NCBI GenBank assembly: GCA_965207735.1 | Contig: OZ242296.1 | Coordinates: forward strand, 2,592,001-2,656,000 | From: Candidatus Versatilivorator sp. | Lineage (GTDB): Bacteria; Acidobacteriota; Terriglobia; Versatilivoradales; Versatilivoraceae | Reading direction: 5' to 3' | Length of the DNA: 64,000 nt | Shown: positions 1-64,000 of the stretch, piece after piece | How the letters are laid out: each line of letters begins with the position of its first letter | How positions within the stretch are numbered: position 1 is the first letter of the stretch | Translations under genes and position numbers: made by a program | The notes under the pieces: generated by a model | What the model saw: only the letters and a program-made list of their open reading frames with translations | Database searches by the model: none | Told to the model about the DNA's origin: nothing

Positions 1-420
1 GACATCGACGGCCTTCTGGTCTATCGGGCCAAGTGCTGCAACCCGATTCGAGGCGAGCCCGTTGTCGGCTACATCACCCGGGGCAAAGGAGTGGCCGTTC
101 ATGCCAAGCGCTGCGCCAACGTAGGCAACCTTCTCTACGAAGCCGACCGCAAGATCGATGTTTCCTGGACCGGAACGGTCGGAGCAACCTATGCCGTCAA
201 ACTTTCCATCTCGGTGGACGACAGGCAGGGAATGCTGGCGGAGATCACTTCCCGCATCTCCGATATCAAGACCAATATCAAGAATATCGAAGCTCAGGCC
301 TTCGAAGATCGTCACGGACTCATTCACGTCACCATCGAGATCAGCGACCTGAAGCACTTGGAGAGGGCGGTCCATTCGATCAAGAAGATCAAGGGCGTCA
401 ACGAGATCGCCTGGCGATAG
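1..420 (+). CDS. rel: RelA/SpoT (p)ppGpp synthetase/hydrolase, C-terminal ZFD and ACT domains (5' part outside window)
   Basis: Frame 1 is open from base 1 and reads DIDGLLVYRAKCCNPIRGEPVVGYITRGKGVAVHAKRC, then an ACT domain DRQGMLAEITSRIS; typical long-RSH C-terminus. Confidence 0.93.
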   Translation, partial: DIDGLLVYRAKCCNPIRGEPVVGYITRGKGVAVHAKRCANVGNLLYEADRKIDVSWTGTVGATYAVKLSISVDDRQGMLAEITSRISDIKTNIKNIEAQAFEDRHGLIHVTIEISDLKHLERAVHSIKKIKGVNEIAWR

Positions 421-440
421 CCCGAGCCTGAGAGAAAACC

Positions 441-827
441 ATGAAAACCATCATACGAACCGAAGACGCACCTGACGCCATCGGCCCCTATTCTCAAGGA
501 GTCAGAGCCAGGGCATCCGAATTTCTTTTTCTTTCCGGGCAGATCGGGCTGGATCCCCAAACGGGTGAATTGGTCCCGGGAGGTATTGAGGCCCAGACCG
601 AACGGGTCTTGAGAAATCTGGAGGCAGTCCTGCTGGCCGGAGGCGGCTCACTGGATCAGGTCGTCAAAACCACCATTTATCTGACCGACATGGACGAGTT
701 TCCGCGGGTAAATCAGGTCTACGGGAAGTTCTTCGGTGACAGCCTTCCCGTCCGGGCTACGGTGGGGGTTTGCTCTTTGCCTAAAGGGGCTATGGTGGAG
801 GTCGAAGCCCTGGCGGTGGTGGGGTGA
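441..827 (+). CDS. ridA: RidA/YjgF family enamine deaminase
   Basis: APDAIGPYSQG, LSGQIGLDP, VVKTTIYL, RATVGV..LPKGA.VEVEA motifs. Confidence 0.92.
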   Translation: MKTIIRTEDAPDAIGPYSQGVRARASEFLFLSGQIGLDPQTGELVPGGIEAQTERVLRNLEAVLLAGGGSLDQVVKTTIYLTDMDEFPRVNQVYGKFFGDSLPVRATVGVCSLPKGAMVEVEALAVVG

Positions 828-858
828 TTGCGGCCTCGCACGGGAACTGACCTGCACT

Positions 859-1050
859 TTAATGAGACTTCACAATACGCCCGGACCGAATGCAGGCGGC
901 ACACACTCGAGTCCGCCTGCGCCTTCCGTCAATCACGATCCGCACGCGATGCAGGTTGGGGTTCCACCTTCTCTTGGTCGCGTTGTTGGCGTGGCTGACA
1001 TTATTCCCAAACATGGGACCTTTTCCACAGAGTTCACACCGGGCAGCCAT
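859..1050 (-). CDS. rpmB: 50S ribosomal protein L28 (zinc-binding form)
   Basis: [29 protein letters not shown]...VCAACIRSG. Confidence 0.97.
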
Positions 1051-1085
1051 AACAAGTCTCCTTCAAACCAGGTTGCGAGTCCGAG

Positions 1086-1114
1086 AGGATAGCAAAAGCC
1101 CCCGGCAGGGTCAA
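1086..1114 (-). promoter_or_regulatory. Sigma70-like promoter for rpmB
   Basis: Minus strand TTGACC (1114-1109), 17 bp spacer ending TGC, TATCCT (1091-1086). Confidence 0.6.
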
Positions 1115-1156
1115 ATTCCGTTAACTCCAGACCTTGTTTCTGAGACAGGACACTAG

Positions 1157-2248
1157 ATGTTGACCCTCGGCATTGAATCCTCCTGCGATGAAACGGCAGC
1201 CTCCGTCCTGGAAAACGGCAGCCGAATCCTCTCCAATATCGTGGCTTCTCAAGAAGATGTCCACAAGCGATATGGAGGAGTGGTCCCCGAGTTGGCTTCA
1301 CGGCGGCACCTCGAAAACATTTCCCCGGTCGTCAAGGCCGCCTTGGGCGAAGCCGGAATCCGACCTCAAGATCTGGACGGTGTGTCGGTGACACAGGGAC
1401 CCGGACTGGTCGGTTCGCTCCTGGTGGGGATCAACTACGCCAAGGCTCTCTGTTTCAGCCTCGACCTTCCTCTTGTCGCCGTGCACCACCTGGAAGGACA
1501 TATCTTCTCCGTTCCGCTGACCCTCTGGCAGGAGCCAGGGCAGGCAGAGGCCAAAGACCTGAAAGAGCTCCTTCCCGCTCTGGCCCTGGTGGTCTCGGGG
1601 GGACACACCAGCCTGTTCTGGATAGAGTGTCTGGGTCTTGGCGTTCAGGAGGAGGCCGGCTACAGGCTCTTGGGACGGACACGAGACGATGCGGCCGGAG
1701 AAGCCTTTGACAAAGTCGCCAAACTCCTCGGCCTCGGCTACCCCGGTGGAGCCGTTATCGAGCGGCTGGCCCGGCGTGGAAACCCCCAGGCGGTCAAGCT
1801 GCCCATCCCTCGCATCCACGACGGAGGGCTGGATTTCAGTTTTTCCGGAATCAAGACCGCGGTACTGCGCTATACCCAGAAATACCTCAGCCGGGAACTG
1901 GCTGTTCGGAATTGGGAGGGAGAAGAGACCATACCCCGGTCCGTTCTCGATTTGGCCGCCAGTTTCCAGCACACCGCCATCAAGATCCTTGGAAAGACAC
2001 TGCTTGAAGCCAGTGACGCCTACCAGCCCCGCTCCGTCATGGTCTCCGGTGGTGTGGCCTGCAATCGAGCCCTTCGCCAACACCTGGAGGAATGCTTCAG
2101 AGATCGTCGTTTGCCGGTCTTCTTCCCCACCCCCATCCTGTCTACAGACAACGCTGCCATGATTGCGGCGGCGGGTCATCCCAAGCTATTGAAGCGGCAG
2201 TGTGCCAGTCTGAGCATCAACGCCGACGCCCGCTTGAAGTTAGTCTGA
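1157..2248 (+). CDS. tsaD: tRNA threonylcarbamoyladenosine transferase TsaD
   Basis: LGIESSCDETAAS, GGVVPELASRRH, HHLEGH, VSGGHT, DDAAGEAFDK, FSFSGIKT, TDNAAMIA. Confidence 0.97.
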   Translation: MLTLGIESSCDETAASVLENGSRILSNIVASQEDVHKRYGGVVPELASRRHLENISPVVKAALGEAGIRPQDLDGVSVTQGPGLVGSLLVGINYAKALCFSLDLPLVAVHHLEGHIFSVPLTLWQEPGQAEAKDLKELLPALALVVSGGHTSLFWIECLGLGVQEEAGYRLLGRTRDDAAGEAFDKVAKLLGLGYPGGAVIERLARRGNPQAVKLPIPRIHDGGLDFSFSGIKTAVLRYTQKYLSRELAVRNWEGEETIPRSVLDLAASFQHTAIKILGKTLLEASDAYQPRSVMVSGGVACNRALRQHLEECFRDRRLPVFFPTPILSTDNAAMIAAAGHPKLLKRQCASLSINADARLKLV

Positions 2249-2289
2249 ATGCAATTGAGTTTTCCATTCGATTTCAGTAGATTCGAGTC

Positions 2290-3618
2290 ATGGCTGCCTT
2301 TCTGACGTGCATCGAGGAGGACTGTCGCAAAGTTGTCTCCGCCATGTCCAAGGAATACGTCTGTCCGGCTTGCGGAGGACTGCTGGACGTGGTCTACGAC
2401 TTTCAAATCGACGACCCGGAGAAGATCAAACAGCTCTTCCTGCGGCGGCGCCTCTCCAACCATTTCCTCGACCTCAGCGGCGTCTGGAGATACCGGGAAC
2501 TGCTTCCATTCTGCACGGATTTTTCCAAGGTGGTGTCCATTCAGGAGGGCAACACTCCCATCTACACGGCTCCACGTTGCGCGGAATATGCAGGGCTGAA
2601 GCAGTTGCACCTCAAGCACCAGGGACTGAATCCGACCGGCTCCTTCAAAGACAACGGCATGACTGCCGGAGTCACCCAGGCCAACCTCCTGGGTTCCAGA
2701 ATGGTGGCCTGCGCCAGCACGGGAAACACCTCGGCCTCCATGGCGGCCTATGCGGCCCGCGCCGGCATGAAGGCCGTGATCTTTATCCCCGACCAACAGA
2801 TCGCTTTCGGAAAGCTGGCTCAAAGCCTGGACTACGGTGCTCTGACGCTGCAGTTGGAGGGAGATTTCGACGAATCGATGAAGCTGGTAAAGGAAATCAC
2901 CCAGGAAACCGACGTCTACCTGCTGAATTCGATCAATCCCTTTCGGCTGGAAGGACAAAAAGCGATCATCATCGAGATGCTGTGTCAGCGCGACTGGAAA
3001 GTGCCCGACCGGGTCGTGGTTCCCGGGGGAAACCTCGGCAACAGCGCCTCCTTCGGTAAAGCCATCAAGGAATTGCACGACTTGGGCTTTATCCGGAAGA
3101 TGCCCATGGTCACCATCATCCAGGCCCAAAGGGCCAATCCTCTCTACCAGACACTGATTTACCATTCCCCCAGGCTGGTCCGTGTCGAGGCCCACACCCT
3201 GGCCACCGCCATCAAGATCGGCAATCCGGTCTCATGGAAGAAAGCGGTCCGAGCCATGGACTGGACGCAGGGATGGTGCGATGTTGTCACCGAGCAGGAC
3301 ATTGCCGACGCCAAGGCCATGATCGGCAGGGACGGCATCGGTTGTGAACCCGCCTCCGCCACCACCGTTGCCGGAATCAAGAAATTGATCCGGACACGGG
3401 AAATCGATCCCGAGGAAGACGTGGTGGCGGTCCTGACCGGCAATCTGCTGAAGGACCCCGACTATGCCACCAACTACCATCAGGATTCCCTTTACGAAGA
3501 AGCAACCTACAGGAATGAGCTGCTGGAGAAAAAGGGCAAGGTGCGTTCCACTTTTGCCAATGCCCCCATCAAAGTCAGAGCCGACAAGGAAGAGATCCTG
3601 AAGATTCTTAAACTCTAG
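2290..3618 (+). CDS. thrC: Threonine synthase
   Basis: N-terminal CxxC; PLP lysine motif NPTGSFKDNGM; CASTGNTSAS; PGGNLGN; CEPASA. Confidence 0.93.
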   Translation: MAAFLTCIEEDCRKVVSAMSKEYVCPACGGLLDVVYDFQIDDPEKIKQLFLRRRLSNHFLDLSGVWRYRELLPFCTDFSKVVSIQEGNTPIYTAPRCAEYAGLKQLHLKHQGLNPTGSFKDNGMTAGVTQANLLGSRMVACASTGNTSASMAAYAARAGMKAVIFIPDQQIAFGKLAQSLDYGALTLQLEGDFDESMKLVKEITQETDVYLLNSINPFRLEGQKAIIIEMLCQRDWKVPDRVVVPGGNLGNSASFGKAIKELHDLGFIRKMPMVTIIQAQRANPLYQTLIYHSPRLVRVEAHTLATAIKIGNPVSWKKAVRAMDWTQGWCDVVTEQDIADAKAMIGRDGIGCEPASATTVAGIKKLIRTREIDPEEDVVAVLTGNLLKDPDYATNYHQDSLYEEATYRNELLEKKGKVRSTFANAPIKVRADKEEILKILKL

Positions 3619-3631
3619 CCAGAGAGGAACC

Positions 3632-4663
3632 ATGCCGACCCTATCGACCCAAACCGTTCTGGTGTCCCTCAGCCTCCTGTTGGGCCTCGCTCCCGGAACT
3701 CCTGTCCCCGGACAGTCGGAAGGTGAGTCCGCCGCCGACAAGGCCATTATCACCATTGGAGACGAGACTCTCACCCAAGCACAGGTGAACGACATGCTCC
3801 GACTGCTTCCGCCGCAACAGCGTTCCCTCTTCTCGCAACCCTCTGGTAAACAAGCCTTTGCCGACTATATCGTCCGTTCCAAGCTGTACAGTCGGGAAGC
3901 GAGGACACGTGGCTGGAACGCTCGCCCGGAAGTCGAGCAGACCATCGACCAGTTCCGGGCCAAGCTGGAAAAAAATGAGGTGAGGGGGCTGCCGATCAAG
4001 GATGACGAAGACCGGAAGCAAGTCCTGGGATTCTTCAAGGAGAGCCTGCTCATGAAGGTGGCACAAAAGGAGTTGAAGGAGGAATTGGCGGTATCGGCCA
4101 TGGAGATCAGGAGCTACTACCAGGAAAATGCCGCCGTCTTCGACATGGTGAGAGGCCGCCGGCTGGTCATTCGCTCGGAGGCTTCCAACCTTTTCTTTGG
4201 CGACAACAGACCAAAGGACCAGACCCTGTCCGACGAAGAAGCCAGAGCCAAGGCCGAGAAGCTGCGCCGGGAAATTCAGGAAGGGGCGGACTTCGAGGTC
4301 ATGGCCGCCAAGCACTCAGAGGACCCGCTGACTTCCGGCGTTGGCGGAGACACGGGCATCGTGCGCCGCGGACTGCCCAACAAGACCCTGGTGACTCCTC
4401 CCGAGGTCGACTTGCTGTTCAGTCTGGAGCCGGGCGATCTCGGCCCGATTGTGAGAACGCCCATGGGATTTGCCCTGCTGAAGTTGGAGGAGAAGAGGAA
4501 GATGAGCCTGACCGAAGCCCACCCGGAGATCGCGGCGCGCATTCGAAATCAAAAACTGGAAGCCTGGTATCAGGACATGCGGGGCCAACTCCGCATTGTT
4601 ATCGATCCCTCCTTTTTCGAAACCTGGGTCGATTTTGAGGCCCCGGCTAAAGCAGCGGAGTGA
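3632..4663 (+). CDS. Exported PpiC/parvulin-type peptidyl-prolyl isomerase (SurA/PrsA-like)
   Basis: Signal peptide; ADFEVMAAKHSED...GGDTG...VRTPMGF rotamase domain. Confidence 0.8.
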   Translation: MPTLSTQTVLVSLSLLLGLAPGTPVPGQSEGESAADKAIITIGDETLTQAQVNDMLRLLPPQQRSLFSQPSGKQAFADYIVRSKLYSREARTRGWNARPEVEQTIDQFRAKLEKNEVRGLPIKDDEDRKQVLGFFKESLLMKVAQKELKEELAVSAMEIRSYYQENAAVFDMVRGRRLVIRSEASNLFFGDNRPKDQTLSDEEARAKAEKLRREIQEGADFEVMAAKHSEDPLTSGVGGDTGIVRRGLPNKTLVTPPEVDLLFSLEPGDLGPIVRTPMGFALLKLEEKRKMSLTEAHPEIAARIRNQKLEAWYQDMRGQLRIVIDPSFFETWVDFEAPAKAAE

Positions 4664-5183
4664 TGCGTTCTTCCAGTTTCCCGATATCGTGGGTCTCCTC
4701 GTTCCTGCCTTCCACGAATCGACCCACGATGTTACCCTTGCGATCCACCAGCACCAGGTAGGGAATGCTGAAGTTCGGGCGCTGGGGGGACACCTTGACG
4801 TAATTCATGGCGATGGAAAAGTCGCCCAGGAGGATCGGATAGGTCAATCCGTACTTCTTGATGTAAGGCTCGACATCCTTGGCTTTCCCCCGATCATGGG
4901 AGATACCCAGGACTACAAAACCCCGATCCTTGTACTTCCGATAGAGTTTTTCCAAAAGCGGGTTGGTGCGCTGGCAGTCCGGACACCAGGTCTGAAAGAA
5001 GGCCATCAACACCACCTGTCCCTTCAGGCTGGTTGACTTGATGACCTGGCCATCCCAGGTGGGCAAAATGAAGTAAGGGGCGGGCTCCTGCCCCGCTTTC
5101 TTCTGCAGCGGCCCGGCTGAGGAAGCCCCCGCGGCGCAAAAGGCAACGGCCAGACAAGTCACAAGAACCCATCGATTACGCAA
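4647..5183 (-). CDS. TlpA/ResA-like thiol-disulfide oxidoreductase
   Basis: WCPDC motif, LKGQVVL, GFVVLGIS, IPYLVLVDRKG. Start re-called to TTG at 5183 after GGAGGT because the longer ORF runs through repeats. Confidence 0.82.
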   Translation of the reverse strand: MRNRWVLVTCLAVAFCAAGASSAGPLQKKAGQEPAPYFILPTWDGQVIKSTSLKGQVVLMAFFQTWCPDCQRTNPLLEKLYRKYKDRGFVVLGISHDRGKAKDVEPYIKKYGLTYPILLGDFSIAMNYVKVSPQRPNFSIPYLVLVDRKGNIVGRFVEGRNEETHDIGKLEERITPLL

Positions 5184-5414
5184 CAATCTACCTCCGATCG
5201 ACCGTGGGACCGGTCCCGATTGGGGTTTTGGAGACAGGAAGGAGACGGCGTCACTACCGAAGAGCGGGCACCGAGTGGATCGACCCGGGACCCTTCCCCG
5301 AGGAATCAGCCGCCATTCCGAACCACACCGACCTTCGTAGCATATCCCATCCCATCCTCCGGGGCAACGTTGCCGGACCTCTCCGGCCGGAGGCCCCCGC
5401 CGCACTTCCTTGGT

Positions 5415-5828
5415 CTGAAACAACCGACAAAAGACAAAGGAAAAAGAGTTATCCACGAAGGGGCACGAAGAACGACGAAGGGACACTAAGGCGCTGAGGT
5501 TGGCCGCGACGGGGTACCAAGTTCGCGAAGGGTTGATCGATTTCCGATTGTTTCCCTCTAAGTATGATCCGCACGCCAGGGCGGGGGCGGGGCTTGTCTG
5601 AAACAACCGAAAAAAGACAAAGAAAAAGACTTATCCACGAAGGGGCACGAAGAACGACGAAGGGACACTAAGGCGTTGAGGTTAACCGTGACGGGGTACC
5701 AAGTTCGCGAAAGGATGGTCGATTTCTGATTGTTTCACTCTCGAATGATCCGCACACCAGGGCGGGGCCCTGCTTGTCTGAAACAACCGAATAAAGACAA
5801 AAGGAAAGAGAGTTATCCACGAAGGGCC
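5415..5828 (+). repeat. Tandem array of ~180-bp non-coding element (two full units plus one partial)
   Basis: CTGAAACAACCGA starts at 5415, 5598 and 5778; the units are near-identical along their whole length. Confidence 0.95.
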
Positions 5829-5856
5829 GACAAGAGTCATCCACCAAGGAAAACGG

Positions 5857-6060
5857 CGAACCACGAATGGACACGAATGAACACCAATAAACGGATTGAT
5901 GAGTTGTTGATTGGAGGGTGGGACAATCGACATCGAGGGGTTATCTACGAAGGACACGAAGTCATACCAAGGTAGCAGCGTTGCAGAAGCATTTTGGTGC
6001 CGCTTCTCGTTCGAGTGAGTCCACCTGCATTCGTGTCTATTCGTGTTCATTCGTGGTTCG
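5857..6060. mobile_element. MITE-like element with 32-bp terminal inverted repeats built from CACGAAT 10-mers
   Basis: 5857-5888 cgaaccacgaatggacacgaatgaacaccaat matches the reverse complement of 6029-6060 at 28/32 positions. Confidence 0.75.
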
Positions 6061-6310
6061 TCTTCATTTAATAATCCTGTGCATCCTGTGCATCCATGTT
6101 CAATTCATAGTCCTTCTCGATTGATCTTTCCCGTGGCGGGCCTTGGCTGTGCCCAACGCCCCGATTCCCCGTCAGCGTCCCGTGCAGCGGACTCTGGTCC
6201 CATTAATCCTGTCCCTTGGGTTGCCATGTTTCGGAGTGCAACGGCGCAGATTTGATGAAACGCGACGAGTCTCTCGAACCGACCGTTTCCCTGTGGTACC
6301 TCCATCGGAA

Positions 6311-6319
6311 TGGTATACT
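6311..6319 (+). promoter_or_regulatory. Extended -10 promoter, probable leaderless cysC transcript
   Basis: TGgTATACT ends 7 nt before ATG 6327; no SD. Confidence 0.5.
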
Positions 6320-6326
6320 TCGCGCC

Positions 6327-6893
6327 ATGATCGCGCCTCCTGGTAAGAAATGCGGGGTCGCCGTCTGGTTGACGGGACTGCCGGCTTCAGGCAAGAGCAC
6401 TCTGGCACGTGAAGTGGAGCAGGCGCTCTACCAAAGGGGGATTCCCTGCTACGTTCTGGATGGAGACATTCTGCGGCAGGGCCTCAACAAGGATCTTGGC
6501 TTCAGCCCTGAAGATCGTCGAGAAAACATCCGGCGGGCCGGCGAGGTCGCCAGGGTGCTGGTGGATGCCGGCCTGTTGGTGATTGCGGCTTTCATTTCCC
6601 CCTATGCGGAGGACAGATCCCGCGTGAGAAGTCTTTTCGGAGAGGGCCGGTACTGCGAGGTCTTCGTGGACTGTCCCCCTGAAACCTGCGAGCAAAGGGA
6701 CCCCAAGGGACACTACCGCAAGGCTCGGATGGGCCACCTGAATTCCTTCACGGGAGTCAGCGCCCCCTACGAAGCTCCGGCCTCCGCAGATCTGGTGGTG
6801 CCCACGGGCAAGCTGACCGTCGCTGAATCAACGGGACGCCTCCTGGAGTTCATTCTGGAAAGATCCCAAATAGGGCAAACTGCTGGAGAGTGA
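6327..6893 (+). CDS. cysC: Adenylyl-sulfate kinase
   Basis: VWLTGLPASGKSTLA, LDGDILRQGLNKDLGFS, RRENIRR, FISPY, RDPKGHY, FTGVSAPYEAP; start re-called to ATG 6327. Confidence 0.93.
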   Translation: MIAPPGKKCGVAVWLTGLPASGKSTLAREVEQALYQRGIPCYVLDGDILRQGLNKDLGFSPEDRRENIRRAGEVARVLVDAGLLVIAAFISPYAEDRSRVRSLFGEGRYCEVFVDCPPETCEQRDPKGHYRKARMGHLNSFTGVSAPYEAPASADLVVPTGKLTVAESTGRLLEFILERSQIGQTAGE

Positions 6894-6915
6894 GGGTGAC
6901 GGCCACCGCCGCCTG

Positions 6916-7872
6916 GTGGCTTATTGGGACCCCTGGCCGGTGCCTCGGGGGATGATCATTCAAAAATCCTTTCCCCTGGCAAAGTCTTGGTCTTGGGGAG
7001 AAATTCAGTCAATCCCGCTTCCTGTCTTGATAGAAACCGACTTCACCCTGATCCACGCCAACCGATTGAAGGTCCGATGCACCCTCCGCATTCCCGACGG
7101 CAAGGGGACTGTCAGTCCGGTGCTTGTGGCCCACGGTTTCCTGGGATTCAAGGACTGGGGATTCTTTCCCTACCTGGGCCGGCGACTGAGCGAAGCCGGA
7201 TTTGCCGCAATCACCTTCAACCATGCCCTTTCGGGAATCGACCACAATCCCTGGAAGATTGACGACCCGGAGGGATTTTCCAGAAATTCAACCACCCAGG
7301 AGTTGCGGGACTGGGACCTGGTGATGGATGCCCTGTTGCTGGGGAACCTGCCGCTGGCGGACAGAATGCGCCTCAACGCCGTTGGAGCGGTTGGACACAG
7401 CCGGGGGGGAAGCTACGCCATTCTCCTTTCCCGCCAAGTGCCGCAGATAGCATCGATCGTCACTTGGGGAGCCATCGGCACCTTTGACCGATTCGACGCC
7501 GATACCCGCCGTCGTTGGCGAAACCAGGGATATCTGAAGGTCCCCAGGGAGGAGCACGATACACCCCTCAAGATGGCGATCGCCGCTCTAGATGCGCTGG
7601 AACGCAATGATCACCGCTTGGACGTGCTGAAAGCGGTGAGGGAGGCGACGATTCCCGTCATGATTCTGCACGGTCGCCAGGACCGCCGGGTACCGTTGTC
7701 GGAAGCTGAGCGCCTGTGGCAATGTGCCGATCCGCAACTCTGCCGTTTCCATGTCATCGAAAATGCCGGCCACACCTTTCAGACCCGTCATCCTCTGAAA
7801 ACTCCTTCACAGCCCCTCCTGGAAGCAGTTTCCAAGACCGTAGGCTGGTTCAGGAACACCCTGCCGGGCTAG
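6916..7872 (+). CDS. Alpha/beta hydrolase (esterase/peptidase-like)
   Basis: HGFLGFKDWGFF, nucleophile GHSRGG, LHGRQD, AGHTF; true start uncertain. Confidence 0.85.
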   Translation: MAYWDPWPVPRGMIIQKSFPLAKSWSWGEIQSIPLPVLIETDFTLIHANRLKVRCTLRIPDGKGTVSPVLVAHGFLGFKDWGFFPYLGRRLSEAGFAAITFNHALSGIDHNPWKIDDPEGFSRNSTTQELRDWDLVMDALLLGNLPLADRMRLNAVGAVGHSRGGSYAILLSRQVPQIASIVTWGAIGTFDRFDADTRRRWRNQGYLKVPREEHDTPLKMAIAALDALERNDHRLDVLKAVREATIPVMILHGRQDRRVPLSEAERLWQCADPQLCRFHVIENAGHTFQTRHPLKTPSQPLLEAVSKTVGWFRNTLPG

Positions 7873-7892
7873 CCCGCATCAGCCCGCATTTC

Positions 7893-10352
7893 TCATCCGG
7901 TCAGAGCCCATCGGCAGACGTCGTCGAAGTGGTCGGCAAACCTCACGCACAGCCCCTTCCTCAAGTAGTCCGGAAGTTCCTCGTAGTCCTTGCGGTTGCC
8001 TTCGGGGAAAAGCAAGCCGACCAGGCCGGCCCGCCGCGCCGCAATCACCTTCTCCCTGACACCTCCGATGGGCAGTACCCGGCCGGTGAGTGTCAACTCT
8101 CCCGTCATGGCCAGGCCTTGCCCGACCGGCTTGCCCTGGATCAGGGAGACCAGGGCCGTGGCCATGGTGATTCCGGCGGAGGGGCCGTCCTTGGGAATAG
8201 CACCGGCCGGAACATGCAGGTGAACGAAGTGGCGGTCACAAAATTCGACATCGCGGGACAGCTTCGACATGCGGGACATGACGTAGGAGTAGGCAATTTC
8301 GGAACTCTCTACCATCACCTCTCCCAGTTGTCCCGTCTGCTTGAACCCCCTTCGATGGCTGGCCACAGCCGTCGCCTCCACCTGCAAGGTCACGCCACCC
8401 AGGCTGGTCCAGGCCAGGCCCGTCACCACCCCGGGGGCATGCGGTGCGAGTTCGTCCGCCCTGTGGATGGGTTTTCCCAGGTAAGCTTCGATATTCTTGG
8501 GGGTGACCACAATCTTTTTGCTGGAGTCCTGCGATAGCTCCAGCGCCGCCTTGCGTGCGATTTTCCTGATCAGATTCTCCAGGCTGCGGACCCCAGCCTC
8601 GCGAGCATAGCCATCGATCATGAAGGTGAGCGCCGCCTTGCGAATGCCGATCCGGGCCCGAGTCAAACCGTGGTTGCGGATCGACTTGGGAATGAGGAAG
8701 CGCCGCGCAATCTCCAATTTCTCTTCCAGGATGTACCCCGACAGCCGGATCGCTTCCATACGATCCAACAGTGGCAATGGAATCGTATCGGTTCGGTTGG
8801 CCGTCACAACAAACAGGACATTGGACAGATCGAAGGGAACGTCCAGATAGTGGTCTCGGAAACTGCCGTTCTGCTCGGGATCCAGAACTTCCAGCAGGGC
8901 CGAGGCGGGGTCACCGCGAAACGAAGCCCCGATCTTGTCGATTTCGTCCAGCATGATGACCGGGTTGGAGGTGCCGGCGGTCTTGAGGGCCTGGATGAAT
9001 TTCCCGGGCATCGCGCCGATATAGGTGCGCCGGTGCCCCTTGATTTCCGCCTCATCTCTCATGCCGCCCAAGGAAAAGCGATAGAAGCGGCGACCCAAGG
9101 CCGCCGCAATGCTCTTGCCTACGGAAGTCTTTCCCACCCCCGGAGGCCCTGCCAGGCAAATAATCGAACCCGAGATATCCCCTTTCATCTTGCCCACGGC
9201 TATGAATTCCAGGATTCGTTGCTTGACGTCCTCCAAACCATAATGGTCGCGGTCCAATACCCTTCGGGCCCGGCTCAGGTCATAGGAATCGCGACTGTAT
9301 TTCCCCCAGGGAAGCACCGTGAGCCACTCCAGATAGTTCCGGGTCACCGTATATTCCGGAGAGGTGGTCTCCAGTATTTTCAGCTTGCCCAGTTCATCTT
9401 CGATCACCCCCTGGACTTCGGGTGTCAGCTTCAGCGACTCCAGGCGCTCCTCGAACTTTTCGATCTCGGTAGTTTTTCCTTCCTTCTCCAGACCCAATTC
9501 TCTCTTGATCGCCTTGAGTTGCTCCTTGAGAAAAAACTCCCTTTGCTGAGTGGAAATCTTCTCCTCGATTTGCGTGGTGATCTTCTTTTGCAGCCTGGAG
9601 AGATCCAACTCTCTTCGCAGCAAGGTCAGCACCCGGTTGATCCGGTGACGAACATCGAACGTCTCCAGAATCTTCTGCAGTTCCCAACCCTCGGCCGTTG
9701 TCAGATGGGCCGCAAAGTCGGCCAATTTCCCCGGATCCTCCAAACTGGATCGGCTCAAGAACAGCTTGATGGCCTCGGATTGCAGCGGATCCAGCTTCAC
9801 CAGTTCCTTGAGACTGGAGATGATTGCCATTGAGTAGGCCTTGAGCTCGAGGTTGACCGAGAGTTCCGCGGCGTAGTGATATTCCACCCGGGCAAACAGG
9901 CCCGCTTCTCCCAAATCCATGGCTTGGACAGTGAAGCGTTCCAGGCAATTCACCAGCACATGGGTGATGTCCGGCTCGACCTGGACGGCTTTGACGATCT
10001 TGGCCGCCACCCCGACCTGAAAGAGATTTTCCGGACTTTCCTCGGCCTCCGAGTCTTTGAAAAGCACCAGACCCAAAGTCTGGTCGGAGGAATCCGCCGC
10101 CCGCTTTAACGCAGCCAGCGGCAACTTTCCCGTGACTTCCAGTGGAACCGGCAGTCCCGGGAAAAACGGCCGCGGCCTCACCGCCAGGATCGGGATCCTG
10201 GCAGGCAAGAGTTTGGTGGCCAGCACCAATCCGGAATCCTCTTGCCCGGATGGCCCGGAGTCGGTCCCTTTTTCCGAATCGAGGTTTCTGTCGGAGTGAT
10301 TGCCGTTGGCAAGGGTGTCCTCGGTATCGGATTTTGGCTTCCCGTCGCTCAT
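7893..10352 (-). CDS. lon: ATP-dependent Lon protease
   Basis: [34 protein letters not shown] catalytic Ser; start re-called to ATG 10352. Confidence 0.96.
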
Positions 10353-10474
10353 CAAGTTCCTCCGCAGGTCGGCTCTTGGACTTCCGGCGGCCCCAGCCCC
10401 CATTTCTCACCAGGTCGCTGGATCCATCTTAGCAAGAAGTCCTTGGCTGTCCGTTGCTTTTGTCCGCTATCTGT

Positions 10475-10514
10475 ATTCGTGTATATTCGTGGTTCGCCTT
10501 CATTCGTCTTCATT
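10475..10514. repeat. Solo arm of the CACGAAT inverted-repeat family
   Basis: attcgtgtatattcgtggttcg...cttcatt matches 6039-6068. Confidence 0.65.
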
Positions 10515-10618
10515 AACGATCGGCTGTTTCTGCTCTGAATGACCCGCAAGGCAGGTTGGGTGCCGGATCTGCCTCAGACAACAGCAACCGGGGCGGCAAT
10601 GCAGCACAACCCTCGCTC

Positions 10619-12163
10619 ATGATCACCGATCCCCCTTTGACCGCGGGGCCGGAATCGATGGTTCCGGCAGTCCTGGCGATCTCGGTAGCACTGATCACCC
10701 GGAAGATCTTTCTCGGACTTGGAATCGGTGTGATCGCGGGCGCTCTTGTGGCCCAGGGAGGAGACCCCGGCAGCTCCCTGGCAGCAATCTACCGCTATCT
10801 ATATTCCGCTGTCTTCGACCAGAGTCATTCCGCCATCGTAATCTTTTCTTTTCTGGTTGCCGCCACGGCCACCATGCTGACCGACAGTGGCGCCGTCACG
10901 GCCTTGATTCTTCGACTGGGAAGGCTGAGCAGCCGGCGCCGGAGTCTCATGGGGGCAAGCTGGTTGGCCGGATTGGTCGTCTTTTTTGACGACTATGCCA
11001 ACTGCCTGGTTGTCGGAAAGTCCTTTGCCCCGATTTTTGACCGCTGCAGGATTTCTCGTGAAAAACTGGCCTACATTGTCGATTCCACGGCCGCTCCCAT
11101 CGCCTCGATTGCGGTGATTTCCACCTGGATCGGCTTCGAGCTGGAACTCATCGGCAAGGCCCTGCAAGGCCTGCCTGCGCCCGACTCCGCATTCTCTGTC
11201 TTTCTACAGTCCATCCCCTACCGTTTTTACAGTATTTTCACCCTGGCCTTTGTCGCCTGCATTGCCTTTACCGGCAGAGATTTCGGGGCAATGGCCCGGG
11301 CGGAACTCAAGGCCGCCGGACGATCGCAACCCCAACCGGACCCGCAAGAGTCCGCTCCGGATCCCCGGTTGGCATGGCTGGCCTTGACGGCCATCGGCCT
11401 CCTTGTCCTGGCGACCCTGGTTACCCTCGTTCTTGGCGGATGGTCCAGTACGGTCGGCGCCGGCAAACCGATCACCGTTCTGGAGATCATCGGCAACTCG
11501 GATCCCTTTCAATCCATCCTGGTCGGCTCAGCCTCCGCCTTCGGTTTTACCGTTCTGGCCTTTCTCAAACTTGGAGCTCACTCGATGGGTTTCCTGTTGC
11601 GGTCCGTCGGCGCTGGTTTTCGTTCCATCCTGGGAGCACTGACTGTTCTCTATCTGGCCTGGACCCTGGGCAATGCACTGGAGGAAGCCGGAACGGCCAC
11701 CTACTTTTCCTCACTGATGCAGACCACCGTCCCGCCCTGGATCTTGCCCGGCCTTTCCTTTCTCCTGGCGGCGGGCACGAGCTTTTCCACGGGATCGTCA
11801 TTCGGAACCATGGGGATCCTGATCCCCATCATCCTTCCCCTGGCCGTCGCCCTGGGCACAGGCAGCGACGGAAGCATTCTCTACGCCGCGACCGGCTCCG
11901 TCCTGGCCGGCGCCTCCCTGGGCGACCACATATCACCCCTTTCCGACACTACAGTCCTGTCGGCTGCCGGGGCCGGGGTCGACGTCATCAGTCACACCCG
12001 AACCCAACTTCCCTATGCATGCACCGTGGGGACCGTGGCTCTGTTTTTGGGTTACCTGCCGGTGGGCCTGGGGATTTCCCCCTGGGTATTGCTTCCCTGC
12101 GGTATCGCCGTTTGCATGCTGGTCGTTCGATTCCTGGGCCGGCCGCTTACTTATGCGGGCTAA
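10619..12163 (+). CDS. Na+/H+ antiporter NhaC-family / putative amino-acid transporter
   Basis: FFDDYAN.LVVG, SREKLAYIVDSTAAP, FSTGSSFGTMGIL, GDHISPLSDTT; many TM segments; start uncertain. Confidence 0.88.
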   Translation: MITDPPLTAGPESMVPAVLAISVALITRKIFLGLGIGVIAGALVAQGGDPGSSLAAIYRYLYSAVFDQSHSAIVIFSFLVAATATMLTDSGAVTALILRLGRLSSRRRSLMGASWLAGLVVFFDDYANCLVVGKSFAPIFDRCRISREKLAYIVDSTAAPIASIAVISTWIGFELELIGKALQGLPAPDSAFSVFLQSIPYRFYSIFTLAFVACIAFTGRDFGAMARAELKAAGRSQPQPDPQESAPDPRLAWLALTAIGLLVLATLVTLVLGGWSSTVGAGKPITVLEIIGNSDPFQSILVGSASAFGFTVLAFLKLGAHSMGFLLRSVGAGFRSILGALTVLYLAWTLGNALEEAGTATYFSSLMQTTVPPWILPGLSFLLAAGTSFSTGSSFGTMGILIPIILPLAVALGTGSDGSILYAATGSVLAGASLGDHISPLSDTTVLSAAGAGVDVISHTRTQLPYACTVGTVALFLGYLPVGLGISPWVLLPCGIAVCMLVVRFLGRPLTYAG

Positions 12164-14370
12164 ACCCGTTCCAGGCGTGCGTACTTGACCAGGAGCTTCT
12201 TCAGGCCGTGGCGGGGAAAGAGCACGGTGAGCTTGCAATCGTCGCCTTCGCCCTGGCAACGGACCACACTGCCGATGCCATAGGTGCGGTGCCGAACCCT
12301 GTGGCCCTGCTTGAAGCGGCCAACTTCAATTCCCGTCTTCCTGGGAGCCAGGTCGATGCGCTTCCCTCGCTGCTTGTAAAATTGCCGAATGCTGTCGGCA
12401 TCGTTATAGGTAGGTCCGTCAAAGCTTTTCCTGACAGACTTGGGGGCTCCCCAGGTTTTCTGCAGGAGATCGGAAGGGATCTCGGAGATGAAACAGGAGG
12501 GCGCAGTCCGGTTGAAACTCTCGCCCCCCAGGAAACGCCGAAACTTGGCCCGGGTCAACAGTAGCTTTCGGCGGGCCCGGGTCAGAGCGACATAACAGAG
12601 CCGGCGTTCTTCCTCGAGCCCTTCCTGATTAAGAAGCGAGCGGCTGTGGGGAAAGAGGTCCTCCTCCAGCCCGGCCAGGCAAACCAGCGGGAACTCCAAT
12701 CCCTTGGCGCTGTGAATGGTCATCAGCGTCACCGTGGCATCCTCATCGAAATCGTCCGTGTCTGAAACCAGGGCGGCATGATCCAGGAATTCCCGCAGAT
12801 TTTCACCCCGATTCTGGCTGTCCCGAGCGGCAATCACCAGTTCCTGCAGGTTCTCCAAGCGGGAGCGGGCCTCCTCCGTATCCTCGGCTTGAAGCCACTG
12901 CCGGTAACCGGACCGATCCAGGATGATCTGGATCAACTCCGACAGGGGCCTGGTCTCCAACTCGCTCCTGAATTGACGAATCTGCATGCAAAAAGGAGTC
13001 AAGGCCTTCAAGGCCCTGGCGGGCAGGGTTTTCTTTTCGACCGCTTGTTCCACCACCTCCCACAGAGAGAGATTCGAGTCCCGGGACTCCTTTTCCAGGG
13101 CGTCGACGGTCACCCTGCCGATGCCGCGCGGTGGAGTGTTGATCACCCGCAGCAGGCTGACGCGGTCGTGCGGATTCAGGGTCAAATTGAGGTAAGCCAG
13201 CAGATCCTTGATCTCCGCTCTCTCATAAAAGCTGAATCCCCCCACAATTGAATATTTAACACCGCAACGCCGGCAGGCCTCTTCGAAATAGCGCGACTGG
13301 AAGTTGGTCCGGTAGAGTACGCCCACCGGCTCATTGCGTTCGGAACGTTGGTGAGCAAGGATCTGTTGAACCACAAACAGCGCTTCGGCCTCCGGGTCCT
13401 CGGCTTCGTAATACCCGATCAGGGCTCCGGCAACCTGATCCGTCCAGAGCTTCTTTCCCTTGCGAGCCCGGTTGTGAGCGACCACTGCGCCGGCGGCGGC
13501 CAGAATGGTCTTGGTGGAACGGTAGTTCTGCTCCAGCTTGATCACCCGGCTCGCGGGATAGTCCTTCTCGAAGCTCAGGATGTTCTGGATGTCGGCTCCG
13601 CGCCAGCTATAGATGGACTGATCCTCATCTCCCACCACGCAGACATTCTGACGGGATTGGGTCAACAGCCGGATCAGTTCATATTGGGGCCGATTGGTGT
13701 CCTGGTACTCATCCACCATCAGGTAGGCGAAACGTTCATTGAGACCCAGCCTGACTGCTTCCTGGCTCCGCAGCAGCTCCACCGTCTTCAACAGCAGGTC
13801 ATCGAAGTCCAGCGCGTTGGCTTCCCGCAGCTTCTTCTGGTAGAGATCGAAGACCAGCGACAACCGCTCGCCCTTGGGATCGTAGGCCTGGGCATACAGT
13901 TCGCGGGGACTCCGGCCGCGGTTCTTGGACTCGGAAATCCGGGAAAGCGCCCACCGCGGTGAAAAAGCCTGGTCAGGCAACTCCAATTCCTTGAGGCAAT
14001 TCTTGATCAGAGTCAACTGGTCGGCCTGGTCGTAGATCGAAAAGTCGCTCCCATAGCCCAATGGGCCGATGTTCGGACGCAGGACCCGTACACAGAACGA
14101 GTGGAAGGTGGAGATGTGAGGGTCGGCCCCACGCCCGCGGCGCAACAGACCTCTAACGCGGACCTTCATCTGCTCCGCGGCCTTGTTGGTGAAGGTCACC
14201 GCCAGGATTCCATCGGCCCGGACCTGCTTGTTTTCGATCAGATGTGCAATTCGGTAGGTAATAACGCGTGTCTTGCCGCTCCCGGCTCCCGCCAGGATCA
14301 GCAAGGGGCCTTCGATCGTTTCGACAGCCCGCAACTGTTCAGGATTGAGTTGTGTTTCCAGTCGCAGCAT
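12160..14370 (-). CDS. pcrA: UvrD/PcrA DNA helicase
   Basis: AGAGSGKT, TFTNKAA, VDEYQD, VGDEDQSIY, EQNYRS, HSAKGLEF, EERRLCYVALTRA, C-terminal Tudor domain. Confidence 0.95.
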   Translation of the reverse strand: MLRLETQLNPEQLRAVETIEGPLLILAGAGSGKTRVITYRIAHLIENKQVRADGILAVTFTNKAAEQMKVRVRGLLRRGRGADPHISTFHSFCVRVLRPNIGPLGYGSDFSIYDQADQLTLIKNCLKELELPDQAFSPRWALSRISESKNRGRSPRELYAQAYDPKGERLSLVFDLYQKKLREANALDFDDLLLKTVELLRSQEAVRLGLNERFAYLMVDEYQDTNRPQYELIRLLTQSRQNVCVVGDEDQSIYSWRGADIQNILSFEKDYPASRVIKLEQNYRSTKTILAAAGAVVAHNRARKGKKLWTDQVAGALIGYYEAEDPEAEALFVVQQILAHQRSERNEPVGVLYRTNFQSRYFEEACRRCGVKYSIVGGFSFYERAEIKDLLAYLNLTLNPHDRVSLLRVINTPPRGIGRVTVDALEKESRDSNLSLWEVVEQAVEKKTLPARALKALTPFCMQIRQFRSELETRPLSELIQIILDRSGYRQWLQAEDTEEARSRLENLQELVIAARDSQNRGENLREFLDHAALVSDTDDFDEDATVTLMTIHSAKGLEFPLVCLAGLEEDLFPHSRSLLNQEGLEEERRLCYVALTRARRKLLLTRAKFRRFLGGESFNRTAPSCFISEIPSDLLQKTWGAPKSVRKSFDGPTYNDADSIRQFYKQRGKRIDLAPRKTGIEVGRFKQGHRVRHRTYGIGSVVRCQGEGDDCKLTVLFPRHGLKKLLVKYARLERV

Positions 14371-14507
14371 GGAGCAAGGGGATGGGAACCTGCAAAAAAC
14401 CGGGCAAAGGAGGGAGCGGAAGCCCAACCAGCAGGATCGGTTCCATTGTAGAAACCGGCCGGTGAAAAATCAATTTGGCATTGCCAACTGCCAACTGCCG
14501 ATGGGGA

Positions 14508-15965
14508 CTACCTTTGCCAGAAGGCAGGGGTAAATATGACGAGCACCGTGTAAAACTCCAGGCGCCCGGCCAGCATGCAAAAACTCAGAACCCACTTGGC
14601 GAACGCCGGCAACCCCCCATAACCCTCGACCGGCCCCACGTTCCCCAATCCGGGACCGATGTTGAACATGGCGGCGGCCACGGCGGCGATGCTGGTAAAG
14701 ACATCCACACCGGAGGCCGCCAGCAGGATGCAACCCAGGAAGTTGACCAAAAAGGAAAGATAGACCAGATTCAGAAGGCTGCGGACAGCCGTTTCCGGAA
14801 TAACCCCTTTGCCTACACGAACCGCGAACACGCCGCGGCGCTCGACCATGCGTTCGAATTCGCGAATCACCACCTTGTAGAGCAACACCATCCGAGAAGT
14901 CTTCAGTCCTCCTGAAGTCGATCCAGTGCATCCACCCATAAACATGAGCGCCAGCAGCATCAACTGCGGCAGGGGCAGCCACTGGGCAAAATTGTCCGTG
15001 GTAAAGCCGGTGGTGGTGGTGATGGCCGTCACCTGAAAAAGGGCTCTTCTGAAGGCCATTGCCGGAGCGTAACCACTCTTCAAGGCCAAAATGACAGCGA
15101 TCACAAGGCTGGACGAGACGACTATGAAAAGTAACGTCCTTAGCTCGAAATCGGAAATAAATCTCCCGGGACGACGTTCGACCCAAAGACGGTAGTGGAG
15201 AGTAAAGTTGATGCTCCCCAACAACATGAACACGACAATGATGTATTCAATCAGCGGACTGTCAAATGCCCCGACACTGGCGGTTCGGGTTGAAAACCCT
15301 CCCGTGGCCACTGTGGAGAAGGAATGGCACAAGGCGTCGAAAGAACCCATTCCCGCCCAGCGGAGCGCCAGGAACTCTGCCAGGGTCAGGAGAACATAGA
15401 TCTTCCAAAGCGCTTGGGCGGTATGAGCGATTCGCGGCTTGAGCTTTTCCGACCTGGCTCCTGAAAACTCGGCTCGGTACAACGTCATTCCACCCATACC
15501 GAGCAACGGCAGAATGGCAATCCCGAGCAGCACGATCCCCATGCCTCCCAGCCAGTGGGAAAAGCACCTCCAGAACTGCAGGTCCCGGGGAAGGCTCTCG
15601 ATGTCCCTGAGAATGGTGGCGCCACTCGCCGTAAACCCGGAGGTGGCTTCAAAGAAAGCGTCGGTGAAACTGGAGAAATAGGCAGGAGAGAAATAAAAGG
15701 GCAGAGCGCCGAAAACGCTCACCGCCAGCCAGACGCAAAAGACCAACAGCAGCCCCTCGCGTCTGTTCAAGTCCCTGGAGGGACGAGGAAGACCGAAGAA
15801 GAGGGCGCTGCCGATTCCGGCAGTGACCACGGCGGCATAGGCCAGCGGAGCCGGACCGCCATGACTCCAAAGGCTGAAAGCCAGAGGAACCAGGAGGGTG
15901 CCACTGAGAGCCAGCAGGAACTGACCCAGGATATAACCGAGGGCAGCGGGCCGTATCACACCCAT
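14508..15965 (-). CDS. trkH: Trk potassium uptake membrane protein
   Basis: FFEATSGFT, WLGGMGI, ATGGFS, GGCTGSTSGGLK, NIGPGLG, MLAGRLE. Confidence 0.95.
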   Translation of the reverse strand: MGVIRPAALGYILGQFLLALSGTLLVPLAFSLWSHGGPAPLAYAAVVTAGIGSALFFGLPRPSRDLNRREGLLLVFCVWLAVSVFGALPFYFSPAYFSSFTDAFFEATSGFTASGATILRDIESLPRDLQFWRCFSHWLGGMGIVLLGIAILPLLGMGGMTLYRAEFSGARSEKLKPRIAHTAQALWKIYVLLTLAEFLALRWAGMGSFDALCHSFSTVATGGFSTRTASVGAFDSPLIEYIIVVFMLLGSINFTLHYRLWVERRPGRFISDFELRTLLFIVVSSSLVIAVILALKSGYAPAMAFRRALFQVTAITTTTGFTTDNFAQWLPLPQLMLLALMFMGGCTGSTSGGLKTSRMVLLYKVVIREFERMVERRGVFAVRVGKGVIPETAVRSLLNLVYLSFLVNFLGCILLAASGVDVFTSIAAVAAAMFNIGPGLGNVGPVEGYGGLPAFAKWVLSFCMLAGRLEFYTVLVIFTPAFWQR

Positions 15966-17332
15966 TCCCTTCGGGCGTCAGCCAGGAAGGCGGACTCAAG
16001 CAGCGGAACGGTACTCTCCAGGGTACAGAAGATGACCCGGTCTCCCGCCTGAATAGTGGCTTCGCCCCTTGGGACCACCACCTCACCGTTGGGCCGAGCG
16101 ATGGCGCCAACTATGGCGCCGCGGGGAAGGCGAACTTCTCGCAAGCTTCGGCCGACGTATTTGGAGCCCTCGGCCGCAATCAACTCGATCGCCTCGGCCT
16201 CCACCTCACGAAACGTGGTCACCGAGAGCACTCGACCCTTGCGCACAAACTGGAGGATTCGGTCGACCGCCGCCAGGCGAAGGCTGACGGTCGTATTGAT
16301 GCCTAGACGCTGCGCCATGGGGAGGTAGTTCAGCCGATTGATGAGGGCTACCACCTTTTTTGCACCCAGCTTTCGAGCCAGCAGGGAAGCAATGAGGTTG
16401 TCCTCGTCATCGTCGGTCATGGCCAGGAACGCTCCCGCGCCCTTGATGTTTTCTTCCGCCAGGATCGATTCGTCGGTACCGTCCGCGTGGAGGACAACCG
16501 TCTTGCGAAGAATCTGAGAAATCCTTTCGCAGCGGGCGATATCCCGCTCGAAAAGTTTTACCGACACGCCCCGGGGTTCCAACAACTCGGCCACCCGGAT
16601 ACCTACCTGCTTGCCACCCACGATGTAGACCCGATCCAGGGACTCCTGGGTTTGGAGCCCCATGAACTGACACACGGGCTCCAGTTCGTCGGCCGTGGTA
16701 ACAATGTAGACATGGTCCCCAGGCTTCAGAACTTCGGCTCCATGGGGGACAATGACCTGCTGCCCTCGGAAGATCAGGGCGATGAGAGAATTCTTGGGCG
16801 GCCCCGCGCGATCCAGGTCCTCAACCGTCTTGTGGGCGACCCAGCTCTTCTCCTCGATATTCATTCCAAAGAGCTTTACCCGACCCTCGGCAAAGTCGAT
16901 CACGTCGGAGACGCCGGGCAAGCGCACCACTCGCAGGATGCGATCGGCAATCTCGGTTTCCGGGTGAATGATCAGGTCGATGTGTAGTCCAGCTCTCTGG
17001 AGTATTCTCCTCCAGTAGTTGACTTCGTGGGTACGGAGCCGCGCCACCTTGAACTTCACGTCCGACTCCACCGAAGCAATCAGACAAACCAGGACATTGA
17101 TCTGATCCTGACTGGTCAGTGCAATCAGCATATCGGCGTTGCGAATATCCGCCTCGTGCAGAGCGCGAATGCTGGCGGCATTGCCATGAATCACCTTGGC
17201 GTCCAGCGTTTCCTCCAGTTGGTGGCAGCGGTCGAGGTTCTGCTCAACCAGCACCACCTCGTTACCCTCGCGAATCAAGCGCGTGGCAACGAGCGAAGCG
17301 GCCTGTCCGCCGCCGGCAATCAGGATTCTCAT
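15956..17332 (-). CDS. trkA: Trk potassium uptake NAD-binding subunit
   Basis: Two RCK N/C repeats (MRILIAGGG; IVGGKQVG), 458 aa, adjacent to trkH. Confidence 0.93.
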   Translation of the reverse strand: MRILIAGGGQAASLVATRLIREGNEVVLVEQNLDRCHQLEETLDAKVIHGNAASIRALHEADIRNADMLIALTSQDQINVLVCLIASVESDVKFKVARLRTHEVNYWRRILQRAGLHIDLIIHPETEIADRILRVVRLPGVSDVIDFAEGRVKLFGMNIEEKSWVAHKTVEDLDRAGPPKNSLIALIFRGQQVIVPHGAEVLKPGDHVYIVTTADELEPVCQFMGLQTQESLDRVYIVGGKQVGIRVAELLEPRGVSVKLFERDIARCERISQILRKTVVLHADGTDESILAEENIKGAGAFLAMTDDDEDNLIASLLARKLGAKKVVALINRLNYLPMAQRLGINTTVSLRLAAVDRILQFVRKGRVLSVTTFREVEAEAIELIAAEGSKYVGRSLREVRLPRGAIVGAIARPNGEVVVPRGEATIQAGDRVIFCTLESTVPLLESAFLADARREWV

Positions 17333-17653
17333 GGCCTTGGAAAGTGTCTTTGAAGGACAACCAGCAACGAGAAGTCTCTCTGGCTGGAGTGGTACACGGC
17401 TTACCGATATTGGAAGGTGGTTCTACTGACTGAATATATATTGAGGAATGCCGGCGCGGAATGTCAAGGACTGTCGGCCGAAGCCAATCGGGCGATTTCC
17501 AATGGCTTGCACTCACGGGTTGCGCCCACGGTTAAATGCGGCAGCGGGAACTCTGCCGGGAATGGCCACAAAAGGCACAAGAAGAAAGGCAGACCATCAC
17601 GTTTGCCGGCAAAATGACATGCCCCGTTGCGAATCTTGCAAGAGGCTCGCGGG

Positions 17654-18694
17654 TCAAAGGCGGATGTTATAGAAATAGGTGAACTGGAGGGTGAGACGGT
17701 CCTTCTTGAAAGCGTCGGGAAAGTTGGGCAAGGGCTCCGACAGCTTCAGGGAGGATATGGCCGAGCGGTCGTAGGGAGAAAAATTGGAGCTGCGCACGAC
17801 TTCCAGTTCTTCAAGACTTCCGTTTCTGCGAACGTCGAACACAATCACCACCACCCCTTTGAGGCCACTGCGATACGCTTGGGGAATCACCGAGTACCAG
17901 TTCTTGCGGACCCTGAAATAGACCGCCGTCAACCAGGGGCCGAAATTGACCCCCTGAGTATCCGAAAGGATGGTGGGCCGCTCGACCGAGAAATCGGGCT
18001 GGCGTCTGCCGAAGTCGGCCCCGGTGCGACCTTCACCCGGGCCTTCCCTGGCTTGCCGGCTACGGATACTCCGCCCTGCCTCGGAACCTGGCGCAGTCCC
18101 TCCAGGGAGCCGCAATCCCGCGTAGAGATCCTTCAGGCTGGACTTGAGACCCTTCCCCTCGGGGGTAGCGGCAAGGGGGCTGGATGACTCGATACTGCCG
18201 GCTTTCTTGCGGCTGGGTCCCTCGGCTTGCCCATCGGTTTCCGCGCTCAACGACGGTTGAGGGTCGGGAAGCGATGTTTGGGGGGGTTGGGGATCGGTGG
18301 GTTCCGGCTTCGGGTCCGGAGGTCCGGGCTCCTCGGCGATCGCGGGTTTTTCTGCCTGCTTCAGGCCGGGGTCGGGTTCGGGAACCCGAAGAGCCTCGGC
18401 GGTGCGAGGCCGAGACATCCGGCTTTTCTCAGGAACATTCGGCCTGACAGGAGGCGGCGCCCGCAGGACTTTTTCATATTCCCTGGGAAGAGCCAGAAAC
18501 CCCAGCCGCTTGGCCCTATCCTGATCCGGTGTTTCGGGAGGATCGGGTTGAGACAGGATGTCGGGGCCCAATGCCACCCAGATGACAAGCAGCAGGTGAG
18601 CGACGAGCGACATCAGAAAAGCTTCACGACTTCGCTGACCGGTTTTCTCGCCGGGAGCTGGCGAGAGCAACCAACGCGGTTCGTCCTTTTTCAT
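17654..18694 (-). CDS. TonB/TolA-family energy transducer
   Basis: SLVAHLLL transmembrane motif, Pro-rich linker, C-terminal TonB_C-like domain; ATG 18694 overlaps the upstream stop (ATGA). Confidence 0.8.
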   Translation of the reverse strand: MKKDEPRWLLSPAPGEKTGQRSREAFLMSLVAHLLLVIWVALGPDILSQPDPPETPDQDRAKRLGFLALPREYEKVLRAPPPVRPNVPEKSRMSRPRTAEALRVPEPDPGLKQAEKPAIAEEPGPPDPKPEPTDPQPPQTSLPDPQPSLSAETDGQAEGPSRKKAGSIESSSPLAATPEGKGLKSSLKDLYAGLRLPGGTAPGSEAGRSIRSRQAREGPGEGRTGADFGRRQPDFSVERPTILSDTQGVNFGPWLTAVYFRVRKNWYSVIPQAYRSGLKGVVVIVFDVRRNGSLEELEVVRSSNFSPYDRSAISSLKLSEPLPNFPDAFKKDRLTLQFTYFYNIRL

Positions 18695-19695
18695 GATTCG
18701 GAAGGTGGGGCCGACCACTGCCGCCGGTGAGGGAGCGAGAGCAAACTGGCGTGCTCCTGAATCCTTGTGGCCACTCCATGAGCCAGAGCCAGGGCCGCCC
18801 GGCTGCTTTCGGCCGAGACCTCCGGCGGCCTCCGGGTCCGAACAGATTGCAGGAAGGATTCCAATTCGGCCCTGAGCGGTTCCGTCCTTTCCGTCTCGAT
18901 CCTGCGAGGCAGAATGAGGGGAGGTTCACCCGCCGGTCGATTCTCGACACTCAGCACCACCACATCCTGCCGCGAGAAATCCAAGGATATGTATTGGTTC
19001 TTCTGAAAGAAGCGCAGCTTTCGCACCTTTTCCGTACTCACCCGGCTGGCGGTCACGTTGGCGACGCAACCATTGGCAAACTCTATTCTAGCGTTGGCGA
19101 TATCCACTTTGTCGGTAAGGATGGGCAAACCGACGGCACTCACTCGTTCCACAGGGCTGCGCACGAAGTCCAGAACCAGATCCAGGTCGTGAATCATCAG
19201 ATCCGAAACCACATCGATATCCAGGCTGCGCGCGGCAAAGACCCCCAGACGATGCACTTCGAAGAAGAGGGGAGTCGTCAACAACTTTCGGGCTGCCACC
19301 ACGGCAGGATTGAAGCGCTCCAGATGGCCTACTTGCAGGACGCGGCCATGCTGGTTCGCGGCTTCGATCAAGGCATCGGCCTCCGCCAGCGAGGAGGCAA
19401 TCGGCTTCTCCACCAGCACATCGACTCCCCGGGTCAACAGGTCTATGCCGATCGATGCATGCTCCCGGGTAGGGGTGGCCAGGCTCACGGCGGAGACTTC
19501 GCCCGACAGAGCCCGGTAGCTGTCGTAAGCCCGGGTGGAAAATTCGGCGGCAACCGCTCGGGCCGTCTCCAGGTTCTTGTCCACCACTCCAACGAGCTCA
19601 ACGTTCTCCAGCCGCGAGAGAACCCGCACATGCTGCCGTCCGAGGTAGCCCGTTCCGATGACCGCCGCCTTGACCTTGTCCATAGGCAGGTACAC
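18691..19695 (-). CDS. Gfo/Idh/MocA oxidoreductase, GnnA-like UDP-GlcNAc 3-dehydrogenase candidate
   Basis: GTGYLG, VEKP, GHLERFNPA, DLMIHDLD, TASRVS; directly downstream of lpxI. Confidence 0.8.
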   Translation of the reverse strand: MYLPMDKVKAAVIGTGYLGRQHVRVLSRLENVELVGVVDKNLETARAVAAEFSTRAYDSYRALSGEVSAVSLATPTREHASIGIDLLTRGVDVLVEKPIASSLAEADALIEAANQHGRVLQVGHLERFNPAVVAARKLLTTPLFFEVHRLGVFAARSLDIDVVSDLMIHDLDLVLDFVRSPVERVSAVGLPILTDKVDIANARIEFANGCVANVTASRVSTEKVRKLRFFQKNQYISLDFSRQDVVVLSVENRPAGEPPLILPRRIETERTEPLRAELESFLQSVRTRRPPEVSAESSRAALALAHGVATRIQEHASLLSLPHRRQWSAPPSES

Positions 19696-19750
19696 TCGCT
19701 TGCGTCAAGCCTGAGGCCGACACGGCGCCGCTCCCCTCGGACTCGTCCAG

Positions 19751-20575
19751 TTAGTCTTGGGGATCGAAGGCAACGATGGCAATCCCATGCCGATCTGCAA
19801 CCCTAATCAGTTCCGCTCGATCGAGGAGCAGTGTCTTACGCGCGTCGATTGCCAAAGCCGACGCATGGACCTCAGCCATCAGCCGAAGGGTGGGCACCCC
19901 GACAACCGGAACGTCAAAGCGCATGTCCTGCCGGGGCTTGCTGACCTTGATCACGGTCACCCGCTGATTGCCGGTAAGGCCGGCGGCCCGACGAATGGTG
20001 GCGTCGGTGCCTTCCATGGCTTCCACCGCGACACAAGCCTGGTCCCTGACCACCACCGATTGACCGATATCCATTCGAGCCATCTCCTTGGCAATCCCTC
20101 GACCGTAGTGAATGTCTCTGATCTCCGTATCGTTGGGAGGCCGTCTGGTCAGCACCCCGGCCTCAGGAATCAGCGGTTTCAGGAAAGCCGTGGAATCGAT
20201 CAAGTGAATCCCTTCCTGCTCAAGGACGTCCGCGACTGCTCCAATTAAGGAGTCGGTGTTCCTGGAACCCAAGCTCATCAAGAGTTTCAAGAGCTTTCGG
20301 TCCGGCACGATCGAACTGAAGATCTGCTTGTGCTGGACCTGACCCGCCATCAATGCCCGATCGACGCCTTCCCTTTTCAAGAGCTCAATGAGCTTCCCAA
20401 GCTGGCCCAGGCCGATCCAATGGGTCTTGAAGCCTGAATCGGCAATCCGCGGAAAGGCTTCTTCCTTGATGGCCACCACCACCACATCCACGCGCAGACT
20501 GCGCGCGGCCTCCAGCACCAGGAAAGGGAATTGGCCATTGCCGGCAATGAGGCCGTAGCGGCGCCGGTTCTGCAT
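19751..20575 (-). CDS. lpxI: UDP-2,3-diacylglucosamine pyrophosphatase LpxI
   Basis: GLIAGNGQFP, DIGQSVVV, AVEAMEGTD, KPRQDMRFDVPVVG. Confidence 0.93.
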   Translation of the reverse strand: MQNRRRYGLIAGNGQFPFLVLEAARSLRVDVVVVAIKEEAFPRIADSGFKTHWIGLGQLGKLIELLKREGVDRALMAGQVQHKQIFSSIVPDRKLLKLLMSLGSRNTDSLIGAVADVLEQEGIHLIDSTAFLKPLIPEAGVLTRRPPNDTEIRDIHYGRGIAKEMARMDIGQSVVVRDQACVAVEAMEGTDATIRRAAGLTGNQRVTVIKVSKPRQDMRFDVPVVGVPTLRLMAEVHASALAIDARKTLLLDRAELIRVADRHGIAIVAFDPQD

Positions 20576-20719
20576 CAGGACTTCCTTGGGGGAAGTTCTC
20601 AGACCGGCCGGGGCTTGGTCGTCACCGGACATGGGATTCACCGAAAGCCTCTCTACGGCTCCGGGCAGCATCGTCCGGGGCGTTCCGGGGAATGGGAAGG
20701 AGCGTCAAGCGCTCCCGGA

Positions 20720-21496
20720 TCACTTGATGATTCCCCGGTCACTGGTCTGAATGAAATCGATTAGTGCCTGCACTTCCGAGTTGCCGGAGAGGTCCTGCTT
20801 GAGTTGATCCAATGCCTGGGAGGTGTTGAGCCCCGATTGAAAAAGTACCCGATAGGCAGCCCGAATCGTCCTGATGGAATCGGCCGAGAATCCGCGGCGC
20901 TCCAGGCCGATGACGTTGACGCCATAGTTCTTGGCATCCCTGGCGCTCACCGTCTTGGAATAGGGAAGGACATCCTTGGTAATGACGGAGTAGCCACCTA
21001 CGAATCCGTAGATTCCCACCCTGCAAAACTGGTGAACCCCCGAAAAAGCCCCAACGGTAGCATGGTCGGCGACGGAGACGTGTCCTGCAAGCGTGGCTGC
21101 ATTGGCCAGCAGAACATGGTCTCCCAGGAAGCAGTCATGGGCAATGTGGCCGTAGGCCATGATGAAGTTGTGATTGCCAATCGACGTCCGTCCCCCTCCC
21201 CCGGCTGTGCCTCGATTCACCGTGACGTACTCCCGAAAGGTATTGTGGTCGCCGATGACCAGCTCGGTTCGTTCCCCGCCATACTTGAGATCCTGGGGTG
21301 GAAAGCCAATGGAGCAGAAGGGAAAGAAATGACAGTGGATCCCTATCCTGGTCGGCCCTTGAATGACGGTGTGGGCATCTACCCGACAATGGTCTCCCAC
21401 AACCACGTCGTCTTCCACGATCGCGTAGGGGCCGATGGACACCTCTTGGCCCAGAGAGGCCTTGGCGCTCACCACCGCCGTGGGGTGAATGCTCAT
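20720..21496 (-). CDS. lpxA: Acyl-ACP--UDP-N-acetylglucosamine acyltransferase
   Basis: IHPTAVV hexapeptide repeats, PQDLKY, REYVTVNRGT, HIAHDC, LAGHV, VHQFCRVG. Confidence 0.96.
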   Translation of the reverse strand: MSIHPTAVVSAKASLGQEVSIGPYAIVEDDVVVGDHCRVDAHTVIQGPTRIGIHCHFFPFCSIGFPPQDLKYGGERTELVIGDHNTFREYVTVNRGTAGGGGRTSIGNHNFIMAYGHIAHDCFLGDHVLLANAATLAGHVSVADHATVGAFSGVHQFCRVGIYGFVGGYSVITKDVLPYSKTVSARDAKNYGVNVIGLERRGFSADSIRTIRAAYRVLFQSGLNTSQALDQLKQDLSGNSEVQALIDFIQTSDRGIIK

Positions 21497-21936
21497 TGAT
21501 TCCCCCGGTCCACAATCGTCGACAAGATCTCAGCTTCAGCCACCCGTACCCCATCCACAAAGGCTTCACCGCGCAGCTTTCCCAGCCGGGGCTTCAACCG
21601 TAGCACCTCCACCACCAGCTCCAGCCGGTCTCCGGGAACCACGGGCCGGCGAAATCGAGCCTTGTCTATTCCCGAAAAGTAGACCAGTTTCTTCTCTCGA
21701 TCCGGAATCTCCCGAAGCACCAGGACCGCTGCCACCTGGGCAATGGCCTCGATGATGAGGACCCCCGGCATGACGGGAGTCCCCGGGAAGTGGCCACTGA
21801 AAAAGGGTTCGTTCACCGTCACACTCTTGAGTCCGACGATTCTCTTGCCGGGTTCCAGCTCGCTGATCGCATCCACCAACAGGAATGGATAGCGGTGCGG
21901 AATGATCTTTTGTATCTGATTGGAATTCAAGAGCAT
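21493..21936 (-). CDS. fabZ: 3-hydroxyacyl-ACP dehydratase
   Basis: PHRYPFLLVD, GHFPGTPVMPGVLIIEA. Confidence 0.97.
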   Translation of the reverse strand: MLLNSNQIQKIIPHRYPFLLVDAISELEPGKRIVGLKSVTVNEPFFSGHFPGTPVMPGVLIIEAIAQVAAVLVLREIPDREKKLVYFSGIDKARFRRPVVPGDRLELVVEVLRLKPRLGKLRGEAFVDGVRVAEAEILSTIVDRGNQ

Positions 21937-22323
21937 CGGTCTAACCCCGAGTCCAAGATCGCCCAGTCTGGGTGGGAAAAGAATATAGCACAGGCTTCCC
22001 AGGACTCTGAAGGGTACGAACCGGGAACATGGTTTGCATCACGCTCAGGAAGCGGGCAAGAGGCCTTGTGCAGGCCTCAAGAATCACTCCCCCTTGAGGG
22101 GACAAGGGCGCAGCCCGCAGTCGAGCCGGAGGGAGGCAAACACCCCCTCCCGTGATTGGATATCAGCCGGCCCGGACAGCGGCGCGTTGGCGGTGTCCTT
22201 GGAGGGATCGAGGGCATGCGGCCGGTCTCATGGCGCACACTCGGCCAATTGAAAAGGACACCACTCGGCCAGGGGGACGCGTTGTCCCCCTCCGGTGTGC
22301 TTGTCTTCCTGATGGACTGTCCG

Positions 22324-22905
22324 CTATTGGGCGGGTGGGGGAGTGGCCGGGGGACTGCTGGGGGAGGTCTGGGACAGGTTATACCGCTTGACAATGTCCG
22401 CGGTGATGTCCACCGAGCTGGCACTGAACAGAACCTGGCTGTTCTGGCTGGATGAATTCAGAATCAGGTAGAAGTTGTTCTCGCCCGCATATTTTTGAAC
22501 CTCGGCGAGTATCTTTCTGCCGACCCTGTTGTAGATTTCGGTCCGCAGTTGATTCAACTCCCTTTGAGCATCTTCGTTAGCCCGCTGAAAATCAATCTGC
22601 TTTCTTTCCAGGTTTCTGCCGAGGGCCGCCTGCGCCTCCTGGTTCAAAGTGGCTCCCTGGCGTTGAATTTGAGCCTGAAGATCCTGGATTTCCTTCTGCT
22701 GCTTGGCCAACTCTTGCTGTTTGGCATCTGCCTTCTTCTGCAGATCGGCCATGGCGCTCTTTCCCTCCTCCGACTCGAATATGGCGCGGTCGACCTGGAG
22801 GACTCCCACCTTTACCATCTCCTGGCCCTGGACCTGCAACGGGCCGATCAGACCAAGTAGAAGAACGGACAAGAATGCGGCGATCCCTCGATGCTTCCTG
22901 ATCAT
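22324..22905 (-). CDS. skp: OmpH/Skp periplasmic chaperone
   Basis: Signal peptide, KVGVLQV, Q/K/E coiled coil, VDITADIVKRYN; lies between bamA and fabZ. Confidence 0.88.
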   Translation of the reverse strand: MIRKHRGIAAFLSVLLLGLIGPLQVQGQEMVKVGVLQVDRAIFESEEGKSAMADLQKKADAKQQELAKQQKEIQDLQAQIQRQGATLNQEAQAALGRNLERKQIDFQRANEDAQRELNQLRTEIYNRVGRKILAEVQKYAGENNFYLILNSSSQNSQVLFSASSVDITADIVKRYNLSQTSPSSPPATPPPAQ

Positions 22906-23006
22906 GACACACAGACTCCTTAATCGCTGTTTATGCGTTGCTCAACACAAATGATACTGCCCTAGCTTACCAGTCCTTTCTCTATTTTTGAAGGGACTCG
23001 GTAATT

Positions 23007-24758
23007 CTATTCAGCCACGACCAGGGGAAGATCGACCGGCACGGCCACCAGGAACCCCCCGGTGCGCTCGGTGCTGGTTATCAAAGCCACCGCAATCATG
23101 GGCTGGGCCGTGGGAGAATCGATCTCCAGTGGGCCGAAACTGCTTCCCAAACCAAGGTCGCCGAGAACATCGTCGGTAACGTGAAAACCATTGGGTGGAA
23201 TCTGGATGCCACCCATCAGACCGGTCTCTTCGCCGGTCTCCCTGTCCCTGGCCCGAATACGGGCGGCTGCGCTGAGGCCGCCCAGGTTCATGATGACCAG
23301 CTTGGTCCGGAAACGTCCCTGGTTGGTGGATGAGCTGAGCAGCAGTCTGGGCGAACCCTGAGAAACCCCGACCTGCAGGGACGGATCCTGCGTTTCGTTG
23401 TCGATCAGGGAAACAAAGCTGTTGAACGGCCGGTCCGAAATCACGCGCAGCGAGCCGGAGGTGTCGGTGACTGCGCTGGCCCGCATCGCGAACCTCAGGA
23501 CATTGTTGATTTGCAGGAACCCCCGTGGTCCGACCGTGGCCGTGCGTTCCCGGCTGCTCATCCCCTCCTGATTTGCCCAGCTTATGGAAACCGTGGCTTC
23601 CTGTTCGTCCAGGTTGCGGATTCCAAGATTGGTCCGAAACTGCGAGGTGTCCGAGACCAGGGGGAAGTGATTGACGAATCCCATGGACACGATTTCGATG
23701 GTATCGCGGGTGGGGTTGGCCACCAGAAGGGTGTTGTTGTTGGGATTGACCGAAACGTGAGTGGGATTGGCGCCCACGAAAATCGACGAGGTGGTGAGCT
23801 TGCGCAGGGTAGTCGGATCGATCAGACCGAACGTTCTTGTCTCGGGCAACAGGGCAGCGACCATCCCGGTCTTGGGGTTGATGGCGACGGACCCTGGAGC
23901 GGTGTTCAAGGGCACCAGGCCCGCCAGAGTGGAAGGAATGCCGGAGGTGTCCAGCACGGCAATGGCCCGGCCAGGGCCAACGGCAACCGCGGCAAATTCG
24001 AGTTCGGAGCTTATCGCAACTTCCAGGGGCCCACTGCCCAGGAAGATGCTGCCTACCACGGTGGCAATTTTCCGTTCGAGGTTGTAACGGACCATCTGCA
24101 GGCTGGCGTCGCCGTGAGTGGCCACCAGGGCCAGGTCGTTTTTCTGGTCGTAAGCGACGCTGATGGGGTTGGCCCCGACGGGGATCGGCGCCGGCAACAC
24201 CGGGGTATTGGTGTCGAGATCCAGCAACTCGACGCTGTTCCCGTTCACCAGAGCGATGACGGCAATGTTGTTGTCGGTGTCAATGGCGACGCTCCGGGGT
24301 AAAGACCCGGCCGTTCCGACCGGAACCACGGCTTCGGTGGCCAGGCACTCATTGTCGATGTCCTCGTCGTCATCAGCGCTGGCCAAGCACGCATGATTAA
24401 GATTGACGATGGAGACGTTGTCGCTCCCGGTATTGACAACCACCGCCTTTCCCGTGGTTTCGTTCACCGCCACCACTTGGGGCGATGCCACCGACATGGG
24501 TCGGCCCTCCTCATCCAGGAAGGGATCGCCGTTGCCATCCACATACAGTGGGATTCTCTTGTAGGTAGGAGCCGCCTTGCTCAGGTTGACCACGTATAAC
24601 TCCCTCGAGTTGCGACCCACCACCAGAGCCTGATTGGTGGCCGGCCTCACCAGCGAATAGACCGGAAAGGTCCCGGGAGAAAAAAGCACCTCTTGTGCCC
24701 GCCCGCCCTGAGGGGCGCACACCAGCAGCAACACCAGGAAAACGAAGAAATGCTTCAT
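23007..24758 (-). CDS. Secreted YVTN/YncE-like beta-propeller protein with duplicated C-terminal domain
   Basis: Signal peptide; repeats VVNTGSDNVSIV, IPVGANPISVA, VGANPTHVSV, VANPTRDTIEI; C-terminal FRTNLGIRNL and FRTKLVIMNL units. Confidence 0.7.
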   Translation of the reverse strand: MKHFFVFLVLLLVCAPQGGRAQEVLFSPGTFPVYSLVRPATNQALVVGRNSRELYVVNLSKAAPTYKRIPLYVDGNGDPFLDEEGRPMSVASPQVVAVNETTGKAVVVNTGSDNVSIVNLNHACLASADDDEDIDNECLATEAVVPVGTAGSLPRSVAIDTDNNIAVIALVNGNSVELLDLDTNTPVLPAPIPVGANPISVAYDQKNDLALVATHGDASLQMVRYNLERKIATVVGSIFLGSGPLEVAISSELEFAAVAVGPGRAIAVLDTSGIPSTLAGLVPLNTAPGSVAINPKTGMVAALLPETRTFGLIDPTTLRKLTTSSIFVGANPTHVSVNPNNNTLLVANPTRDTIEIVSMGFVNHFPLVSDTSQFRTNLGIRNLDEQEATVSISWANQEGMSSRERTATVGPRGFLQINNVLRFAMRASAVTDTSGSLRVISDRPFNSFVSLIDNETQDPSLQVGVSQGSPRLLLSSSTNQGRFRTKLVIMNLGGLSAAARIRARDRETGEETGLMGGIQIPPNGFHVTDDVLGDLGLGSSFGPLEIDSPTAQPMIAVALITSTERTGGFLVAVPVDLPLVVAE

Positions 24759-24794
24759 GAAGGAGTGTCCTTGTATGACAGTCTGCCGGAGGAT

Positions 24795-27491
24795 TCAGAA
24801 GGTCCGACCCACCGAGAATTTAACGTCGCTACGCTTTTCGAAAACAATGGGAATCGAGGCGGCTCCGGTCGGATTCGGCACAAACTCGTTGAACCGCAAG
24901 GGATTGTATCCAAAAATCAAACGGAAGGGGGCATTGACCACCGGCATGATGATCTGAAGCTCGACCCCCGTGCTGGCCCTCCACTTGTCGGTCCCCGGAA
25001 TGACCTGCACTTCTTCCCCGGCTCGGACGGGCCGGAAGTCCCCATCCTCCAGCACCACCAGCCCCGCGGTGGAATTATCGGCAATGGTCAGGGCCGCCCG
25101 CCTCATCACCCAGGATCTTCCGATATCGAAAAAGGGCGCCAGCGTTACCGGACCCATGATCGGAATACGATACTCCAGGTTGTAGACCACCTGGGTATCT
25201 CCGCCCACGAACTGAAAGCTGCTGAAATAGCGGGGTTCCTGCCTCACCAGATTCTGACCCGTAAGGGGATCGATCTGGGGGGTGCCGTCCGGATTGAGCA
25301 CGGGCACCGTTTCCGTCCTCTCGAAGGTCGTCAGGGCCAGCGGGCTGATGAGGCGAATGTCGAAACCGCGAATGCTGTCCTCGCCTCCGATAAACTGCCG
25401 GTCGAAGACGGGAGGCTGCAGACCGTCGAAACCGCTGACAAAGGAGTACAAGCCGCGCATGCCGATGGTGTTTCTGCCCTTGTTGACCGGCTTGAACCAC
25501 TTGGCTTCCACCGTGGGCCGTACGATGTTGGCTCCTCCCCTCAGCACCGGCCCCCCGGTGAACTGCAGGAACAGGGACAAGCTCTTGCCCCTGGTGGGCT
25601 GAAAGGGGTTGTCGACGGTGTTGTAGGTGAGCGACGGGGTGACGGTGCTGCGCACCAGCCCCTCGAAAGCCGTGCGGCCGGAGAATCGATCGGCGGGCCA
25701 GAGTGCGCCGAAGAAGGACTCGTTATCATCGGAGCTGAACCCGGTCGAGGACTTGTCCAATCCGTAGCTGATGCCGAAGTGGGTGAAGGGACGGACCGGG
25801 TAGCTGGCGAAAGTGGTGAACCCGGTGCTGTTCTGGGAGAACAGCTCCGACCCCAGCGGCACCAACCCGCTGAAAAAGCCCAGCGTGTCGGCTTCGTGAA
25901 AGCTGTAGCGTCGATGGAACACCGTAAATCCCGTGGTCAAGGGCCGATCGCGGAAGTAGGGTTCGGTGAAGCTGAAGACATACTGGGAGGCTCGAGTCCC
26001 CCCTTGGGCCTGGATGCTGATGGACTCACCGTGACCCATGAAGTTGTTGGTGGAGTAGCCGGCGCCGATGAAACTGCCGCCAAAGCCGCTGGTGCCTCCT
26101 GAAAAGGAGACCGAATTCTTGCCCTTTTCCTTTACCTTGAGGACGACGTCGACCTGGCCGGTCTTGTCGTCTCCGGCCGTGGGATCGGGCTTGATCTCCG
26201 CGTCTTCCTCGGCCTTGAGCTGGTCGAAGTAGCCCAACTGGTTCAACCTCAGGACGCTCACGTCCCACAACTGCGTGTTGAATATCCCGCCCTCGTACAC
26301 CAGTACTTCCCGCCGGATCACCTTGTCCCTGGTGGTGGTGTTGCCCACGAAGTCCATGCGCCTCAAATAAAACTGCCGGCCTTCTTCAAAGTCGAAGACG
26401 ACGTTGACCACCTTGTTGACCTCATCCACTTCCTGCCGCGGGATTGGAGTCCAATTGATATAGCCCCTGGAGCCATAAATCTTCTTGAGGTTCTCAAATC
26501 CCTCCCGGATCAACTCTCCGTTGAAGACCTCGCCTTCCTTCATGCCAAGCACCCTCAAAAGGATCTTGTCTTCGAACAGGGTATTGCCGGTGAACTGCAG
26601 GTCGCCCACCCTGTACTGATCGTTCTCCTCCAGGTCGACATCGATGAAGACGCGCTTCGCCGTCTTGCGCCTGAAGGGAATCGGAAACCATGACCACCGT
26701 TTCACGTCCCGCACCTCGACCCTGGGCTCCTTGATCAGGAGCTTGATGTGGCCCTTCTCGTGGTATTTGGCGCGGACCCCCAGTTCCAGCGACCCCTCGA
26801 GCCTGCGCATCTCATACTTGGACTTGCCGGTAAAGAAAGAGATGAGGCCGGTCTCCTTGATGAACTTCATCGAACTGCGCAGTTCCTTGTCCGAGTAGAC
26901 GCTGTTGCCGTGAAAGTCGATCTTCTCGACCTTGACCTTGGGGCCTTCCACGATCACAAAGGTGAGAAGCTTGGAGTTGGGCGGGACATCCTCCGTCTTG
27001 TAGCTGATCTCGGCGTACTGGCGGCCCTTCTCGGCCAACAGATCCGTCAAGACCACGATGGCTCGTTGAATCTTGGTGGGATCGAAGGGAGTTTCGATCC
27101 CGACACCCACCTTTTCTTCCTGGTATTTCTCCAGCACCTCGGTCTGGGTGGCCGATTTCAATCCCTCATATTCGATGCTCCGGATCATGGGCCGTTCCTG
27201 CACATAGATGATCACGATCTTGCCGCGCTCGCCGTCCTCCAACTCGAACCGAACGTCGTCAAAGTACCCCGTCTCCCAAACGGTTCGATAGTCGCGCCGC
27301 AGCAACGCCGGATCCAGAAAGTCGTTGGGCTTGGAGAGAATGTGGAATTTGACCGTTTCCTGGGGAACTCTCCTGGTTCCTCTGACTTCTATGTTTTCAA
27401 TCACTTCTTTCTTCTGAGCCCACGCCGCTCCCTGCCATCCGCTCAGCGCCAGCAGGAGCGCCACGCACGCAACGAGGAGATTCTTACCCAT
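24795..27491 (-). CDS. bamA: Outer membrane protein assembly factor BamA
   Basis: POTRA domains, TRDKVIRRE, LNQLGYF, FIGGEDSIRGF (VRGF-type motif), C-terminal FSVGRTF. Confidence 0.95.
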   Translation of the reverse strand: MGKNLLVACVALLLALSGWQGAAWAQKKEVIENIEVRGTRRVPQETVKFHILSKPNDFLDPALLRRDYRTVWETGYFDDVRFELEDGERGKIVIIYVQERPMIRSIEYEGLKSATQTEVLEKYQEEKVGVGIETPFDPTKIQRAIVVLTDLLAEKGRQYAEISYKTEDVPPNSKLLTFVIVEGPKVKVEKIDFHGNSVYSDKELRSSMKFIKETGLISFFTGKSKYEMRRLEGSLELGVRAKYHEKGHIKLLIKEPRVEVRDVKRWSWFPIPFRRKTAKRVFIDVDLEENDQYRVGDLQFTGNTLFEDKILLRVLGMKEGEVFNGELIREGFENLKKIYGSRGYINWTPIPRQEVDEVNKVVNVVFDFEEGRQFYLRRMDFVGNTTTRDKVIRREVLVYEGGIFNTQLWDVSVLRLNQLGYFDQLKAEEDAEIKPDPTAGDDKTGQVDVVLKVKEKGKNSVSFSGGTSGFGGSFIGAGYSTNNFMGHGESISIQAQGGTRASQYVFSFTEPYFRDRPLTTGFTVFHRRYSFHEADTLGFFSGLVPLGSELFSQNSTGFTTFASYPVRPFTHFGISYGLDKSSTGFSSDDNESFFGALWPADRFSGRTAFEGLVRSTVTPSLTYNTVDNPFQPTRGKSLSLFLQFTGGPVLRGGANIVRPTVEAKWFKPVNKGRNTIGMRGLYSFVSGFDGLQPPVFDRQFIGGEDSIRGFDIRLISPLALTTFERTETVPVLNPDGTPQIDPLTGQNLVRQEPRYFSSFQFVGGDTQVVYNLEYRIPIMGPVTLAPFFDIGRSWVMRRAALTIADNSTAGLVVLEDGDFRPVRAGEEVQVIPGTDKWRASTGVELQIIMPVVNAPFRLIFGYNPLRFNEFVPNPTGAASIPIVFEKRSDVKFSVGRTF

Positions 27492-27577
27492 TGCTGCCTC
27501 CACAACACGGCTGAATGAGAGAGTGCATCTTTGCCGGAAGCCCTTGGAAACGAATGTAGGATGCAGATTGGCGGGAA

Positions 27578-30016
27578 TTATTTGTATAGCAGAGAGGTCT
27601 CAATGATTGTTTTTTTCAGATCGCGATAGTAAAGGCCCTTATCCACCTCGTAGATTTCGATTTCAGAGCCCGGCTCGACATCTCCCTGAATGAGGGCTTC
27701 GGATAACGGGTCCTCTACGTACCGTTGCAGGGCCCGGCGCAGAGGTCTGGCCCCGTAAGACCGGTCATGGCAGGTTTTTTCAAGGATCCAACGCGTAGCG
27801 TCGGGGGTTAGGGAGATCTTGACGTTTTTGGCCACCATGCTGGCGTTGATCTGATCCACCAACAACTCGACGATCTTCTCCAGGTCATCATCCGTCAGCG
27901 AATTGAAGACGATGACCTCGTCCAGGCGGTTGATGAATTCCGGATTGAAAGCCTTCTTGACCTCGGAGAGAACCATCTCCTCCATCCTGGCCTCGTTAAT
28001 ATCCCTGTTGGTGCCGTGAAACCCGAGTTGATGCTTCTTCTCCAGGAACCGAGCCCCCAGGTTGGAGGTCATGATGATGATGGTGTTCTTGAAGTCGACC
28101 GTATTGCCGAGCCCGTCGGTAAGCTGCCCGTCCTCGAAAACCTGGAGCAGGATGTTGAACAGATCCTGATGAGATTTTTCGATCTCGTCGAGCAGGATGA
28201 TGGAATAGGGCGCCCTCTTGACGCGCTCTGTCAGTTGCCCCCCCTCTTCGTAACCCACGTAGCCCGGCGGCGAACCGATGAACTTGGAGACCGAGTGCTT
28301 CTCCATGTACTCCGACATGTCGAACCGGATCAAAGCCTTCTCCGTGCCGAACAGGAAGTGCGCCAGCGAGCGAGCCATCTCGGTCTTGCCCACACCGGTA
28401 GGCCCCAGGAAGAGGAAGGAACCCACTGGACGATTGGGACTCTTGAGCCCTGCCCGAGACCTGCGTATGGCCCGAGCCAGAGCTCCGATGGCCTTGTCCT
28501 GGCTGATGACGCGCTTGTGCAGCCCTTCCTCGATACGCATCAGCTTGGCCATCTCCTCCTCCTTGATGGCCATCACGGGAATCCCCGTCCATTTGGCGAC
28601 AACGCTCTCGATGTCTTCCTTGGTCACCGTGCCGCCACCGGAGTCGTCCAGGTTGAACTTCTCCTGAATCGACCGCAAGTGTTCCAGGGCGATGCGCTCC
28701 TCGTTGCGATAGATCTCCGCCTTTTCGAACTCATTGTTGGAGATGGCCGATTCCATGCGAGCCACGATCACCTTGATCTTCTTCTGCATCTCCGTCATTT
28801 CCTTGGGAAGGCTGTCCTGGCGCAACTTGACCCTGGCGCCCGCTTCATCGATCAAATCGATGGCCTTGTCCGGCAGGAAACGATCCGGAATGTAGCGATT
28901 GGCCTGATAGACGGCGGTCTCGATGGCCGCCGAGTCATAGCTCAACATGTGAAACTTTTCGTAGCGCTCCTTGACCCCGTTGAGAATTCGTACGGCTTCT
29001 TCTTCCGAGGGAGGCGGAACCTTGACCGCCTGAAACCGTCTTTCGAGCGATCGATCCTTCTCGATGGACTTGCGGAACTCTCCCGGCGTGGTGGCACCGA
29101 TACACTGGATCTCCCCCCGGCTCAGAGCCGGCTTCAGAATGTTGGCGGCGTCCAGCGAGCCCTCTGCCGAACCGGCGCCCACCAGGGTATGCAGCTCATC
29201 CACGAACACGATCGAATTGCGATTCTCGATGAGCTCCTTCATGATCGTCTTCAGCCGTTCCTCGAACTGGCCCCGGTACTTGGTGCCGGCCACGATCAAC
29301 GAAAGGTCGAGAGCCAGAATTCGCTTGTCGGCCAGATAGCTGGGCACCTCGTTCTCGACGATTCGTTGCGCCAAACCCTCGACGATGGCTGTCTTGCCGA
29401 CTCCAGGCTCGCCAATCAGAACCGGATTGTTCTTGGTGCGCCGGCAGAGAATCTGGATCACTCGTTCGATTTCATTGTCTCGCCCCACCAGGGGATCCAA
29501 AGTGCTTTCAACGGCCAATTGGGTCAAATCTCGACTGAATTCCGACAGCAGGGGCGTTTCCTTGGACCGGCTGACCACGGGCTTTTCCGAGTGGGTGCGA
29601 CTCAGCTCCTCGCGGATTGAAGTCAGCTTGAGCCCTCGTTCATGCAGAATCTCCGCGGCCAGGCACTTGTCTTCGCGAAGAATCCCCAACAGCAGGTGTT
29701 CGGTCCCGATATGCCGGTGGCGCAGGCGTTCAGCCTCGTCGGCGGCGAAGGTGAGGATTCGCTTGCATTCCGTACTCAAGGGAAGATCGATCGAAGTCGG
29801 CACCTTCTCCCGAATAATGGTTCGTCCCTCAATATCTTTCTTGATGGAATCGATGGAAGAGTGAGACCTCAGGAAACGATTGGTCAGACTCTTGTCCTCC
29901 CGCATCAGTCCCAGGAGAAGGTGTTCGGTCTCAATGGAGGGGCTTCCGAATTGGCTGGCTTCGTACCGAGCGAAAAAGATCACGCGTCTGGCTTTTTCGG
30001 TGTATCGCTCAAACAT
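27578..30016 (-). CDS. clpC: ATP-dependent Clp protease ATP-binding subunit ClpC
   Basis: Clp_N repeats; two AAA+ modules ([16 protein letters not shown]); LGF ClpP-binding-like loop; GARPLRR. Confidence 0.93.
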
Positions 30017-30746
30017 GAGTATCGCCGACGGCTTGCAAGCTGCCGTTCTCTAACTTGAGAATTCGGTCGCACTTGGAAGCTATTCTAGCATTGTGCGTGA
30101 CAACGATGGAAGTATGTTTTTTGTCGCGCTGGATCTCCCGAAAAAGCTCGAAAACCCTTGTCCCTGTTCGGCTATCCAGGTTTCCGGTCGGCTCGTCGGC
30201 CAGCACAAGTCGAGGCCGATTCACCAGCGCTCGAGCGATGGCGACCCGCTGCTGCTCCCCCCCCGACAGCTCTCCCGGACGATGATGCAGCCGCGTTTCC
30301 AGACCCACCAGGGCAAGCATTTCCCTCCCTGTCCCTTCGTCCCGGAAGCTGCCTGAAACTCTCTGCGGCATGCTGACGTTCTCCAGTGCCGAGAATTCGG
30401 GAAGCAGGTTGTGAAACTGAAAGACAAACCCCACCGAGGACCTCCGGAACCGGGCCAGGCCTTCGGCGTCCAGATCCTGAAGGTCAACTCCCCCGTACCG
30501 GACCGACCCGTTTGTCGGACGGTCCAGGGCGCCCAGAATATGCAGCAGCGTGCTCTTGCCGGAACCTGACTGGCCGACCACCGCAACCATTTCTCCCGGA
30601 CTGACCGCCAGGTTCAGACCCTTCAGAACTTCCAGGCGCTGACTCGGCATGGAATAGAACTTGTCCAGATCCCGGACTTCAATGGCAGGCGGGTAGCCTG
30701 GGGCACCGGCGACGGAGCCGGCCGGCCGGTGTGAATCGCTACTCAT
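30009..30746 (-). CDS. lolD: Lipoprotein-releasing ABC transporter ATPase
   Basis: GQSGSGKST, FVFQFHNLLPEFSALENV, LSGGEQQRVAIARAL, ADEPTGNLD. Confidence 0.9.
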   Translation of the reverse strand: MSSDSHRPAGSVAGAPGYPPAIEVRDLDKFYSMPSQRLEVLKGLNLAVSPGEMVAVVGQSGSGKSTLLHILGALDRPTNGSVRYGGVDLQDLDAEGLARFRRSSVGFVFQFHNLLPEFSALENVSMPQRVSGSFRDEGTGREMLALVGLETRLHHRPGELSGGEQQRVAIARALVNRPRLVLADEPTGNLDSRTGTRVFELFREIQRDKKHTSIVVTHNARIASKCDRILKLENGSLQAVGDTHV

Positions 30747-31977
30747 GGCGCAACGCCTCCACGGGGTTCAATTCCGCCGCCCGTCCCGAAGGATAGAGGG
30801 TAGCCAGGTAGCTGACCATGATGGCGGAAGCCGCAACCACGGCTCCGTCGGCCAGCGACAGGTTGAACGGAACGTGAGTCATGGAGTAGACATCGGCCTG
30901 CAACCGAATCAACTGGTACCGGTCGCAAATCCAGCAGACGGCGTAGCCCAGGACCAGCCCCCAGAACGAGCCGACGACTCCTATGGTCACCCCCTGAAAG
31001 ACGAAGATCTTGCGCACGGCTTTCCGGGTCGCCCCCATGGACATCAGGACGGCGATGTCCCGGGTCTTTTCCATCACCATCATGGTGAGAGTCGTGATGA
31101 TATTCAAGGCAGCCACAAAGACGATCAGCCCTATGGTAACGACCATCACCAGCTTTTCCAGGCGCAACGCCTCAAAAACGGGGCGATTCAGATCCTTCCA
31201 GTCGATGGTCTCAAAGCCTTCGCCCAGGAGCTGCTCGATTCGCAGAGCGATGCGGTCAACCTGATAGATGTCCTCCACCCTGCACTCGATCACCGAGACG
31301 CGCCGGCCGGTGCCCAGAGCTCGCTGGGCCGAGGGAAGTGCCGTAAATGCCCACTGCGCATCGAAGTCGTAAAGTCCCGACTGGAAAATGGCAACCACCT
31401 CGAACCGCCGCCGCAGGGGAAACTCGCCCAGCGGAGTCAGGGTGGTTTCATCGCTGAACAGGCTGACCGTATCCCCGACCAGAAGACCCAGGCGTTCGGC
31501 CAGGTCGACCCCGACCGCCAGCCGGTCCTGGAAACGACCCTCTCTGCTGCCGGCCAGTCGACCCAGGTCCCCTTGGCGAACCTGGAAGAATTGAGCCGGC
31601 ACCAGCGGATCGTCGACAGCAATCCCCTTGAGCATGACGCCGTCCTGGCGCGAACCGGTGCTCATCAGCACCGGCCCGTACAAGGCCGCCGACGCGCTGC
31701 GAATACCCGGAACCTCTCGAATCCTGGAGGTCAGTTCGGCGGGATTCCCGATGCCTTCACTGCTGAGGACCGGCTTCACGTTGAGATGTGCCGTGCCCTT
31801 GAGCAGCTTGTCCTGCAGATTCTCCCGAAATCCGGAACTGATGGCCAGGGCCACGATCATGGCGGACACCCCTGCCGTCACACCCAGGATGGATATCAGG
31901 GTCACCACGGAGATGACCGTCTGCTTGCGGCGTGCCCGAAGATAACGCCAGGCCACAAACCACTCGAACGTCTTCAT
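30739..31977 (-). CDS. lolE: Lipoprotein-releasing ABC transporter permease LolC/E
   Basis: FVAWRYLR, ISILGVTAGV, VAALNIITTL.MMVMEKTRDIAVL, ATLYP. Confidence 0.9.
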   Translation of the reverse strand: MKTFEWFVAWRYLRARRKQTVISVVTLISILGVTAGVSAMIVALAISSGFRENLQDKLLKGTAHLNVKPVLSSEGIGNPAELTSRIREVPGIRSASAALYGPVLMSTGSRQDGVMLKGIAVDDPLVPAQFFQVRQGDLGRLAGSREGRFQDRLAVGVDLAERLGLLVGDTVSLFSDETTLTPLGEFPLRRRFEVVAIFQSGLYDFDAQWAFTALPSAQRALGTGRRVSVIECRVEDIYQVDRIALRIEQLLGEGFETIDWKDLNRPVFEALRLEKLVMVVTIGLIVFVAALNIITTLTMMVMEKTRDIAVLMSMGATRKAVRKIFVFQGVTIGVVGSFWGLVLGYAVCWICDRYQLIRLQADVYSMTHVPFNLSLADGAVVAASAIMVSYLATLYPSGRAAELNPVEALRHE

Positions 31978-33518
31978 TGGCGCTTCTTTCCCGAACGCAA
32001 CAGGGGAAAGAGAATGACATCTCGGATGGAAACGGAATCGGTAAAGAGCATGGCGAGCCGATCGATGCCGATCCCTTCCCCGGCGGTGGGCGGCATCCCG
32101 TAACGAAGGGCTCTGACGTAGTCCTCATCCATCTGGTGAGCTTCCTCGTCTCCCTTCTCACGTTGTGCCGCCTGAGCCTCGAAACGTCGCTTCTGCTCCT
32201 CGGGATCATTGAGCTCGCTGTAGGCGTTGGCGATTTCCATCCCACCGATGTAGAGCTCGAACCGTTCCACCAGCGAGGGATCCTCGGGCTTGGTCTTGCT
32301 GAGGGGGGAAAGCTCGAGCGGATAGTCGTAGATGATGGTCGGCTGGATCAGATGCCTCTCCACCACCGCATCGAACAGGCTTGCCCAGATCAGTCCCCTC
32401 GAATCTCCGGGCTTGCAGTTCACCGGGTCGAGCCCGCGCGAATCCGCATACCTGTTCCAACGGCGACACACCTGGGTCAGTGTCGTGATTGTTTCCAGGT
32501 CCTCGGCACCGGGAACCGGCAAGGCCTCGCCGGGCCAGAACTGCAGGATGGATTCCTTCAGGGAATAGCGCGCCCAGGTCTGAAGAGAAATCCGGACTCC
32601 GTTGAATTCGAATTCCAGACTCCCCAGAATTTCACGGGCCAGCCCCTTCAACAGGTCCTGGGTCAGGTCCATCAGCTCACGATAGTCGCTGTAGGACTGA
32701 TAGAACTCCAGCATGGTAAATTCAGGATTGTGCTGGGTCGAGATCCCCTCGTTGCGAAAATTGCGGTTGATCTCGTAGACCCGTTCCAGCTGCCCTACGA
32801 TCAGCCGCTTCAGGTAGAGTTCCGGCGCGATTCTGAGATACAGAGGCATGCCGAGCGTGTTGTGAAAGGTGCGGAAGGGCCGTGCCGTAGCTCCACCGGC
32901 AACCGGCTGCATCATCGGGGTCTCGACTTCGACGTATTCTCTCTCGTCCAGGTAGTTCCGAATTCCCCTGATAATCCGGCTGCGGGTGACAAAGACCTCA
33001 CGCACCTCCGGATTGGCGATGAGATCCAGATAACGTTGCCTGTAACGGATTTCGATATCGGTGAGTCCGTGCCATTTCTCCGGCAGCGGCAACAGGGACT
33101 TGGCCAGGAACTCCAGGCCGGTGGCATGGACGGTAAGTTCGCCGGTCCGGGTGCGAAAAAGAAATCCCTCGACGCCCAGGAAGTCTCCGACATCCAGAAG
33201 CCGATAGAGCTCGAAAAGCCGTTCGCCTACCCCATCTCGGCGAATATATACCTGCAGGCGCCGTTCGCCGTCGGACAGGTTCAGGAAACCGGCCTTCCCC
33301 TTGCCTCGAATGGCCACCACCCGGCCGCAAACCCGCACGGCGACGCGGCGGGATTCCAGTTCTTCCTTGGAAGAATCCCGGTTCTGCCCGAGGACCTGCA
33401 GCAGAGAATGGCTGGAGGAATACGCGTGCGGGTAGGGGGGACAGTCCAGGGCCTTGATCTTTTCAAGCTTGGCGTATCGCTGAGCAACAAGAGTCTGCTC
33501 GGTCTTGGATGGACTCAA
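31974..33518 (-). CDS. lysS: Lysine--tRNA ligase (class II)
   Basis: PEKWHGL, YRQRYLDL, GGATARPF, LRIAPELYLKRL, FRNEGIS, YGMPPTAGEGIGIDRL. Confidence 0.97.
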   Translation of the reverse strand: MSPSKTEQTLVAQRYAKLEKIKALDCPPYPHAYSSSHSLLQVLGQNRDSSKEELESRRVAVRVCGRVVAIRGKGKAGFLNLSDGERRLQVYIRRDGVGERLFELYRLLDVGDFLGVEGFLFRTRTGELTVHATGLEFLAKSLLPLPEKWHGLTDIEIRYRQRYLDLIANPEVREVFVTRSRIIRGIRNYLDEREYVEVETPMMQPVAGGATARPFRTFHNTLGMPLYLRIAPELYLKRLIVGQLERVYEINRNFRNEGISTQHNPEFTMLEFYQSYSDYRELMDLTQDLLKGLAREILGSLEFEFNGVRISLQTWARYSLKESILQFWPGEALPVPGAEDLETITTLTQVCRRWNRYADSRGLDPVNCKPGDSRGLIWASLFDAVVERHLIQPTIIYDYPLELSPLSKTKPEDPSLVERFELYIGGMEIANAYSELNDPEEQKRRFEAQAAQREKGDEEAHQMDEDYVRALRYGMPPTAGEGIGIDRLAMLFTDSVSIRDVILFPLLRSGKKRQ

Positions 33519-33943
33519 GGCTCTCTGCCTCCCTCGGTTGCGACTTCCTTGCGGATACTGTCCAGGACGCCGTTAACGAATTGGATGGCCTCCGAGGTAC
33601 TGAACCGGCGGGCAATCTCCAGGGCTTCATTGATGGCGACGACCCTGGGGGTTTGGGTTTCGTACAACAACTCGAAGGTGGCCAGCCGCAGGACATTCCT
33701 GTCGACAGTGGCCATGCGGGGAAGGCGCCAATGGTCGGCGTGGCGGGCCAGCAGAACGTCGATCCGAGCGATGTGGCGGACGGTTCCGGAGGCGAGATGG
33801 TTGGCGAAGGCTCGGGTGTCAGCCTCGGAATCCTGGTTCAGAGTCCAGAAGGTCCTGCAGACATCGTTGAACGATGCCTTGGAAAGATCCCATTGAAAAA
33901 GCATCTGCAGTGCATGCTCACGCCCCTGCCTTCGTCCGCCCAT
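33515..33943 (-). CDS. nusB: Transcription antitermination factor NusB
   Basis: RRQGREHALQMLFQ, VDRNVLRLA, INEALEIA, FVNGVLD. Confidence 0.96.
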   Translation of the reverse strand: MGGRRQGREHALQMLFQWDLSKASFNDVCRTFWTLNQDSEADTRAFANHLASGTVRHIARIDVLLARHADHWRLPRMATVDRNVLRLATFELLYETQTPRVVAINEALEIARRFSTSEAIQFVNGVLDSIRKEVATEGGREP

Positions 33944-33981
33944 GGATCGATGTCCTCGAAAGGCCGCTCCGGAAGATCGAT

Positions 33982-34449
33982 CTATCCAAGTTGCTTCAGT
34001 AGATTGGCCATTTCGACGGCCGACATCGCAGCCTCGAATCCCTTGTTGCCGGACTTGAGCCCCGCCCGGTCAATGGCTTGCTCCACGCTTTCCGCCGTTA
34101 CCACACCGAAGGCCACCGGCACCTCTGAATCCAGGGACACCGATGCAATTCCCCTGGCCGCCTCGTTGCAAATGTAGGTGAAGTGCGGAGTTTCTCCCTG
34201 AATCAGGGTCCCCAGGCAGACCACCGCCTGGTACCTTCCGCTGCCTGCCGCCTTCTTGGCCGCCAAGGGAATCTCGAAAGATCCGGGCACCTTGATCACG
34301 TCGATGTCCCCTTCAGCCGCACCGGTTCGAGTCAGCGCGTCCAGCGCTCCCTCCAGCAGCCGCTGGGTCACAAAACCGTTGAAGCGACTCAGCACGATGG
34401 CAAAGCTGAGCCCCTTGGCATTCAGATTCCCCTGGATCGTGTTCACCAC
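33982..34449 (-). CDS. ribH: 6,7-dimethyl-8-ribityllumazine synthase
   Basis: [34 protein letters not shown]. Confidence 0.97.
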
Positions 34450-34659
34450 CCTGCGCCTCCTGAAACGCGGCCGCCCGGATTCGACCGCCGGGCAACCCTA
34501 CGATCTCAAAGCTTCCGTGCCAAAACGCCTCAGGATGATAACAGCTTTTCACATGGAGTGTGGCCTGCATTCGTCATTTGGAGGTTGGATGGATCCTGTG
34601 ATCGTCACTCACGGGACGCCGCGTTTGCCCCCCTCCGGGACCGACAGGAACGGACGTGC

Positions 34660-34836
34660 CTGAAACAAACGAAAAAAGACAATAGAGTTATCCACGAAGG
34701 GCCACGAAGAACGACGAAGGGCCACTAAGGCGTTGAGGTTAACCGCGACGGGATGCCAAGTTCACGAAAGGATTATCGATTTCCGATTGTTTGACTCTAG
34801 AATAATTAGCCCGGCGGGAGGGGGCCGGGCTTGTCT
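34660..34836 (+). repeat. Dispersed copy of the ~180-bp element
   Basis: ctgaaacaaacgaaaaaagac...ccacgaagggccacgaagaacgacgaagggccactaaggcgttgaggttaaccgcgacggg...gggcttgtct. Confidence 0.93.
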
Positions 34837-34913
34837 CCCACGTCAGGCTCCCTTAAGATGAGTTCTGTGCGGTAATTCCCGGACATCCGCAAACACCGGA
34901 CGGACCCCTGCCC

Positions 34914-35837
34914 ATGCTGCCTGCCCGCCTGCGCTGGAAGTTGCGCATCATCGCCCAGCAACTGGAAAGGCAACTCGACTACTGGAAAAATCTCTGGCAA
35001 GGCACCCAGGTCACCACCAGAATGTGTCCCTCCTGCCGGGCTCTGGTCGGCGTGCAGGAATCCGCGTGCTCCCTCTGCGGGGCCAGGCTCCGGCGGCGAC
35101 CCAGCGGGTTGGGCAAGCTGCTGAGCAATGTCCTGCCCCAGTACACACCCGTCTCCTACGCGCTTCTGACCGCCAATTTCCTGGTCTTCCTGGCCATGTT
35201 CGCTACCGAGCAACAGGGCACCGTCACTGATTTCGGCCGGCTTCTGACCGGGGGGAACCGGCAGGCCCTGGTGGCTTGGGGAGCCGACGTGCCCGCCCTG
35301 GTAGCCCAGGGGGAATGGTGGCGCCTGGTATCCGCCATTTTCATCCACATCGGCATCATCCACCTGCTGTTCAACTCCTATGCCCTGATGTTCATCGGGC
35401 CGCTGCTGGAAGAACTGCTGGGCAAGGAACGGTTCCTGGTCTCCTACCTGGCCACCGGAGTCATCGGCTTTGGCCTCAGCAACTGGTATTACCCGCCCTG
35501 GCTGGTGACCGCGGGAGCCTCGGGCGCCGTCTTTGGAATGATCGCCATGGCGGTGGTTCTCTCCCGGCGCTGGGGATCCTGGGGTCAAGTACTGCAACAG
35601 CAACTGGTCCACTGGATTATCTACGCATTCGTCTTCGGGATCTTCATTGGAGCCAACAACGCCGCCCACTTCGGGGGCGCATTGGCCGGCGCCGCTCTGG
35701 CTTTGGCGCTGCCCAACCCCAATCGACATCAGGAAACCCCCTTCCTGGGCCTGTTGTGGCGGGTGCTCTACTGGTCCAGCCTGGCGGCCATCGCCCTGTC
35801 TCTCCTCCTGGCCGTCCTGAATCGGCTTGAATTCTAG
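34914..35837 (+). CDS. Rhomboid intramembrane serine protease with N-terminal zinc ribbon
   Basis: CPSC..CSLC; GEWWRL, HIGIIHLLFN, GASG, AAHFGG. Confidence 0.9.
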   Translation: MLPARLRWKLRIIAQQLERQLDYWKNLWQGTQVTTRMCPSCRALVGVQESACSLCGARLRRRPSGLGKLLSNVLPQYTPVSYALLTANFLVFLAMFATEQQGTVTDFGRLLTGGNRQALVAWGADVPALVAQGEWWRLVSAIFIHIGIIHLLFNSYALMFIGPLLEELLGKERFLVSYLATGVIGFGLSNWYYPPWLVTAGASGAVFGMIAMAVVLSRRWGSWGQVLQQQLVHWIIYAFVFGIFIGANNAAHFGGALAGAALALALPNPNRHQETPFLGLLWRVLYWSSLAAIALSLLLAVLNRLEF

Positions 35838-35896
35838 CCCCCTTCCGAGGACTACCGGCGGAAACCAGCCTGCAAGCTGGGCTATAATGCGGCACC

Positions 35897-37396
35897 ATGA
35901 CAGTTGCAACATCCCAACCGGGCATCCCCCGGACCGAGACCCGCAAGGAACTGGTGGCCTTGCTGGGCAGCGACAGGGTCCTCCACACCCCGGAAGAACT
36001 GCTGGTGTATGAATGCGACGGGTTGACCCTTCACTCCCGCATGCCCGATTTCGTGGTCTTCCCCGACACCACCGAGGAAGTGCTTCAGATCGTCAGGCTT
36101 GCCTGCCGTCAAGGGATCCCCTTTCTGGCCCGGGGCGCCGGAACCAGCTTGAGCGGCGGAACCATCGCCGCGGAGGGTGGAATCGTGCTGGAGCTCTCCA
36201 GGATGAATCGGATCCTGGAGATCGACCTGGAGAATCGCATGGCCCGGGTTCAGCCGGGAGTCGTGAACCAGCACGTCACCCGGGCAGTCGAAGCCGACGA
36301 GTTCTACTATGCTCCCGACCCGTCAAGCCAGGTAGCGTCGACCATTGGGGGCAACGTGGCCGAAAACGCCGGCGGTCCGCACACGCTCAAGTATGGCGTC
36401 ACCACCAACCATGTGCTGGAGCTGCAAGCCGTGTTGCCGGACGGCGAAGTCTACCGACTGGGAACCGCGGCCGGAGACCCGGTCGGTTTCGACCTGGTGG
36501 GAACCTTCGTCGGTTCCGAGGGAACCCTGGGCATCGCGACCGAAGTGACTGTTCGCCTGCTGCACGCGGCGCCGGCGGTGAAAACGCTTCTGGCCGTGTA
36601 CGACTCGGTGTCGGAAGCGACCCAGACGGTCTCCGGGATCATTGCGCGGGGCATCGTACCCGCGGCCCTGGAGATGATCGACAAGAACACCATTCAGGCG
36701 ATCGAAGCCGGAGTCTACGCCAGCGGCATTCCCCAGGACGCCGCAGCCGTACTTCTCATCGAAGTGGACGGGCTGGAGGCCGGCATCGACCGGCAACTGG
36801 AGGAAATCCTGGAGGTCATCGGATCCCGCCAGGCCCGGGAGGTACGGGTCGCAGGCTCGGCCGCGGAGCGAAAGAAGCTGTGGGCGGCACGAAAGAATGC
36901 CTTCGGCGCCTACGGGCGCATCAGTCCGAACTACTACACCATGGACGGCGTCATTCCACGCAGCAAGCTTCCGGAGGTCCTTGACCGTATCGAGAGCCTC
37001 GGCCGGGAATATGGCCTGCGGATGGCCAACGTATTTCATGCCGGGGATGGTAATCTTCATCCCATCATTCTCTACGACATCGCCCAGGACGATGCCAGGG
37101 AAAGAGTCATGGCGCTGGCCGGCGCCATCCTGCGCTGTTGCATGGATGTGGGAGGGACCTTGAGCGGAGAGCACGGAATCGGGTTGGAAAAGAGAGAGTT
37201 CATGCGGTTGTTCTTCAGCGAGGCCGATCTTCAAGTGATGGAACGGCTCAAGCGGGTTTTCAACCCGGACAATCTTGCCAATCCGCAAAAGATTTTTCCC
37301 ATGCGACGCGGATGCGGGGAGATGTCCTCGCTATCGGAAGACAGCCGCGATCGCCTCAGCCGATTTGAGGAAGACCCGGAGTTCGTGCGGTTCTGA
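35897..37396 (+). CDS. glcD: Glycolate oxidase FAD subunit GlcD
   Basis: RGAGTSLSGG, YAPDPSSQ, GGNVAENAGGPH, GSEGTLG, FHAGDGNLHP, GEHGIG; TATAAT at 35883-35888 just upstream. Confidence 0.92.
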   Translation: MTVATSQPGIPRTETRKELVALLGSDRVLHTPEELLVYECDGLTLHSRMPDFVVFPDTTEEVLQIVRLACRQGIPFLARGAGTSLSGGTIAAEGGIVLELSRMNRILEIDLENRMARVQPGVVNQHVTRAVEADEFYYAPDPSSQVASTIGGNVAENAGGPHTLKYGVTTNHVLELQAVLPDGEVYRLGTAAGDPVGFDLVGTFVGSEGTLGIATEVTVRLLHAAPAVKTLLAVYDSVSEATQTVSGIIARGIVPAALEMIDKNTIQAIEAGVYASGIPQDAAAVLLIEVDGLEAGIDRQLEEILEVIGSRQAREVRVAGSAAERKKLWAARKNAFGAYGRISPNYYTMDGVIPRSKLPEVLDRIESLGREYGLRMANVFHAGDGNLHPIILYDIAQDDARERVMALAGAILRCCMDVGGTLSGEHGIGLEKREFMRLFFSEADLQVMERLKRVFNPDNLANPQKIFPMRRGCGEMSSLSEDSRDRLSRFEEDPEFVRF

Positions 37397-37482
37397 CCGG
37401 GCTGCCCCTGACGGTGGCCTCACCACACACAGGACGGGTGTCATACATGGTTGGACCCGGTTCAGGATCTCGAGGTCGGGCG

Positions 37483-38829
37483 GTGACGAAACGTCCCGTG
37501 CCGCCGCCGGCCAATCCGAAGATTTCCTGCGCCCTTCCCACTTCCCGGCTGGAGTCATTCGCCGTGCAGGGGAAGCATCCCGACCGGGCCGCCGCTCCAC
37601 GAACACCCGAGGAGATCAGCGATCTCCTGCGAACGGCTCAGCACGAACAGTGGGCCGTGGTGCCTTTTGGATCCGGAAGCCGCCGGGACCTCGGAAACCC
37701 TCCCAAGCGCTTCGACCTGGCCCTCGCGACCACCCGCCTGGACCGAATCCCGGAATATGAGCCCCAGGACCTGGTGGTCAGGGTGGAAAGCGGGTGTCGC
37801 TTGGGACGGCTGCAGGAAATGCTGGCGGCCGACCGCTTGTGCCTGCCCATCGATCCGCCTGGGTATGGCCAGACGACTCTGGGGGGGATGGTAGCCACCA
37901 ACGCCAGTGGACCGGGTCGATTGGGCCATGGGACCCTTCGCGACTACCTGCTCGGAATCGGTGTTGTCCAGGCAGACGGATCCCAAACGCGTTTTGGCTC
38001 CAGAGTGGTCAAGAACGTCACCGGGTACGACATGTGCAAGCTCTATGCGGGCTCTTTCGGCACCCTGGGCATCTTTTCGGACTTCTACCTCAAGCTCAAG
38101 CCCCTTCCCGCCGTGGAGAAGACGGTGGTGGGTCTCTTCAAGAGCCTCCCGCAGGTGCAGGGCGCCTTGAGCCGGTTGCTGCAATCTCCATTGATTCCCA
38201 CCGCCGTTGAATTTCTGAACAGCGGCGCCTGGAGGCGGCTTGACCGGGAGTTGGATTGGAACGGAAAGATCGGAGGCTATGCCCTGGCGGTCAAGTTCGG
38301 CGATCTGGAGGCGGCCGTCAACTGGCAGGTCGAGGAGTTGAGATCTATGTGGGGTAAGCACGCGGATGGAGACATGCCGGTCAGTGACTCCCGGGACCAG
38401 ACCGTGCTCTGGGATTTCTTGCGAGAGGACCACTTCTGCCTGGCGGCGCCACCGCTGGAAAGCCTGAAGCTCAAAGTCAACATCCTTCCCAATCAACTGG
38501 TCCGGTGGATCGGGGAGGTCGAAAGGCAGTTGTCCGAGACCGAAGTCCCATTCTTCTTGAGAGCCCACGCCGGAAGCGGAGTGTTGCGTGCCTTCTGCCA
38601 TCTCGACCCTTCGAACCCTCGGGCGGGGAGGCTGGCGACTCTGATCGAGAGGTGGCGGAGCTTGCTGAATGCGGTACGCGGCAGCGTGGTCATTGAGAAG
38701 GGTCCCGCCAATCTGAAGGCCCAGGTCGATGCCTGGGGCTATCGATACAAGGACCTGAAACTGATGAAACAGGTCAAGAACCAACTCGACCCCCGGGAGA
38801 TCCTGAACCCGGGAAGATTCGTGGTTTGA
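37483..38829 (+). CDS. glcE: Glycolate oxidase FAD-binding subunit GlcE
   Basis: EYEPQDLVV, TLGGMVATNASGP, VVKNVTGYDMCKL, LDPREILNPGRF; start uncertain. Confidence 0.88.
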   Translation: MTKRPVPPPANPKISCALPTSRLESFAVQGKHPDRAAAPRTPEEISDLLRTAQHEQWAVVPFGSGSRRDLGNPPKRFDLALATTRLDRIPEYEPQDLVVRVESGCRLGRLQEMLAADRLCLPIDPPGYGQTTLGGMVATNASGPGRLGHGTLRDYLLGIGVVQADGSQTRFGSRVVKNVTGYDMCKLYAGSFGTLGIFSDFYLKLKPLPAVEKTVVGLFKSLPQVQGALSRLLQSPLIPTAVEFLNSGAWRRLDRELDWNGKIGGYALAVKFGDLEAAVNWQVEELRSMWGKHADGDMPVSDSRDQTVLWDFLREDHFCLAAPPLESLKLKVNILPNQLVRWIGEVERQLSETEVPFFLRAHAGSGVLRAFCHLDPSNPRAGRLATLIERWRSLLNAVRGSVVIEKGPANLKAQVDAWGYRYKDLKLMKQVKNQLDPREILNPGRFVV

Positions 38830-38848
38830 ACCCGCCCCGGTCCTGTTC

Positions 38849-40207
38849 GTGAGGCGGGTGTTATCGGAGGCGCCAGTGGAATCACCGGCTCATCCAAAGC
38901 AGGCCGGCAGCACCGTGGCGGCGGACTTGACTCCTCAATGCGTCCATTGCGGGCTCTGCCTGCAAGCCTGTCCAACCTACATCGAGCTGGGGAAGGAAGC
39001 GGACTCGCCCAGAGGCCGCATCTATCTGATGCAAGCCCGCCAACGTGGAAGGCTTCCGGTTGCCGGAAGTTTTGCCGAGCACATCTCCACCTGCCTGGAC
39101 TGCCGTGCCTGCGAGTCGGCTTGCCCTTCAGGCGTGCCCTACGGAGAACTGGTGGAGCAGGCCCGCGAGGTCGTCGAGCAACAACTGAAGCGCCCCTTCC
39201 TGGTGGACGCCCTCCGCCGCTACGTCTTCGGCTGGGTTTTCCCCTCTCCGCCGATCCTGCGGTTCCATTTTCATTTGCTGCGTCTCTACCAGCGCCTGGG
39301 CTTGCAGACATTGGTCCGCGGGCTGGCTGCCCTTAAATTGATTCCAGCGCGGTTGGCCGGCATGGAACGGTTGCTACCCGACCTTCGAGGGCGTGCCGCT
39401 CCGGTTGAACTGGGGGCGATCTTCAACAGCAAAGGAGCCACCCGGTTCCGAGTGGGATTGGTCGCCGGATGTGTCATGAACGAAATCTTTGCCGGCATTC
39501 ACCACGCCACCATACGAGTCCTGCAACGGAACGGTTGTGAGATCGTCGTCCCTGCCTCCCAGGTCTGCTGCGCCGCGCTCCACGCCCACGCCGGCATTAC
39601 GGCGACTGCTCAGGAGATGGCGAAAAGGAATATCCGGGCCTTCGAGCAGGCCGGCGTCTCGGCGGTCATCGTGAACGCAGCCGGATGCGGCGCCAAGCTC
39701 AAGGAGTATGGGGCCCTTCTCGCCCGTGATCCCGAGTTTTCATCCCGCGCCCGGTCCTTCAGCCAAAAGGTCGTGGATATATCGGAGTTTCTGGACGGGC
39801 TTCCGGCTCTGGCTCCACCTGGCCGACTGGAGATGAGGGTCGCTTACGACGACCCCTGTCACCTGCTGCATGCTCAAAGAATCGCCCAGGCGCCGCGCCG
39901 CTTGCTGCAGCAGATCCCGGGGCTGGAGCTGTTGGAGCTGCAGTATCCGGACCAATGTTGCGGGAGCGCCGGGATTTACAATATTACTCACCCCGAATTG
40001 TCCATGCGGATCCTGGAGCGCAAGGTCGAGGATATCAAGCAGTGCGGGCCGGCGGTGGTGGCCACCGGCAACCCGGGCTGTCTCCTTCAAATTGGCCAGG
40101 GCCTGCGGATGGCCGACCTGAACCATATTCAAGTGATGCATCCCCTGGAGATCCTCGATCGCGCCTATCGATCGGAGTCTTCCGGAAACGGTCGCAATCC
40201 CGACTGA
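38849..40207 (+). CDS. glcF: Glycolate oxidase Fe-S subunit GlcF
   Basis: CVHCGLCLQACPTY, CLDCRACESACPSGV, two CCG domains. Confidence 0.92.
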   Translation: MRRVLSEAPVESPAHPKQAGSTVAADLTPQCVHCGLCLQACPTYIELGKEADSPRGRIYLMQARQRGRLPVAGSFAEHISTCLDCRACESACPSGVPYGELVEQAREVVEQQLKRPFLVDALRRYVFGWVFPSPPILRFHFHLLRLYQRLGLQTLVRGLAALKLIPARLAGMERLLPDLRGRAAPVELGAIFNSKGATRFRVGLVAGCVMNEIFAGIHHATIRVLQRNGCEIVVPASQVCCAALHAHAGITATAQEMAKRNIRAFEQAGVSAVIVNAAGCGAKLKEYGALLARDPEFSSRARSFSQKVVDISEFLDGLPALAPPGRLEMRVAYDDPCHLLHAQRIAQAPRRLLQQIPGLELLELQYPDQCCGSAGIYNITHPELSMRILERKVEDIKQCGPAVVATGNPGCLLQIGQGLRMADLNHIQVMHPLEILDRAYRSESSGNGRNPD

Positions 40208-40316
40208 ATCATCAGGAATTCCTATGATAAGGTTTGTCGAGCATCATCCGGACAGGCGCCCTGCTGGTGCAAGCAGCGAACAGTAACCGCGTGTTGGCGG
40301 ACGAAAGCCGGTCTCC

Positions 40317-40961
40317 ATGATGAACAAGCTGGAATCGATTGTCGGCGGTGTGGCCAGGGAGCGAGCCAGCCCACTTGCGGTCAGTCTGCAGGCTGACGTC
40401 CTGAAGGAGTTTCTCGGAGCCATCGGCCGCAAGAAAAGAGCCGTGTTGCTGGATATCGGTCCCCCCACGGGATCCAACGTCGAGTACTTCTTCGGACGTC
40501 AAATCAAGCTTTACGTGGAAGACCTGTTGGAAGCTTACGCGAAATCCAGATTCTCAACCCCGTTTGAAAATCAACGAACCCTCACTACCAGCAAGTTTTT
40601 CAGCGAAAACTTCAAATACCCCGTCGACTTCTTCGACGGACTGATTTGCTGGGATCTGCTGAGCTATCTGGATCCCGAATTCGCCTCCCTCTTTATGGCC
40701 CGAGTATCGGCGATGATGAAGCCGAAGAGCTTGGTCTTCGCTCTTTTTCAGACCAGACGGCCCGGCGCCGGCTCCGAAGGGATCCACCAGTACCGCATTG
40801 TCACCGAATCCAAGCTGGAACGCGTTCCCACCGGTCGCGCCATACCGATCCGGAAAATCTACCAGACCCGAGACGTGACTCAGTTGTTCGACGGGTACGA
40901 TACCCGGAGGTTCCTGCTCATGAAGCACAACCTCCTGGCTATCATCATGCAAAAGTACTGA
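40317..40961 (+). CDS. Hypothetical protein, class I SAM-dependent methyltransferase-like fold
   Basis: LLDIGP motif-I-like segment, FDGLICWDLLSYL, MKPKS; the glycine-rich motif is atypical. Confidence 0.55.
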   Translation: MMNKLESIVGGVARERASPLAVSLQADVLKEFLGAIGRKKRAVLLDIGPPTGSNVEYFFGRQIKLYVEDLLEAYAKSRFSTPFENQRTLTTSKFFSENFKYPVDFFDGLICWDLLSYLDPEFASLFMARVSAMMKPKSLVFALFQTRRPGAGSEGIHQYRIVTESKLERVPTGRAIPIRKIYQTRDVTQLFDGYDTRRFLLMKHNLLAIIMQKY

Positions 40962-40965
40962 CCCT

Positions 40966-41152
40966 CAGGCAAGCCGGGGCCCCGCCCTGGCGTGCGGATC
41001 ATACATAGAGTGAAACAATCGGAAATCGATCAACCCTTCGCGAACTTGGTACCCCGTCGCGGCCAACCTCAGCGCCTTAGTGCCCCTTCGTCGTTCTTCG
41101 TGCCCCTTCGTGGATAAGTCTTTTTTCTTTTGTCGTTTGTCTGTTGTTTCAG
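40966..41152 (-). repeat. Dispersed copy of the ~180-bp element (reverse orientation)
   Basis: Reverse complement matches unit 1 at 5415-5600 over its full length; fills the gap between two convergent genes. Confidence 0.95.
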
Positions 41153-41910
41153 ACAAGCCGGTACTCGCGGATCGTGATTCCGGCTTCTTCGAACAACTGA
41201 AACGTCGAGTCGTTCAAGGGATACCCCATATTGAACACCACCTCGGCGATCCCGCTGTTGATGATCATCTTGGCGCACATCAGGCAGGGCGAAAAGGTGG
41301 AATAGAGGCATCCGTCCTTGACGCTGGTGCCGTGGTAGGCCGCTTGAGTGATGGCGTTCTCCTCGGCGTGGGAACACAGGCACTCATCCAGTCGGGTCCC
41401 ACTGGCTGCAAGTCCGCCGCAGCGCGGACACCCACCCTCGTTGCAGTTCCTCGTTCCGCGAGGGGTGCCGTTGTAGCCGGTGGAGATGATCCTGCGGTCT
41501 TTCACCACCACCGCCCCCACTTTGCGCTTGATGCAGTTGCTCCGCATGGACGCCACCTGGGCAATCCTCATGAAATACTCATCCCAGGACGGCCGCCGCG
41601 ACCCGGCCATTTTCTGCCGAACCAGGCGATTGAGACTCGCCAACGCTTCCACTTCCGATTGGCGAGGCGACAGCACCAGGTCAAAGGGCACTGCCGGCTC
41701 CACGGATTCACCGATGCAAACCAGCACCATTCCCGCTTCCTGCAGGGACTCCCAATCGGGAGGCAGCCGCCGCTTCCGAAAAACCAGGTGCTGCGACTGG
41801 TCCCGCGGCAGGTCCTGGGTGGACCGGCACGAACCGAACCCCTTCTCGTTCAGGTCATTTTGCAGAGCGAGGGTCAGTGGCGAATCTTCCCCGAACAACC
41901 CGATAATCAT
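41149..41910 (-). CDS. dCMP deaminase with degenerate N-terminal domain
   Basis: RPSWDEYFM, RSNCIKRKVGAV, GYNGTPRG, HAEENAI, SPCLMC; start re-called to ATG 41910 (MIIGLFGE). Confidence 0.88.
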   Translation of the reverse strand: MIIGLFGEDSPLTLALQNDLNEKGFGSCRSTQDLPRDQSQHLVFRKRRLPPDWESLQEAGMVLVCIGESVEPAVPFDLVLSPRQSEVEALASLNRLVRQKMAGSRRPSWDEYFMRIAQVASMRSNCIKRKVGAVVVKDRRIISTGYNGTPRGTRNCNEGGCPRCGGLAASGTRLDECLCSHAEENAITQAAYHGTSVKDGCLYSTFSPCLMCAKMIINSGIAEVVFNMGYPLNDSTFQLFEEAGITIREYRLV

Positions 41911-42060
41911 CCTGCAATCCCCTTTATCCAGCTCACCCCCAAAGCGGTCCAGGCAGAGACCCGTCTTGGAGCGATTGCCCACGGCGACTGTTGCCGGCTG
42001 GTCCAGATTACCATAAGATCCCGATGGTGCGAGCATGCCCCGACACTAGGAGAAAAACCC

Positions 42061-42687
42061 ATGAACATTCTGGATCCGTCCATCGTTCGCTACCTCCATT
42101 CCCTGACTCCCCCGAGGGACCCCACGCTCCGGGAAATGGAGCGCATCGCCGCCGAGAAGAGATTTCCCATCATCGGCCCCCTGGTAGGTCGACTTCTCTT
42201 CCAACTGGCGCTACTGACGCGGGCGAAACGCATCTTCGAGCTGGGATCCGGCTACGGTTACTCGGCGATCTGGTTTGCAAGGGGCTTGCAACCGGGGGGA
42301 CGGATTATCTGTACCGATGGGTCCGGGACCAACGCCGCCCTGGCCGCACGGTTTTTCAAACAGGCGCAAATCGAAGGTCTGGTAGACTACCGAACCGGTG
42401 ACGCCCTTTCCCTGCTGGCCGAAGAGCCGGGATCCTTCGACATCATCCTGAACGACGTGGACAAGCACGAGTATCCCGAGGTATTTCGGCAGGCGGTCCC
42501 CAGACTGAAAAAGGGGGGATTGCTCGTCACCGACAACACCCTGTGGCAGGGGAGGGTGGTGAGCGACGACGATGCCGCCACCACGGCGGGAGTTCGAGCC
42601 TTCAATCGACTGGCTTTCCATTCCGAGGAAGTCCTGACAACCATTATTCCCCTCAGGGATGGCGTGGCTCTGAGCATCAAGCGATGA
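42061..42687 (+). CDS. O-methyltransferase (caffeoyl-CoA/COMT-like family)
   Basis: FELGSGYGYSAIW, FDIILND.DK, LKKGGLLVTDN.LW.G, PLRDG; AGGAG RBS before ATG 42061. Confidence 0.88.
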   Translation: MNILDPSIVRYLHSLTPPRDPTLREMERIAAEKRFPIIGPLVGRLLFQLALLTRAKRIFELGSGYGYSAIWFARGLQPGGRIICTDGSGTNAALAARFFKQAQIEGLVDYRTGDALSLLAEEPGSFDIILNDVDKHEYPEVFRQAVPRLKKGGLLVTDNTLWQGRVVSDDDAATTAGVRAFNRLAFHSEEVLTTIIPLRDGVALSIKR

Positions 42688-43526
42688 ACATAGGACCCTA
42701 CCGCATTGTCTCCCTGGAAACCGGGCGTTTCGGCCTCGACGGCGGCGCCATGTTCGGGGTTGTCCCCAAGACTCTCTGGAGCAGGACCAATCCCAGCGAC
42801 GAGCGCAACCGAATCCCGCTGGCCATGAGGTCTCTGTTGATTCTGGATGAGAAGCGCAGGATTCTGGTTGACGCCGGCTGCGGCCACAAGTTCTCCGACA
42901 AGCTCAAGGAGATCTACCGACTCGACCATAGCCAATTCACCCTGGAGGACTCGCTGGCCGCCCATGGACTCGAGCCGGAAGACATCACCGACGTCATCCT
43001 GACACACTTCCATTTTGACCATGCCGGTGGGGCGACCCGCTACCGGAACGACCGGTTGGAGCTGACCTTCCCCTCGGCCAGGCACTACATTCAGCGGAGT
43101 CAATGGGAAAGGGCCCTGAGCCCTTCCGAGAAGGATCGGGGCAGCTACATGTCAATGGATATCGAGCCCTTCCGCGACCACGCCCAACTCACAATCCTGG
43201 AGGGCCCCTGTGAGCTGTTCCCCGGCCTTCAACTCCTGCTGTCCAATGGGCACACCCCGGGCCTGCAGATGGTCAAGATTCAGGACGGTGGCGCCACGCT
43301 TTTCTATTGCGGCGACATGATGCCCACCGCCTCTCATCTCCCCCTGCCCTACCTGATGGGGTATGACCTCTATCCCCTGACCACCATCGAGGAGAAGCGG
43401 CGCTATCTGCGGCAGGCTTGTGAAGAAAACTGGATCATCGCTCTGGAACACGATCCGGCACAGCAGGCCATTCGCATTCAGCCCGGCAGGAAACACTTCG
43501 AGGTATGCGAGTCGGTGGGGTTATGA
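42684..43526 (+). CDS. MBL-fold metallo-hydrolase (YtnP/AHL-lactonase-like)
   Basis: LDGGAMFGVVPK, THFHFDHAGG, GHTPG, MGYDLYP, EHD; ATGA overlap with the upstream gene. Confidence 0.9.
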   Translation: MNIGPYRIVSLETGRFGLDGGAMFGVVPKTLWSRTNPSDERNRIPLAMRSLLILDEKRRILVDAGCGHKFSDKLKEIYRLDHSQFTLEDSLAAHGLEPEDITDVILTHFHFDHAGGATRYRNDRLELTFPSARHYIQRSQWERALSPSEKDRGSYMSMDIEPFRDHAQLTILEGPCELFPGLQLLLSNGHTPGLQMVKIQDGGATLFYCGDMMPTASHLPLPYLMGYDLYPLTTIEEKRRYLRQACEENWIIALEHDPAQQAIRIQPGRKHFEVCESVGL

Positions 43527-43568
43527 CGGGATGGCAGCGGGGGGCTCCGCGGCCCTTACCGGCGATTT

Positions 43569-44441
43569 TCAGTCATCCTGCTCCACCCGAAAGACCACCT
43601 TGGCTCGATGTTCGGCGCCTATCGGCTCACCGTCCCGGTAGGCCGGGGCAAAGTCCCACCAGTGTTTCACCTCGTAGAGCGCTCGTTCGGTGAGTCCGAA
43701 CTCCAGACTGGACTCGGGGACGGCTTCAACCACCTCGCCGCTGGCATCCAGCTTCAAGACGATGCTCAGGCTGCCGGTCTCCTTTTTCTTCCTGGCCTTT
43801 TCGGTACGCCTGGGGAAGGTGCTCAAGAGGGTCACCGGTCCTCGCGTCCCCTTGCTCACAAATGGTGCGGCCACCCGCCGGCAACGGATCCTGGAACCAT
43901 AGATGTTCTTGCCGTAAAGCACTCCCAACTGGAATTTCTTGAGGCGATCGCTGCTGACTCCGATATTGATCTTTTCGAAGTTCTCCACGAACTCCCGATA
44001 ATCCGGCCCGCCGACCGGCTGCAGCCGATAGGCCAGCCTCCCTATCAGGAAGACGACCTTGCGCACTTCCCCCGGAAAGTCGAAGCTGTAGCCGAGCTCG
44101 AATCTGCGCCGCGTCCGCTGGCGGACGCAAGCCCGGGGATTGCCCTCCAGCTTGGACTTGCGGCCGTCGTATAGGAAGGAGTCGAATCGCAGGGGCTGGC
44201 CTTCCGCCGTTCGCATGGAGATCCGTTCCACCGAGAGGCACCGTCGGTTCTCCCCAATATTGATGATCTCCATGAAGGCTTCCCGGTTCGGGGTCAACTC
44301 GAACGCGAAGAGCATGGTGGAATCCACGTAGGCATGGTAGGCGCTGGCCTCGGGCAGAAAATCCGGGGTCGCCCGGACCGCGGATCCACCGAGCAAGGCC
44401 AGGCTCACGACCAGCCAAGGAATGCGCCACAGAGTTTTCAT
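43569..44441 (-). CDS. Exported hypothetical protein with C-terminal TonB_C-like domain
   Basis: Signal peptide; PRRTEKARKKKETG...LDASGEV...FGLTERAL...WDFAPAYRDGEPI. Confidence 0.65.
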   Translation of the reverse strand: MKTLWRIPWLVVSLALLGGSAVRATPDFLPEASAYHAYVDSTMLFAFELTPNREAFMEIINIGENRRCLSVERISMRTAEGQPLRFDSFLYDGRKSKLEGNPRACVRQRTRRRFELGYSFDFPGEVRKVVFLIGRLAYRLQPVGGPDYREFVENFEKINIGVSSDRLKKFQLGVLYGKNIYGSRIRCRRVAAPFVSKGTRGPVTLLSTFPRRTEKARKKKETGSLSIVLKLDASGEVVEAVPESSLEFGLTERALYEVKHWWDFAPAYRDGEPIGAEHRAKVVFRVEQDD

Positions 44442-44457
44442 GGTTGGTAATGTTGAA

Positions 44458-45285
44458 CTAAAGCACATCGGCAAAGGATCGCTTGACGTAGCGGAACAGG
44501 AGACCGCCGCACACGAAAGTAGCCAGAGCCATTCCGTAGAGGGGAATCATCTCCTGCCAGGAGGGCATCTCGGCAAACAGCAACATCTTGCGGTAAGCAA
44601 TCACGATTTCGGCCAACGGATTCAAGCGCATGGCCAGGACCAGCTTGTCGCTGACCTTGGCCAGGTGTTCTTCGGTAAAGAAAATCGGAGTAAACCAGAA
44701 CCAGAAGGTGAGGACCACTGCGACCACTTGGGCGGTGTCCCTCAGAAACACCTGAAGGCTCGAGACCACCCAACTCAAGCCCAGGGCAAACAGCATCAGG
44801 GGAAGCAGGTAGAGGGGAATCAACAGCACAAAAAAGCTCAGGTCCTGCAGGTAGAAGAGGATGATCACCAGGAAGATGGCCAAGCCGATCAGATGGTTCA
44901 CCAGGTTGGCGATCAGTACGGCCACCGGCAGAATCTCCGAGGGGAACACCGTCTTGGTGATCAGATTGGCGTTGTCCACCAGCACGTTGCTGGAGCGGGT
45001 CAGGGTCTCCTGGAACATCATCCAGGGAAGGATGCCACAGAACAGGTAGAGGGCAAAGCTGGCCGTTCCGTTCTCGGGAAACCGGGGATGTTGTATTTGC
45101 AGTTTCCAGATCACCGAAAACACGAAGGTGTAGCACACCAGCAGCGCCAGCGGATGGATCACCGACCAGAAGAGCCCCATGATCGAACCCACGTAGCGGC
45201 TCTTGAGATCGCGTTCGACCATCGACCGGATGAGACCCCGATGGCGAACGACCTTGCTGACGAAATTGACGATTAGACCGGTCAC
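44458..45285 (-). CDS. ABC-2 polysaccharide export permease (Wzm/TagG-like)
   Basis: RDLKSRYVGS.MGLFWSVIHPL, NLITKTVFP, VFLRD, FTPIFF, LNPL. Confidence 0.9.
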   Translation of the reverse strand: MTGLIVNFVSKVVRHRGLIRSMVERDLKSRYVGSIMGLFWSVIHPLALLVCYTFVFSVIWKLQIQHPRFPENGTASFALYLFCGILPWMMFQETLTRSSNVLVDNANLITKTVFPSEILPVAVLIANLVNHLIGLAIFLVIILFYLQDLSFFVLLIPLYLLPLMLFALGLSWVVSSLQVFLRDTAQVVAVVLTFWFWFTPIFFTEEHLAKVSDKLVLAMRLNPLAEIVIAYRKMLLFAEMPSWQEMIPLYGMALATFVCGGLLFRYVKRSFADVL

Positions 45286-45317
45286 GGGACGAATCCGGCG
45301 GCGGGCGCCGGCGGTGA

Positions 45318-48300
45318 TTATTCGATGGTCAACAACAGGTCCTTGGTCTCAACGTGCTGCCCCGCCCCCACCAGGATACGGCTCACACGTCCGGCCACGG
45401 GAGCGTAAATCGTACTCTGCATCTTCATGGCTTCCAGGGTAAACAGCTTCTCGCCCCGGTCCACTCGCTGCTCCAACTGGACGAACACGTGGGTAATCAC
45501 CCCGGGCGACGGCGGCCCCACGTGCCCAGGCTCCCCGGGGCTGATCTTGGGATGGGCCGGGGCAGCTGCCTGCAGGCTCATGTCGCGCACCACCGCCTCT
45601 CGAGGCTGTCCGTTGAGCTCGAAGAAGACGGTTCGTCGGCCGTCGGGGTTGGGTTCGCTGATGGTCAGGAATTTGATCACCAGGGTCTTGCCGGGCTCGA
45701 TGTCCACCGCAATTTCGTCTCCCGACTGCATCCCGTAAAAGAACTGGGGAGTCGGGAGGACGCCGACATCGCCAAATTTCAGCTGCATCGCGACGTAGTT
45801 CAGAAACACGTCCGGGTACAACAGGTAACTCAACACCTCGTCATGGCGGACATCTCGGCCCAGCTTTCGCTCCAGGAACTTTCGAGTTTTGCCGAAATCG
45901 GCAGGCGGCAGATCGGCTCCGGGACGCGTCCGGCTCGGTTCAGCCCCCCTCAAGATGATTTTTTGCAGGCGAGGCGGCCATCCTCCCGGGGGAGTTCCCA
46001 GAGAACCGGCAAAGAGATCGATCACTGAATTGGGAAGCGCGAGATCGTGCTTGACGTCCAGGTGAAGCAGGTCCTCCGGATCCATCCCCTTGGCCAACAA
46101 AAAGAGTGTCAGGTCTCCCACCACTTTACTGGAAGGGGTGACCTTGACGATATCGCCAAAGAGTCGATTCACTTCGGCGTAGGTGGACTCCACCTCCCTC
46201 CAGCGGTAACCCAGGCCAACGGCCGCCGCCTGCTGGCGCAGATTGGTGTATTGCCCTCCCGGAATCTCGTGCAGATAGACCTTGGCATCTCCCGACCTGG
46301 GACCGCTATCGAAAGGTCGATAGAAGTCTCTTACCACCCCCCAGTAGTCCGAGTAGCCGCCCAGGACCTCGGGGTCGAGCCCCGTGTCCCGCTGCCGGCC
46401 GCGCACGGCTTCCACAATGGAGTTGAGATTGGGCTGGCTGGTCTGACCGCTCATCGACGAAACGGCGCCATCGACCACATCCACTCCGGACTCGGCAGCC
46501 TTGAGGATGGAAGCCGCGCTCACACCGCTGGTGTCGTGGGTGTGGAAGTGAATCGGAATCCCCACTTCCTGGCGCAGGGCTTTCACCAACTCGGCGGCGG
46601 CGTAGGGTTTGCAGAGTCCCGCCATGTCCTTGATGGCCAGGACGTGGGCGCCCATCTCCTCCAGCCGGCGGGCCATCTTGAGGTAGTAGTCAAGGGAGTA
46701 CTTGGGCCGTCGGGGATCGAGGATATCGCCGGTGTAGCAGATAGCGGCCTCGCAAACGGCCTGGGTATCCCGCACCGCCGCCATGGAGACTTCCATGTTT
46801 TCCACTGAATTCAGGGAATCGAAAATACGGAAGATATCTATGCCCTGCCTGGCCGCTTCCTTGATGAACTCGGTCACCACGTTGTCCGGGTAACTGGTGT
46901 ATCCCACCGCGTTGGAAGCCCGGAACAGCATCTGGAAGCAGATATTGGGAACCCGCTCTCGAAGTTGCCGCAGCCTCTGCCAGGGATCCTCGTTGAGGAA
47001 GCGCAGGGCGGTGTCGAAGGTGGCCCCGCCCCACATCTCCAGGCTGAAGAGCCGGGGCAATCGGTGGGCCAAGGCCTCGGCAGTCCTCAGAATGTCTATG
47101 GAACGCACCCGGGTAGCCAGCAGGGATTGATGCGCATCCCGGAAAGTGGTGTCGGTGATCAGCAGGTTCTCCTGCTCCCGCATCCACTGAGCAAACCCTT
47201 CCGGACCCAACTCGAGCAAGCGCTGGCGGGTACCCGGAGGCGGAGCGGTTCCCTTGGGGAAAGGGATCTCCGGCAGTGGCGCCGGCTGGATGTCTCGACT
47301 CGTCCTTGAAGTGGCGAATGTTTCGGGCCAGGGTTTGCCGGCGACTTCCGGATTCCCGTTGACAATCACTCCCGCCAGGTAGTCCAGCAGTCGGGTGGCT
47401 CGATCCCGTCTTCGTACAAAGCGGAAGAGCTCGGGGTACTCTTCCAGGAAACGGGTAGTGGCCAAGCCTTCCTGAAACACCCGATGGTTGACGATATTCT
47501 CGAGAAAGGGCACATTGGTCTTGACGCCACGCACCCGAAACTCTCGCAGGGCTCTATCCATCCGCTGGCAGGCTTCCTTGGGGTTCCTTCCCCAGGCCGT
47601 GGCCTTCGTCAGCAGGGAATCGTAGTAGGGAATCAGGACCGCCCCCCCCGAGACTGCGCCCCCATCCAATCGCAAGCCGAATCCTGCCGGAGAACGGTAG
47701 GTGGTGACCTTCCCGAAGTCGGGCGCGAACTGGTTTTCCGGGTCCTCCGCCGTAATACGGCACTGCAGGGCGCAACCGTAGAGCGGAATTTTCGCTTGCC
47801 GGGGCAGAGAGATCGGGGGGTCGTGCAACCGGTGGCCCTGGGCAATCAGGATCTGCGAGCGCACCAGGTCGATCCCCGTCACCCTCTCGGTCACGGTGTG
47901 CTCGACCTGGATTCGGGGATTGACCTCGATGAAGTACCATTCCCGACTGTCCACATCCAGAAGGAACTCGACCGTTCCGGCATTCACGTAGCCGACTTCA
48001 CGAGCCAAAACAACCGCCGCATCGCGCAGCTCCCGCCGAAGCTCTTCAGGTACCCCGGCGGCAGGCGCCACCTCCACCACCTTCTGATGTCTTCGCTGCA
48101 CCGAACAGTCCCGTTCATAGAGGTGCACGACCTGTCCATGCTCGTCGGCCAGGATCTGAACCTCCACATGCTTGGGCCGCTCGATGAAGCGCTCCAGGAA
48201 AAGGGCGCCGTTGCCGAAGGCAGCCTCCGCCTCACCTCGGGCTTCGGCCAATTGCTTTTCCAGGTCCTCGGCGGAACGGATGATCCTCATTCCCCGTCCT

Positions 48301-48791
48301 CCGCCGCCGAAGGCAGCCTTGGCAATCAAGGGGAATCCCAGCTCTGAAGCCGTTCGCAGAGCCGCCTGCCCGTCCTCCACGGGCTCGTCGGTACCCGGAA
48401 TCACGGGGATTCCCGCCTTCTTGGCCAGGCGGCGGGCAGCCAGTTTGTCCCCCAGCAACTCCAGCAGATGCGGTGTCGGACCCACGAAGATGATGTTCTC
48501 CCGCCGACAAGCCCGGGCGAACTCGGGATTCTCGGCCAGAAATCCGTACCCCGGATGGATGGCGCCCACCTTCTTGTCCCGGGCGATCGCCAGAATACCC
48601 TCAATATCCAGATAGGCCTCCACCGGCCCCTTCTCTCTTGGCAGGGCATAGGCCTCATCGGCCTTGAAACGGTGCAAGGCGACGCGGTCCGCCTCGGAGT
48701 AGACGGCGACTGTCCGCAACCCGAGTTCGGTGGCCGCCCTCATGATACGAATGGCGATTTCGCTACGGTTGGCAGCCAGGAGTTTCTTCAT
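45318..48791 (-). CDS. pyc: Pyruvate carboxylase
   Basis: ANRSEIA, HPGYGFLAEN, RDCSVQRRHQK, RDAHQSLLATR, KDMAGL, HTHDT, EAMKM biotin site. Confidence 0.97.
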   Translation of the reverse strand: MKKLLAANRSEIAIRIMRAATELGLRTVAVYSEADRVALHRFKADEAYALPREKGPVEAYLDIEGILAIARDKKVGAIHPGYGFLAENPEFARACRRENIIFVGPTPHLLELLGDKLAARRLAKKAGIPVIPGTDEPVEDGQAALRTASELGFPLIAKAAFGGGGRGMRIIRSAEDLEKQLAEARGEAEAAFGNGALFLERFIERPKHVEVQILADEHGQVVHLYERDCSVQRRHQKVVEVAPAAGVPEELRRELRDAAVVLAREVGYVNAGTVEFLLDVDSREWYFIEVNPRIQVEHTVTERVTGIDLVRSQILIAQGHRLHDPPISLPRQAKIPLYGCALQCRITAEDPENQFAPDFGKVTTYRSPAGFGLRLDGGAVSGGAVLIPYYDSLLTKATAWGRNPKEACQRMDRALREFRVRGVKTNVPFLENIVNHRVFQEGLATTRFLEEYPELFRFVRRRDRATRLLDYLAGVIVNGNPEVAGKPWPETFATSRTSRDIQPAPLPEIPFPKGTAPPPGTRQRLLELGPEGFAQWMREQENLLITDTTFRDAHQSLLATRVRSIDILRTAEALAHRLPRLFSLEMWGGATFDTALRFLNEDPWQRLRQLRERVPNICFQMLFRASNAVGYTSYPDNVVTEFIKEAARQGIDIFRIFDSLNSVENMEVSMAAVRDTQAVCEAAICYTGDILDPRRPKYSLDYYLKMARRLEEMGAHVLAIKDMAGLCKPYAAAELVKALRQEVGIPIHFHTHDTSGVSAASILKAAESGVDVVDGAVSSMSGQTSQPNLNSIVEAVRGRQRDTGLDPEVLGGYSDYWGVVRDFYRPFDSGPRSGDAKVYLHEIPGGQYTNLRQQAAAVGLGYRWREVESTYAEVNRLFGDIVKVTPSSKVVGDLTLFLLAKGMDPEDLLHLDVKHDLALPNSVIDLFAGSLGTPPGGWPPRLQKIILRGAEPSRTRPGADLPPADFGKTRKFLERKLGRDVRHDEVLSYLLYPDVFLNYVAMQLKFGDVGVLPTPQFFYGMQSGDEIAVDIEPGKTLVIKFLTISEPNPDGRRTVFFELNGQPREAVVRDMSLQAAAPAHPKISPGEPGHVGPPSPGVITHVFVQLEQRVDRGEKLFTLEAMKMQSTIYAPVAGRVSRILVGAGQHVETKDLLLTIE

Positions 48792-48798
48792 CGTTTAC

Positions 48799-48970
48799 CT
48801 GAAACAACAGAAAAAAGAGTGATCCACGAAGGGCCACGAAGAACGACGAAGGGCCACTAAGGCGTTGAGGTTAACCGCGACGGGATACCAAGGTCACTAA
48901 AGAATTTTCGATTTCTGATTGTTTCACTTTCGTATGATCCGCCCGGCAGGCCGGGGGCTGGACTTGTCTG
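48799..48970 (+). repeat. Dispersed copy of the ~180-bp element
   Basis: ctgaaacaacagaaaaaagag...ccacgaagggccacgaagaacgacgaagggccactaagg...gacttgtctg; 7 nt from the pyc ATG. Confidence 0.93.
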
Positions 48971-49031
48971 AACAAAAGACTCCTATTCTATACACAAGCT
49001 CCGGCGGACGGAAAGCGGATTAGGCGTTGGC

Positions 49032-49055
49032 GGCGCCTACAAGAGACGCCCCTAC
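49032..49055 (-). repeat. GTAG-type REP-like hairpin
   Basis: Minus strand GTAGGGGCGTCTCTTGTAGGCGCC: GTAG tetranucleotide followed by an imperfect GC-rich palindrome. Confidence 0.55.
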
Positions 49056-49206
49056 GGTTTCGCCAGGCGACGGCGATTCCGTGAGAGAAGGAGACCGGTG
49101 GTTGCCTGAGGGAACCCCGCAAGCGGTTTCCGCCAGCCCAGGTCCCGCCGTTGTAATGTAGAATGCTGAATGCTGAATCGGACGGATATCGTACTCGTTG
49201 AAAAAG

Positions 49207-50430
49207 ATGGAAGAAGAAACCCTGTATCGATCGCTGAGGCTGCCACACAGGCCGGAAGGAAAGGTCGTCCTGCTTGTCCTGGACGGTGTCGGCGACATTG
49301 CAACCGCTGAAACTCGCTACCGGACCCCGCTGGAGGCCGCGGTCACTCCGAACCTGGATGAATTGGCTCAGGCCTCGGCCATGGGCAGAATGATCCCGGT
49401 CCTGCCGGGGATCACGCCGGGAAGCGGTCCCGGTCACCTGGGGCTTTTCGGCTACGATCCGGCGCTATTCCGAGTCGATCGAGGCGTGATCGAGGCTCTG
49501 GGGGTTGGCATCGACTTGAGGACCGACGACGTGGCCGCCCGCGCCAACTTCTGTACCGTCAATGCCGAGGGAGTCGTCACCGACCGCAGAGCCGGCCGCA
49601 TTGACAGCGGGCTTAACCGAACCCTATGTCAGAAACTGGGCTCCATTGGCAGGATCGGCGAGACGGAGGTTATTGTCCGCCGCGGGAGATCTCATCGCTT
49701 CGTGGTGGTTTTCCGGGGAGGCGGGATCGCCGGGCCTCTCCCGGATTCCGACCCTCACGGCACAGGTCTCCCCGTAAGGCCAATCATAGCCCAAAGCCGG
49801 GAGCGCAAGGTCAGAAGGGCGGCCGAGGTGATCGCCCGATTCTACCGGCAGGCCACGCCTCTGCTGGCGGAAGACTATCCAGCCAACGGTTTCCTCTTGA
49901 GGGGCATTGGCAGCCTCCCCCGAATCCCCGGCTTTGAGGAGCGGTTCCGACTGAGGGCCGCGGCGATCGCCGCTTATCCCATGTACCGGGGACTGGCCCA
50001 ACTGATTGGAATGCGGACTCTGAAAGAAGCAAGGGAGATCGGGCAACAGTTTCGACAGTACCTCGACGAGTGTGAAGGCTTCGACTATTTCTTCATCCAC
50101 GTCAAGGGTACGGACATGGCCGGGGAGGACGGCGATTTCGATGGCAAGGTGGCCGTGATCGAGGCCGTGGACCGGGCTCTACCCATTCTCTTGCAAAAGC
50201 GTCCCCTGGTGCTGGCCATCACGGGGGACCATTCGTCCCCGGTGGCGCTGAAATCTCACAGTTGGCACCCCCAGCCGGTTCTGTTGAACAGCCCGGTTTC
50301 CGGAAGCGACGGACTGAGCCGATTCACCGAAACCTGTGCCAACCGGGGCTCGCTAGGGGTGTTCCAGAGCAAATACTTGATTCGATTGATGATGGCTAAC
50401 GCGGGACTCTTTGCCAAGTTCGGCGCCTGA
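49207..50430 (+). CDS. apgM: 2,3-bisphosphoglycerate-independent phosphoglycerate mutase (ApgM type)
   Basis: VLDGVGD, TPNLD, PGSGPGHLGLFGYDP, HVKGTD, TGDHSSP, HSWHP. Confidence 0.9.
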   Translation: MEEETLYRSLRLPHRPEGKVVLLVLDGVGDIATAETRYRTPLEAAVTPNLDELAQASAMGRMIPVLPGITPGSGPGHLGLFGYDPALFRVDRGVIEALGVGIDLRTDDVAARANFCTVNAEGVVTDRRAGRIDSGLNRTLCQKLGSIGRIGETEVIVRRGRSHRFVVVFRGGGIAGPLPDSDPHGTGLPVRPIIAQSRERKVRRAAEVIARFYRQATPLLAEDYPANGFLLRGIGSLPRIPGFEERFRLRAAAIAAYPMYRGLAQLIGMRTLKEAREIGQQFRQYLDECEGFDYFFIHVKGTDMAGEDGDFDGKVAVIEAVDRALPILLQKRPLVLAITGDHSSPVALKSHSWHPQPVLLNSPVSGSDGLSRFTETCANRGSLGVFQSKYLIRLMMANAGLFAKFGA

Positions 50431-50462
50431 TCACCCGCCCCCCCTTCGTATCATTCGACTAG

Positions 50463-50491
50463 TTGAGTTTGAATGGTCGAGCATGTAAAAT
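50463..50491 (+). promoter_or_regulatory. Sigma70-like promoter for the UroD-like/corrinoid operon
   Basis: TTGAGT - 17 bp - TAAAAT. Confidence 0.55.
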
Positions 50492-50563
50492 CCCGACCGA
50501 ATCGGCTACAGCGTGCGACGCACTCGTGACGATGTCCTTCAAGTGCCTGCACGGGAGGTTTCC

Positions 50564-51712
50564 ATGTCATTTCCGGCCTCGGTACAACGAGCCCTGGCTG
50601 CCAAGGGCGACCGCAAACCAGACTATGAGCGCCTCAAGACGGCCCTGAAACACCAGGAACCCGACTATGTCCCCCTTTTTGAAATGGGGATCGAGCCGGA
50701 GATCAAGCAATTTTTCATGGGCAAGTCCGTCGTGGGACACGCCCAGGAGATCGAATTCTTCGAGACCGCCGGCTTTGACGCCTACCCCGTCTCGCTGAGC
50801 GTGATCAATGTCCACCTGAAGCCTGTGGAAGGAAAGGACAGCCAGACCGAAAAAGGCGCCGGCGGCGTCGAAGTGAGCAGCCACACCGTCAGCACCTACA
50901 AGGCCGAACTGGAGGCCTATACCGAACGGCACTGGGCGGAAATGCACAAAGGGGTCATTTCCAACAAAGACGAGTTTGCCGCTTATCCCTGGCCCGACCC
51001 GGACGATCTGGACTTCTCCGTGCTGGACGAGGTGGGAGCGATGCTGCCGCCCGGGATGAAGATCGGCGTGGTCATCGGCAAGGTGTTTACCGGGGTCTGG
51101 TTCATGATGGGGATGGAGACCTTCATGTTGTCCTACATCGACGACCCGGAACTCATCGACATGATGTACGGCAAGATCATCCCCCTCCAGCAGCGGGTGA
51201 TGGAGGTCGCCATGGAACACCCGGCTGTCGGCCTGAGCTTCCATGCCGACGACCTCTCGGGGAAAAACGGACCCCTGGTGCACCCCGACCACTATCGCAA
51301 GTACGCCTTCCCCTGCTACAAGACCATGTGCGATATGGCCAGGGCCGCGGACAAGCCCTTCGTCTACCACACCGACGGGGACATCTCCATGGTGATCGAT
51401 GAACTGATCGACCTCGGCATCCACGGCTGGCATCCGGTGGAAGCACAAGCCCACGACATCAATGAAATCAAGGCGCAATATGGGGACCGGCTCGCCTTGC
51501 TGGGCAACATCGACCTCCAGTACACCTTGACCCTGGGGACTCCTGAGGAAGTTGAGGACGAGGTTCGCACTCGAATCAGGGATCTGGCTCCCGGCGGCGG
51601 CTACTGTGTCTCTTCCGGAAACTCCATCCCCGAATACGTGCCCATAGACAACTACGCCGCCATGCTGGAGGCCACGTTCAGGTACGGCAAGTATCCTATT
51701 GCACTCGATTGA
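50564..51712 (+). CDS. Uroporphyrinogen decarboxylase-superfamily protein (MtaA/CmuA-like methyltransferase fold)
   Basis: EPDYVP, YPWPDP, ADDL, YHTDG, LLGNID, GTPEEV, GGGYCVSSGNSI, N(Y)AAM. Confidence 0.82.
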   Translation: MSFPASVQRALAAKGDRKPDYERLKTALKHQEPDYVPLFEMGIEPEIKQFFMGKSVVGHAQEIEFFETAGFDAYPVSLSVINVHLKPVEGKDSQTEKGAGGVEVSSHTVSTYKAELEAYTERHWAEMHKGVISNKDEFAAYPWPDPDDLDFSVLDEVGAMLPPGMKIGVVIGKVFTGVWFMMGMETFMLSYIDDPELIDMMYGKIIPLQQRVMEVAMEHPAVGLSFHADDLSGKNGPLVHPDHYRKYAFPCYKTMCDMARAADKPFVYHTDGDISMVIDELIDLGIHGWHPVEAQAHDINEIKAQYGDRLALLGNIDLQYTLTLGTPEEVEDEVRTRIRDLAPGGGYCVSSGNSIPEYVPIDNYAAMLEATFRYGKYPIALD

Positions 51713-51793
51713 GCCTGAGCCGGCGGCGGACGGCAGGACCCTCTCCCGCCGGCAACGGCCTTCGATTTCATACGAACAAGGAAGGGACTCTCA

Positions 51794-52549
51794 ATGCCGA
51801 TTGTCAACGACGGCCTGGAGGAAGAACTGCAGTGGGTCACCATCCCCGAAGAGAACCATCGAATTCGGGGAGTCCTGGAAAAGGCAGACCCCTTGATGCA
51901 GGACATCGCCTTTTACGTCATTGTCGGCGAGCACCACCAGACCGACCGCTTGACCCGGGAGGCTCTGGACAAGGACTACGATCCCGGCGCCATTCTGGAC
52001 GATGGGCTGATCGCCGGCATGTCGGTGGTGGGGGTCAAGTTCCGCGACAACGTCATCTTCGTGCCTGAGGTGCTGGTGGCCGCCAGGGCCATGAAGGCCG
52101 GAATGAAGCACTTGGACCCGATCCTGTCGGCATCGGGCATCGAGCCCGTTGGCACGGTCATCATGGGTACCGTCCAGGGCGATCTTCACGATATCGGCAA
52201 GAACCTGTGCGGGATGATGCTTTCAGGGGCCGGCTTTTCCGTCCACGACCTGGGAGTGGACACCAAGCCTCAGGAGTTCGTGGAGGCCGTGATCGAGCAC
52301 AAGGCCGAGCTGGTCGGCATGTCGGCGCTGCTCACCACCACCATGAGAAACATCGAAACGACCAACCGGGCCTTCGAAGAGGCGGGCCTCCGCCACAAGG
52401 TCAGGACGATGGCGGGTGGAGCCGCGCTGAGCCGGGAACTGGCCCACAAGATGAAATGCGACGGCTATGGCAAAGACGCCCTGGCCTGTGTCGAAAGAGC
52501 CAAGGAACTGTTGGAGCAGGTAAAGCTTTCCACCTCCGCTGCAAGCTGA
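51794..52549 (+). CDS. Corrinoid (cobalamin-binding) protein, MtbC/MttC-like
   Basis: GLIAGMSVVG.KF...FVPEVL cap domain; GTVQGDLHDIGKNL; SALLTTT; GGA. Confidence 0.92.
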   Translation: MPIVNDGLEEELQWVTIPEENHRIRGVLEKADPLMQDIAFYVIVGEHHQTDRLTREALDKDYDPGAILDDGLIAGMSVVGVKFRDNVIFVPEVLVAARAMKAGMKHLDPILSASGIEPVGTVIMGTVQGDLHDIGKNLCGMMLSGAGFSVHDLGVDTKPQEFVEAVIEHKAELVGMSALLTTTMRNIETTNRAFEEAGLRHKVRTMAGGAALSRELAHKMKCDGYGKDALACVERAKELLEQVKLSTSAAS

Positions 52550-52558
52550 CCGGGGAGA

Positions 52559-53677
52559 TCAGGCAACCCGGTACTTCTCGACGCCCTCCGGGTTGAGGTC
52601 GATTCCCAGGCCGGGCGCCTGAGGAATGGCCAGAGTGCCGTCCCGGGCCGAGATGCGCTGCCGGGTGATCTCATCCCGCAACCGAGTGCCCTCCTCCACC
52701 ACAAATTCCGTAATGAAGGAGTTGGGGATAGCGTTCAGGAAGTGGAGTGCGGCGGCCACGTTGATATAGGTGGTGAATCCGTGGTTGACGCAGCGCAGGC
52801 CCCGGTCCGCTGCCAGGCTGGCGATTTTGACTGCCTCGGTGAAACCGCCGCATCGGGTCAGGTCCACCTGGACCACGTCGATCCTGCCCTTATCCATCAG
52901 CTCGATAAATGAGCGGCGTTCGCTTTCCTCCTCGCCGGCCGCGATGGGAATGTCGGTCGCCGAGGCCAGGCGTGCGTACCCCCGGTAGTCGTCCGGCAGC
53001 AGGGCCTCCTCGAGCCAGAAGATATCGAACTCGCTGAAGGCTCTGGCTCGCTGGATTGCGGTCTTGGCGTCCCAGGCCAGCCCGGCGTCGATCAGCAGGT
53101 CGGCATCCTCCCCCAGCCCCGCCCGCGCCTCCCGCACCAGGGCCACGTCCGTAGCCGCATCCTCGCCCATCGGCGCCCATCCGAATTTGACCGCGTCGAA
53201 GCCCTTGTCCCGGAAGCGACGGGCTCTCTCGCCCGTTTCAGCAGGCGTGGCCCCGAACAGGGAGCTGGCATAAGCGCGTATCCTCTGGTGGAAGCCGCCG
53301 CCCAACAGCTTCCAGATGGGCAACCCAAGCACCTTGCCCTTGATGTCCCAGAGAGCCATGTCGATTCCGCTCATGGCGTGAATGGCGATTCCCCGCCGGC
53401 CGGCATAGATGTTCTCCCGATACATCTTGTGCCAGAGGTACTCGGTCTGCAGAGGATCTTCGCCGATCAGGAGCTCGCCCAATCCGCTGTTGAGAGGGTG
53501 GCAATAGGGACCCTCGATCATCCCCTTGACGGCCATGGGGGCGGAGTCCACTTCGCCGATGCCATGCACTCCCGCATCGGTCTCGACCCGGACGATGAGA
53601 GCGTCCTGACCGCTGTCGGCCAGTTCCTTGACTTCGGGAAGACGCAAGTAGAGAGTTTCGACTCGAGTGATTTTCAT
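52559..53677 (-). CDS. Mandelate racemase/muconate lactonizing enzyme family protein
   Basis: GIDMALWDIKGK, AYAS, VKFG, D..., WLEE, AAGE, QVDLTRCGG. Confidence 0.9.
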   Translation of the reverse strand: MKITRVETLYLRLPEVKELADSGQDALIVRVETDAGVHGIGEVDSAPMAVKGMIEGPYCHPLNSGLGELLIGEDPLQTEYLWHKMYRENIYAGRRGIAIHAMSGIDMALWDIKGKVLGLPIWKLLGGGFHQRIRAYASSLFGATPAETGERARRFRDKGFDAVKFGWAPMGEDAATDVALVREARAGLGEDADLLIDAGLAWDAKTAIQRARAFSEFDIFWLEEALLPDDYRGYARLASATDIPIAAGEEESERRSFIELMDKGRIDVVQVDLTRCGGFTEAVKIASLAADRGLRCVNHGFTTYINVAAALHFLNAIPNSFITEFVVEEGTRLRDEITRQRISARDGTLAIPQAPGLGIDLNPEGVEKYRVA

Positions 53678-53734
53678 GGTGGCTCCAGCCTCGACGGGCG
53701 GGCGGGACAGAAATCGGACCTCTGTGCCCTCGGC

Positions 53735-54466
53735 TCATGCAAAGGCCTGGTTAATGGGTTTGATGATGAGCTCGGGCACGTGGGCTCGCGGGGGAAGCGT
53801 GGCCACAAACAGCACCGCGGCAGCCACGTCTTCCGGCCGCAAAATCTGCGCCCGGTGCTCCGCGCTCACCGCCACCGGGCGGACCTCAAGCAGGGGCGTG
53901 TCCACCTCTCCCGGCGCAATCACGGTGGCGCGGATTCCCCGATGGCCCTCTTCCAGGCTCAACACCTTGGTGAAGGCGTCCATGGCGTGCTTGGAAGCGC
54001 TGTAGGCCGCTCCTCCCAGGTCGCTGGCCCGACAACCGGCCGTCGAGGTGACGTTGACGATGAGGCCGTCCCCGCGATCTCTCATCTGGGGAAGCACCTC
54101 GGCAGCCACGTTGAAGGCCCCGGTGGCATTCACGGCCATGATGTAATCCCAGCTCTCGGGCTCGATCCGCTCCATGGTCCTTTCAACCACGTTTACCCCG
54201 GCGTTGTTGACCAGGATGTCGATCTTCCCGAAGCGGTCGATGGCCTTCCTGACCACCTCGCCGACCTGGGCGCGATCCGTAACGTCCAACGGCCAGGGGT
54301 GCACGGCCCCCTTCCCCGAGACGGTCCGGGCCGCCGCCTGCAGTCTCTCTTGGTTGCGGCCACAGATCACCACCACGGCCCCCTGGGCGGAAAACTGCCG
54401 GGCCACGGCCAATCCGATTCCGGTGGCTCCTCCGGTAACCAGGGCCACTTTGTCCTTGAGTTGCAT
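53735..54466 (-). CDS. Short-chain dehydrogenase/reductase
   Basis: TGGATGIG, LVNNAG, YSASK; start re-called to ATG 54466. Confidence 0.9.
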   Translation of the reverse strand: MQLKDKVALVTGGATGIGLAVARQFSAQGAVVVICGRNQERLQAAARTVSGKGAVHPWPLDVTDRAQVGEVVRKAIDRFGKIDILVNNAGVNVVERTMERIEPESWDYIMAVNATGAFNVAAEVLPQMRDRGDGLIVNVTSTAGCRASDLGGAAYSASKHAMDAFTKVLSLEEGHRGIRATVIAPGEVDTPLLEVRPVAVSAEHRAQILRPEDVAAAVLFVATLPPRAHVPELIIKPINQAFA

Positions 54467-54480
54467 GGTTTTCCTTTCAA

Positions 54481-55926
54481 CTACCGTTGAACGCCTGCCG
54501 TGGCTTCCGGTAGTCCAAAACAGTAGAGGTGTCGGGTGGTCCTCAGGTAGATCCGCCCTCCGGAAATGGCAGGCGTGGCATAGGCTTCCTCCTGAAAATC
54601 GGCCTGAGACAACTGGCGCCATTGGGGTTCGGCGCTGATCACGCTCAGTTCGCCCTTCTCGCTGAGCAAATAGATCTTGCCGTCTCCCGCAACCGGAGAA
54701 CTGAAATACCGGGATTGCCCGGCAACGCGACCCACTTTCAAGGTCTTTCCCGTTTCCCGGTCCAGGCTGGCCACGATTCCCCCTCGCTTTACCCAGAAGA
54801 GATATCCGTTGTACTGGATGGGAGAGGGAACGTAGGGCAGGTAGCGGTTCTGCCTCCACAGCACATGGGACTGGGTGACGTCGCCGGTCCCGCCGGGGCG
54901 GATAGCCAGAGCCACATTTTCCACCGTCTCGAAAATGTCTTTCATTCCGTCGTACTCGGCTCGGGTGAGCTGGTCGTCCTTGTCTCGGTCGAACTGGTTG
55001 AAGCGCGCCTTGAGCGATCCCTCAGGCAACTCCTCAAGCTCCAGGCGACCGTTCCGGTTGCGGTCCAATTGACCGGCAACCTCCGCGAAGGGTTGGAGCT
55101 TGTCCCGTTCTCCCGGTTCGGCTCCCGGAGACCAGGTGGCGCTGAAGACGACTCCTCCATCGCCGACAATCGGCGTGGTGTTGACGATGCGCGAGAGACC
55201 CCGAACGGTCCAGAGCTCCTTCCCCGTATCAAGATCGTACCCCGCGATCCGCAGGGTTCCGGAAACGACGATCTGCTTCTTTCCGTTAGCCTCCAGACTC
55301 ACCGGGGTCGAAAACCCCCGGGGAAACTCCGGGCGTTCGGTCTTCCAGAGCGTTTTGCCGCTTCCTTTGTCCAAAGCCATGAGAAAAGAGTCGATGTCAT
55401 GATCCTGGTTCAACACCACGCGGTCGCCGACGATGATGGGCGAACTGGCGGCGCCGAATCCATTCTTGAAGGGACCCATCCGGCGCCGCCACAACAACTT
55501 GCCGTTGCGGTCGTAGCAAAAGAGGCCGCCCGACCCGAAGAAGCTCACGATCCGCTGCCCGTCCGTGGCCGGGCTGGACTGGGCGTGGCTCCCGTCACTG
55601 TGAATTTCCTCCAGCTTCCCGTACTCCGCTTCAACCTTCCACAGCACCTCCCCGGTTTCTCCATGCAATCCCAGTGTGTACAGCGATTCATCCTCGACAC
55701 CCGTGATATAGACTCGATCGCCGTGGACCACCGGGGAAGAGTGTCCCGGCGGGAGGGGAACTTTCCAGAGAAGGTTGCGATCGGGCCCAATGGAGGCGGG
55801 CAGCTTGTAAGATCCCGAGGCCACGCCCGAAGCATTGGGACCACGGAACTGGGGCCATGATTCCGATTGAGCCGATTCAACCGCGCAGCATAGTACGACC
55901 AGCGACAAGCACAAGAGCATCTTCAC
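54481..55926 (-). CDS. Exported PQQ-like beta-propeller protein with EF-hand insertion
   Basis: WPQFRGP, repeated SSP..W blades, EF-hand-like DRNRNGRLELEE and DRDKDDQLTRAE. Confidence 0.85.
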   Translation of the reverse strand: MKMLLCLSLVVLCCAVESAQSESWPQFRGPNASGVASGSYKLPASIGPDRNLLWKVPLPPGHSSPVVHGDRVYITGVEDESLYTLGLHGETGEVLWKVEAEYGKLEEIHSDGSHAQSSPATDGQRIVSFFGSGGLFCYDRNGKLLWRRRMGPFKNGFGAASSPIIVGDRVVLNQDHDIDSFLMALDKGSGKTLWKTERPEFPRGFSTPVSLEANGKKQIVVSGTLRIAGYDLDTGKELWTVRGLSRIVNTTPIVGDGGVVFSATWSPGAEPGERDKLQPFAEVAGQLDRNRNGRLELEELPEGSLKARFNQFDRDKDDQLTRAEYDGMKDIFETVENVALAIRPGGTGDVTQSHVLWRQNRYLPYVPSPIQYNGYLFWVKRGGIVASLDRETGKTLKVGRVAGQSRYFSSPVAGDGKIYLLSEKGELSVISAEPQWRQLSQADFQEEAYATPAISGGRIYLRTTRHLYCFGLPEATAGVQR

Positions 55927-56265
55927 GTTGGACCTCCAGGAACGCCGGGAAGAACAGGCCGAGTCAAACCGGGAACACGGATTGAAATCGGCCTCCCCAT
56001 GTAGCGCAAACGAAAGGACGATTATATTCGTTTCAGGAAGGTCATCAAGCCCGCGAATGTCAGAGAGGCTGTGCCTCAGGCCGATAGGCAGGAATAAAGA
56101 TACCAGCGAAAGGGAAGAACCCCGAATAAACGCGAACAGACTGATTGATCGATGGTTGATTGGGGGAGGCGAACATGTATTCCACGTTTCCTGCAGCTTC
56201 TCATACAGGTTCTCAAATCACTGTCCAAAGAAATCGTGGGGCGGGGGACAGAAACCAGAACCTGG

Positions 56266-56292
56266 TTATTCCAGTAATTCAACAACGTCCCC
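56266..56292. repeat. Inverted-repeat site (right-end type) abutting RHS fragment
   Basis: ttattccagtaattcaacaacgtcccc, near-identical to 57436-57462 and 58034-58058. Confidence 0.85.
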
Positions 56293-56300
56293 GAGTTTTC

Positions 56301-57190
56301 AGGTAACGAGTGCCGGGCCGGGCCGGAGCCGTCCCCCCGAACTCGGCCACCAGCTGCCCCAGGACGTTGTAGACATAGGTGGTGGTGACGCCGCTCGATC
56401 CGCCGACCTCCTTCCGGACCCTTCTCCCCTCTCCGTCATAAGCATAGGCGGTGTCGCTGTCGGTGCCGGTGGGGTGGTCGAAGGCCACCAGGCGGTTGTC
56501 CCCGTCGTATTTGAAGGCGTTGGCGGCCCAGTCGGCCTTGAGGTTGCCGGCAGCGTCGTAGGCGACGATGTTCACTCCCTTGACGCCTGCCAGCCGGTTG
56601 GTCCCAGCGGCGATGTCGGCCGTCGACTGGGGTGTCAGCGCCTGGTTCGACCCGTGGGCGGCCCCCGCCGTCACCCGCCGGTTGCCGTAGCGGTCGTAGG
56701 CATAGGTCTGCGACCAAGCCGTGCCGCTGCCGCTTTCGGCGGCCGAGCTCAATCGGTTCAGCGCGTCGTAGGTGTAGGCCTGGTTTTGATTGAGCGAGGC
56801 CCCTACCCGGATCCGCTGGCTCAGGACGTTGCCGTTGTTCGAGGCTGTCCCGTAGGAGTAGTCGAGCAGCAGCAGGCCCGCCGTAGGCCTCGTCCCGGTG
56901 GCCGTCAGCCCCCCGGTGGCCATGGCCGTCCCGAGGCCGATCTGGGTCGGCTGCAGGCGGACGTTATAGCGCCGCTGCTCCCACAGCCCGTTGCCCAGAA
57001 GTAGCTGCTTCACCCCTCCGTGGGGCTCATACCCGACGGCGTTATCCCCCCTCCCCCCGGCATACCAGCCGTCGATGCCCGTCTTGGCCCCCGCAATCCT
57101 CCCCGCCCCGTCGTAGACGTAGTCCACCACCCGGTCGGAGGGGTAGCGCTGCGAGGTCAGGTTCCCCGCCCGGTCGTAGGCGTAGGCCAT
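56301..57190 (-). pseudogene. Orphan RHS core fragment, paralog of 60293-61170
   Basis: Near-identical to the main RHS from MAYAYDRAGNL to PGTRYL with a 12-nt indel; lacks the DHLGS...DPxG core end and toxin tip. Confidence 0.85.
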
Positions 57191-57200
57191 TTGGGCGTTC

Positions 57201-57466
57201 AATAGGGGACGTTGTTGAATCAGTGGAATTTCGCTGTCAGGCGATTCTGTCGACGCCTGGACAGGGAGGAAAAAACGGAGGGGAAATCCCGGACATAGTG
57301 GGGAACTGCTTGGTGCAACGATTCGAACGCGTATTGAGGACGAATCGTGGCGTCAGTGTCTGCGAGTTTGCCGAAGCGCTCGGGAAGCCATCTGCATCGC
57401 CGTTTTATTCAGTCGCGAACAAGAAACTGAGAAAGTTATTCCAGCAATTCAACAACGTCCCCTATT
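57201..57466. mobile_element. MITE-like element with perfect 20-bp terminal inverted repeats
   Basis: aataggggacgttgttgaat (57201-57220) and attcaacaacgtcccctatt (57447-57466). Confidence 0.82.
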
Positions 57467-57467
57467 T

Positions 57468-57635
57468 CCCCCGCTGAAGTGGCCCACCTCCACCACCCGC
57501 CCCAGATTATCCAGCCTGGTCCGGGTCCATCCCGACTTGGTCCTCCCCCGGTAGGGGTTCGAGGTCCAGGTGTAGTAGCCGGGCGAGGACCCATCCGTCA
57601 GGCGCCGGTAGACTGTCTTGATCTTGATGCCCGAA
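57468..57635 (-). pseudogene. Second RHS fragment (divergent paralog of ~61815-61970)
   Basis: Minus strand reads GIKIKTVYRRLTDGSSPGYYTWTSNPYRGRTKSGWTRTRLDNLGRVVEVGHFSG, versus GIKVATHYLRSGTSSTTTTSNPYRGTTKSGWTRTRLDNLGRVVEVGRFSG in the main gene. Confidence 0.8.
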
Positions 57636-57888
57636 GTCGTCGGGGCGTGGGCGGTCGTTTGGGGGGGGAAGAGATCTCTCAGGCTGCCGGCCGGCCGTTC
57701 CGTCGGCAGGACAACAGATTGAAAGGGCTATTCGGTCGAAAGGGGTGAAACGGAGGGATTCACAGGTCGATGTCGGCGCCGGCGAGAGTGACCCTTCAGC
57801 TATGTGGGGCTCTAACTGGGGAAGTACACTGGGGAAGTATTCAATGGCGGTGCACTTGACTCAAGGGTGCAACCTCTGGAGACGGAAA

Positions 57889-58060
57889 CAGGGGATGTTG
57901 TTGAATTGCCGGATTAACCTCTCTCACACCGAGTTGTTGGAAGAGCCCGGATGGTCTCGGATATAGGTTCCGCACCAGGCAAACCACTCCAACACCTTCA
58001 TCGCCAACGGATTACAGAATCGCTAGTTCAAGCTATTCCAGTAACTCAACAACGTCCCTG
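57889..58060. mobile_element. Second, shorter MITE-like element of the same IR family
   Basis: caggggatgttgttgaattgccggatta ... tattccagtaactcaacaacgtccctg, an imperfect inverted pair. Confidence 0.7.
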
Positions 58061-58107
58061 AATTCCCTCTTAACAAATCCACTGTTTCGCACAACCAATT
58101 GCAGACA

Positions 58108-59322
58108 TCACATCTTATCCAGAAACTTCCGGATCCGTTCCACTACCTTGTTCTCTTTAGCAAGTTCGCATTGCCAAATGACCAGCACGTCCCAACCCGC
58201 TTCAGCGAGAGCCTCTTGGTCTTGCGCGTCTCGTTGGTCGATGTCGCGTAGCCTCCGCGACCAGTAATCATAATAGTACTCATCAGCCTGGTCCTCCCTG
58301 CATTCGGGCAGGTCATGCCGATGCACACGACAAGCGTAATAGAAGATCACCTTTTGCCGGTCCGGGAAGACCAGAGCGGGACAGCCGGGAAGGTCCTTGC
58401 GGTCGAGCTGACAATGGTAGCCCATCGATTGCACGAGCTGGCACAGCTGATTCTTTTCAGGCAGCGCTTGAATCTCTAGATAGGGGGGAGTGTAGTCTCT
58501 TCGCAACGGAACAGTAACCCTATTCAGGGACGGCAACGTCTGCAAGGAAGACAGATCCTTGTCGGCCGTGACGTGTAAATCAACAATCGACACCCACTCG
58601 AGGCTTTCGCTCCCTGACAGGAATTTGAGACTCGGGAGAGGGCCACAGTTTTCGAACCGCACTTTCTTGAGACGCTTCATCGAAGCGAGGCGGGGAAACA
58701 TGCTAATTTTCTTGCAAGCATAGACTTCCAGTTCTTCAAGATTGGACAGCTCCTCAATGCCCTCGAGACTGGTCAGCTTCGTGCAGATACATAACTCGAG
58801 AGTCCGCAGCTTGGTAAGCTTCGAAATGCCCGCAAGGCTACACAACTTCCTCGAATAGATCTTCAGGTTTTCGAGCTTCCGCATGGACGCAAGCATACCC
58901 AGGTCTTCCCCAGGGTACGAATCGATGGTCAAGTACTCCAAACGATGGCATTTGTCCAGATTCCTGGTTTTTTTCGACCAACGACAGTACAAACTCCGCA
59001 ACTGCTTGAATACTCCTAGGTCAATGGGGCGCTTCAGATTGACCTCAAATGACAGGTGTTCGATCCCCTTCCGGCACATCAAGGGACTAAGATCGTTGAC
59101 GTTCCAACTGAAGACCTTAAATCCGGTCACAGAAGTCGGAACCTCCTCTAGAAAATCAAGGTGTTCGTCTGGCCAAACTGGAGAGCGCCCATCCCCATCC
59201 AGAGTTAGGGTAAGTACACCTTCGCTCTCAATCACAGAGGCAAATTCCTGCGACCAGGACTGCCGCAAAACCAAGCAGCGACCAAAACGCCCATATTCCC
59301 TGATATATACCCCCCTCCCCAT
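58108..59322 (-). CDS. Leucine-rich-repeat candidate immunity protein fused to a degenerate Vsr-like domain
   Basis: LRR units (LENLKIYSRKLCSLAGISKLTKLRTLELC, LTSLEGIEELSNLEELEV); C-terminal DLPGCPALVFP..KVIF..C..HRH...YW...RD...GWDVLVIWQC; lower GC; directly downstream of the toxin. Confidence 0.8.
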   Translation of the reverse strand: MGRGVYIREYGRFGRCLVLRQSWSQEFASVIESEGVLTLTLDGDGRSPVWPDEHLDFLEEVPTSVTGFKVFSWNVNDLSPLMCRKGIEHLSFEVNLKRPIDLGVFKQLRSLYCRWSKKTRNLDKCHRLEYLTIDSYPGEDLGMLASMRKLENLKIYSRKLCSLAGISKLTKLRTLELCICTKLTSLEGIEELSNLEELEVYACKKISMFPRLASMKRLKKVRFENCGPLPSLKFLSGSESLEWVSIVDLHVTADKDLSSLQTLPSLNRVTVPLRRDYTPPYLEIQALPEKNQLCQLVQSMGYHCQLDRKDLPGCPALVFPDRQKVIFYYACRVHRHDLPECREDQADEYYYDYWSRRLRDIDQRDAQDQEALAEAGWDVLVIWQCELAKENKVVERIRKFLDKM

Positions 59323-59352
59323 AAAAGAGATCCCTCCATTGCACCGAAAGTC

Positions 59353-62300
59353 CTATCGTCCTTGCTCTAGCTCCAATTGCTGCCGCCGTTGCTTGGAAAC
59401 CGGATTACGCTGGTTCGAAACCATGGGTGAATCCTTCACATTATCACCCCCGACAATCTTCTTAAGTCTATCGGATTCTGCAAGCTCTCGCTTCGTTTTC
59501 CCTCCGCGCACTTCCTTCACCGTGACTTGGGTGCCCTCGGGGAGCGTTCCTGACCTCATATGCTGCTGAAGTCGTTTCTGAGGATTGCCGGATTGGCCGA
59601 CATATTTTTTGCCAGTATCGTCAACGAATTCGTAAATTCCCTCCTTGACCGGGACGGTCATCTTGCCCTTACCGCTGGCCGCGCGAACAACGGCAGTACC
59701 TTTGTCAACCCGGTTGACCGCCCGTGCCACTCCACCCGCTGCCCGCGAGGCCCTGATGGCGGTGGCTGCCCCACCCGGCACTCCCGGTATGGCGGTAGCA
59801 GCTACATCCACAACCACCCCGGCAAGATCGACGGCGGCGGCTTTGTAATTTCCTTCTGCGATGTTGACGGCAGCGGATGCCAGTCCGATGGTGACGTTGA
59901 AAACATCCCAGGGAGATTCAAGGACGTTGCCGGTCCTGTCGACGTACTTGAGGGGGCTGTTCCGGGTGTAGGTGTAGAGATTCCAGCTCTGGGGATCGGC
60001 TGCGCCCTGATCGGCGAAGGGGGCATCGGCGGACGTAAACCGTCCTCCTGCCCCGCTAAAGTAGCGTGCCCCGAAGTAATCGAGCCCGGACTCGTTATCC
60101 CTTTCCTTGCCGGTAAACTTCTGGGCGGGTCCGTCGGCGCGGGAGGCGGTGTAGCCCGTGACCCCCGTGGCCTGGCCCCGATTCCCCAGGCCGGCGCCGA
60201 TCTCCTCCCCGAAGGGCAGGTAGTCGTGGCGGGAGAGGACCGACTGGTCCTCCCCGGTCACGACGCGGGTGCTGCCGAGATGATCGGGGGTGAGGTAGCG
60301 GGTCCCCGGCCGGTCCGGAGCCGTCCCCCCGAACTCGGCCACCAGTTGCCCCAGGACGTTATAGACGTAGGTGGTGGTGACCCCGCCTGAGCCCCCGACC
60401 ACCTTGCGGACCCTCCGGCCCTCTCCGTCATAGGCGTAGGCGGTGTCGCTGTCGGTGCCGGTGGGGTGGTCGAAGGCCACCAGGCGGTTGTCCCCGTCGT
60501 ATTTGAAGGTGTTGGCGGCCCAGTCGGCCTTGAGGTTGCCGGCAGCGTCGTAGGCGACGGTGTTGACTCCCTTGGTGCCTGCCAGCCGGTTGGTCCCAGC
60601 GGCGATGTCGGCCGTCGACTGGGGCGTCAGCGCCTGGTTCGATCCGTGGGAGGCCCCGGCCGTCACCCTCCGGTTGCCGTAGCGGTCGTAGGCGTAGGTC
60701 TGCGACCAAGCGGCGCCGCTGCCGCTTTCGGCGGCCGAGCTCAATCGATTCAGCGCGTCGTAGGTGTAGGCCTGGTTTTGATTCAGCGACGTTCCCACCC
60801 GGATCCGCTGGCTCAGGACGTTGCCGTTGTTCGAACTGGTGCCGTAGGAGTAGTCGAGCAGCAACAGGCCCGAGCCGGCCGGGGTCAGGCCGCCCGTGGC
60901 CTTGGTTGACCCCAGGCCGATTTGGGTCGGCTGCAGGCGGACGTTATAGCGCCGCTGCTCCCACAGCCCGTTGCCCAGAAGCAGCTGCTTCACCCCGCCG
61001 TGGGGCTCATAGCCGACGGCGTTATCCCCCCTCCCCCCGGCATACCAGCCGTCGGCACCCGTCTTGGCTCCCGCTATCCGCCCCGCCCCGTCGTAGACGT
61101 AGTCCACCACCCGGTCGGAGGGGTAGCGCTGCGAGGTCAGGTTCCCCGCACGGTCGTAGGCGTAGGCCATGGTGTAGGGAGGGTTCCCCCCGGTCCTCTG
61201 GGTGCTCTCCAGCACCCGCCCCAGCGCGTCGTAGCGGTTGTAGGCCGTCCGGGTGACGTCTGTCGTGCCCTTCTTCGCCGTCACCGAGCACAGCCGCCCT
61301 CGGGAGTAGCTGCCGCAGCTGTCATAGGCGTAGTCGACCCGGGTGGTCCCGAGGCTTACGGCAGTGTCGCTCCCCGTGTAGCTGTAGCTGCGCCGGGTCA
61401 GACGGTCCAGGCGGTCGTAGGTGTAGGCGGTCACCACCCCGCGGGCGTCGGTCCTTTGCGTCAGGTTGCCGTTGTTGTCGTAGGTGTAGGCGACGGTCCC
61501 GCTTTCGGGATTGGCGGCCGAGGTCAGGCGCGAGAGGCTGTCGTAGGCGAAGGTCCGGGTCTGGCTGCCCTGGGTGACCCCGGTCAGGTTGTCGAGGGCG
61601 TTGTAGGTGTAGGAGGTCCCCTGGTTGGGCGAGCCGACTGTGCCCAGGGCGGGGGGTGAGCCGGTGGGCTCATCCACCCGCACCAGGCGGCCGAGCCCGT
61701 CCAGACGGCTGCGGCGCGTCTTGCCGGCCGGGTCGGTCACGGTGGTGTATTCCCCGTCGTAGGCGGTCGCGGTCTTGCCCAGGGTGGGGGCGGCGCCGGC
61801 CGAGGGCTTGGCGGCCCCGCTGAAGCGGCCTACCTCCACCACCCGACCCAGATTATCCAGCCTGGTCCGGGTCCATCCCGACTTGGTCGTCCCCCGGTAG
61901 GGGTTCGAGGTGGTGGTGGTGCTCGAGGTCCCCGACCTCAGGTAGTGGGTCGCCACCTTGATGCCGGCCGTCTCCGAGTCGTAGGACGAGCAGTGGGCGT
62001 TGCGGTCAGACCCGGCCGGAAGCGGCGGCGCGTCTCCCTCGTAGCCGCGGACCAGCCTCACCCTTCCCAGCCCGTCGTAGTCGGTCACCGTCACCAGCTT
62101 CCCGTCCCCCTTGGCTCCCAGGTCGGATCGCACGATCATCCGCCGCTTCTCGTCGCAGTGCCAGCTTTGGGTCCGCCGCTCCTCGCTCTTCCCCGAGGAC
62201 TCCTTCACCAGGATGGCCCGGCCCACGTCGTCCAGCCCGGTCAGGGTCGCCACGCCGTTGTCCACGTCGGTGGATGAGGTCACCTGACCGGTGTGGAAGT

Positions 62301-64000
62301 CGTAGCCGTAGGTCATCGTCCGCGACACCCCGGTGCCGGAGGCCTCCACCACCCGGGTCGGGTAGAGCTGCGAGATCGACGGCGAGCCGCTGCCGGCGAT
62401 GGCCCCGTAGGTCCAGCGCGTCACCGTCCCCCGCCCGTCGGTGGTCGAGGTCCGGTTGCCGTGGCTGTCGTAGGCGTGCGAGAGGGTGAAGGAGTTGGCC
62501 GAGGTCAGCGTCCCCGACACCACCCCCGAAGCATTGGACTTGCCGATCTTCTCCCCCGTCAGGTTCCCCCGGGTGTCGTAGCTGAACTCCCGCCGCGACC
62601 GCTTCGTTCCCCCGCCTTCCCGGACCTCGGTCGAGGCCTTCAGCGTGAGCCGGCGGGCCGAGTCGGGATCGTAGTAGGCGTCGTCGTCCGAGGTGGCGGT
62701 GTCGGTGGCTGCCGGGGTCGCCGACCGGTAGGCGTGGGCGGTGGTGCGCCGCTTGCTCCCGCGGCTCCGGGTCGGGTTGCCGCTCGCATCGTGCACGGCG
62801 GTGTAGTCGACCCAGTCGTACTCCTCCACCCGGGTCAGGTTCCCGTTCTTGTCGTAGGCGTAGTCGGTGACCGCCGTCTTGTCGGTCGTCCCCTGCTCGG
62901 TCCGGTACTCCGACTTCACGTAGGGGTTGGCCTGAAGGATCGAGGCCCGCGTGATTCCAGGCGACCCGATGGATGGGATGTTGTAGGCCCACTCCCGCTC
63001 CATCACCCTGGAGAGCTTCGAGTCCAGGCAGTTCGGCCCCCCCAAGGGAATGGTGGCCTCCTCGCAGTACTCGACCTTCGCCAGCAGGCCCCCGAAGGCG
63101 GCGTTGCGGCCGTAGGTCTCCCGCCTCTTCCCCCCTCCCGGGGTGGTGATGACGGCCTGGAGGTTGGGCGCGATCCGGTAGTCCCAGCTCTCGGTCTGCC
63201 TGGCGCTGCCGAAGCCGGTCGGGTAGCTGACGCTCTTGGCCGTGATGGCGTTTTCCGCCGCCGCCTGCGCGTTGTGCAGCGCCGAGGCCGACTCCATGTC
63301 GGCGTAGTCCTGCACATAGGTGTAGGTGGCCTTGGCTCCCCAGGGCATGGTTGCGGTGCGCAACTCCCCCAGCCCCCGCGAATGGGGCGCGTAGGGGGCG
63401 CCTGAAGGGTTGCTCTCGGCGCCGTTATAGGTGAACCGGTAGTCGAGACCCCCCACTTGGGAGGGCAGCACGATGCGGGCCACCATCCGCAGGTCGCCGG
63501 CAATGAAGCCCACCGTGTCCTCGCTGTTGGTCGTCGAGGTGGCGGTGCCCGCCTCGTTGTGCTGGATCCTCCGGATCGGGTAGGTGCGGTTGACGCTCGT
63601 TTCCCCCCACTCCACCGTCCAGGTCAGATCCTCGCCCCCGGCCCCCTTTCCGGTGATGGTCTGGCGGTTCGGATCCGGCCGCTGATTCTCCCCCGGCTCG
63701 ATCCGGATCGTCCGCCCCGCCTCGTCCCGGATCAGATCGTAGGGAGCGTCGTCGTTGTCCAGCAGCCGGCTGACGGTCACCGCGCCGGCGTCGCTGTCGT
63801 TGGGGTCCAGGAAGCGGTTGGCCATCAGCCCCACCCCCTTCACCTGACGCCCGTCGGGAAAGGTCAGCGTCCAGGGGTTGTCCTGCCACTGATAGACGTC
63901 GAGCAGGGTCGCCGAACTGCCGGTTTCGAAGTCCAGCCGCAGGTAGGTCCCGTCGGTGCTGTAGTAGCTCACCGTGCTGTTGGCCGCCGGGGCCGTCCAT
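59353..64000 (-). CDS. RHS/YD-repeat polymorphic toxin with C-terminal GIY-YIG nuclease (N-terminus outside window)
   Basis: YD repeats, PDHLGSTR, FTGKERDNESGLDYFGARYF, NLYTY..NSPLKYVDRTG, then a hydrophobic linker and EGIYEF..KKYVGQS..RLQQH; frame open to the window edge. Confidence 0.92.
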   Translation of the reverse strand, partial: WTAPAANSTVSYYSTDGTYLRLDFETGSSATLLDVYQWQDNPWTLTFPDGRQVKGVGLMANRFLDPNDSDAGAVTVSRLLDNDDAPYDLIRDEAGRTIRIEPGENQRPDPNRQTITGKGAGGEDLTWTVEWGETSVNRTYPIRRIQHNEAGTATSTTNSEDTVGFIAGDLRMVARIVLPSQVGGLDYRFTYNGAESNPSGAPYAPHSRGLGELRTATMPWGAKATYTYVQDYADMESASALHNAQAAAENAITAKSVSYPTGFGSARQTESWDYRIAPNLQAVITTPGGGKRRETYGRNAAFGGLLAKVEYCEEATIPLGGPNCLDSKLSRVMEREWAYNIPSIGSPGITRASILQANPYVKSEYRTEQGTTDKTAVTDYAYDKNGNLTRVEEYDWVDYTAVHDASGNPTRSRGSKRRTTAHAYRSATPAATDTATSDDDAYYDPDSARRLTLKASTEVREGGGTKRSRREFSYDTRGNLTGEKIGKSNASGVVSGTLTSANSFTLSHAYDSHGNRTSTTDGRGTVTRWTYGAIAGSGSPSISQLYPTRVVEASGTGVSRTMTYGYDFHTGQVTSSTDVDNGVATLTGLDDVGRAILVKESSGKSEERRTQSWHCDEKRRMIVRSDLGAKGDGKLVTVTDYDGLGRVRLVRGYEGDAPPLPAGSDRNAHCSSYDSETAGIKVATHYLRSGTSSTTTTSNPYRGTTKSGWTRTRLDNLGRVVEVGRFSGAAKPSAGAAPTLGKTATAYDGEYTTVTDPAGKTRRSRLDGLGRLVRVDEPTGSPPALGTVGSPNQGTSYTYNALDNLTGVTQGSQTRTFAYDSLSRLTSAANPESGTVAYTYDNNGNLTQRTDARGVVTAYTYDRLDRLTRRSYSYTGSDTAVSLGTTRVDYAYDSCGSYSRGRLCSVTAKKGTTDVTRTAYNRYDALGRVLESTQRTGGNPPYTMAYAYDRAGNLTSQRYPSDRVVDYVYDGAGRIAGAKTGADGWYAGGRGDNAVGYEPHGGVKQLLLGNGLWEQRRYNVRLQPTQIGLGSTKATGGLTPAGSGLLLLDYSYGTSSNNGNVLSQRIRVGTSLNQNQAYTYDALNRLSSAAESGSGAAWSQTYAYDRYGNRRVTAGASHGSNQALTPQSTADIAAGTNRLAGTKGVNTVAYDAAGNLKADWAANTFKYDGDNRLVAFDHPTGTDSDTAYAYDGEGRRVRKVVGGSGGVTTTYVYNVLGQLVAEFGGTAPDRPGTRYLTPDHLGSTRVVTGEDQSVLSRHDYLPFGEEIGAGLGNRGQATGVTGYTASRADGPAQKFTGKERDNESGLDYFGARYFSGAGGRFTSADAPFADQGAADPQSWNLYTYTRNSPLKYVDRTGNVLESPWDVFNVTIGLASAAVNIAEGNYKAAAVDLAGVVVDVAATAIPGVPGGAATAIRASRAAGGVARAVNRVDKGTAVVRAASGKGKMTVPVKEGIYEFVDDTGKKYVGQSGNPQKRLQQHMRSGTLPEGTQVTVKEVRGGKTKRELAESDRLKKIVGGDNVKDSPMVSNQRNPVSKQRRQQLELEQGR

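Follow-up and report, generated by a model that had tools for sequence, protein, structure and literature searches.

An abundant short repeat of Candidatus Versatilivorator is a non-autonomous derivative of an IS110 element whose predicted bridge RNA may target the element's own end

Genome-editing tools are now being developed from bridge recombinases according to the IS621 rule, by which two guides in each loop of the RNA pair with opposite strands of a DNA duplex; in IS621 itself, the 5' guides of both loops are complementary to the opposite strand, the bottom one, where it adjoins the core (PMC11208160). For IS621, single-stranded circles and half-match reactions were reported in one study (10.64898/2026.08.31.748434), and copy-out with top-strand insertion was likewise reported for CazIS110 (10.1101/2025.10.25.684509), whereas duplex excision substrates were shown instead for IS621 in another study (PMC13626964). 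Tandem non-coding units have been described beside IS110 elements in what are termed expanded IS110 loci (n = 468 in the survey; bioRxiv 10.64898/2026.08.14.744561). The closest published case to the repeat considered here is that of ISPpu9 and MITEPpu9 (the ssr9 module) in Pseudomonas putida KT2440, where a gene-less module that carries the boxes of the IS forms circles (PMC12288879), and the repeat unit would work like MITEPpu9. The existence of an IS110 hitch-hiker is itself of a known kind, since MITEPpu9 has been published.

The window analyzed in this study is a stretch of 64,000 nucleotides within the single 5.26-Mb contig of the Candidatus Versatilivorator sp. genome (G000). A preliminary description of this stretch, made from the letters alone, reported a non-coding element of about 180 bp in six copies. 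The repeat was indeed present at all six places, but the copy placed at 5778 matched over its first ~55 nt only and lacked a closing end box, and the window total is five full units plus one truncated start. The boundary had been set at CT(G); the crossover determined below moves the starts to 5410, 5593, 5773, 34655, 41157 (minus strand) and 48794. The features of the repeat in the window are as follows.

5410..5592, plus strand: unit 1, a complete non-autonomous element of 183 bp
5417..5423, plus strand: GAAACAA subterminal inverted repeat, separated from the core by 5 nt and equal to the IS110 right end read backwards
5548..5554, plus strand: TTGTTTC, the partner of this inverted repeat, located 38 nt in from the opposite end of unit 1
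5562..5568, plus strand: distal 7-nt site GTATGAT, complementary at 6 of 7 positions to the third guide (ATCATTC) of the predicted IS bridge RNA
5569..5584, plus strand: end hairpin CCGC...GCGG, which covaries among copies and is followed by a fixed 8-nt spacer (5585-5592)
5593..5594, plus strand: CT recombination core common to units 1 and 2, reading AG in the transposase direction
5593..5772, plus strand: unit 2, a complete element of 180 bp, with the following core CT at 5773-5774
5773..6225, plus strand: unit 3, with a conserved start to ~5828 and then a mosaic interior in common with family members of 300-570 bp
10522..10573, plus strand: decayed end box of the repeat family (E 0.006 within the window), absent from the preliminary description
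34655..34829, plus strand: solo unit of 175 bp upstream of ribH, with its right core at 34830-34831
40974..41157, minus strand: solo unit of 184 bp between two convergent genes
48794..48962, plus strand: solo unit of 169 bp upstream of pyruvate carboxylase, also found in genome G002, with its right core at 48963-48964

The left core of unit 1 is worn: it reads TT at 5410-5411 or, if one extra base is allowed, CT at 5409-5410. Tandem units had been said to share their junction, and the CT core at 5593-5594 does belong to units 1 and 2 alike. Unit 3 resembled the other units over its first ~55 nt only, the remainder being a different interior, and no closing end box was found up to ~6225. Low-complexity CACGAAT/ATTCGTG repeats occurred at window positions 5857-6068 and 10461-10514 (inverted at 5857/6029 and repeated at 10461), and these turned out to be the interior of another size class of the repeat family. 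At the locus of the 34655..34829 unit, genome G002 has a similar unit and genome G005 a different unit of ~390 bp with similar ends. The unit at 40974..41157, the start box of which gives the stop codon of a deaminase-domain (ribD-like) open reading frame (41149-42036), has grown to an array of ~1.1 kb in G002.

When unit 1 was used as the BLASTN query, the whole genome returned 341 hits, 177 of them at least 140 nt long (~180 near-full copies), and 76 copies covered unit 1 from end to end with a mean identity of 91% to their own consensus. A profile of the right-hand 52 nt recovered 321 ends in the genome at E 0.01 or better, and the profile matches spanned 48 kb, or 0.92% of the genome. Long units were arranged in 124 single, 28 double and 10 triple clusters. 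Exact start boxes numbered 215, compared to 0 in the reversed-genome control; 178 of the 215 reached an end box within 3 kb, and 113 were preceded by an end box. The distance from start box to end box was ~61 bp in 18 cases (ends only), 140-199 bp in 114 and 280-899 bp in 25, and the interiors of these size classes differed while the ends were common. Unit DNA was found in 12 of the 13 other genomes of the genus and in 0 of 27 genomes outside it, and in several of those 12 genomes the matches listed were to the interior only (best hits at query positions 27-107). The nearest-neighbor identity had a median of 94%, with 10 of 76 copies at 98% or more, and the copies are mostly not recent. The units showed no clear pattern of orientation relative to neighboring genes as called by a crude gene caller, no leading- or lagging-strand bias (94/187 loci, with the skew poorly resolved) and no enrichment of the start box as a stop-codon donor beyond its nearness to genes (16/102 versus 27/204 in other frames).

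Claims about the content of the unit fared differently. The absence of a conserved open reading frame was borne out, with no frame open in more than 13 of the 76 full copies. The suggestion that the unit encodes a structured RNA resembling a bridge RNA was not: a bridge-RNA profile run on the genome matched the 10 copies of the IS described below and not the units, Rfam 15 gave 0 matches in the window at the gathering score, and the predicted bridge RNA is accordingly carried by the IS and not by the unit. A structured RNA inside the unit was rejected as a candidate, the consensus folds being weak on both strands and two-sided changes being essentially confined to the end hairpin. Of two internal structures named previously, the inverted match exists and corresponds to the subterminal inverted repeat of the parent IS110; the CGCGA...TCGCG palindrome is also present, but two-sided changes were absent from it in 76 copies. 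Covariation was seen instead in a GC-rich hairpin near the right end, which the preliminary description did not name.

The statement that only CT(G) is common to both ends reflected three worn copies, and genome-wide, both ends read CTTG(T/C)CTG. In 64 solo units, the concordance between left and right junctions was at the level of chance at every position, and therefore the CTTG(T/C)CTG ends are not a target duplication, in agreement with the earlier claim that none exists. A classical MITE was discarded as a candidate on the same absence of target-site duplication and on the repeats, which are subterminal and asymmetric. In the same solo units, the better-conserved side changed after the second base (position 1) and before the third (position 2), the left junction being conserved in 59, 53 and then 63 of 64 units and the right junction in 62, 58 and then 54 of 64, decaying thereafter. 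The T/C base after the left core followed the length subtype of the IS in 10 of 10 copies, and the right one varied. Filled and empty sites were compared over 1.6 Mb of the 5.1-Mb genome G002, where both flanks could be mapped for 10 of 78 G000 blocks; 4 of these were empty, bounded by the core, and 6 held another allele, while none of the 9 blocks mapped in the opposite direction was empty. The empty site at G000:C1:3895195 has CTTG, as does the right junction, and the left junction has CTTA (base at position 3). The crossover is therefore at the first CT of CTTG(T/C)CTG, 5 bp to the left of the boundary originally drawn. A core at the second CT was ruled out by the solo-unit conservation, the empty alleles and the tracking of the T/C subtype. 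In one further pair of filled and empty sites, an identical non-consensus base (CTTTCCTG) is present at either end, and a single crossover at the first CT would not account for it. An additional CTTG(T/C) stands in front of 14 of the 215 start boxes in the genome, e.g., at G000:C1:758915, which suggests a 5-bp register slip at some insertions. Recurring sequences foreign to the family were also seen after the right core (CT-TGTTAGCAATTG, CT-CGCGGACAAAC and CT-TACCTGAGAATATG) and are probably the starts of other repeat families or of sister elements.

The autonomous partner is a 1.68-kb repeat located outside the window, bounded on each side by the boxes seen in the unit and carrying a 468-aa open reading frame on the opposite strand. 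The encoded protein matched PF01548 (DEDD_Tnp_IS110; 79.6 bits) and PF02371 (Transposase_20; 45.7 bits), both over the cut-off, and the element was assigned to the IS110 family, IS110 group, by its DEDD RuvC-like and Transposase_20 domains, its dinucleotide core and the absence of a target duplication. Its 10 copies are 98 to 100% identical, provide the sole PF01548 matches in the genome and are each followed directly by a unit start (10/10). Since the same two ends bound all 10 IS110 copies, the unit is a non-autonomous IS110 derivative, having both ends of the IS and no transposase. That the unit is a real and abundant element of this type with an identified partner was judged very probable, and the IS110 likely moves the units in trans, as the shared ends and the guide matches described below would imply. 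The earlier reading of a non-autonomous unit with a CT core, mobilized in trans by an IS110 recombinase and able to insert into its own end, holds in its central points, and the cognate element lies outside the window. A plasmid search returned, among the matches listed, only IS110 relatives of less than 50% identity and no named element.

The layout of this pair recalls ISPpu9 in several respects (PMC12288879). ISPpu9 also belongs to the IS110 group, has a long non-coding region upstream of the transposase gene and an AG core in the transposase direction; its ~43-bp left box with a palindrome and its 16-bp right box resemble those of the G000 IS110, and comparison by eye of the published boxes revealed an inverted GTTTG/CAAAC pair that is separated from the core by 5 nt, as here (PMC12288879). 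MITEPpu9 is likewise a gene-less module that occurs with the same boxes beside the IS, alone and in tandem (PMC12288879). It has eight copies, compared to ~180 near-full copies and 321 end boxes here, and it encodes a small RNA while ISPpu9 targets REPs (PMC12288879), whereas the unit family has several interiors and is predicted to target its own end. The ISPpu9 paper maps no guides (PMC12288879), and the likeness described here is one of ends and layout. The element differs from the IS1111 group, in which subterminal repeats of 7-17 bp lie near both ends and the RNA lies downstream of the transposase gene; here, one repeat lies 33-42 nt inside the element end, and the RNA is predicted upstream of the transposase gene.

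The ends themselves raised the question of a different enzyme. A Y1/HUH enzyme (IS200/IS605, RAYT or IS91 type) could read the end hairpin and the CTTG tetranucleotide; a terminal CTTG is IS91-like, the lack of target duplication fits, and the genome does contain one weak Y1_Tnp match (29.9 bits). We regard this alternative as very improbable. Only one long coding element was found with these ends, and its product is a DEDD recombinase; the same ends are defined by the covariation of guides over 45 IS110 relatives. Among the long units inspected, no Y1 gene bounded by the ends was found, nor did any inspected long copy enclose a GxxExxY gene, such PDDEXK_3 matches being limited to five fragments in the genome; the HUH/REP and GxxExxY options that had been offered earlier were not supported.

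Close homologs of the transposase were found in 5 of the 13 other genomes of the genus. Genome G009 has 124 junction motifs and no PF01548 match (a large orphaned family), G013 has the IS and 1 junction motif, and G001 has neither, and the element and its IS110 partner do not co-occur strictly. An older REP-like or otherwise mobile family might be envisaged that IS110 merely targeted, with the likeness to the IS ends secondary and the arrays produced by homologous recombination or gene conversion. The unit-rich G009 without an IS110, the presence of the CCACGAAG interior without ends in several relatives, the seating of 10 of 10 IS copies at a unit start and the targeting of REPs by IS110 elements (PMC12288879) are all in its favor. 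Nevertheless, it was considered improbable as an account of the units, which have the two IS ends complete with the 47-bp hairpin box and the pair of inverted repeats; the 61-bp ends-only units and units with unrelated interiors have these same ends, and the empty alleles are precise at the CT core. It is probably correct only with regard to where the interior came from, and derivation of the unit from the IS110 remains the preferred reading.

In G008 and G013 (L055, L096-L104), an IS variant of 79-80% identity has been retargeted to arrays of the 7-mer TGGTCAG: its guide has changed to GGTCAG, and the copies are seated in TGGTCAG repeats. This variant has its own ends-only miniature beside two copies. 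IS110 relatives of other taxa (L111, L114, L155) likewise have end boxes on their flanks, either their own or those of a sister, and thus self-insertion and miniatures recur in the IS110 clade.

The long non-coding end upstream of the IS110 transposase gene contains a predicted RNA with two loops, and its guides change in step with the target and the donor. When 45 relatives (56-100% protein identity) were aligned, a closing stem and two internal loops were predicted in the ~250 bp that precede the transposase gene; the single bridge-RNA sequence folded no better than its shuffles (z 0.62). In the assembled contigs of 4 RNA runs, the bridge-RNA stretch was patchily covered, and such contigs show no strand, ends or level. 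Seventy-three loci were examined for guides, of which 48 were parsed; 46 of these were distinct, and 45 had an anchored hairpin. The 28 loci dropped comprised 25 unparsed, 2 duplicates and 1 without the hairpin, and more distant homologs were left out. Because the guide parser was written by eye on the same loci and the relatives are not independent, the shuffle values below are not to be read as probabilities. The 3' strand of loop 1 (target guide) is identical to the 5 nt and AG that precede the element; with guide-independent boundaries, 28 of 40 left flanks matched exactly, with a mean of 4.47/5 versus 1.83 shuffled. The 3' strand of loop 2 (donor guide) reproduces the final 5 nt and AG of the element and was exact in 44 of 46 loci. 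In G000, the target guide (AGACAAG) and the donor guide (AGGCAAG) are nearly identical, and consequently the element's own start and end are its predicted target, which would explain the head-to-tail chains seen in the genome. Agreement of target and donor guides at 4-5 of 5 positions was found in only 7 of 45 relatives, 5 of the 7 being from this genus.

These features resemble IS621 in the DEDD and Tnp20 domains, in the two-loop RNA upstream of the transposase gene with the target loop before the donor loop, in the CT core on the recombining strand and in 3' guides that pair with the core plus 5 nt (PMC11208160; PMC13626964). Unlike in IS621, the CT strand here is antisense to the transposase, the 5' strand of the target loop matched nothing tested, and the donor 5' guide matched a distal site on the same strand. 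On the predicted guides, then, the G000 partner does not follow the IS621 guide layout. The 5' strand of loop 1 gave no match to the flanks in four modes (smallest P value, 0.063; 1.95/7 versus 1.69 beside the core). The 5' strand of loop 2, referred to as the third guide, matched the bases beside the core no better than shuffles (1.52/7 versus 1.50), and instead matched a 7-nt site inside the element, behind the hairpin and ~30 bp inside the other end. The order at the donor end is core, 8 nt, hairpin, 7-nt site, 5-7 nt and inverted repeat.

With the test anchored on a hairpin starting 8 nt from the core, the third guide matched the distal site exactly in 31 of 45 relatives and at 6-7 of 7 positions in 44 of 45 (mean, 6.67 versus 5.12 shuffled; with one locus per guide, n = 9, 6.56 versus 4.64). 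Position 4 of the third guide has four states and agreed with the DNA site in all 45 relatives, whereas its best pairing partner within the RNA reached 0.61. A perfect 5-bp stem beginning 8 nt from the core was present in 40 of 45 relatives versus 2.2% of shuffles, the hairpin varying in length from 12 to 21 nt with the spacers fixed, and the outer bases of the inverted repeats covaried (2.17/3 versus 0.86; n = 42). The units retain these features: in 230 parsed of 321 ends, pair 2 of the hairpin was CG in 166, TA in 29 and CA in 16, pairing peaked at the 8-nt spacer (0.89 versus 0.43-0.62), and the distal site read GTATGAT in 109, GAATGAT in 71 and GGATGAT in 33, the commonest being a 6/7 match. 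Solo targets showed no excess of the hairpin (19/102 versus 706/3000) or of the distal site.

All three working guides appear, from the alignment, to be complementary to one DNA strand, and this suggests a fold-back donor, with the donor DNA read as a folded single strand. Such a donor would fit the reports of single-stranded circles and half-match reactions for IS621 and of copy-out with top-strand insertion for CazIS110, and it bears on the current dispute as to whether IS110 circles are single or double stranded. The same IS110 partner might instead use an ordinary double-stranded donor, for which only the core-proximal guide matters (a half-match). In that case, protein would bind the inverted repeats, and the hairpin together with the distal site would serve an antisense promoter or the folding of the RNA, as with Asr9 in ISPpu9. 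We consider this possible but doubtful. The distal site (TATGAT/GAATGAT) resembles a -10 box, and in minimum-energy folds of the naked junction, the inner hairpin forms and the outer stem is absent. Half-match, donor-only recombination has been reported for IS621 (10.64898/2026.08.31.748434), and an ISPpu9 mutant with an altered end palindrome still gave circles by end-point PCR (PMC12288879). On the other hand, a promoter would leave unexplained why the site tracks the guide variants ATCGTTC, ATCCTTC, CCTATC and ATTTTTC, a complementary RNA partner for the third guide was not found in the alignment, and variable hairpin length with fixed spacers fits extrusion.

Under the preferred reading, the unit would likely be copied and inserted in trans by the IS110 DEDD recombinase with its predicted bridge RNA, joining at the first CT without target duplication. 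The shared ends, the position of the core, the empty alleles and the covariation of guide and DNA are the observed grounds for this explanation, to which the steps below add a model. The recombinase would first join both ends at the CT core into a circle. The target loop would then read CT and the next 5 nt only (guide AGACAAG, target CT-TG(T/C)CT), probably assisted by the adjacent GAAAC repeat. With a donor guide (AGGCAAG) so close to the element's own start, every element start would become a target, yielding head-to-tail arrays and the seating of all 10 IS copies in front of a unit. Taken jointly, these three steps are held with high confidence. In a fourth step, for which we consider the case evenly balanced, the other donor guide (ATCATTC) would pair behind the end hairpin on the same strand, the donor being engaged as a folded single strand or an extruded cruciform. 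At the circle junction, the outer stem would consist of the inverted repeats and the inner stem of the hairpin, leaving a bubble of ~13 by 15 nt whose two sides would face the two donor guides, reproducing the IS621 geometry on a single strand. Movement, circles and RNA ends stand as predictions. The full proposal is put forward tentatively, at somewhat short of even likelihood: a widespread IS110 clade that recombines a folded single strand, with a hairpin-capped bubble as donor and a 7-nt half-site as target, and that in this genus, by convergence of the target guide on the donor end, has become a self-seeding amplifier, spreading ends-only and cargo units over ~1% of the chromosome and making landing sites for a group II intron.

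Expanded IS110 loci share with this system the tandem duplication of the IS, the lack of target immunity, one-sided donor matches and reintegration of partial circles; they are local expansions, and the accessible part of that report describes no genome-wide bloom, no target guide equal to the donor and no distal guide (bioRxiv 10.64898/2026.08.14.744561). A DNA hairpin also contributes to IS110 recognition in ISPpu10, where it lies in the target and overlaps the guide-bound sequence, whereas here it lies in the donor (bioRxiv 10.64898/2026.03.19.712850). If the fold-back reading is true, the hairpin-capped bubble donor would be an RNA-guided counterpart of the integron attC site. A search of open papers, apart from ISfinder and preprint supplements, found no description of a distal same-strand donor guide or of a target guide equal to the donor end. 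The IS110 clade here may depart from the IS621 rule in a way that a few point changes could probe. A donor of one folded strand, if true, together with the natural 61-bp ends-only unit, would point to a minimal single-stranded cargo, and the hundreds of natural copies are a ready mutational scan of end tolerance.

Other mobile elements use the units as sites. A group II intron of 2 kb that encodes a 452-aa reverse transcriptase (L048) was found at G000:C1:409328 and 10 other sites, and Rfam run on the IS end and on L047/L048 matched group II intron families only (in L047/L048). Since 11 of the intron's 15 two-kb copies lie in the CCACGAAG motif of the repeat family, most of its homing sites are provided by the unit. 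An element with a 455-aa open reading frame (L049), presumably IS1380-like, is inserted in units at CTAA (G000:C1:2736436, 3001663, 4362179 and 5248576), and three of these elements carry a short intron without an open reading frame in their own inverted repeat. Elsewhere in the window, 56279-63972 is an Rhs polymorphic-toxin locus. It comprises a 1539-aa Rhs protein, which matches Ntox10 and GIY-YIG weakly, together with an orphan Rhs piece and an LRR protein whose match to Vsr is weak. Repeats of 35-40 nt occur at this locus in both orientations, at 56263, 57201, 57433, 57884 and 58030.

Follow-up and report, generated by a model that had tools for sequence, protein, structure and literature searches.

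Near one end of the window (the whole 64,000-nt stretch of DNA analyzed here), an Rhs toxin gene ending in a GIY-YIG nuclease tip is followed on the same strand, after a gap of 30 nt between the toxin stop and the next start, by a gene in which an LRR solenoid continues in frame into a degenerate Vsr domain (Table 1). The Rhs gene has an RHS_repeat match and scores above the cut-off for both TIGR03696 and GIY-YIG, and its tip retains every residue that does not vary across an alignment of 18 tips (G-x-Y, Y-x-G-Q-S, R, H, E, and N). A Shine-Dalgarno-like GGAGGG lies ahead of the LRR-pseudoVsr gene at 59332-59337. With a toxin tip and a recurrent downstream partner, the two genes have the hallmarks of an Rhs toxin-immunity pair, and neutralization of the toxin by the LRR-pseudoVsr protein is predicted.

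Table 1. Features of the toxin locus and its surroundings, in window coordinates.
Feature	Position	Strand	Basis or remark
Rhs toxin gene	59353..64000, plus 689 nt outside the window	-	1778 aa in total; hydrophobic N-terminus by eye
GIY-YIG nuclease tip of the Rhs toxin	59353..59655	-	Pfam and tip alignment
LRR-pseudoVsr gene (P0001), 404 aa, predicted immunity protein	58108..59322	-	ORF and domain matches
LRR solenoid, residues 1-288 of P0001	58459..59322	-	stand-alone family of ~285 aa, ending at about residue 288-290
Hypervariable N-terminal repeats, residues 1-135 of P0001; putative toxin-binding surface	58918..59322	-	allele comparison
Degenerate Vsr domain, residues 289-404 of P0001	58108..58458	-	profile, sequence, and predicted fold
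MITE-like 170-bp repeat element	57891..58060	.	~50 nt past the fusion stop; the genome has related copies at other sites
MITE-like 258-bp element with terminal inverted repeats	57205..57462	.	repeat comparison
Orphan Rhs fragment	56279..57202	-	DNA 91% identical to window 60293-61170

The orphan Rhs fragment stops just before the core motif and has neither a toxin tip nor an immunity gene. The two MITE-like elements share a 16-bp terminal repeat, which has 83 matches in the genome (at most 1 mismatch). Its inverted pairs number 30, most of them with a spacing of 72-258 bp; two with a spacing of about 1 kb may represent the parent IS. On the upstream side of the Rhs gene (L132:5396-10290) are a 293-aa gene without a Pfam match and a 1360-aa IPT/TIG repeat protein, and no T6SS genes were noticed by eye among the ORFs within ~10 kb. 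The same genome also has an intact vsr, about 2.6 kb from a C5 methyltransferase in an island with an integrase (G000:C1:1532000-1541000) and with genes that by eye look like ZorA/ZorB. Between this island and the fused domain, DNA identity is 74% over 104 nt.

A degenerate Vsr domain at the end of an LRR protein

One open frame of 404 aa encodes both parts of the protein, as a sequence-only reading of the window had described, and the motifs are as that reading quoted them. Pfam LRR matches fall at residues ~100-270, and the C-terminal 114 aa match the TIGR00632 vsr profile (E 1e-17) with 64 bits, below its cut-off of 97.85; a second family profile, PF03852, also gives a score below its cut-off (24 versus 27 bits). 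In a sequence search, the same 114 aa match E. coli Vsr (1cw0, E 4e-10). The predicted model of the fusion has a pLDDT of 94 and a pTM of 0.90 and is biased toward the Vsr fold, since the 62-sequence alignment behind it contained 12 intact Vsr proteins; an earlier model built on 5 sequences had a pLDDT of 67. Superposed on 1cw0, the fusion model gives a Z of 15.9 and an rmsd of 3.6. It has no linker, and the first Vsr helix (287-299) is predicted to abut the LRR cap directly. Foldseek with this model returned LRR proteins only, among the matches listed, and in the ESM Atlas the Vsr domain fell with ordinary Vsr clusters (0.92) and the whole protein with LRR clusters only (0.80). Separate translation of the Vsr part from M300 is unlikely: the position is Ile in P0002, and there is no conserved internal start.

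Comparison with 13 intact Vsr proteins from related genomes, using residue roles given in the available portions of PMC4081097 and PMC2677866, shows which parts of the domain have been lost. Asp51, present in 13/13 intact proteins, is Ala316 in the fusion, and Ala in all four alleles described below. The motif HGCFW has become YACRV, through the changes His64 to Tyr329, Gly65 to Ala330 (G in 13/13), Phe67 to Arg332, and Trp68 to Val333 (F and W each in 13/13). The N-terminal Vsr arm, including Glu25, is absent, with the LRR end in its place; the Gln42 position is now Asp, and the P-K-S loop motif is gone. Every one of these losses is common to all four alleles. The sequence-only reading had already called the loss of the catalytic aspartate, of HGCFW, and of the arm, and these calls are borne out; it had also counted the change from WEC to WQC as a loss, which we reject as a mark of inactivation, Q occurring there in 3 of the 13 intact proteins.

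Preserved in the fusion are His69 (H334), Asp97 (D365), Trp86, and structural Trp, Leu, Gly, and Pro residues, and C331, H336, C341, and C385 are invariant across the four alleles and the 13 intact Vsr proteins. We take these four to be the Vsr zinc ligands C66, H71, C73, and C117. The Cys/His site thus appears to be retained, in agreement with the sequence-only reading, and zinc binding by the fused domain is predicted. When residues are sorted into structural invariants and functional residues, 14/17 of the former are preserved versus 2/8 of the latter (p 0.01, with the classes picked after seeing the data).

Replacement of Asp51 by Ala is expected to inactivate Vsr. Our literature search found no paper on the inactivation of Vsr by D51A; in the related change AbaSI D61A, equivalent to Vsr D51A, activity is abolished according to the part of PMC4081097 consulted. 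The fused domain is therefore probably catalytically dead, as had been claimed, insofar as Asp51 is lost; against this, His69 and Asp97, both named as Vsr catalytic-site residues in the available text of PMC2677866, are kept. The domain resembles Vsr endonuclease (E. coli 1CW0; TIGR00632; PF03852) in its fold, its Cys/His ligands, and H69, D97, and W86, and it appears to be Vsr-derived, yet it fails the tests for an active Vsr: it has no arm, carries D51A, F67R, and W68V, has lost its basic charge, and scores below both curated family cut-offs. It also differs in its setting, lying on an LRR in a toxin locus, whereas the ordinary Vsr lies near a C5 methyltransferase.

Over residues 295-402, net charge is -5 in the window allele, -4 in P0002, 0 in P0003, and +1 in P0019, as against +4 to +19 in the 13 intact Vsr proteins; over residues 289-404, the four alleles have -4, 0, +3, and +3. 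In each of the three alleles for which it was scored, the loop 341-352 is acidic (-4, -4, and -3, versus 0 to +4 in intact Vsr), and the long helix 353-376 has a charge of -2 in the window allele and P0002 and 0 in P0003. The claim that normally basic segments had turned acidic holds for the loop in those three alleles and only in part for the helix and for the domain as a whole. By these sequence-based counts the basic Vsr surface is gone, and a strongly acidic domain is not conserved among alleles.

Alleles, selection, and range of the fusion

A homologue search recovered the same fusion in P0002, P0003, and P0019, and the arrangement is therefore not unique to the assembly of the window; uniqueness was an outcome that the sequence-only reading would have counted against its proposal. 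The four distinct 404-aa alleles have identical active-site changes, and identity to the window allele is 79-87% (P0002 87%, P0003 79-80%). P0023 is almost the same as P0003 apart from a longer start, and P0021 and P0022 are two half-length products of one contig with a break inside the LRR, probably a frameshift or an error. No truncation at the LRR-Vsr junction was found among the alleles recovered.

Codons of the Vsr domain were compared between the window allele and contigs from two public runs, X4 and X14, which belong to separate studies; the amino-acid changes of X4 match P0002, and those of X14 match P0003. X4 differs from the window by 9 synonymous and 9 non-synonymous changes (dN/dS 0.25, Fisher p 0.005; the count takes 17 of 20 differences listed plus a terminal change known from P0002). 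X14, at a depth of 2.7, differs by 14 synonymous and 16 non-synonymous changes (dN/dS 0.27, p 0.0007; 30 of 40 differences listed, codons 290-392), and its dN/dS is 0.30 if two unlisted changes are taken as non-synonymous. The overall range of 0.22-0.30 covers the Vsr part only, and the two comparisons have the window allele in common. The codon counts indicate that the Vsr part is under purifying selection; neutrality had been set beforehand as the outcome that would speak against it, and the view that the domain is retained rather than decaying is upheld. All four alleles maintain 404 aa across a dS of 0.13-0.26, and from such comparisons we conclude that the fusion is not a read-through accident. 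In a tree, the fused domains form one clade (100/100) with a stem of 1.57 changes per column and short tips; the long stem suggests that the domain changed rapidly once fused and has since been constrained. Among intact Vsr proteins, the closest, one of them from the same genome, are 42-45% identical to the fused domain.

Variation among the alleles is concentrated at the other end of the protein, where 19 of the 22 columns with at least 3 states fall in LRR residues 1-135; in the model, many variable columns are placed on or beside the first five LRR strands. P0003 and P0019 have 27 differences in the first 110 residues and 2/116 in Vsr, and the X4 contig differs from the window at 213/2035 nt over the tip and gene and at 20/411 over the Vsr end. 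This distribution suggests that specificity sits in the N-terminal LRRs. Compared with LRR residues 111-288, the Vsr part is slightly less conserved (identities of 107/116 versus 174/178 and of 93/116 versus 152/178).

The fusion looks narrow in range and lineage-restricted. Its full length was not found in samples of 60 relatives, 30 family genomes, and 400 phylum genomes (the last scanned with the LRR profile), and DNA of fused homologues was found in none of the JGI metagenome contigs or viral contigs scanned. The word-index protein searches covered proteins up to 707 aa; a search with the Vsr part among proteins of 66-210 aa gave 11 candidates and no match, and is weakly informative about degenerate copies that stand alone, since it missed ordinary Vsr too. 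Three other weak matches in relatives are a Vsr-methyltransferase fusion and unrelated LRRs; at L057:847-2565 (G060), a Vsr with the catalytic Asp is fused to a C5 methyltransferase. In RNA run X8, short contigs match the Vsr part as well as the LRR and the end of the tip, which is at most a hint of expression. In one X8 record (record 30, window 59319-59452), the toxin's last codons and the gap are present, but the sequence departs from that of the window at the start codon; possibly a different immunity gene follows this tip end there.

The LRR family and the GIY-YIG tip clade

With the toxin tip as query (chosen because the variability of two LRR alignments made them unsuitable as seeds for a genome scan), we gathered 104 tip-clade loci, of which GTDB supplied 35, a class search 2, and metagenomes 67; the set is not de-replicated, and some loci look near-duplicate. 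The next gene after the tip is an LRR in 65 loci, RraB-like in 19, DUF5076 in 16, and another gene in 2, with 2 loci too short to tell (neighbor names were verified by Pfam on samples). Among the 65 LRRs, 8 are cut or short and 57, including 2 that are broken or partial in frame, reach the family end. All 57 of these complete copies stand alone, with a tail of at most 14 aa and no Vsr, so the LRR alone is, by this comparison, the usual partner of the GIY-YIG tip clade and the Vsr part would not generally be needed. No Vsr match was found on the tip's strand in any of the 104 loci. In the wider LRR family, 106 of 148 newly listed best matches are 330 aa or shorter and 3 of the 148 are 331-500 aa, and stand-alone members end where Vsr begins in the fusion. 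The comparative data thus favor the LRR alone sufficing for protection. C-terminal tails of other kinds occur in the LRR family (of unknown type in P0028, DUF4240 in P0130, and glyoxalase in P0165).

Possible roles of the fused domain

The explanation that we prefer, at about even odds (a probability near 0.5), is that the protein is a cognate immunity protein whose LRR binds the tip, the disarmed Vsr being kept as a folded, zinc-stabilized, rigid C-terminal extension that is not the neutralizing part. The LRR family is the commonest next gene of the tip clade and stands alone elsewhere; in one lineage, the LRR end may have been fused to a 5'-truncated vsr of the ordinary restriction-modification type. 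The length of the stem branch suggests that the basic surface and the residues for catalysis and DNA contact then disappeared, which would keep the immunity protein from nicking or adhering to the host chromosome, and the remaining Vsr part now evolves under constraint. It may be of benefit by making the protein more stable or more rigid; at most, an acidic patch (341-352) could play an auxiliary part in capturing the basic tip. Against a structural extension, stand-alone LRRs need no such cap, the Vsr part is slightly less conserved than LRR residues 111-288, and His69 and Asp97 are retained, residues for which a structural need can only be presumed. Purifying selection on the Vsr part would also act on a decoy or a tolerated passenger, and a conserved Vsr part is also expected of an active-site blocker.

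Such a blocker could arise if the former DNA face of Vsr had turned acidic and served as a DNA mimic that plugs the basic GIY-YIG active site while the LRR holds the tip, so that the toxin would be neutralized at two points. The shift in charge relative to intact Vsr and the acidic loop point this way, as do the basic tip region (net +10 over 59356-59697) and the acidity of the small alternative partners of the tip clade (median net charge -5 for RraB-like proteins and -4 for DUF5076). Acidic DNA-mimicking immunity surfaces have precedent in the part of bioRxiv 10.64898/2026.09.22.753552 consulted, and the 1cw0 superposition, of which only the end points are available and which begins at model residue 246, hints that the last LRR repeat may occupy the place of the Vsr N-terminal arm. 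We nevertheless hold a decoy to be doubtful, because three of the four alleles have a whole-domain charge between 0 and +3, the pI of the fused domains (5.2-7.8) is far from that of classic mimics, and the change of Phe67 to Arg puts a basic residue on the old DNA face. The domain is also absent from 57/57 complete relatives, and no charge compensation between LRR and Vsr is seen, the charge of the fused LRR lying within the range of stand-alone LRRs.

An accidental fusion could also have been tolerated with no benefit, its harmful nuclease and DNA-binding residues purged and its apparent constraint arising since a misfolded tail would destabilize an essential immunity protein. The narrow range of the fusion (found in none of the relatives, family and phylum genomes, or JGI and viral contigs scanned), the other tails that the LRR family acquires (DUF4240, glyoxalase, and unknown; 3/148 newly listed), and a region rich in MITE-like elements and Rhs debris would all fit a passenger. 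The normal form could be regained through a stop codon around residue 288, but every one of the four alleles is 404 aa long, across the dS separating them and after a long stem, and we think a mere passenger unlikely. The domain might instead have a function unconnected with the toxin, either by binding a partner protein such as MutL or some nuclease other than the toxin or by still binding nucleic acid weakly for regulation. His69, Asp97, and Trp86 are retained, E. coli Vsr without its first 14 residues still binds MutL (per the accessible text of PMC2715241), and immunity proteins with regulatory domains are cited in the portion of bioRxiv 10.64898/2026.07.13.738213 seen. We judge such a second function to be quite improbable, however, for the basic charge and the intercalating residues are gone, MutL sequestration is mutagenic (same portion of PMC2715241), and the neighborhood suggests no partner.

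The type of Rhs toxin-immunity system described here is known, and the lineage-restricted LRR-pseudoVsr fusion is, on the comparisons above, real and selected and, to judge from our literature searches, new. Rhs/Imm-LRR pairs are alike in placing an Rhs nuclease tip before an LRR gene, and Imm-LRR and URI (GIY-YIG) tips are both described, in the available text of PMC3482391; there, Tox-URI1 differs in going with Imm14/26/44/51, and Imm-LRR with T5SS toxins. The portion of that text covered here does not mention Vsr, and its Additional File 1 could contain an LRR-Vsr pairing. Among Stenotrophomonas Rhs toxins with UvrC-like/GIY-YIG tips, the LRR immunity gene 314 is predicted by modeling to be a blocker (bioRxiv 10.64898/2026.07.13.738213); no Vsr domain is mentioned in the part of that study consulted, and we liken gene 314 to the fused LRR by description, not by homology. 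RehhI, in which an acidic surface lies near a basic nuclease toxin, exemplifies the proposed decoy principle (bioRxiv 10.64898/2026.09.22.753552, part seen), but it has an unrelated fold, and its action is shown by structure and mutation where contact of the fused Vsr domain with the tip is putative. Our literature searches, supplements excepted, found no paper on an LRR-Vsr fusion, and the terms looked for do not occur in PMC6116569.

What the fusion means depends on the role of the domain. If the Vsr domain is only structural, its importance is modest. If, as we consider a minority possibility, an immunity gene captured a Vsr whose DNA face lost its intercalating residues, turned acidic, and today serves to block the active site of a nuclease toxin from another family, then a dead nuclease would have become an anti-nuclease, caught while its intact ancestor type persists in the same genome, and such blocking would show how immunity proteins can acquire inhibitory surfaces that are new. 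The locus offers a recent and bounded pseudoenzyme birth, in which the junction is clean, selection can be measured, and four alleles can be set beside intact relatives that are 42-45% identical.

Across loci L022-L056 and L063-L131, candidate immunity genes of three unrelated families follow tips of the GIY-YIG clade, namely LRR, RraB-like (PF06877), and DUF5076 (PF16826), a pairing that gives DUF5076 a testable role. In L033 an LRR is followed by an RraB-like gene, and in L050 an LRR is followed by DUF5076. More distant LRR relatives in L018 and L019 follow a different, divergent GIY-YIG-like Rhs tip, whose motif was recognized by eye.
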